This document shows, piece after piece, positions 1 to 27,419 of a stretch of 27,419 bases of DNA. How positions within the stretch are numbered: the first letter of the stretch is position 1; the number at the start of each line of letters is the position of its first letter. The position numbers were made by a program, and so were the translations under genes. This stretch comes from a virus (lineage: Duplodnaviria > Caudoviricetes), in the IMG/VR virus record IMGVR_UViG_3300034354_000147, positions 1-27,419 of that record; one strand, given 5' to 3'. The notes under the pieces are model-generated. The model was not told the origin of the DNA and did no database searches. It saw nothing but the letters and a program-made list of their open reading frames with translations.

Positions 1-1587
1 CTCGCGCTTGGGCCTCACCAACAGCTTGCGCGCCTGCGCGATGCGCTGGTTCATCTCGGCCTTTGTGACGCCTGCGCCGGCTGCGCGTGCAATCTTGCTC
101 GCATAGCCGCTGCGGGCCAGGCCGTCCTCGACGTGCGCGACCAGATCAACAATCTCGTTGAACAGCGAGGCCCGGACGGCCGGGTCGTCGGCAGCATCTA
201 CGCCGCCGGCGCGCAAGATCTCCTGCAACTCCAACTCGATCAGATCATCGCCAGCGCGGCGGATCGCATCGAAGCGCCCAGCTGCGCCTGCACCCATTTG
301 CGCCGTCCACTCGGCCGCGTCGATCTTCGAGGCCGCGATCTGCTGGACCAGCCACGCGCGCTGCGCCTCGTCGGGCAGGATGCGCGCGATGATGTTCTTG
401 CGCTCGATCGGCTCGCTGCGCTCCAGCTCCGCGAAGGACTCAGCACCCAGGATGTGCAAGACCTCGTCGCGCGCTGCCTGCTGCTCAGCGCCCAGCGGCA
501 GCGTCAGAATCTTCACCACCAGGCCGCGCTCTGCCAGCTGTCGTCCGACGCGCCGTGCGGCCCAGTTGCCGCTGCCTGACAGCTCGTTGTCGAACAGTAC
601 CTCAACGCGCCGGATCTTGTTCTCGCGCGCCTTCTGCGTGAAGCGCTCGAGATCAGTGGCGTTGAAGCTTATCGTCACCGGCGAGACCACCGGGACGCCC
701 AGGCTAGACAGCGCAACTGCATCGGCCACACCCTCGGCCACCACCACCGAGTCCGCGGTGCTCATCACCGGCTCGTTGTAGAGGTGGTTGTTCGTGACGC
801 GCTCGCTGATGTATGGGCGCGTCTCGCTGTGCACGCTCAGCTTGTGGTACTTCGGCGGGCGCGCGCCGTTGTCTAGCGGTGGCGTCCAGGGCGTTGCGCG
901 GCCGATCAAGTAGACGGCGCGCCCGTGGACGAGGTAGGGGAAGGTCACGCGGCCCTCGAATCGCGTGCGCCAGCGGCCGTCATTCTGAAACCATCCCAGG
1001 CCGCTGGCCTTGAAGGCGTCGCGCGATGCCTGCTGCTGGGACTCGAGCACCAGCGCCGGTAACAGCGGGCTGGACATGAATCCGATTCCGTAGGCCTCGA
1101 CCGTCGCCAGGTCGAAGCCCCACTTCTCCTGCACCCAGGCCAGCACTTGGGGCGTGTTCAGCAGGTGCTGGTGCGCCAGCATCGAGAACAGGTGCACGAC
1201 GTCGAGCCCGCCATCGCTGCTGATGCGGTTCTCGTCGAAAGGAATGCCGTACTGCTGGCAGAGCCAGAGGACCGCCTGGGAGTGCAGGCTGCTGCCGCCC
1301 TGCGTTCCGCCGTGGCTCGGCGCGCGGCCGCCGCTGAGCACGTACTCGACCAGCTGGATCAGGTCGCCGCGTACGCCCGCGTGCTGGCAGGCCTTGCAGT
1401 TCCACCGCCCCGTGTGGAGGTTGATCTGGAGGGACTCACCGCTTGTCGACTCGTGGCAAAGCGGCTTGCAGTAGGCCTCGCTTCCAATCCTGCGCGCTTC
1501 AACGAGGCCTAGTCGTCGTATCAGGTCTGACGCATCTAGGTGTGGACGAAGCTGGTCATAGATCGACGGGCGGCGCGGCAGGCTCAT
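1..1587 (-). CDS. dnaG: DnaG-type DNA primase (Zn-binding + catalytic core + TOPRIM), 3' end outside the window
   Basis: Not in the ORF track because there is no stop in the window. Manual translation from ATG 1587 gives MSLPRRPSIYDQLRPHL...YCKPLCHE...RWNCKAC (CHC2-like Zn finger), RFEGRVTFP...LIGR...PKY, VVVAEGVADAVAL and VLFDNE (TOPRIM). Open for 529 codons to position 1. Confidence 0.85.
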   Translation of the reverse strand, partial: MSLPRRPSIYDQLRPHLDASDLIRRLGLVEARRIGSEAYCKPLCHESTSGESLQINLHTGRWNCKACQHAGVRGDLIQLVEYVLSGGRAPSHGGTQGGSSLHSQAVLWLCQQYGIPFDENRISSDGGLDVVHLFSMLAHQHLLNTPQVLAWVQEKWGFDLATVEAYGIGFMSSPLLPALVLESQQQASRDAFKASGLGWFQNDGRWRTRFEGRVTFPYLVHGRAVYLIGRATPWTPPLDNGARPPKYHKLSVHSETRPYISERVTNNHLYNEPVMSTADSVVVAEGVADAVALSSLGVPVVSPVTISFNATDLERFTQKARENKIRRVEVLFDNELSGSGNWAARRVGRQLAERGLVVKILTLPLGAEQQAARDEVLHILGAESFAELERSEPIERKNIIARILPDEAQRAWLVQQIAASKIDAAEWTAQMGAGAAGRFDAIRRAGDDLIELELQEILRAGGVDAADDPAVRASLFNEIVDLVAHVEDGLARSGYASKIARAAGAGVTKAEMNQRIAQARKLLVRPKRE

Positions 1588-1748
1588 CCTGGCGGAATCC
1601 CCTGGTCCCCCCTGCTCCCTGGTCGACGAGCCGACCAGCCTGGGGGGCTGCAGGTCAGCGCGGCAGCAGCCAGGTCAGTGGCATGGCGTCCCTGGTCCTG
1701 GCTGCTGCAGCGCGTTCTAACGAAGTTGCGAGCCCCGCGCGAGCCTTC

Positions 1749-4055
1749 CTAGCTGACGTCTCCCCCAGATGGCCCAGAAATGGGTTGTGCACAGGTTGTC
1801 CCCAGGGAAGACGCAAGCGCCGCGCGCGGCTGCCAGCCGTGGACGAGGAAGGATCCGAAAGTCTGGCGCGTCGCGCTCTTGCGCTCCTGCGCGAAGTGTC
1901 GCAGGCCAGAGCGGTCGCCCAGGATGATGAGCGCCTCGGCCGCACGGCTGCAGCCGGTGTAGAGCAGGTTGCGGTCGTGCATGTTCCAGTGGCTGCTGCT
2001 GGCGACCAGCAGAACGAAGGGCCACTCGCTGCCTTGCGCCTTGTGGATCGTCATCGCGTAGGCGACCTCGACGTTGTTGCGCTTGTCGCCAGGGATCTCG
2101 ACCTCACGCCCGTCTTCGGTATAGAGGTGCATGCTGCCCTTCGCGCCGAAGCCGGTCACGATTGCCTGCGTGCCGTTGAACAGGTCCAGCTGGTAGTCAT
2201 TCTTCGTCCAGATAATCCTGTCACCGACCAGCGGCTTCGGCCGCTCGCCATCCTTCACCAGCTCGGGCACCGGGTTGCCCAGCAGCCGCTGCCGCAGCTT
2301 TTGCAGCTCGACGTTCAGCGCATAGGTGCCCAGCTGGCCCTTGCGCTGCGGGGCCAGAACCTGAATGTCCCAGGCAAAGTCCAGCAGGCGGCCGAATGGC
2401 GCCAGCGGCTCGGCAGCAGTAGCGAGGGCCTCGATTAGCTGCGCAGCGACGCTCGCGGCCGCCTCTTCGCTGCCCTTCTCGGTCGGCTCGATTCCCCAGA
2501 CCTCGTTGTTCGTCGCGACCACCACGCCGTCCAAGATCGCCGTGGTGTTGCGGGCCAGGTCGCCAGCCTGGCGCACAATCTCACGCAGGACATGGATTGC
2601 CGGGCTGCTGGCCGTAAGCAGGTCGCGCAGGATCGCGCCGGGACTCACGCTCGGGATCTGGTGGTGGTCGCCCACCATCAGCAGACGACAGCCCTTCGGC
2701 AGCGCCAGCAGCAGCGAGCGCATGAGCTTGATGTCCACCATGGAAACCTCGTCGACGATGACCAGATCAACGTCGAGCGGGTTCTCAGGCCCGCGCAGAA
2801 ACCGGAAGCGACCGGTCATCTCGTCGTAGCTCGGCTCGAGCAGGCGGTGAATCGTCTTGGCCGGGCGCTGCGTCGCGTGCGACAGCTTGCGCGCAGCCTT
2901 GCCGGTGGGGGCGCACAGCTCGACCTGCAGCAGGTTCTCCTCGGAGATCTCACAGACGGCGTTCATGGTGTAGGTCTTGCCCACCCCAGCGCCGCCAGTA
3001 ATGACCGAGAACAGGTGCGTGACGAAGCCCCAGACCGCCTTGGCCTGGTCCTTGTTCAGCGTCTGCAGAACCGCCTGCGCGCGCGGCCCGTCGAACTTCA
3101 GCGCGCCAGTCTCCAGCGCCTCGAGATTGGCCTGCAGCCCCGCCAACAGTCGGCGGAAGACGTCGAACTCGGCCTCCGCCATGCGCGCGTCCGCGACGAC
3201 CTCATCGCCATTGGGCGCGATGTCGACGTGCACTAGGCCGCTGGCGATCAGCTGCTCGAGGCTGTCCTTGATCCGGTCCTCGCCGTCGAGCGTGTCGGGG
3301 CGTAGCTCAAGGATGGCGGCGCCGATCAGGCCCTCGCGCGTCGTCCATGTATCGCCGCTGCCGCCCATCTGGTCCAGGCAGTAGGCGACGCCCGCGGCCA
3401 GGCGGCCGGGGTCGTTGGCAGCAACGCCCATCTGGCGCGCAACTGCGTCGACCGTGCGGAAGCCGAACCGCGGGATCTTGCCGATCAGCATGTAAGGGTC
3501 GCGCTTCACCATGGCCGGCGCGTTTTCCCCAAAGACGTGCATGATGGTCTGGGCCTGCGCGTTGCTCCAGCCCTGGTCGCAGAGCAGCGCCAGCGCGTCG
3601 AAGTAGCTGCGCTTGCTGTTCCAGACCTGCGCAGCGTTCTGCACGATCTCGAGCGGGCAGCCAGCGGCCTCCGCGATCTGGGCGGTGTAGGTTGCCAGCG
3701 CGTTCGCGATGTCCCCGTCCGCGCCCAGGCGCAGCGCAGCCTCAACCACCCGGCGTGCGCGCGCGGGCCCAAGCCCCTTGAAGCGACTGTCGCTGGCGAG
3801 CAGGTGCGCCAACGCCTCGGGGCTGTCGTCCATCTTGACGCGCCCCGTCTCGGCGTTGAACTGCCGACCAAAGCGCTCGTGCACGCCCCAGGCGCCCGTG
3901 ATCTCGAGCTTGTCGCCGACCTGGGCGACGCACTTCCCGCTGAACCGGACCTCGGCTGCGCCGTCCTCGGGCGCCAGGACCCCGGCCATGAAGCAGGTGT
4001 CAGAATTGGAAAAAAAGACGCGGCGCACGGTGCCGCGGATCGTCTCAGTCTGCAT
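1749..4055 (-). CDS. recD2: RecD2/TraA-family SF1B helicase
   Basis: N-terminal OB-like region and HhH motifs (FKGLGPARA, IPRFGFRTVD), Walker A GGAGVGKT, APTGKAA, VDEVSM, VGDHHQIPSV, AYAMTIHKAQGSEW, LLYTGCSRA. Confidence 0.92.
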   Translation of the reverse strand: MQTETIRGTVRRVFFSNSDTCFMAGVLAPEDGAAEVRFSGKCVAQVGDKLEITGAWGVHERFGRQFNAETGRVKMDDSPEALAHLLASDSRFKGLGPARARRVVEAALRLGADGDIANALATYTAQIAEAAGCPLEIVQNAAQVWNSKRSYFDALALLCDQGWSNAQAQTIMHVFGENAPAMVKRDPYMLIGKIPRFGFRTVDAVARQMGVAANDPGRLAAGVAYCLDQMGGSGDTWTTREGLIGAAILELRPDTLDGEDRIKDSLEQLIASGLVHVDIAPNGDEVVADARMAEAEFDVFRRLLAGLQANLEALETGALKFDGPRAQAVLQTLNKDQAKAVWGFVTHLFSVITGGAGVGKTYTMNAVCEISEENLLQVELCAPTGKAARKLSHATQRPAKTIHRLLEPSYDEMTGRFRFLRGPENPLDVDLVIVDEVSMVDIKLMRSLLLALPKGCRLLMVGDHHQIPSVSPGAILRDLLTASSPAIHVLREIVRQAGDLARNTTAILDGVVVATNNEVWGIEPTEKGSEEAAASVAAQLIEALATAAEPLAPFGRLLDFAWDIQVLAPQRKGQLGTYALNVELQKLRQRLLGNPVPELVKDGERPKPLVGDRIIWTKNDYQLDLFNGTQAIVTGFGAKGSMHLYTEDGREVEIPGDKRNNVEVAYAMTIHKAQGSEWPFVLLVASSSHWNMHDRNLLYTGCSRAAEALIILGDRSGLRHFAQERKSATRQTFGSFLVHGWQPRAALASSLGTTCAQPISGPSGGDVS

Positions 4056-4138
4056 TTCTTTCCTAGGCCGCCCGGGTGGCTTTGCCGGCTGTTGCCGGCG
4101 CCCGGTGCAGGGCCAGGGGACCTTACCCTAGGAATCCG

Positions 4139-4606
4139 CTACAGGACGGGTTCTGCCTGGGATTCAGCCTGAGGCCGCGGGAGAGCCCTAAGCTTCTTGT
4201 CGGCCATGCGCAGCAGCGCGCCGGCCAGCAGCTGCGCCTCGGCACGGCTGCCAGCCAGGTAGACCGGGACCGCCTGGCAGATGGAGATCTCGGCCACGAA
4301 GCCGAGCACGACCTCAGGGTGCACCTGGCTCTTGTAGCTGTGCGCCATGATCTCGCGCACGCCCGCCTCGACGACCACGCAGCGGAAGTCGTAGCCACGC
4401 AGGAGCTCCAGCTCGCGGTAGAAGCGCTGGCGCTCGCGGATGACAGTTCCAACCAGGTCATCCAGGCTCTTGCGCTCGATCGCAACGCGCTGCTCGAGAC
4501 CGACCAACGAGTAGTCGCCAGCCGCCAGCTTGCCGCGCACGGTTGTCACGGGCTGGCCCTCGAACGTCCACGGCGCCTGCTCGCGCGTGTCGACCACGAT
4601 GCGCAT
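4139..4606 (-). CDS. ERCC4-domain (XPF/Mus81-like) structure-specific nuclease
   Basis: IVVDTREQ...GDYS...IERKS..DL catalytic motif in a stand-alone 155-aa protein. Confidence 0.88.
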   Translation of the reverse strand: MRIVVDTREQAPWTFEGQPVTTVRGKLAAGDYSLVGLEQRVAIERKSLDDLVGTVIRERQRFYRELELLRGYDFRCVVVEAGVREIMAHSYKSQVHPEVVLGFVAEISICQAVPVYLAGSRAEAQLLAGALLRMADKKLRALPRPQAESQAEPVL

Positions 4607-4725
4607 GCGGGCAGGGTATCAATGAGGGCGCCCGCGACGCCATGGCAAGCGTCGCGGGCGCTGATGTCGCGGTCACGTTTTGCCCGGGGCCACCAAGGAG
4701 CGGAAACCCCTAGACACCGCCCAGC

Positions 4726-5589
4726 CTAGAAAGGCGTGGGCTCGACTGCCATCGGATCGTCCGCATCCCCACCCGCCGGGGCGTAGGGCATGGCGGGTGT
4801 GTCGCTAAATCCGCGCAGCGGCGTAGGCGCCCGTGGCGCCGCCGGTGCGGCCGGTGCCTGCATCGGAGGCACAGGCGCAGGCAGAGGCGCAAGCCCGCTG
4901 ACTGCAGGGGGCGTGCGCGCAGCCTGCGGCGGCATCGGGCGCGTAGCCGGCGGCTGGACGGGCGGCCCGGCAGGCACGACGGCCGGAGGCGCACCGACCA
5001 CAGCGGGCTGGAGCGGCGGCTGGACTGCAGGCGTCGGCATGGGGGGGGGAGCAGGCGCCTGGCCGCCGCGCGCGCCGCCAGCGATGGCCCTAGTGCCGCC
5101 CTGGAACCGCTGCTTCAGGCTCGCTAGCAGCGACTGGTCCACTGGCGAGAAGCCGCCAGCGCGCGGCTCGTCCGCGTCCGGGTTGACCCAGTTTGCCCGC
5201 CAGCGCACCTTGCCCTCGTAGGTTTCCTGATCGACGTCGAGGTGCACGAAGACGCTCGGCGGCGGACCAGCCAGCTTGTCCCAGTCGCCGTCCCAGAGCT
5301 TGCACGCCTGCAGGTTGGCGACGCTGGCGTCGTTCAGGCTGCCGTCCTTCTTCACGACCCAGACCCTGGCCTCGGTGTAGAAACCGGGAGGGTAGTCCTG
5401 GCTCCACTGCTTCTCGTTCGGGTGCCAGCGGTGAACGATTCCGAAGCGAATGGCAATGGCCACCGCCTGTGACGGCTGGCCCCTCTCGTCCTTGCTGGTG
5501 CTGCGCTCGATCGTCCACTGCAGCGGGAAGCCTCTGTAGATGGCCTTCTCGCTGACAGGTGTTTGCATGTACTCTTCGATGCTAGTCAT
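4726..5589 (-). CDS. Putative ssDNA-binding protein (beta-rich N-domain, long Pro/Ala linker, acidic-aromatic C-tail)
   Basis: Lies directly after the Sak4-like ATPase, the usual position of a partner SSB. Ends ...GGDADDPMAVEPTPF. Confidence 0.55.
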   Translation of the reverse strand: MTSIEEYMQTPVSEKAIYRGFPLQWTIERSTSKDERGQPSQAVAIAIRFGIVHRWHPNEKQWSQDYPPGFYTEARVWVVKKDGSLNDASVANLQACKLWDGDWDKLAGPPPSVFVHLDVDQETYEGKVRWRANWVNPDADEPRAGGFSPVDQSLLASLKQRFQGGTRAIAGGARGGQAPAPPPMPTPAVQPPLQPAVVGAPPAVVPAGPPVQPPATRPMPPQAARTPPAVSGLAPLPAPVPPMQAPAAPAAPRAPTPLRGFSDTPAMPYAPAGGDADDPMAVEPTPF

Positions 5590-5630
5590 AGTCTGTTTGT
5601 CGGCTCGATGTGACTTAGGTTGCTGGCAGG

Positions 5631-6488
5631 TTAGATAATCTCCAGCGCGCGCCAGATGGCGCCGGGATCGTTCAGGTCGTAGGCCATAGTGACGGCCTTG
5701 CTTCTGGTCTTGGCAATGTGCGTCGGCTGCTCGGTGGTGTAGATCGTCCGCGTCCCGCTGCCCTGGGCCTTGTTGCTTCCCTCAGGCACGAAGACGTCGT
5801 AGCCGATGAACAGCACCTGCTCGGCCCAGTTCTTGATGCGGTTGCGGATGTTGGCGTCGCCCTTCTTGTCGCCCGGGTAGAGCGCGGGCTGCCACTGCAG
5901 GAAGTCGTCGCCAGCAGGGTGCGGGACGACAGCTGCCACGACGTGGCAGACCAGGCAGACGATGAGGCCCTTGGCGTTCAGCCGGTCGAGGTCTGCCAGG
6001 AGCCCGTTGAACTCCTCGTAGACGAACTTCCAGCCTTTGCCCCAGCCATAGCCCTCGATCGAATCAACCACGTTGCCCTTCTCGGTGCGCCGGGTCTCGA
6101 TCACGTACTCGCGCGCGAACTCCTCGGCCACAGACGCTGTGTCGATGACCACGCTGCGCACGCCCTTCGGGGGCGACGCCTCGATCGCTGCCAGCTTGCC
6201 GCGCAGGGTTGGCCAGTCGCCAACGTACTCACGCGTGACCGGCAGCTTCTTGGTGCTTTTCTCGGTGTCGAGGAACAGCGCCCCAGGCAGCCAGGCCGCC
6301 AGGGTGCTCTTTCCAATGCCGCCCGTGCCGAAGATGACGATCCGATCCGGCGCCGTGTCCAGTCCTGACGACAGGTTGAGCGGGATGGCGATGGGAATCG
6401 TTCTGGCCGGGCTTCGCTTCTGTGGCTGCTGCGCGCCTCCCTTGGCCGGTGCAGCAGGTGCGGGCGGTGCCGCAGGTCGCGTTGTCAC
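5631..6488 (-). CDS. AAA_24 / Sak4-like ssDNA-annealing ATPase
   Basis: IVIFGTGGIGKST Walker A, LFLDTE, SVVIDT Walker B, IEGYGWGKGW motif, HIAKTR. GTG start with GAAAGG upstream. Confidence 0.85.
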   Translation of the reverse strand: MTTRPAAPPAPAAPAKGGAQQPQKRSPARTIPIAIPLNLSSGLDTAPDRIVIFGTGGIGKSTLAAWLPGALFLDTEKSTKKLPVTREYVGDWPTLRGKLAAIEASPPKGVRSVVIDTASVAEEFAREYVIETRRTEKGNVVDSIEGYGWGKGWKFVYEEFNGLLADLDRLNAKGLIVCLVCHVVAAVVPHPAGDDFLQWQPALYPGDKKGDANIRNRIKNWAEQVLFIGYDVFVPEGSNKAQGSGTRTIYTTEQPTHIAKTRSKAVTMAYDLNDPGAIWRALEII

Positions 6489-6507
6489 GTTCGTATCCTT
6501 TCAGGTT

Positions 6508-7506
6508 TCAGTCAGCCAGCTCGGGATGCTTGTGCTCCCGCTGGCGGTAGCCGGGCGGGATAGGCTGTCCCTCCCTCGGCTGCTCGTTGTGGCTGCAGAG
6601 CGCGAAGAAGTCGCACGGGCGGCCGAACTCGAAGCAGGCGTCAGGGTTTCGCGGCCGCAGGCCCATCGAGCCGGCTAGCTCGAGCAGCTCCATCTGGTCG
6701 CCCAGGTCTGCGCGCAGCGCCTCGAAGTCCTGCGCGATGCGGTCGACGGTGCGACGCGCGAAGTAGTAGCCGGGCCGGTCGCCGATGTCCGCGGTCAGCC
6801 GCGCGCCGTAGAGCGCGATGCTCTCTCGGCCCTCCTCTAGCGGCCACTCCAGCATGCTCATGTCGAACAGCTCGTCGTAGTAGCGCGCAACGCCCTGCGC
6901 GAGCAGCTCCTTGTTCAAGCGCGCGAGATCCTTCTTCTCCAGGCGCTTCGGCTCGATCGTCGGCTTGCGCACGACGTCGTAGAGCACGAACGACGGCAGC
7001 TCTCCGAAGCGCTGCATGTAGGCCAGGGCGTAGATGCCGGTCTGCGGGTCCATGCGAAGGCGGTTCCAGTACTTCGCCTCCGGTTCGACGCTCTCGCCAG
7101 CTGTCTTTAGCTCGATGATTCCGCGTCGGCCGTCCTCGATCCGCACGACGGCATCGACCTTGCCGCGCAGCCGACGGCCGTTCAGCGTGACGTCGAACTT
7201 CCACTCGGAATCAACGACACGCAGCGGCTGACCCTGCCAGTGCCAGCTGTAGGCAGCGTAGAGGCGCCGCAGCTTCTCGGCCCAGAGCAGCGACGGTGCA
7301 CGCGCGTTGATCGCGGCATAGCCGCCGTTGGCGTCGTCAATCCGCGCGGCGTGCTCATGCGCAGCGTGCCAGGTGTGGCCGACGCTGAGCGTTTCCGACG
7401 GTTCACCCGTGTCGGGTTCCAGCAGCCAGTTGTAGGCCAGGTCGTACTTCGTCAGGCAGAGCCGGCCGGTGCTCAGGCTGCTGTTGGTGTAGGTCTCTTC
7501 GATCAT
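6508..7506 (-). CDS. PD-(D/E)XK exonuclease, Cas4/AddB-like, with a probable Fe-S cluster
   Basis: SSLSTGRLC...VGHTWH...E.....LRGKVD...IIELKT...QTGIY, plus C-terminal ACFEFGRPCDFFALC (1+3 Cys arrangement). Confidence 0.85.
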   Translation of the reverse strand: MIEETYTNSSLSTGRLCLTKYDLAYNWLLEPDTGEPSETLSVGHTWHAAHEHAARIDDANGGYAAINARAPSLLWAEKLRRLYAAYSWHWQGQPLRVVDSEWKFDVTLNGRRLRGKVDAVVRIEDGRRGIIELKTAGESVEPEAKYWNRLRMDPQTGIYALAYMQRFGELPSFVLYDVVRKPTIEPKRLEKKDLARLNKELLAQGVARYYDELFDMSMLEWPLEEGRESIALYGARLTADIGDRPGYYFARRTVDRIAQDFEALRADLGDQMELLELAGSMGLRPRNPDACFEFGRPCDFFALCSHNEQPREGQPIPPGYRQREHKHPELAD

Positions 7507-7510
7507 GGCT

Positions 7511-7972
7511 TTAGAACGGATCGTCGTCGCTGGTCTGCGGCGCCAGCTGCGGCGGCTGTTCGGGTGGCAGCTCTGGCACGAACACCGTCTTGCCGATGCC
7601 AGGCGATCCCCTGACGCAGGAGCGCGTATCGCCGAGCGGATCGGTCCCGGTCTGGGTGTAGGTTCCGTCCCACTGGATCTTGAATCCGTGGCGCTCTTCT
7701 AGGCGGCTCAGCTCCTCGCGGAACTTGCGGAAGCGTTCCAGATCCTCAACGTCGGTTGTGTCGCCGAGGATCTCCTTCGCCCGCAACGTCAGCGGCCAGT
7801 TCTCGGGGTCGGTCGCGGCGTCCCATTGGCTGTCGACGTACTCGCGCATCAGCTGGTACATAACTAGGCGTTCTTCGGGCGTCATAGATTCCTCTGCAGC
7901 AACCAGCTGGTCGGCGCCCCAGCAAGTGACGTAGGACTTGGCGATGCCGCCGTCGCCGTGGATCTCGATCAT
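7511..7972 (-). CDS. Hypothetical protein (153 aa) ending in an SSB-like DDDPF tail
   Basis: Likely start is ATG 7972 (MIEIHGDGG...), 8 nt after the upstream stop. The longer track start (8053) overlaps the DUF6011 gene. Confidence 0.65.
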   Translation of the reverse strand: MIEIHGDGGIAKSYVTCWGADQLVAAEESMTPEERLVMYQLMREYVDSQWDAATDPENWPLTLRAKEILGDTTDVEDLERFRKFREELSRLEERHGFKIQWDGTYTQTGTDPLGDTRSCVRGSPGIGKTVFVPELPPEQPPQLAPQTSDDDPF

Positions 7973-7980
7973 CTGGGGAC

Positions 7981-8475
7981 CTAGCGCCGGCTGGCGCACT
8001 CGGGCCCGATGCCCGCGTCGATCGACTCCGGCACCGTCAGCTTCCGGTTGCACACGCAGCAGCGCGACTCGCGCTGCAGGCGGCAGCCCTCGCTGTAGGC
8101 GTTGCCCTTCTCACCGCGGACGGCTAGGTCGCACCAGATGGACAGCTTGCGCTCGAAGGCGCTCCAGCCGGTGGCCCAGTGGTAGCCGTCGATGGGTGCC
8201 TGGCCATCGAGAGGATCGCCGCGGAAGCGGCGCCAGACGTTGACCCGCTTGTTGGCGTCGTCCCAGAACGCGACGGCCGTGTAGTCGGTCTCGTTGCTGG
8301 GCCCCGTGAGCAGCGACAGGATTCGCTTGCCAGCAAGCTCCCCCTTGGTGCTGGTCCAGAGCTTGACGGTGAAGTGGCCGCGGGCTGGGTGGCTGACCGT
8401 GTAGGTGCCGTTGTGGACGTTCGGGGCGGCGGCCTGGATTGCCGCGATCGTCGCGGCGTCGAACTGGCGAGGCAT
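7981..8475 (-). CDS. DUF6011-domain phage protein
   Basis: C-terminal CCVCNRKLTVPESIDAGIGPEC motif, N-terminal LLTGPSNETDY motif, GAAAGGA RBS. Confidence 0.8.
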   Translation of the reverse strand: MPRQFDAATIAAIQAAAPNVHNGTYTVSHPARGHFTVKLWTSTKGELAGKRILSLLTGPSNETDYTAVAFWDDANKRVNVWRRFRGDPLDGQAPIDGYHWATGWSAFERKLSIWCDLAVRGEKGNAYSEGCRLQRESRCCVCNRKLTVPESIDAGIGPECASRR

Positions 8476-8572
8476 TGGATTCCTTTCGAACGGCGCCGGC
8501 TTGATGTGGCGCTAGCGTTCAGGCCCAACCTTACCCGGCTGCCAGGGCCCAGGCTGTGATTTTGGGGCTTTC

Positions 8573-8609
8573 TAAAACAGAGGGCCCCCCGGGCAGCCGA
8601 GAGGCCCTT
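8573..8609 (-). terminator. Intrinsic terminator after the 8640-9068 gene
   Basis: Minus strand AGGGCCTCTCGG-CTGC-CCGGGGGGCCCT stem-loop followed by CTGTTTTA. Confidence 0.65.
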
Positions 8610-8639
8610 CCTTCCGGCCTGGCCGGGAAGATCCCCTAC

Positions 8640-9068
8640 CTAGCCCGGCCTGTTCTTGGGCGCCACCACGGGCTCAACCGGCTCGGTGGGCGCCGGCGCC
8701 TTGCGCTGCACTTCGGCGGCAGCGTTGGCCTTCTTTTCCTCCTCGGTCAGCGGCCGCAGGCTGCGGGCCTTGCGTTGCGCGTCGCTCAAGTTATAGGGCC
8801 AGCGGCCAGCTTCCTCCGCAGCGTTGCGCGCGCGCCCTTCGGGCGTTGCGGCCTCGGTGTTGCGGTGCGCCTTCAGCTGCTCGGGCGTCATCGCCGCGCG
8901 CGCCTTGGCATCGGCCTCCTCGCCTGCGGTGCGCGTGGTGGACCTGTCGATGGGCGCGCAGCCGAAGCCCCAGGAGTCGAGGGCGCTCTTGACGTTGTTC
9001 GGAACGTCCTCCGTCGCGAGGATCGCGCACTTCAGGTACTGCTGTACGGGTGTGATCTGCTCGGGCAT
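8640..9068 (-). CDS. Hypothetical protein (142 aa, Ala/Glu/Pro-rich)
   Basis: AAGGAAA RBS, GC3-rich codons, followed by a terminator. Confidence 0.7.
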   Translation of the reverse strand: MPEQITPVQQYLKCAILATEDVPNNVKSALDSWGFGCAPIDRSTTRTAGEEADAKARAAMTPEQLKAHRNTEAATPEGRARNAAEEAGRWPYNLSDAQRKARSLRPLTEEEKKANAAAEVQRKAPAPTEPVEPVVAPKNRPG

Positions 9069-9117
9069 TGAGAGTTTCCTTCTAAGTGAACTGGGTCGAG
9101 TGAACGGATAGGCGGGG

Positions 9118-9405
9118 CTAGGCGAGCGCGCTGGCAGCCAGCGCCAGCGCGCCCTGGATCAGACCCAGGATGCGGTGGTCGGCCTTGTCTGCGTCCTCAG
9201 CAACTTCTAGACCGGCATGGATCGCGGTGCGGTTGCGCTCGGCGCGCAGAGCCTGGCTGAATCCAGGCTCATTGACGATCGTGGACAGGTGCAGAGCGCG
9301 CGCGCTCATGAACTCCGCGACCGAGTCGAGGCTCTCCTTCAGGTCGACGCCCGTTTCCTTGACAGCATCCGCTAGGAGTTGCTTGAACTGCTTCGTGGTG
9401 TCCAT
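9118..9405 (-). CDS. Hypothetical helical protein (95 aa) with a hydrophobic C-terminus, in the lysis-like cluster
   Basis: Starts 3 nt after the lipoprotein stop and ends ILGLIQGALALAASALA. Confidence 0.7.
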   Translation of the reverse strand: MDTTKQFKQLLADAVKETGVDLKESLDSVAEFMSARALHLSTIVNEPGFSQALRAERNRTAIHAGLEVAEDADKADHRILGLIQGALALAASALA

Positions 9406-9408
9406 GGC

Positions 9409-9837
9409 TTAGAAGATTCCCTGCAGCTGCAGAATGATGGTGGTGAAGTCCTCCAGCTGCCCGCGCAGCGATGTCGCCACGCCCGGGCCTATCTCGCCAT
9501 CGGCGAGCTTGTCCTCGACGCCGCGCGCCGCCCACGGCTGCAGCCCCAGCTCCCACGGCACTCCGCGCAGCCCCGCAAGGTCGCGCTGCTCGAGCGCATC
9601 CTCGAACCGGTCGCCCTCGGCGCGCAGTGCGCCGGCGGCGGCAGTGGTTAGGTCGCCATCCGCAACGCCGTCCGCGAGCCCGCGGTCAAAGTCCTCCTCG
9701 ACGGCTGGCCAGGTCAGCGCAGCCGGCGGGAACAGCACCTGCGGCTTGACCTTCGCTGAAACGCAGGACGGCAGCAACAGCAACAGGGCAGCGATAGCGG
9801 CCGCCTGAAAGAGAACGAACCTGGCGACGGTTCTCAT
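9409..9837 (-). CDS. Putative lipoprotein (142 aa), possibly a spanin-like lysis accessory
   Basis: ATG 9837 overlaps the upstream stop (ATGA). MRTVARFVLFQAAAIAALLLLLPS-C has a positive N-terminus, a hydrophobic core and a lipobox-like Cys. Confidence 0.65.
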   Translation of the reverse strand: MRTVARFVLFQAAAIAALLLLLPSCVSAKVKPQVLFPPAALTWPAVEEDFDRGLADGVADGDLTTAAAGALRAEGDRFEDALEQRDLAGLRGVPWELGLQPWAARGVEDKLADGEIGPGVATSLRGQLEDFTTIILQLQGIF

Positions 9838-10085
9838 GGAGCGGGCTCCGGTGGTTGTGGTTTTGGGACTGGCTGGGGCAGGTCCTTCGGCGCGGTGCCG
9901 CCCTCGTCCGAGACGTCGTCGTCGCGCGTGTGCATGCCGATGTAGACCAGCGCCAGCCCGGCGATGGTGGTCAGCGAGGCGCGAAGAATCGAAATCAGGT
10001 CGTCGACGCCGATCCACGCTGACGTCACAAGACCGATACCGGCGGCTGTTCCGCCGTAGAAGGTCTTGTTGGACTGCCTGGCCAT
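9834..10085 (-). CDS. Holin-like small membrane protein (83 aa, two hydrophobic segments)
   Basis: MARQSNKTFYGGTAAGIGLVTSAWIG...LTTIAGLALVYIGMHTRDDDVSDE followed by a Pro-rich tail. Start reassigned to ATG 10085. Confidence 0.55.
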   Translation of the reverse strand: MARQSNKTFYGGTAAGIGLVTSAWIGVDDLISILRASLTTIAGLALVYIGMHTRDDDVSDEGGTAPKDLPQPVPKPQPPEPAP

Positions 10086-10248
10086 TGGGCCAGCTAGCTG
10101 TACCCGCAGCGCAGGCGCCAGGCAAGCGTCTACAGCAGCGGGTGGCTGCGGTAGCCGATCCGCCCGCCCGCGAGAACGCGGTGGGCGTAGGCCAGGATGG
10201 CGGCCTGGGCGGCGGCGCGCGGGATGCGCAGGGCAAGGGCGGGCAGCA

Positions 10249-10503
10249 CTAGAGGCCCTCCTCGTCTTCGATGGCCATCGCATCAGCCATCAGGTCAGCA
10301 TGCACCTGTTCCAGCGGGCGGCCAGTCAGCCGTGCCAGGTCGCGCTCATGGCGCCACCAGGCAGCCGCACGGGCGTTGTCCAGTCCGCCGGCTCGCCAGG
10401 CGGCCAGGCCGTGGGCCAGGAATTCGCGCAGCAGGCCAGCGTCCAGCTGGAGCTCGCCATTGCGGAGGGTCAGGCAATCCGTGTAGCGGAGGGCGTGCTT
10501 CAT
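10249..10503 (-). CDS. Hypothetical protein (84 aa)
   Basis: Co-oriented, codon usage typical of the region, acidic C-terminus. Confidence 0.65.
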   Translation of the reverse strand: MKHALRYTDCLTLRNGELQLDAGLLREFLAHGLAAWRAGGLDNARAAAWWRHERDLARLTGRPLEQVHADLMADAMAIEDEEGL

Positions 10504-10557
10504 GCCGTTCTCTTCGGATCGGCTGCAGGGCAGGCCGAAGGAAATGCTTTCCTGCCC

Positions 10558-11010
10558 CTAGTTCCAGCGCTTCCGCTTCGACTGCTGGCCAAGGCGCAGC
10601 TTCATCTTGTCCAGCATGGCGACCGTCTCGCCCGTCTGCCGGGCCGCCCAGGCGTCGCTCTCTGCGCTCGTCGCGTCCCACTCCCCATCGACGACGCGCT
10701 GCGCCAGGTCGTTCCTGCCGCGATCTCGCAGCGCGCACACTAGCTCGACCTGCGGCAGCTCCAGCCCGCCCTCGTCGTAGTCGTCGAACCGGCCGAGTCG
10801 CGCCATGCTGGCCAGCACCGGCAGGCCCTCGCGCTCGAGCACGCGCCCCAGGCGCTCCTTCGTCGGAATCGCGGCCAGCCATGCCGCGCGCTCTTCGGCC
10901 GTCATGAGGCTCAGCTTGGCGTGCTCCAGAGCGGTGATGGGCAGCCAGTGCCTGCCGTCGTCGCCGTGCGGCAGCTGCTCGGTCAGTTCGTGCGGGTGCT
11001 CGGTGTTCAT
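10558..11010 (-). CDS. Hypothetical phage protein (150 aa)
   Basis: GC3-rich ORF, contains ARLGRFDDY...LAQRVVDGEWDAT. Confidence 0.7.
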   Translation of the reverse strand: MNTEHPHELTEQLPHGDDGRHWLPITALEHAKLSLMTAEERAAWLAAIPTKERLGRVLEREGLPVLASMARLGRFDDYDEGGLELPQVELVCALRDRGRNDLAQRVVDGEWDATSAESDAWAARQTGETVAMLDKMKLRLGQQSKRKRWN

Positions 11011-11028
11011 GGGGAGGGCGGTGTCCAG

Positions 11029-11307
11029 CTAGGGGTTGACATACTCGCGCGCAGCGTCACCGTCGGGCCGACGACGACCTGTCATTGGGTGACGGAACCA
11101 TCCGAACGGTTCAGGGTTTTTCGCGGGATCCCAGCTCAGCGCAGCCGCGACCGCAGCTGCTGGCGTCTCGAATCACCAGAGGTCGTCAAACGAGCTGCTG
11201 TTCAACGCCCCCACGCCCAGGCGCATCTTTCCATAGCCGATCGGCACCAGCCAGCAACCGCGCCCGTCCGGCAGAATGCGGATCGGTTGCTCAAACACGT
11301 CAAACAT
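11029..11307 (-). CDS. Candidate selenoprotein (92 aa, in-frame TGA at codon 45)
   Basis: GAGGAGG RBS 6 nt before ATG 11307, overlapping the upstream stop. Translation: MFDVFEQPIRILPDGRGCWLVPIGYGKMRLGVGALNSSSFDDLW-[TGA 11173-11175]-FETPAAAVAAALSWDPAKNPEPFGWFRHPMTGRRRPDGDAAREYVNP-TAG. It fills an otherwise empty gap, and a SECIS-like hairpin follows the TGA. Confidence 0.7.
11137..11172 (-). promoter_or_regulatory. Bacterial SECIS-like stem-loop
   Basis: After UGA come 12 nt, then an 8-bp stem GCAGCUGC/GCGGCUGC (11160-11153 with 11148-11141) closing a GGUC loop (11152-11149). The loop starts 20 nt after the UGA. Confidence 0.65.
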
Positions 11308-11650
11308 GCGTGTCCTCCTCGCGCGCTCGTGCAGCTGCACGCACGGCTTGGTTCAACAGCGTCGGCCAGTCGTAGAGGCTGATGTCGTCGATGAAGGTCG
11401 CCAGGCGCAACGAGCCACGTTGCGTCAGCCCGTACTTCCCGAGGTCCCACTCGCTGGGCCACTCCGTCATGATCTTCCACGCGAGCGCCGGAGGCGCTCC
11501 GAGCGCCACCAGCATCAAGTAGGCGTCCGTGCCACGACCAGTCTCGATGCGCTGCGAAAGCAGCGAGCTGAAAGCTGTGAAGCCAGGATTGCAGCGCACG
11601 CGCGCGCGCAGGCCCGGGTTCTTCATCACCGACCAGTTGACGTTGCGCAT
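11300..11650 (-). CDS. Hypothetical protein (116 aa)
   Basis: GGGAG RBS. Its stop overlaps the start of the selenoprotein candidate, suggesting translational coupling. Confidence 0.7.
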   Translation of the reverse strand: MRNVNWSVMKNPGLRARVRCNPGFTAFSSLLSQRIETGRGTDAYLMLVALGAPPALAWKIMTEWPSEWDLGKYGLTQRGSLRLATFIDDISLYDWPTLLNQAVRAAARAREEDTHV

Positions 11651-11664
11651 CAGGCTCCCACCCT

Positions 11665-11705
11665 AACAAGGAGAGCGGCGCGCTATAGGCCGGCGCGCCG
11701 CTCTC
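11665..11705 (-). terminator. 13-bp perfect hairpin, probable terminator or attenuator
   Basis: Arms GAGAGCGGCGCGC (11671-11683) and GCGCGCCGCTCTC (11693-11705), followed by CTTGTT on the minus strand. Confidence 0.5.
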
Positions 11706-11775
11706 GCAGGTCGGCGTCCCTCTCTAGTGCAGGAGGAACACGGGACGCCGGTGCTGCCATGCTACCCGAAGAGGC

Positions 11776-12252
11776 TCAGTCGACCTCTTTCCAGCCGTAG
11801 GCTGGATTTACGATCCAGCCGCTGCTGGTGCTGACGATGTCTCCCTTTTTGAACTTATGCACTTTCGTGTACTTGGCGCCTTCGCGGCCGCCACCGGGAG
11901 GCTGTGGCCCGTCCTCGCCTGGCATGATGGCAGTGCACCCATCGTCAGACTGGCACTGGAAGTCGCCGCTAATGCCGTCGAAGAAGAGTTGGTCGCCCCA
12001 GAACGGCAGCAGGCCAGCCATGGCTGCGTTGTCGATTGCCGCTGCAGCAACGACGTCTCTGTCGTTGCTGGCCAGCTGCGCATTGTCGCCGCGAGCTACC
12101 GAAGCCATGCCCAGCACGGCGCCGAGCATCAGCCACAGCACGGCATGGAATGCGCGTCGCGGAAAGACTAGTCGCCAGGCTGTGCGCTCGCGCTCGCGCT
12201 CGAGCCGCCTGATCAGCGCAGGATCGTCATAGACAGAGCTGTAGTTGTTCAT
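11776..12252 (-). CDS. Hypothetical membrane-anchored or secreted protein (158 aa)
   Basis: AAGGA RBS, hydrophobic segment AVLWLMLGAVLGMASVA, Cys pair in the C-terminal domain. Confidence 0.65.
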   Translation of the reverse strand: MNNYSSVYDDPALIRRLERERERTAWRLVFPRRAFHAVLWLMLGAVLGMASVARGDNAQLASNDRDVVAAAAIDNAAMAGLLPFWGDQLFFDGISGDFQCQSDDGCTAIMPGEDGPQPPGGGREGAKYTKVHKFKKGDIVSTSSGWIVNPAYGWKEVD

Positions 12253-12472
12253 GTCGATTTCCTTGTCTGGTTGGTTCGAACCCAGGAAGCCCCAACCTGC
12301 CCGGCTATGGCGTGGCTAGCAAGCCCCAATGTCGGGACTGGACCGCCATGGCCCGCAATGCCCCGGTCTCAGGCCCAAGAGGGCCTGAAAGCGAACGCGG
12401 GCGCAAGGCCAGCCGCCCCACGCCCGCTCGCCGTCTCCAGGCTGCAGCCCCTAGACCGCAGCCTGGCAGATT

Positions 12473-13825
12473 CTAGCCCTGCTTGTAGCCCTCGGACACC
12501 TTCGCGAGCGCCTGCCCGGTGGGGCCGTAGATCAGAAGGTTGCCGGTGCAGTTGCGGAACTCGACGGGTCGCTTCAGGTCGTAGATGGAAATCCCACGTC
12601 CGTTTTCGCCCGACTTGGCCACGAAATTGACCGTGTCGAAGACCGTCGGCCCGCAGGGCGTCGCCTGGGAAGCGGTAAAGGGCGCAGCGAAGGCCGTGTC
12701 AGCCTCGATGCGCACCGCTTCTTGGATCAGCTCGCCGAAGCTGAACGAGCTGCGGCGGATGGTCGTGCCGTGGTTCCTGCCGATGAGCAGACCGCCGTTC
12801 GAAAGCGGCTGCATGGAGTCGTCGAGTGTGAAGTCCTCGACGAGAACGTGCCCTAAGTGATTCGACCAGGTGTTGTGCTGCTCGTCGGGACCGCGCTGCC
12901 AGGAGAAGAACTTCAGACATTGTGACCGGCGGTCACCTTTGCCGGTCTCGCTCGCGTGGTTGATCGCCAGGCCGCCCTTGAGCCAGATCAGGCCAGCCTC
13001 GCCCATGTCGGCCACGGTCAGGCCATCGCGCTCGCGCGAGCACTGCTGCCACGACTGAGAGGCCGAGTTGAGGAACAGCACGTTCTCGACGTACAGCGCG
13101 ACGCGCAGCCATTCCTCAGTGGTCAGCGTCGCGCCAGCGAGCGCGCGCTGGTACACGGCCGCGTTCTGTTCGCGCGTGAAGCCGTTCGTGACCAGCTCGC
13201 CATAGATGTCGTGCTCGTTGTAGCCGTCTTGGAACGTGACGTTGATCAGCCGGTTGTTCCGACGGGCACGGTGGACGCGCGCGCCCCACTTCTTGACCTT
13301 CTTCACCACGCTGTCGCGCAGCGTGAAGTTGTCGATCGTGTCGTGGCCACCGGAGGCGATGCCGAGTTCGGTCTGCATTCCGGTGTCGCCCAGGCCGTAG
13401 AAGCTGACGACCTTGATGGCGTTGCCAGTTTTCCAGTCAGGAATGATGTCGTAGTGACTCCCGTCCTTCGTTGGCCTGCCAGCTCCCTCGTTGGGGTCGT
13501 AGGTCCAGTCGAGAAGGTCGATGCTGTCTGGACAGCCGAAGTCATTCGGTGACGGAGGGGGCGGCGGCGGCGGCGGGACGTCAGGAATCGTCGAGTACTC
13601 AAGCACGCCGCGCGCAACCATTGCATTGCCCAGCCGCTGGTGGTCGGCGCGCACTTTGTCGTGCATGGTCGCCAGGTACAAATCTGCCTTCTGCTTATCG
13701 GCGATCGGCGTTGTCTCTGGCATTGCCATCCGATCCTGCAGCCCCGTGCCCAGCGCGGCGAGGTGCTTCGTTTCGTTGGCGTGCTCAGTCGCGATAACCA
13801 GGTTGAGCTCGGGAATCGTCGCCAT
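12473..13825 (-). CDS. Putative parallel beta-helix (pectin-lyase-like) protein, possible tailspike/depolymerase, with a poly-Pro linker
   Basis: Helical N-terminus and PPPPPPPPSP linker, then stacked beta-helix-type strands (IDNFTLRDSVV, NNRLINVTFQD, LYVENVLFLN, VLVEDFTLDD, TTIRRSSFSF, VEFRNCTGN). Confidence 0.55.
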   Translation of the reverse strand: MATIPELNLVIATEHANETKHLAALGTGLQDRMAMPETTPIADKQKADLYLATMHDKVRADHQRLGNAMVARGVLEYSTIPDVPPPPPPPPSPNDFGCPDSIDLLDWTYDPNEGAGRPTKDGSHYDIIPDWKTGNAIKVVSFYGLGDTGMQTELGIASGGHDTIDNFTLRDSVVKKVKKWGARVHRARRNNRLINVTFQDGYNEHDIYGELVTNGFTREQNAAVYQRALAGATLTTEEWLRVALYVENVLFLNSASQSWQQCSRERDGLTVADMGEAGLIWLKGGLAINHASETGKGDRRSQCLKFFSWQRGPDEQHNTWSNHLGHVLVEDFTLDDSMQPLSNGGLLIGRNHGTTIRRSSFSFGELIQEAVRIEADTAFAAPFTASQATPCGPTVFDTVNFVAKSGENGRGISIYDLKRPVEFRNCTGNLLIYGPTGQALAKVSEGYKQG

Positions 13826-13909
13826 GGGGTGCCTTCCTCTAGGCCTTCGGAGATTGGGACGCGCGCATCCTCGTCCTGCCCCCGACCCCAGGTCAAGTCC
13901 GCGACACGA

Positions 13910-14290
13910 TCAGCCTGCGCCAGCGATCCGGTCGCGCCGCAGCTGGACGTTCCTGCGCCCCATCTCCTCGAGCCGACCATCGGTCTTGCGCAGCTGCAAC
14001 GCCGAACCCTTGCTGACCACGGCTTTGACTGAGCGCCCGAGCTGACAGGCAATGTCGTGGTTGGGCGTCGTCGGATACAGCTGACGCAGCTTCGCCAGAT
14101 CCTCGTACGTCCATCGTGGCATCTTCCGCGCGCCCGGGAAGTGCCGCTTGTCCTTTGCCAGGGCCAGCTCGGCGGCCTTGGCGGACACGTCTTCCACGCT
14201 GCGCCTGAGCGCGCGAGCCACGCGCGCATCGGTGCGGCTGCCGTAAATGCGCTGCAGCTTCCGCAGCTCGTCCAGGGTCCAGGCGGTCAT
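13910..14290 (-). CDS. Tandem Myb/SANT-like HTH repeat DNA-binding protein (126 aa)
   Basis: Two repeats, WTLDELRKLQRIY...VARALRRSVEDVSAKA and WTYEDLAKLRQLY...IACQLGRSVKAVVSKG. Start at ATG 14290, just downstream of an extended -10 element. Confidence 0.75.
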   Translation of the reverse strand: MTAWTLDELRKLQRIYGSRTDARVARALRRSVEDVSAKAAELALAKDKRHFPGARKMPRWTYEDLAKLRQLYPTTPNHDIACQLGRSVKAVVSKGSALQLRKTDGRLEEMGRRNVQLRRDRIAGAG

Positions 14291-14295
14291 GCCGC

Positions 14296-15039
14296 CTAGT
14301 ATGCCACTTCTTTCGTCAGCTGGCATTGCCGGCGGGCCAGGGGATCGGCTCGGGCCAGATGTCGTACTCCCGCATGTCTCCACCGCGGCGCCGCCCCCCG
14401 CCGATGAACGTAAACCAGTGGGCGTCGCGACGCACGACCTGATGGACGGGCTGGCCCGCGATGTGGTGGCGGATCCAGAACCGGGGCACCTTGCCCTAGC
14501 GCCGAAAGCACCGAGACGGCCACTCGCCTTAGGTAGCTGAGGGGCATGAGGAGTGCCCCGCACGCGTATCCGGCCTGCCACTCCAGCCAGTCGACCTCCG
14601 ATGCCTCAAGCATGCGGTCGCGGTGACAACTCATGCGGTCCCCCGGGGCGACCTTAAACAGGCTGGGTGTCCGAACCATCTGATAGAGGTGTCCATGGAA
14701 GTGGACGTGCCCATATTCGTGCGTAAGTGTAGTTCGATAGCGGTTCTCGAGAGAGTGATTCTCTGCGAGTCTCCTCGAGATCTCGACCCGCGGCTTCGTA
14801 CCAGTGAAGAAGTAGGTAACTCCGTCGACCTCGGGCCCCTCCGCAGAAAGGTCCGCATAGACGTCGAGGTCTTCGACGTCGCGCTCTAGAAGCTTCAACA
14901 AGTCGTCGGTGGCGACGGGAAAGGCAACGTTGCCATGCTGCTGCGACAGAAAGTCACTGATGACCCGTTCGCACTCACTATCGAGCTCGCCTTGCTCGTA
15001 GTAGGGACGTCGCTCAAATCGGCCAGTGTTGTCGCGCAA
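14296..15039 (-). CDS. ImmA/IrrE-family metalloprotease, C-terminally truncated at ~14479 and running on into unrelated phage sequence
   Basis: RYRTTLTHEYGHVHFH (HExxH) and EWQAGYACGALLMP. After GQGAPVL the sequence becomes an Arg/Pro-rich out-of-frame tail. The start is uncertain (TTG 15039). Confidence 0.8.
   Translation of the reverse strand: MRDNTGRFERRPYYEQGELDSECERVISDFLSQQHGNVAFPVATDDLLKLLERDVEDLDVYADLSAEGPEVDGVTYFFTGTKPRVEISRRLAENHSLENRYRTTLTHEYGHVHFHGHLYQMVRTPSLFKVAPGDRMSCHRDRMLEASEVDWLEWQAGYACGALLMPLSYLRRVAVSVLSALGQGAPVLDPPPHRGPARPSGRASRRPLVYVHRRGAAPRWRHAGVRHLARADPLARRQCQLTKEVAY
14298..14326 (-). promoter_or_regulatory. Sigma70-like promoter (ATGCCA-N17-CATACT with extended TG), probably leaderless
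   Basis: Minus strand ATGCCA gctgacgaaagaagTGg CATACT aggcggc ATG. The ATG is 7 nt after the -10 element and there is no SD. Confidence 0.45.
14316..14474 (-). pseudogene. 3' half of a small phage gene split by the 1.33-kb insertion
   Basis: IRHHIAGQPVHQVVRRDAHWFTFIGG...EYDIWPEPIPWPAGNAS* has no start of its own and joins 15809-15874 in frame. Confidence 0.7.
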
Positions 15040-15044
15040 GTATT

Positions 15045-15386
15045 TTATGACCGAGTCTTCCCCTTAGAATCCGCGGCTCTCCTGAAAGCGCGCCATGCAT
15101 TCTTAACGCGTTTTTCGTCAAGGCGAGAGACCCTCTCTCTAACGTCTGCTGGCATCTCTCCAGCAACTGAGCATAGGTACTCGAGATCGACGCCAAGCAC
15201 GATGGCGAGTTGCTTCAACAAAGACTCAGAAGGTGGATTACGACGGTCGTGTTCAAGGTCGTTGAGGTATTGAGGAGAAATCTGCTCGCCATCCTCCTTG
15301 AGGATCTTGGCCGCAAGCTCCTTCTGGCTAAGGTGCGCTCGCTTGCGATGCTCCGCTATAAAGGCGCCGAAGGTCTTCGCAGTCAT
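15045..15386 (-). CDS. XRE-family HTH repressor (ImmR-like)
   Basis: FGAFIAEHRKRAHLSQKELA...ISPQYLNDLEHDRRNPPSE. Adjacent to ImmA. Confidence 0.88.
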   Translation of the reverse strand: MTAKTFGAFIAEHRKRAHLSQKELAAKILKEDGEQISPQYLNDLEHDRRNPPSESLLKQLAIVLGVDLEYLCSVAGEMPADVRERVSRLDEKRVKNAWRAFRRAADSKGKTRS

Positions 15387-15575
15387 TATTGTGGGTCTTC
15401 TCCGTGTACGCAGATCTGCGGAAAAGCGTAACTGTTCCCCCGCAAGCTCGCAAGGAGGTCCGGCCTCAGAGCTGAAACGTGATGGTCATCTCCCAGGCAC
15501 TAGATTGCGCTGCCGCCCGGAAACGCGAAGCTGCATGCCTGCGCAAGTTCAACCTGTGTGAGGAGTCATGGGCCT

Positions 15576-15808
15576 TCATCCCTCATCGGCCGGCTGAGGC
15601 GATCCCAGAGACGTAGTCAGAACTGGAAGGATCGGGAGTCCAGCTACCGCTTCGACCATTCGGTCATCCTGAACCCGAACATAGTGCCTGGCGGTCGTCG
15701 CGTAGCTGGCATGCCCCAGGATCCGCTGGGCGATTGCCTGAGGCACGGCTAGCTCTGCCAGCATCGAGGCCGTGGTGGCCCGCAAGGCATGGAAGTCCAC
15801 ACGCCTGC
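15576..15808 (-). pseudogene. Tyrosine recombinase/integrase C-terminal remnant
   Basis: RRVDFHALRATTASML...AQRILGHASYATTARHY retains HxxR, LGH and the catalytic Tyr. All upstream domains are missing. Confidence 0.8.
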
Positions 15809-15874
15809 CCAGTAGTAGCCGGGCTTCGTCGGCGGCTCGCGGGTCCAGTCCAGGCGCTTGGGCTCAGCGGGCAA
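15809..15874 (-). pseudogene. 5' half of the split small phage gene
   Basis: GGAGG-6nt-TTG start overlapping the RadC stop, translating as MPAEPKRLDWTREPPTKPGYYW. Confidence 0.65.
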
Positions 15875-16526
15875 GGGCAGCCTCCACCAGCGCATCGAGC
15901 ATCAGATCGAAGCGTTCCATCGGGACAGCGCCCGCGTGCGGGATCAGAGCCAGGCGCAGGCGCTCCCGCAGCACGGCCGTGTCGTCCTCAACCTCCAGCC
16001 CGTCCACGAGCGGATCATCGAAGACGGACGTGTTGATGCGAGCGCTCCAGAACTTGTCCGCACCGCAGACGACCAGGGAGTCCAGCAGCGGCACTCCCAG
16101 CAGCGTTCCAGTCGCGCGCAGCCTGCGCGAGATCTCAACGTCCTCGAGGCTGCCCTCAGGGTCGCCACTAGGGTGATTGTGCGCGACGAGGATCGCTGCC
16201 GCCCCCATCCGCAGCGCAGGCCCGAAGACCTCGCGCGGATGCACGAGTGCGGTCGTCAGCGTTCCGCGCGACACCTCGACGTAGCCAGTAACCCGGTGCT
16301 TGCCGTCCAGCAGCAGCACGACGAACACCTCCTGCGGCTCGTGTGCCAGCAGTGGCGCCAGCATGGCCGCGACACGCTCAGGGGTGCGCAGGATCGCACC
16401 AGCCAGAGCCGGTGCCTCACACACGACCTCGACCAGGCGCGACGCGACGCGGCGCACCATCTGGCCAGATTGCTCGGTCGGCTCGTCATCGAGAAAGGCC
16501 TTCGTGTTCTCATCTGCTGTTGTCAT
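15864..16526 (-). CDS. radC: RadC-like JAB/MPN domain protein (UPF0758)
   Basis: QEVFVVLLLD...GTLTTALVHPREVF...LVAHNHPSGDPEGSLED...LGVPLLDSLVV. Start reassigned to ATG 16526 (GGAG RBS). Confidence 0.9.
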   Translation of the reverse strand: MTTADENTKAFLDDEPTEQSGQMVRRVASRLVEVVCEAPALAGAILRTPERVAAMLAPLLAHEPQEVFVVLLLDGKHRVTGYVEVSRGTLTTALVHPREVFGPALRMGAAAILVAHNHPSGDPEGSLEDVEISRRLRATGTLLGVPLLDSLVVCGADKFWSARINTSVFDDPLVDGLEVEDDTAVLRERLRLALIPHAGAVPMERFDLMLDALVEAALAR

Positions 16527-16530
16527 GGTG

Positions 16531-16776
16531 CTACTCCGTGAAGCCCTGCCAGCTGCAGGGTGGTTGCGTCGAGTCTGCCCGGTGCGTCTCTGCGCCGAGC
16601 TGCTCGCACTGCCACCAGCCAGCCAGCGACGAATTGCGCCGCAGGCCGCGCCCGCACTGAGGACAGCGGCCGGTCTGGACGATCGCGCGCGTCGCGGCCT
16701 TCGCAACCGCGATCCTGGCTGCGACCTCTGCGCGCACGGCCTTGCGCGCGGCGCGCTCTTCGGGGGTCAGCTTCAC
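16531..16776 (-). CDS. Small Zn-ribbon phage protein (81 aa)
   Basis: CPQCG...WWQC...PPCSWQGF. Packed tightly between neighbours with 4-nt gaps. Confidence 0.75.
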   Translation of the reverse strand: MKLTPEERAARKAVRAEVAARIAVAKAATRAIVQTGRCPQCGRGLRRNSSLAGWWQCEQLGAETHRADSTQPPCSWQGFTE

Positions 16777-16780
16777 GGCT

Positions 16781-17128
16781 TTAGGCGACCTCGTCGCGCT
16801 GCGCGTGGTCGAGCTCCGTCGCGGCCGCCAGCATCAGAGCGTTCAGTGGCAGGCTGAAGGCGCCGTTCGGGCGACCGGCCGTCGCGCGGAAGGACCAGGC
16901 AAGGCCCGCCGGCTGCGCGTCTGCGCGCATCAGAGCGGCCAGGGTCGCGGCGGGGGTCGCAGCGCCAGTGGCGCGCACCAGCTGGCCGGCGGCCAGGCGC
17001 AGCTCGGCGCCCGCGGTGCGCAGGATCCCGGTGGCACCAGCCTGCTCGAGCATGCCCAGTAGAGCGGTCAGCGGCAGCGAGGCAGAGGAGCCAGTCATGG
17101 TCGGGCGCAGGGTCAGGTGCGGTTGCAT
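16781..17128 (-). CDS. Stand-alone DUF4388 (PatA N-terminal-like) domain protein
   Basis: MTGSSASLPLTALLGMLEQAGATGILRT...LRLAAGQLVRA...WSF...LNALMLAAATELDH resembles the DUF4388 pattern. GAGGAGG RBS. Confidence 0.6.
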   Translation of the reverse strand: MQPHLTLRPTMTGSSASLPLTALLGMLEQAGATGILRTAGAELRLAAGQLVRATGAATPAATLAALMRADAQPAGLAWSFRATAGRPNGAFSLPLNALMLAAATELDHAQRDEVA

Positions 17129-17204
17129 CTTCATGCCCTCCTCTTCGGCATCGCCAGAGGCAGGTCCGGAGGAAAAAGGTTCCATAGCTCTAGGCCAGCG
17201 CCGC

Positions 17205-17591
17205 TCACGGCCGTCCTCCAGGCCCGCGCTCGCGCGCCTGCGCCGCGCGGTACTCCTCGCTCATGTCGTGGCTCAGCAGCACGTAGCCCAGGCCGCTGAC
17301 CAGCTGACGCCCAGCGTCGTCTGTGCCGACCAGGCGCCGGTGGTAGCTAGTCGAGTCGGTCATGCCGTCGAAACTCTTTCCCTCCCAGTTGTAGGCGATC
17401 TTGGAAACCTCGTCGTAGCTGGGGCCGTCGTGCCAGCGGATGGTCACCGAGCCGTAGCCGGTACCGCGCGACAGGCGCGTTGAGAAGACGGTTCCAGAGA
17501 AAGCCTTGCGCAGCTCCTTCTTGAGGAGCTTGGCTGACTCTGGCGCTGAAAGGCGAATCTCGTTGGTGTTGCTCATGTTGGTGTTGCTCAT
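17205..17591 (-). CDS. LPD29-like (large polyvalent protein-associated domain) early protein
   Basis: AKLLKKELRKAFSGTVFSTR...SVTIRWHDGPSYDEV...SFDGMTD motif. Confidence 0.75.
   Translation of the reverse strand: MSNTNMSNTNEIRLSAPESAKLLKKELRKAFSGTVFSTRLSRGTGYGSVTIRWHDGPSYDEVSKIAYNWEGKSFDGMTDSTSYHRRLVGTDDAGRQLVSGLGYVLLSHDMSEEYRAAQARERGPGGRP
17562..17591. repeat. 15-bp tandem duplication spanning the LPD29 start codon
   Basis: Minus strand ATGAGCAACACCAAC x2, giving MSNTNMSNTN. Confidence 0.9.
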
Positions 17592-17615
17592 GTTTTCTCA
17601 GGCGCCATTTTCCAC

Positions 17616-17858
17616 TCAGCGGCCGCCGCGCAGGCTGACCAGCATCAGGTGTTTTATGCTCAGCTGCAGGCCGCGCTTGCCGCGCCCGCCAGCGCGCACC
17701 ATTAGGTTGCCGTCCCGCTCGTAGAACCAGCCCGCGTGGCGCTCGCTGTAGATCGTGCTGCGGCCGTAGGTCGTGACCTGCACGACCCCCCCGCCGCGCA
17801 GGTGCGCGTTCAGGGCGTCGGCCGTAGGCCGTTTGGGCTGGGGGCGCTGGGCTTCCAT
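17616..17858 (-). CDS. Hypothetical early protein (80 aa)
   Basis: Co-oriented with the early cluster. Its ATG overlaps the TGA of a 7-codon mini-ORF (MNPIELR). Confidence 0.7.
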   Translation of the reverse strand: MEAQRPQPKRPTADALNAHLRGGGVVQVTTYGRSTIYSERHAGWFYERDGNLMVRAGGRGKRGLQLSIKHLMLVSLRGGR

Positions 17859-17912
17859 CAGCGCAGCTCGATCGGGTTCATGGCAAGGGTTTCCCGGTTG
17901 GTTGGGCAGGCC

Positions 17913-18035
17913 CTAGAGGCCCGCGGTGTGCAGCATCGCGGTCAGCTGGATCAGGCCGTAGCTGAGGACCAGCGCGAAGGAGCCAAGGGCAAGGGCCAGG
18001 GGGTGGCTGCGGAGGGTGTCGATTGCGATCTGCAT
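17913..18035 (-). CDS. Small hydrophobic membrane peptide (40 aa)
   Basis: MQIAIDTLRSHPLALALGSFALVLSYGLIQLTAMLHTAGL*. Below the track size cut-off. First ORF of the early cluster. Confidence 0.55.
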   Translation of the reverse strand: MQIAIDTLRSHPLALALGSFALVLSYGLIQLTAMLHTAGL

Positions 18036-18042
18036 ACCTGAC

Positions 18043-18071
18043 CTTTCGGCTCTGGCCCCGGGCCACCTGAA
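18043..18071 (-). promoter_or_regulatory. Sigma28/FliA-like promoter candidate for the early cluster
   Basis: Minus strand TTCAGG-N15-GCCGAAAG-N7-ATG, compared with the sigma28 consensus TAAA-N15-GCCGATAA. Confidence 0.35.
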
Positions 18072-18502
18072 GGAACCCGAAGTGCTTTTGCGGGTTTCTA
18101 GCTGGGAACCTTACCCCACCATTGCCGGGCGGCTAGGCTTTCCGCGGCCCGCCCTGGGCCCCTTGGGCGGCCTCAGCCGCTAACTGAGGCCGCTGGCCTG
18201 GGCTTCCGTGCAGGCAGCTCCCGGGGCTATCGCGGGGGGTTCATCCCCAGGGCGGGCCGCTCTCCCCTGCAGCCAGGTAAGCTCCCCCCAGCGGCCCGCC
18301 CCTAGGCCGCCAGCTTCCCGAGGGAATCGGCCCTCCAAGGCATCGGCTGACCACGGGAGCTGGCAACCAGGCATGTCTTGCTAGGGGCGGGCCGCACTGC
18401 CTCTGCGCTGCCCAAGGCTCGCGTCGCACGGGCTAGGGCCTAATCGCTCGGCCGACTGCAGCTGCGCCAGCAGGCGCAGGCGGACGCCTCCAGCAGGGCG
18501 CC

Positions 18503-18550
18503 AACAGAAGCGGGCCTCCCCCCCCCAGGGCAGGGAAGAGGGAGGCCCGC
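18503..18550 (-). terminator. Intrinsic terminator after the Ig-like gene
   Basis: GCGGGCCTCCC (18510-18520) / GGGAGGCCCGC (18540-18550) inverted repeat, followed by TTCTGTT on the minus strand. Confidence 0.7.
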
Positions 18551-18579
18551 ATGGCGAGGCGGCGCTCAGCGCCGGGGCA

Positions 18580-18924
18580 CTACTCGGGCTCAGGCTCGGG
18601 CTCAGGCGCGCCCACGGTGAAGACAGCGGAACCGGGCTCGCCCAGGACCACGGTCACCTCGAGGCTGTCCGGGCTGCCAGGCAGGTGCGTGCCATCGGGC
18701 TTTTGCACGCTGGCGTCGATGCGCGCCGTGCCGATGCCGTCCGTCGACAAGTCGGCGTTCAGGCCGTCCGGACGAACGACGACGCCCACGATGGCGGGAT
18801 CGGTAGAGGCAAAGCTGATCACGAAGCCAGGCGGGACCTCGGTGTACGGTTCACCGCCGGCATCGAGGATTGTCCAGCCGATGGCGAGCTTCTGGTCGCT
18901 GACGAGTTGTACGGGCTGAGCCAT
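18580..18924 (-). CDS. Small all-beta (Ig-like) protein (114 aa) with a PE-repeat tail
   Basis: ISFASTDPAIVGV...GIGTARIDASV resembles a bacterial Ig-like (Big_2) pattern. Ends PEPEPEPE. Confidence 0.6.
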   Translation of the reverse strand: MAQPVQLVSDQKLAIGWTILDAGGEPYTEVPPGFVISFASTDPAIVGVVVRPDGLNADLSTDGIGTARIDASVQKPDGTHLPGSPDSLEVTVVLGEPGSAVFTVGAPEPEPEPE

Positions 18925-18930
18925 TTGTCT

Positions 18931-19101
18931 TTATTCCTGGGTCGGGGTTCCGACGTTGAAGATTGCTTGGGAAGGCGTCCGCGCGCTTGCGGCCAGCGAC
19001 TCCAGCGCTTTGGCAATGCGCTCGAGGAGCGCGAGCAGCTGCTGGAGTGTTTCCAGTTCGCCCGGCTCGACGACGACGTTGAAAGGGATGTCGAGCTTCA
19101 T
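18931..19101 (-). CDS. Hypothetical protein (56 aa)
   Basis: MKLDIPFNVVVEPGELETLQQLLALLERIAKALESLAASARTPSQAIFNVGTPTQE*. Not in the track. Stop is 6 nt before the next ATG. Confidence 0.7.
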   Translation of the reverse strand: MKLDIPFNVVVEPGELETLQQLLALLERIAKALESLAASARTPSQAIFNVGTPTQE

Positions 19102-19108
19102 GGCAAAC

Positions 19109-19136
19109 AATGTATCACGCGCATCCCGCTAGCCAA
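19109..19136 (-). promoter_or_regulatory. Sigma70-like promoter TTGGCT-N16-TACATT with extended TG, leaderless start
   Basis: Minus strand TTGGCT agcgggatgcgcgTGa TACATT gtttgcc ATG. Confidence 0.5.
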
Positions 19137-19204
19137 GACTGTCGATTCCTACAGCAGGCAAGGGCAGACCCGGACTGCTGCAGTTAGGCGAATGCAGAAC
19201 GCGA

Positions 19205-19233
19205 GCCTCCGGCCTAGGGAGGTGACCGGAGGC
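19205..19233 (-). terminator. Hairpin downstream of the tail operon
   Basis: GCCTCCGG/CCGGAGGC arms, weak U-tract. Confidence 0.35.
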
Positions 19234-19290
19234 CCGCCAGGCCACCGGGCGTCAGGGAGGAAGCCCGTCTGCGCCCAGAAGCCGTACCAC

Positions 19291-19638
19291 CTAGCCTTCA
19301 AGAAAGGCCACGATGAGAGCAACTGCCGACAGCAGCAGTGGCAGGATCAGGAACAGCAATCGCTGCGACGAGCTGGAGCCGCCCGAACGGCCATCGAGGA
19401 TGTCCAGCCGCGTGCTCACCTTTTCGCGCCAGCTGCGTTCTTCCTTGACATAGCCTTCGTAGACCTCGCGGCCGATGTATGTTGCCTGAGCCTGCACCTG
19501 CTGGGCGTGCGCGTGGTTCAGCTCTTCGAGCCGTCGCGAGTACTCCATTGCCTGCAGAGCGATGGCGCGTTCTAAAGCGAGCAGTCGCTGTTCCAAAACT
19601 ACAACTCGCTCGCGTTCGTGAACGTTCGGATCGGACAT
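19291..19638 (-). CDS. Coiled-coil protein with a C-terminal transmembrane helix (holin/lysis-associated-like)
   Basis: Heptad-rich N-terminus and C-terminal LLFLILPLLLSAVALIVAFL. Follows the tail-tip gene. Confidence 0.65.
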   Translation of the reverse strand: MSDPNVHERERVVVLEQRLLALERAIALQAMEYSRRLEELNHAHAQQVQAQATYIGREVYEGYVKEERSWREKVSTRLDILDGRSGGSSSSQRLLFLILPLLLSAVALIVAFLEG

Positions 19639-19653
19639 GTCTCGCCTTCGCTT

Positions 19654-22515
19654 CTAGACGAACAGGACAGCGTACGCTTCTAGCACAGCTGAGACTTCCA
19701 TGCTCAGCAGCTTCAGCGCACCAACGTCCGTGCTGGCGTGGCGCACTTCGATCGTATCGCCATTGTTCAGCGCTGCCGCCAGAATGGTTCCGGTTGTCAA
19801 GCCAGCCGCGATTAGCGTGCTCCATGCCCCGCCGTTGATCCGGCGCTCGACAGCGCCGAGCGTGAACGCCGAGGAGAGCGTGAAATCGTGGTCCTGCGTG
19901 TCATCGACAACAACGAAGTCGAAGCTGTCCTCGTTGGTGTCCATGGCGCCGAAGTTGAACGCGCCGCTCAGCGCCGTGGCCGTCGTGAAGCTCCAGATCA
20001 GATCGGTGAACGACGGCAGCACTGTCCCATCGAATGTGTGCCGCGAGCGCAGCGCCAGCGCGAGGGTTGTGGGAATCACACCATCGGTCGCCTTCAGGAT
20101 CTCCAACCGCGGCAGGATACCGTTGTCGACGGCCAGCAAGTCCTGGGTGAACAGAAGCACGGGCGTCCCCAGCGGGTCGTCGATGACGTCCACCTCGTGC
20201 GTCGTCGTGTTGGCCGCAGGGTAATCGGGGAACAGAACCGCCGCATCGGTCTCCAGCGCTTGGATCTCATCTGCTGTGCGGAAGTCGCGCCGGATGAACT
20301 CCAACAGGATGCCATCGCCCTCGCCCGTGCCCGTGCCCTCGAGGCTGACCGACGTGGCGTCGAAGCGCGTGCCGTTCAGCGACAACTCTGCTGGCGCATA
20401 GGGGCGCCGCGTGCGGCTCGACATAGCAAGCGCGATCTGCGTCGCCGCCGCCTCCAGCACGACGTCGGTCACCGAACGGGGAAGCAGTTTGACGTGCACG
20501 TTGTCGCCCAGCGGCAGCGCCGTGTCCGAGATCCCAGCGCCAACGAACAGCAGCCATACCGAATCGCCAGCTGCGTGAGCGGCCTGCACCGTGTCCATGA
20601 TTCCGCGGTAGACGCCGTTCAGCTGCACGTTGGCGCCGCTGGTCTGCGCTGACGTCACCAGCATGAACTCGCCGCCGGCGCTATCGCCAACGAAGATCAG
20701 CGTCAGCAGGTTAGTTCCCAAGTCGACGATGTCCGTCACGTCCGGGAACAGCGTCTCGAGCGCAGTCTGCGTGTCAGGCGTCGGCGCGAGGGGCAGCGTC
20801 GACAACGGAACGGCTGAGCCGACCGGCAGCGTGCTGAGCAGCTCGCCAATGCGCGTGAAGGCAAAAACCTCACCGATCTCTGTGAACGTCCCGGCCGGAA
20901 CCCCGGGCGCGTGGCGCTCGGTGATCAGGAAGCTGACCTCGACGCCCTGGGCGCGCGCCGAGGCGTAGATCTTGTCCACATAGGGTGCCGCAGGGTTGAC
21001 CCGAACGGTCAGGCCGCGCGGCGCCTCGAACGCCAGCTGCTCGTCAGCCGGGAATGGCTGCAAGTCGTCCTGTGGGGGCGTCCAGCCGGTCGGCGGCGGC
21101 GCGCCGAAGGAGCCCGCAGCCGCGTAGAAGACGTCCTGAACAACCTCCAGCAGGATGGTGCCGTCGACCAGCTCGCCCAGGTCCACGCTCTTGACCCGCA
21201 CCGGCAGCTTGATGACCCCGATGTCCTCGTCGGTCAGCGCCAGCACGTCGCCCTTGCGCGTGCCGTACAGCGCGCGTGTGCATGCGATCTGACCGTTAGC
21301 CAGCGGGAAGGCCAGCGTGCGCAGGTCACGCCAGACCAGATCCTCGGCCAGCTGCGCGTTCTTCACCCCAGACAGGCGCGGCTGCTCAGGGACGCGGCTG
21401 CCGCCCTGGATCTGAACGTTCGCCATGTCCTGCGCGAAGGCGTAGGTCTGCTTGTACTCGTCGTCGCGGTCGAAGAACTCGCCGCGCACCTCGTTCTTGG
21501 TCTGCGGCCACAGCGCGCGCGTCCACGTCCTGATCTCCTTGATGTTCGTCGCGTTCAGCTCTGGCACAAGGTTGATGTCGTAGTCGGCGCGCGTTAGCTG
21601 CAGCTTCCACAGGCCGTCAGCCTGGTCGAGGTAGACCGTGCCGTCGATCTGCTCCTCCATGCGCCGCAGCGTCGTCGCGGCGTCCTCTGACGAGTCCAGC
21701 AGGAACGAGAACCCGTTGCCCTCGTCGAACAGGGTGATGCCAGCAGTCACGAAGCTGGCCGTGTCGACGTCGGCCGCCGGAATGGCCATGCCCTCGGCAG
21801 CGGTGATGAGCTCGTAGATGCAGCAGGCAGGGTTGGCGTCGGCGCCGTTGACGATGTGCCGGTTGGCAGTCAGGCCGATGGGGTTCGGCGTGCGGCGCAG
21901 CTCGAACTTCCAGGGCTTGATGCTCGTCGTGTTGCCGACGTAGGTCCGCTCGGTGAAGGGCGCCTGGTAGCAAATGCCGGTATAGGCGGGCGTCTGCCCG
22001 CCTATGTCCTGAAACGGCGCCAGGTAGGCCGAGGGGCTCTGCGTCGCGGTGCCAGCGAAGAACTCGAACGTCCCCACCACACCGCCCTGGCCCAGCTCGT
22101 CGCCGCCGAAGAGGCTCGGCTTGTTGATTGTGTAGGTGTCGCCGTGCTCGACCGAGCCGGTGAAGACCAGATCGTCGCCGATCCAGACGCGCGTCAGCTC
22201 GTCGATGGGGTCCTGTCCGATGCCGCGGCAGAAGGCCCACTGAACGCCCATGAAGTACTTGAACTGCCCAGTCGGCGTGTGGCTGAACAGGCCGTCGACG
22301 ACGATCGCCTCGTTCTTCAGGTCTCCGTACCAGACGACGTTGGGGCCAGCGATGCGCGTCGTTCCCCACAAGATCGGGACTGGCCGACCCTCGGTCGCGG
22401 TCGGGAAGTTGAAGTCGCCGATGCCCGCAGGCTTCTGCGTCTCCGACTTCGGCTGCATCAGCTTGGACAGCACCAACGTCGCCGCCCAGAAGATGAACGT
22501 CATCCAGAATGCCAT
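19654..22515 (-). CDS. Tail tip / host-specificity (Phage-tail_3, gpJ-like) protein
   Basis: N-terminal PAGIGDFNFPTATEGRPVPILWGT.RIAGPNVVWYGDL, DANPACCIYELIT and EQIDGTVYLD...LWKLQLTRADY, typical of YuA/D3112-like tail-tip proteins. Confidence 0.88.
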   Translation of the reverse strand: MAFWMTFIFWAATLVLSKLMQPKSETQKPAGIGDFNFPTATEGRPVPILWGTTRIAGPNVVWYGDLKNEAIVVDGLFSHTPTGQFKYFMGVQWAFCRGIGQDPIDELTRVWIGDDLVFTGSVEHGDTYTINKPSLFGGDELGQGGVVGTFEFFAGTATQSPSAYLAPFQDIGGQTPAYTGICYQAPFTERTYVGNTTSIKPWKFELRRTPNPIGLTANRHIVNGADANPACCIYELITAAEGMAIPAADVDTASFVTAGITLFDEGNGFSFLLDSSEDAATTLRRMEEQIDGTVYLDQADGLWKLQLTRADYDINLVPELNATNIKEIRTWTRALWPQTKNEVRGEFFDRDDEYKQTYAFAQDMANVQIQGGSRVPEQPRLSGVKNAQLAEDLVWRDLRTLAFPLANGQIACTRALYGTRKGDVLALTDEDIGVIKLPVRVKSVDLGELVDGTILLEVVQDVFYAAAGSFGAPPPTGWTPPQDDLQPFPADEQLAFEAPRGLTVRVNPAAPYVDKIYASARAQGVEVSFLITERHAPGVPAGTFTEIGEVFAFTRIGELLSTLPVGSAVPLSTLPLAPTPDTQTALETLFPDVTDIVDLGTNLLTLIFVGDSAGGEFMLVTSAQTSGANVQLNGVYRGIMDTVQAAHAAGDSVWLLFVGAGISDTALPLGDNVHVKLLPRSVTDVVLEAAATQIALAMSSRTRRPYAPAELSLNGTRFDATSVSLEGTGTGEGDGILLEFIRRDFRTADEIQALETDAAVLFPDYPAANTTTHEVDVIDDPLGTPVLLFTQDLLAVDNGILPRLEILKATDGVIPTTLALALRSRHTFDGTVLPSFTDLIWSFTTATALSGAFNFGAMDTNEDSFDFVVVDDTQDHDFTLSSAFTLGAVERRINGGAWSTLIAAGLTTGTILAAALNNGDTIEVRHASTDVGALKLLSMEVSAVLEAYAVLFV

Positions 22516-22518
22516 CGG

Positions 22519-23343
22519 CTATAGCCCCGTCTCGAAGGGGTTCTTCTTCGGCACGAAGGGGAAGCCTCCATAGTTCCCGCCGTTGTTGAACTTTGGGCAT
22601 CCGTCAGCACTGGTGTCGTGCGCGCAGCCAGCCAGCACGTTGACCAGCGTCGGCATTGCGGTGAACGGCAGCAGCATATACAAGTCATCGCCGAACTGGT
22701 CGAGCACCATGCGAAAGTCGCCTGCGCCGATCGCCTCGATCATGCCGCCAATGAACCAGCCCGGCGTGAAGTCGGTCGAGAGCCCTGGCACCGTCAGCAC
22801 GCGCCCGACCTGGGCGCTGACGCTATAGGCCGACGCCAGAAATGCAGGATCGGTCGGGCTGACCTTGCAGGTGTTGGGCTCGTAGTGGACATGGTTGCAC
22901 GGGCCCTGATAGGTGAAGCTCGGCAACGCGTGATTGCCAGCGGCGAGCCGCGGCAGGCTGGTGATGACGGCCTCCTTTACGCCCCTGCGGTAGCTGACGG
23001 TCTGCACCTCGCCGTCGAAGATGGTCACAATCTCGGGCGTGCCGCCGTCCGTGCTGTGGAAGCGCCGCGCCAGCAGCAGCACGCGCTGGCCAGGCGGAAC
23101 GTTGAGGAACAGCTGCGGTAGCGGGTGCGAGGCCGGCATACGCAGCTCGAATTCGGTGTCGTGCTTGTCGAGATCCTCATGCAGCTTGCCGCGCTCGATG
23201 GCGACTGGTTCGTAGTCCTCGACCCCGATCGAAACGCCTGCCTCGGTCGACGTCACGCGGTAGATCGCAGCGCCGACCGTGAACTTGAAGACCTCGACCG
23301 GCTGGCCAGACTCGACGCTGGTCTCGACGCTCTGGTAGGTCAC
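22519..23343 (-). CDS. DUF2163 / phage BR0599-family tail assembly protein
   Basis: ETSVESGQPVEVFKF...YQGPCNHVHY...C...AGCAHD...CPKFNNGGNYGGFPFVPKKNPF. Confidence 0.9.
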   Translation of the reverse strand: MTYQSVETSVESGQPVEVFKFTVGAAIYRVTSTEAGVSIGVEDYEPVAIERGKLHEDLDKHDTEFELRMPASHPLPQLFLNVPPGQRVLLLARRFHSTDGGTPEIVTIFDGEVQTVSYRRGVKEAVITSLPRLAAGNHALPSFTYQGPCNHVHYEPNTCKVSPTDPAFLASAYSVSAQVGRVLTVPGLSTDFTPGWFIGGMIEAIGAGDFRMVLDQFGDDLYMLLPFTAMPTLVNVLAGCAHDTSADGCPKFNNGGNYGGFPFVPKKNPFETGL

Positions 23344-25040
23344 TCGAACACCGCCACCACCGGCGTGGTCACCCTGGCGCTGTTGCCGTTCTGCTGAAAC
23401 TGGATCCTGATCCTGTCGTCGTCGATGCGCACCTTCTCCACGAAGTCAATGCGCTCGACCTGCGCCGGCGTGAAGGTCGACGGCCAGGTCCCGTTGAGCG
23501 TCAGCGTCTCCTCGTTTGCTCCGACCTCGACCGATCCGAGCACCGTGCGCAGCAGCGCGGGCGCACCGGTGGTGAAAGCCACACGGATGACGTTCAGCGG
23601 CTGGCGTTGGCGAATAAAGCGCGTATAGCCGATGTTGGAAATCGTCAGCGCGGCCGAGGCCGACAACAGGTTCTGCGTCGGCACCAGATCCGGGCGGAAA
23701 CGCGCCAGGTAGAACGAGATCTGCCGCCCGCGCAGCAGGTACATCAGCTGCCGCAGCTGCCAAACAGCCTGCCGACCCTGCGCGAAGAAGGTCTTCATGC
23801 TGCCGCGCTTGCTGCGGTCCCAGGCCGACGTGCGCTCAACCTGACCAGTGTCGCCGTCGATCACGACCACCTTGCGCGTGTAGCTCTGCGCGCTGGTTCC
23901 CTTGACAACGTTCGGGTCGTCCAGCAGCACCTTGCTGTTGAAGGTCGAGAAGGCCGCGCCGCTGGACAAGTCCAGCGCGTTATCCTCGATGTCGAAGCGC
24001 GAGCTCATCTCCTCGAGGCTGACCGGATGGCGCTCGCCCTGGATCACGTCGCTTGCACGCCCGATCTGCACCGGGAAGACCGACGTGCCGATGGGATAGA
24101 CGTTGGCGATCGGGTTCTCGAATTCGATCGTCGTCGCCGTGATTGCCACGATCGTCTGCACGTCGAACAGCGTGCGGTCGATCAGCACCACCGCCAGCCC
24201 GCCAACGCGCAGGTCTACGAACGCCGTCGAGACGACGTTGATGATGAGGTCGCCAGGGCTGATGGCGACGGTCAGGAACATCTCGTCGAACCACAGCGGC
24301 AGCCCGAACGGCCGGTGCTGCCAGTCGAAGATGGCGGCCTCGACCGCCATGCGTTCCTCGCCCTCCTCGATCTTGTAGTCGTACAGGAACGCCTGGCGCG
24401 GATAGCGGCGCGGTGACGGGCGCAGCTCGCTGCCATCCTTGGCCTCCTGCACGTCAGTCAAAAAGCCCAGCTCCTCGACGAATGGCAGCTCAGGCCGCGG
24501 GAAGAACAGCACGATGCGCTGGATGTCGACCGGCACGAGGATGGTGCTGCCGTCGTCGAAGACGAACTCCATCTCGTCGTCAACGATCGGCTCGCCCTCC
24601 AGCGAGACCTGCAGCACCATCTGAATGCCGCCCAGCGGCGGAATCAGCACCGGCACACCGGGGAAGCCTGAGATCGTCGTGCCCGAGTCGGCGACCGGAA
24701 CGAACGTCAGCCAGGTGATGTAGGCCTTGCGGTAGCCGTTGAAGACCTCGAAGGCGCCAGCCTGCGACGACAGCACGTTGCCGAACGAGAAGAAGCGTGG
24801 CACGACGTGCATGCGCTCGAAGAAGTCGATGCCGCTGGTCATGCTCAGCTGCTCCTCGCCGCTGAACGCCTGCTCAACCTCGTCGTCGACAACAGCCGGC
24901 GTGTGCACGCCCATCGTCGGGTCGACCTCGACCGCGAACGTGACGTGCGGCAGCGCCATGGGCATGGCGAACGCCACCGTCGCGCCGAACCGCTCGGCCT
25001 GCAGCCGGTAGTCGACCAGCACCCCAGAGAACGTCGCCAC
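23340..25040 (-). CDS. Virion structural/tail protein (566 aa)
   Basis: EELGFLTDV.EAKDGSELR...PRQAF and LLRGRQISFY motifs. Size and position before DUF2163 match YuA/D3112-like tail modules. Confidence 0.8.
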   Translation of the reverse strand: MATFSGVLVDYRLQAERFGATVAFAMPMALPHVTFAVEVDPTMGVHTPAVVDDEVEQAFSGEEQLSMTSGIDFFERMHVVPRFFSFGNVLSSQAGAFEVFNGYRKAYITWLTFVPVADSGTTISGFPGVPVLIPPLGGIQMVLQVSLEGEPIVDDEMEFVFDDGSTILVPVDIQRIVLFFPRPELPFVEELGFLTDVQEAKDGSELRPSPRRYPRQAFLYDYKIEEGEERMAVEAAIFDWQHRPFGLPLWFDEMFLTVAISPGDLIINVVSTAFVDLRVGGLAVVLIDRTLFDVQTIVAITATTIEFENPIANVYPIGTSVFPVQIGRASDVIQGERHPVSLEEMSSRFDIEDNALDLSSGAAFSTFNSKVLLDDPNVVKGTSAQSYTRKVVVIDGDTGQVERTSAWDRSKRGSMKTFFAQGRQAVWQLRQLMYLLRGRQISFYLARFRPDLVPTQNLLSASAALTISNIGYTRFIRQRQPLNVIRVAFTTGAPALLRTVLGSVEVGANEETLTLNGTWPSTFTPAQVERIDFVEKVRIDDDRIRIQFQQNGNSARVTTPVVAVFE

Positions 25041-25043
25041 GGC

Positions 25044-26045
25044 CTACGCCGTTTCCTTGCGGTAGGCGATCCCAGAGAAGTAGGTGCGGTAGGCCACGTT
25101 GTCCGACGTTCGGATCCCCAGCGGCAGCATGACGTAGGTGTCGGCGCCCACCGTCACCTCCTCGCCAGCAGAGAAGTTGCGGATGTTGATCCCGCGCACG
25201 TCTGGCAGATAACCAAGCAAGTGCCGTCGCGTGGTGGCGACCGACTCGGCGTGCCAGATCGGGATCTTGTACATGGGGATCAGGCCCGTCAGCGACGAGC
25301 CATTGAACACGCCGAAGCTGCGCGCCACAGGCCCGCCGCGGTAGCCGCCGCGAATGCGCTCGCGCGCGATGCCTGCGGTGTCGAGCCCCGTCGAGACAGC
25401 CGTCGTCGTGCCACCGATGACGCCCCACTTCCCGGCGCCGGGCTGGCCGGTCAGCCCCTCGCAGTGCACGGTTGCCGCCATCGGCATGCCCGTGGCGGTG
25501 TAGAGCCCATCCAGCAGCGCCGACTCCGAGATGTCGATCGGGGTGTGGTTCGTCGAGCCGCCCATCATGTGGCCGTAGCAGTACTCGCCGCCGGTCCACG
25601 TCCCGACCTTCTCGATGTTGCCGAAGCCGAGGTGTCGGAAGGCGCCTGTGGCAAACTCAACCCCGACGTGCAGGTAGGCTGGCCCGCTGTCCTGCTCAAA
25701 GAAGTGGTAGGACAGGAACGGCCCGTTCCCGATGTCGCTGACGTGGCGCTCGTCGTCCAGCAGCGTCGTGACGTGCGACGTGGTCGCGTTGTATCCGTTG
25801 CCGCTGTCGTTCGGGTGCGTACCGGGCTGGTTGCCGCCGGTGTAGCCCAGCGCCTGGTGCATCGACATGGCCACCGGTGTGGCCACGGTCCAGCGCGCAG
25901 AGACGAAGACGTTGCCCTTGTGCAGCGCCCAGCTGCCGCCGGCGGTGTCGAGCTGGTCGCTTGTCCAGCCGTTGGCCCCCGCGAACGTGTGCAGCTGGGT
26001 CAGCAGGTCGGCGAGCGTGGTCGCGGTCCCCTTCTGGTACGCCAC
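25044..26045 (-). CDS. Virion structural protein (333 aa)
   Basis: MAYQKGTATTLADLL..L..F....GW, YLHVGVEF..G.FRHLGFG and LGYLPDVRGINI motifs. Synteny. Confidence 0.8.
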   Translation of the reverse strand: MAYQKGTATTLADLLTQLHTFAGANGWTSDQLDTAGGSWALHKGNVFVSARWTVATPVAMSMHQALGYTGGNQPGTHPNDSGNGYNATTSHVTTLLDDERHVSDIGNGPFLSYHFFEQDSGPAYLHVGVEFATGAFRHLGFGNIEKVGTWTGGEYCYGHMMGGSTNHTPIDISESALLDGLYTATGMPMAATVHCEGLTGQPGAGKWGVIGGTTTAVSTGLDTAGIARERIRGGYRGGPVARSFGVFNGSSLTGLIPMYKIPIWHAESVATTRRHLLGYLPDVRGINIRNFSAGEEVTVGADTYVMLPLGIRTSDNVAYRTYFSGIAYRKETA

Positions 26046-26048
26046 GTC

Positions 26049-27419
26049 TCAGTCCTCCCTCATCGCCAGGTAGCTGTAGGTCGCGGTTCGATTGCCGTTG
26101 TAGAACATGCGGTAGCGATTCGTCGCGGCGCTGACGATCTCGTCCTCCGCACTCTCACCATTCGCCTGGCTGACCCAAAACAGGCCGTCGACCTCACCCA
26201 TCTGGACGTAGGCGTCTGGGTTGGCGGTGATGTCGCTGCGCAGCACGACGCACGGGAACAGCGGGATCTCGCCGCCATAGGACGGGTAGATGAACACGGC
26301 ACCGGCGCCGTCAAGGAAGATGACGTCGTCCCAGTTGAAGCCGTTTCCCTCATCAATGATCCGGTCATCGACAACCAGCTGCGTCACGGTTGACGGCCCG
26401 AAGCCGGCAGGATAGAGCGTGTTGTCGTTCTGCCGCGTCGAAAGGTTGAGCGTCGTGTCAGTGGTGAAGTCGAAGTTGCGAACGCTGACCCAGCTGCCGT
26501 TGGGATCCCAGACGTACGCTGGCCCGCTGCCGCCTGTGCGGCCCAGCACCTCGCTAAGGCCCGAGACGATCCCCGACGTGTCCTGATACCAACCGGTCAG
26601 CCGGTTCGTGGCACCAGCGATGTAGAGCGGGTAGGGGAACTCGCTGGTGGTGCCGAGCTGGTTCAGGAAGCCCAGGTGCCATCCCATGTAGCGCGTCAGC
26701 GAGGCAGTGCGCGTCTTGGCATTGCCCATGAGGCGCCGCGGGGTCACGCTAACCCAGAAGTCCATGTCGAAGGCGTCGGTTGGCTTCAGAGGAACAAACG
26801 CCCCGACGTTCAGCGACGTGGTGATCGCGCCGCTGGCTTGCAGGCCAGGGCTGATGTCCGGCTGCTGGTGGAAAGGCAGCAGCGGGTTGTAGGTCGACAT
26901 GCCGAACAGGGCCCAGTTGAAGGTGGTCGCGCTCGCGGCCGCGTTCGAGCCCTGCCAGGTTTTGATGCCAACCACGATCGCGTCCGTCGCGCCGTAGCCC
27001 TCGCCCTCGAGAATGACAACCTGGTCCAGCGAGGAGGAGAAAGCCCAGGTTACGTTCAGAGTTGCGCCAGTGCCGCCAGCGGGCGCCACCGTGGTGACCA
27101 CGGGGTTCGTGGGGACCTCCTCGTACTTGCCAGCGCTCAGCAGGGTAACCGTAGCCACGGCCGAGCCGGATAGGGTCGCAACGGTGAACGTCGCCGCGCT
27201 GCCGCCGTCGCCTAGCACGCCACCAACCACCGTCAGCACATTGCCGACCGAGTAGCCCGTGCCGCCGGCGGCCACCGTGGCGCTGGCAGCAATCTGGCTG
27301 CGCCTGCGCAGGACCCAGCCAGTGAAGTCCATCGTCAGGTCCATGGTCGCGCCGGCACCGGTACCGCCTGTGACCGCGTTGCCGCTGAGCGTCGGATTGA
27401 CCGTGTAGGCGCCGCCAGT
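26049..27419 (-). CDS. Virion structural/tail protein with Gly/Thr-rich repeat insertions, 5' end outside the window
   Basis: The frame stays open to 27419 (TGGAYTVNPTLSGNAVTGGTGAGATMDL...). C-terminal EFPYPLYIAG and MGEVDGLFWVS motifs. Confidence 0.8.
   Translation of the reverse strand, partial: TGGAYTVNPTLSGNAVTGGTGAGATMDLTMDFTGWVLRRRSQIAASATVAAGGTGYSVGNVLTVVGGVLGDGGSAATFTVATLSGSAVATVTLLSAGKYEEVPTNPVVTTVAPAGGTGATLNVTWAFSSSLDQVVILEGEGYGATDAIVVGIKTWQGSNAAASATTFNWALFGMSTYNPLLPFHQQPDISPGLQASGAITTSLNVGAFVPLKPTDAFDMDFWVSVTPRRLMGNAKTRTASLTRYMGWHLGFLNQLGTTSEFPYPLYIAGATNRLTGWYQDTSGIVSGLSEVLGRTGGSGPAYVWDPNGSWVSVRNFDFTTDTTLNLSTRQNDNTLYPAGFGPSTVTQLVVDDRIIDEGNGFNWDDVIFLDGAGAVFIYPSYGGEIPLFPCVVLRSDITANPDAYVQMGEVDGLFWVSQANGESAEDEIVSAATNRYRMFYNGNRTATYSYLAMRED

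Follow-up and report, generated by a model that had tools for sequence, protein, structure and literature searches.

The window analysed in this work comprises an entire viral record (27,419 bp; 66% G+C), estimated to be about 45% complete, which carries siphovirus-type tail genes together with a DNA-metabolism block encoding RadC, LPD29, DUF6011, a PD-(D/E)XK exonuclease, Sak4/AAA_24, ERCC4 and a RecD2-like helicase. Within this block, among small unnamed genes, lies a predicted selenoprotein gene on the minus strand (11029..11307). Its ATG start codon (11307-11305) stands 6 nt downstream of a Shine-Dalgarno-like GAGGAGG that can be read from the sequence (11314..11320, minus strand). The start of the gene overlaps, as ATGTTTGA, the TGA stop (11302-11300) of the upstream neighbour, an ORF of 116 aa on the same strand without family assignment (11300..11650). 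In translation, the frame runs through 44 sense codons ending in ...SSFDDLW, reaches an in-frame TGA (11175-11173) and continues for 47 sense codons to a TAG stop (11031-11029). Read through the TGA, the gene thus comprises 92 codons (M1 ... W44, U45, F46 ... P92) followed by the TAG, and the TGA (11173..11175, minus strand) is its predicted Sec codon 45, as judged from sequence, translation and relatives. The downstream neighbour (10558..11010, minus strand), which encodes 150 aa and likewise has no family assignment, begins with an ATG (11010) 18 nt past the TAG.

Twelve nucleotides past the TGA, GCAGCUGC (11160-11153) pairs with GCGGCUGC (11148-11141) in an 8-bp stem, with a GGUC loop (11152-11149) in between. 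This SECIS-like hairpin (11141..11160, minus strand) is supported both by folding and by the relatives of the gene. Its letters and coordinates, like those of the frame, the ribosome-binding site and the TGA, had been given in an earlier, sequence-only reading of the window and are all correct.

The in-frame TGA and the codon at column 45

At least eight high-GC3 ORFs in the window terminate in TGA (low coordinates 6508, 11300, 11776, 15864, 17205, 17616, 23340 and 26049), and five of them (6508, 15864, 17205, 23340 and 26049) have family matches; TGA is therefore a normal stop in the window. The sequence-only reading had named five places at which TGA acts as an ordinary stop, and this is borne out at four of them (6508, 15864, 23340 and 26049). 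Reassignment of stop codons is known in phages, and TGA could in principle be a sense codon throughout, for Trp or Gly, in the code of the phage or of its host. We regard this explanation as scarcely credible. Besides the ORFs that end in TGA, some of them with family matches, the in-frame TGA occurs at one column of one gene, where it is aligned with Cys and not with Trp or Gly. The window holds no suppressor tRNA, and ARAGORN reported only ordinary tRNAs (Leu, Ser and Tyr among them), none with a UCA anticodon, at five loci of two large phage contigs that had given sub-threshold matches to tRNA-Sec. Genome-wide reassignment of TGA, as in codes 4 and 25, does not fit a window in which so many ORFs end in this codon. 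The gene resembles the phages with genome-wide TAG or TGA recoding in that an in-frame stop in a phage gene is apparently meant to be read. However, it differs from them in that the predicted recoding is site-specific and signalled by local RNA structure, while TGA is still a normal stop in the same genome.

Near-identical DNA occurs in 24 runs of 24 studies, and contigs of three of these runs, from three studies, span the TGA without difference. The sole variant in these contigs is an A>G change at 11074, 3' of the TGA, which is synonymous (Arg78, CGT to CGC). The concern that the TGA could be a sequencing error is answered by its retention in the contigs of the three other runs. In a single RNA run (X20), nothing matched on the stretch, which is evidence neither way.

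A scan of viral contigs revealed 65 related loci. Their identity to the window protein ranges from 36 to 56%, with conservation on either side of column 45 and a common end point. At this column, 33 of the 65 have TGA and 27 have a Cys codon (TGC in 21, TGT in 6), one has TAG, and the other four carry CAT (two loci), GAC (one) and TAT (one). A scan of metagenome contigs yielded 174 relatives; among the best 80 of the 174, 71 have TGA, three TAG and six Cys, a proportion that is biased toward TGA because the query was built from Sec-type forms. In a large protein collection, we found eight homologues of the read-through protein. Further homologues are annotated hypothetical proteins of Caulobacter jumbo phages and two alphaproteobacterial plasmid proteins. 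Those of the protein collection, the Caulobacter phages and the plasmids have W-C-Y where the window has W-TGA-F. A C-terminal G-W-x-R-H-P-x-T-G-R-R-R-P-x-G-D is common to the homologues and the window, and its T-G-R-R-R...D segment, which lies past the TGA, is invariant. The family is confined almost wholly to viral contigs, with some Cys forms on plasmids.

The sequence-only reading had put forward a D-D-x-W-C-Y ... G-W-x-R-H-P-x-T-G-R-R-R pattern and had placed the UGA at a conserved Cys position. Both points find their confirmation in the Caulobacter phage proteins, the plasmid proteins and 27 of the 65 viral loci, where the pattern is real and the column holds Cys. Conservation on both sides of the TGA, for which it had proposed a check, is seen among the homologues as well. 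Asp, His, Trp and Tyr occur at column 45 in a few relatives, some of them nested among the Sec forms, and the alignment indicates that residue 45 is not indispensable.

A different explanation is that the gene is broken: a Cys form would have acquired the TGA through nonsense mutation or misassembly, and its GC-rich Ala codons would give rise to the hairpin incidentally. TGA is indeed one base from TGC and TGT. A one-off nonsense mutation or assembly error is excluded, however, because the TGA recurs across viral and metagenome relatives: 33 of the 65 viral loci and 71 of the best 80 metagenome loci, many of them far diverged, have it at this column, and it is not strain-specific, a possibility that had been raised for it. 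In the TGA loci, the downstream frame is open to a conserved stop position. Moreover, the 21 pairwise comparisons within a clade of seven TGA loci give a dN/dS ratio of 0.16 past the TGA (46 codons; dN 0.064, dS 0.392), as compared with 0.25 before it (22 codons), which indicates purifying selection on the downstream frame. The marks of a pseudogene or nonsense allele, namely a sporadic stop and relaxed constraint downstream, were not found among the relatives, and the TGA is kept in the three other assemblies mentioned above. Together with the behaviour of the hairpin described below, these observations make a broken gene very improbable in our opinion.

We also examined how the Sec forms are distributed within the family. 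In a FastTree phylogeny of 67 rows from which the trait column had been removed, the 33 Sec forms need six changes, as compared with 22.6 after shuffling (0 of 500 shuffles), and this clustering persists when the SECIS-encoded residues are removed as well. The Sec forms sit in one weakly supported part of the tree, with a Cys form (P0007), an Asp form (P0005), a His form (L045) and a Trp form (P0009) nested among them. As the tree has few columns and is poorly resolved, it neither demonstrates nor excludes that the Sec forms arose only once.

The hairpin and its association with TGA

The 20-nt hairpin folded alone has a free energy of -13.8 kcal/mol, and its loop begins 20 nt after the UGA. 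When the 71 nt around it are folded, the z-score against shuffled sequences is -1.5, an unremarkable value for a single sequence, on which the view of the hairpin as a by-product of Ala codons could draw. The same kind of shuffle test gives only -0.67 for the E. coli fdhF element, and such a z-score therefore cannot tell real elements from chance, given that the fdhF element is a proven one. Whether the hairpin is more than a chance structure thus rests on its relatives, a single sequence being insufficient. A scan of positions 10900-11400 against Rfam (E up to 10) gave chance-level matches only, with no SECIS family among them; this says little, as the Rfam SECIS models are built on particular selenoprotein families.

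As in E. coli fdhF, an in-frame UGA is followed by a hairpin within the coding region, and the apical loop is GGUC in both. The distance from the UGA to the loop is 18 nt in fdhF and 20 nt, or 2 nt more, in the phage gene. In contrast, the two proteins are unrelated, and the stem of the phage element folds as a perfect 8-bp helix without the bulged U. Furthermore, fdhF is a cellular gene, whereas the phage element is carried by phages and its recognition by SelB is a prediction only. The bacterial SECIS (bSECIS) model asks for an apical loop of 3-9 nt with a G within its first two positions, an upper stem of 4-16 bp, a spacing of 16-37 nt from the UGA and a minimum free energy of -7.5 kcal/mol or lower (PMC13188914). 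The hairpin of the window agrees with it throughout, with a loop of 4 nt beginning with GG, a stem of 8 bp, a spacing of 20 nt and a minimum free energy of -13.8 kcal/mol.

Counting the U of the UGA as position 1, we searched the relatives for a GGUC loop at 24-27 closed by 5 bp or more of stem at positions 16-23/28-35. Such an in-register hairpin is present in 28 of 35 TGA sequences (the 33 viral loci, the window and a further locus, L069), in none of the 27 Cys forms and in none of the four other forms. The dinucleotide GU at positions 25-26 follows the same trend (32, one and none, respectively). Among 59 new distinct metagenome TGA sequences, the in-register GGUC hairpin is present in 33, an in-register stem of 5 bp or more in 41 and GU at 25-26 in 56. 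The loop GU is the most conserved feature of the family, and the hairpin is exclusive to TGA (and TAG) forms. Seven of the 35 TGA forms in the viral set lack the in-register hairpin, and 18 of the 59 new metagenome TGA forms have no in-register stem of at least 5 bp. On inspection, most of the exceptions were seen to form a hairpin after all, either out of register or around a loop of 3 or 5 nt. In L015, L024, L025 and L031, the register differs or the loop has 3 or 5 nt, the GU being present all the same, and L067 has an in-register stem with a UGUA loop; the hairpins are weak in L007, L023 and L030.

The stem consists of Ala codons, which readily pair with one another, and in this respect an origin of the hairpin as a mere coding by-product deserves attention. 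When the pairing partners are slid by -3, 69% of the cells are still paired. The informative pairs are consequently those that involve synonymous third positions. In an ungapped alignment of the 35 sequences, 78.4% of the cells are paired, as compared with 64.0% after shuffling. The covariation score is 0.394 versus 0.162 in shuffled alignments, none of 500 shuffles reaches the observed value, and the slid-partner controls score between 0.07 and 0.20. Columns 21:30 are occupied by GC, AU, CG, UA, UG and GU pairs, and columns 18:33 by GC, CG and AU pairs. The related loci are not copies of one sequence, since 33 of the 35 rows are distinct and 25 differ from one another at 8 or more of 48 nt. 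In this collapsed set of 25 rows, the pairs 21:30 and 18:33 are formed in 18 rows each, as compared with shuffled means of 10.1 and 9.6 (p ~0.0003). It is only this covariation and the contrast with the Cys forms, which have similar Ala-rich helices and yet a hairpin in 0 of 27 cases, that set what appears to be selection at the RNA level apart from the ready pairing of Ala codons. Both tell against a broken gene with an incidental stem. Covariation of the hairpin among TGA homologues, for which the sequence-only reading had suggested a search, is hence present, and the hairpin is found in the TGA forms and not in the Cys forms.

The protein sequence appears to follow the RNA. Residue 53, which is encoded by the GUC of the loop, is Val in 30 of 33 Sec forms and in four of 34 other forms, which indicates that the RNA element leaves its mark on the protein.

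Taken together, these comparisons suggest that the gene at 11307-11029 very probably encodes a member of a family of small proteins from phages and plasmids, with the UGA at codon 45 read as selenocysteine and the hairpin serving as a bacterial-type SECIS. By the criteria that the field applies to prokaryotic selenoproteins, it is a predicted selenoprotein gene of a large, undescribed and mostly phage-borne family. The proposal of a new phage selenoprotein family, made at first from the letters of the window, is thereby supported by sequence comparison, through the alternation of Sec and Cys, the association of the hairpin with TGA, the covariation and the selection on the downstream frame. 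With the ribosome paused at the UGA, the hairpin 12 nt downstream would bring in the host SelB carrying Sec-tRNA(Sec). SelB would bind the hairpin, selenium would be inserted, and the product would be a selenoprotein of 92 residues and not a fragment of 44. The phage would be wholly dependent on the selA/B/C/D genes of its host, and the output of full-length protein would track the selenium status of the latter.

Alternatively, the UGA could be read through without selenocysteine, by near-cognate insertion of Trp, Cys or Arg stimulated by the hairpin or by insertion of Cys from a tRNA-Sec mimic delivered by SelB, or it could be a regulated stop that would fix how much 44-aa peptide is made relative to full-length protein. 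Among the stop codons, UGA is the leakiest. A few relatives accept Asp, His, Trp or Tyr at column 45, and the selenocysteine reading itself is drawn from sequence comparison. Some deltaproteobacteria possess a Cys tRNA that imitates tRNA-Sec (PMC5389517), which is one further argument on this side. Against these points, the codon alternates specifically with Cys codons, one base from TGA; the hairpin fits a SelB-type SECIS, including the loop sequence of fdhF and a GU at a fixed distance; and the genomes that hold TGA forms possess a full Sec set (see below). We therefore consider read-through of this other kind improbable, although less so than a broken gene or a reassigned code, and retain selenocysteine as the preferred reading of codon 45.

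Hosts and selenocysteine machinery

A tail protein of the window shares about 30% identity with proteins of Pseudomonas and Xanthomonas siphoviruses. The relatives of the helicase, which are 50-68% identical to it, are found on metagenome contigs of about 60 kb, and the only named relative, a partial protein, comes from a Planctomycetota MAG.

TGA forms with the hairpin are present in two genome assemblies. One is a Thermomicrobiales MAG (G001), in which the TGA form lies on a 6.4-kb contig. In the other (G332), it lies on a 58.6-kb phage-like contig with terminase, portal, head, tape-measure and tail genes, between a RecT gene and a methyltransferase gene. Both of these assemblies contain SelA, SelB, SelD and tRNA-Sec above curated cut-offs, and their SelD itself has an in-frame TGA. 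Binned contigs in genome assemblies can be misplaced. Among 401 genomes sampled from the same phylum, 294 have SelB above cut-off, a tally that includes six unpublished genomes (G233, G044, G151, G179, G350 and G278), and finding two Sec-competent assemblies out of two is weak support because such a baseline makes it likely by chance. The host machinery thus agrees, weakly, with the selenocysteine reading. The family is present in only two of the 401 sampled genomes; an earlier search of genome contigs had used the pattern TGRRRPDGD only, and missed prophage copies spelled otherwise.

There is no tRNA gene in the window, and the five large phage contigs with TGA forms contain no tRNA-Sec above cut-off. 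The sub-threshold matches come from two of these contigs, and the best of them lie in tRNA clusters; the five loci scanned with ARAGORN hold the ordinary tRNAs described above. As no phage-borne tRNA-Sec was found, the phages would rely on that of their hosts.

A predicted phage selenoprotein family and known recoding systems

Scans of the read-through protein against Pfam and PHROGs revealed no family. AlphaFold2, given an alignment of 67 rows, models the protein confidently, with a pLDDT of 92.6 and a pTM of 0.83. The model comprises three strands (17-24, 27-33 and 42-46), a helix (49-58) and a well-ordered C-terminal segment. Residue 45 lies in it at the end of beta-strand 3, directly before the SECIS-encoded helix, and is flanked by aromatic residues (W44 and Y/F46). 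The best match in the PDB by Foldseek has an E-value of 0.56, the best match in BFVD (E 0.1) is an uncharacterised phage protein, and VIA-align against 48,161 chains gave a best Z of 4.4, with none at 5 or above. None of these matches is convincing, and the absence of a fold match does not prove a new fold. When a natural Cys homologue was used as query, the Protein Atlas returned unnamed clusters, mostly viral, the nearest named cluster being PsiB at 0.75. The likeness to PsiB is a lead at most.

The family has in common with the bacterial selenoprotein families of the type described by Zhang and Gladyshev the alignment of UGA with Cys, the conservation of both flanks and a consensus hairpin (PMC13188914). 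Unlike these, it is a phage family without a Pfam or PHROG model or a fold match and is found mostly on viral contigs. The words phage, prophage, virus and viral do not occur in the available text of that review (PMC13188914). In the accessible part of a review on recoding, the only viral selenoproteins named are two poxvirus glutathione peroxidases, those of molluscum contagiosum and fowlpox (PMC8310308). They resemble the phage family in that they too are encoded by virus-borne selenoprotein genes that lean on the Sec machinery of the host, and the SECIS of fowlpox also lies in the coding region (PMC8310308). However, the poxvirus enzymes are captured cellular genes with a eukaryotic SECIS in viruses of animals, whereas the family described here has a bacterial-type element, predicted to be read by SelB, occurs in bacteriophages and encodes a protein without known cellular counterpart. 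Our literature searches, which covered parts of reviews and research papers on selenoproteins and recoding, found no bacteriophage selenoprotein, and the present predicted family is apparently the first of selenoproteins to be reported in bacteriophages.

In a broader formulation, which we consider likely but hold with less assurance than the reading of the single gene, this would be the first bacteriophage-encoded selenoprotein family, composed of a small protein of new fold and widespread in phages of soil and sediment. About half of the examined viral-contig relatives would carry Sec together with a SelB-type SECIS, borrowing the selenium machinery of the host. Four divergent members with UAG before the same hairpin would point to Sec insertion at UAG as well in some hosts, and the SECIS would fix the sequence Ala-Ala-Val-Ala-Ala in the protein.

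Decoding of Sec has so far been known in cells and in two animal poxviruses, and the phage family, if the reading is true, fills a gap in the selenoproteome. In that case, more than 100 independent members with TGA and a SECIS would show phages using a specialised recoding system of their hosts. The expression of the phage, and perhaps its host range, would be tied to the Sec competence and selenium supply of the host. Such genes fall into a blind spot of annotation, as gene callers split or drop them. With a protein of 92 residues and an element of 20 nt, the family could also offer a compact system of study, whose natural Sec, Cys, Asp and His variants lend themselves to the question of why Sec is chosen. 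The many natural SECIS variants would be of use for engineering, and the TAG forms may represent natural Sec decoding at UAG.

On slender grounds, one may guess from the alignment and the model that U45/C45 is a reactive nucleophile, a redox centre or a ligand-binding residue. It is equally a weakly supported guess that this residue may act together with the invariant basic segment G-W-x-R-H-P-x-T-G-R-R-R-P-x-G-D on a phosphate-bearing ligand or on a host protein early in infection. By tblastn, 14 neighbours of the gene in the window had no match in the flanks of the 65 viral loci, and no Pfam family recurs among 103 flanking ORFs, except DUF6166 in one clade. In the window, the gene stands among early, recombination and DNA-metabolism genes, and it recurs in early, recombination or DNA-damage surroundings. 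It is accompanied by RecT on the G332 contig and by SSB, LexA-like and HNH genes at some of the viral loci, and the copy on a Sphingosinicella plasmid has SRAP and DinB in its surroundings.

Constraint from the predicted SECIS on the encoded protein

The predicted SECIS hairpin of the window (11160-11141, minus strand), with its 8-bp stem and GGUC loop, constrains the protein sequence at the columns that it occupies. The codons concerned, 52-54 (window 11149-11157), were compared at the same columns in relatives. Residue 53, whose codon is the GUC of the loop, is Val in 30 of the 33 Sec forms (members with TGA at codon 45, the Sec column) but in only 4 of the 34 other forms, and at residues 51, 54 and 55 Ala is more uniform in Sec forms than in the others. 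In the part of the gene 3' of the TGA, the plus-strand A at window position 11074 is replaced by G in all the contigs compared from three other runs, a synonymous change (Arg78, CGT to CGC).

TAG and other codons at the Sec column

TAG replaces TGA at the Sec column in four family members that are divergent from one another, L010 (TAG at L010:3109-3111) and the metagenomic loci L146, L151 and L155. The GGUC hairpin lies in register, at the same distance from the stop codon, in all four, and the frame 3' of the TAG is conserved in each. Some bacteria reportedly insert Sec at UAG by means of a tRNA-Sec with a changed anticodon, and the UAG of these four members may likewise be decoded as Sec by a tRNA-Sec with an altered anticodon. 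Alternatively, the TAG forms could reflect recent decay, TGA having mutated to TAG in genes that still carry the hairpin and the downstream frame.

In P0005, P0009, L027, L041 and L044/L045, column 45 encodes Asp, Trp, Tyr or His instead of Cys or Sec, and some of the members with such residues are nested among Sec forms. Because these residues substitute in a few relatives, residue 45 is not indispensable in every member. Cys, Sec, Asp and His could each serve as a metal ligand or nucleophile.

Phage clade, tRNA genes and host selD

Uncultivated phages of ~58-68 kb make up the clade in which the window falls; the window's helicase (1749-4055) has relatives at 50-68% on contigs of ~58-68 kb from many sources, and near-identical DNA was found in 24 sediment or soil runs from 24 studies. 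Two larger phage contigs with TGA forms (191 kb and 184 kb; the contigs of L023 and L052) carry large tRNA clusters (L080-L083), one of them with 23 tRNA genes inside 3 kb; among the tRNA genes scanned in these clusters, no anticodon reads UCA or CUA.

TGA forms were found in two genome assemblies, G332 and the Thermomicrobiales MAG G001, and in each of these the host selD itself contains an in-frame TGA (G-x-G-U-x-x-K; G332:C2:2869056-2869982, L104; G001:C80:13256-14182, L105). The selD hairpins lie ~32 nt 3' of the TGA with GU within their loops, and the loop region in G001 reads GGUC.

Partial homologues and plasmid-borne Cys forms

Two called proteins, P0008 and P0012, resemble the family only in their C-terminal half (59-67% identity across 37-39% of the query); the N-terminal half of each is of low complexity and unrelated to it. 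A frameshift in a family copy, a mis-called ORF or a different fusion could account for them.

Cys forms also occur on plasmids of cultured Alphaproteobacteria, Skermanella rosea pSR-4 (L106) and Sphingosinicella sp. p1 (L107), and offer convenient proteins from cultured strains for bench use. The Skermanella gene has an HTH regulator and genes for restriction-modification beside it; an SOS-response-associated peptidase and DinB adjoin the Sphingosinicella gene.
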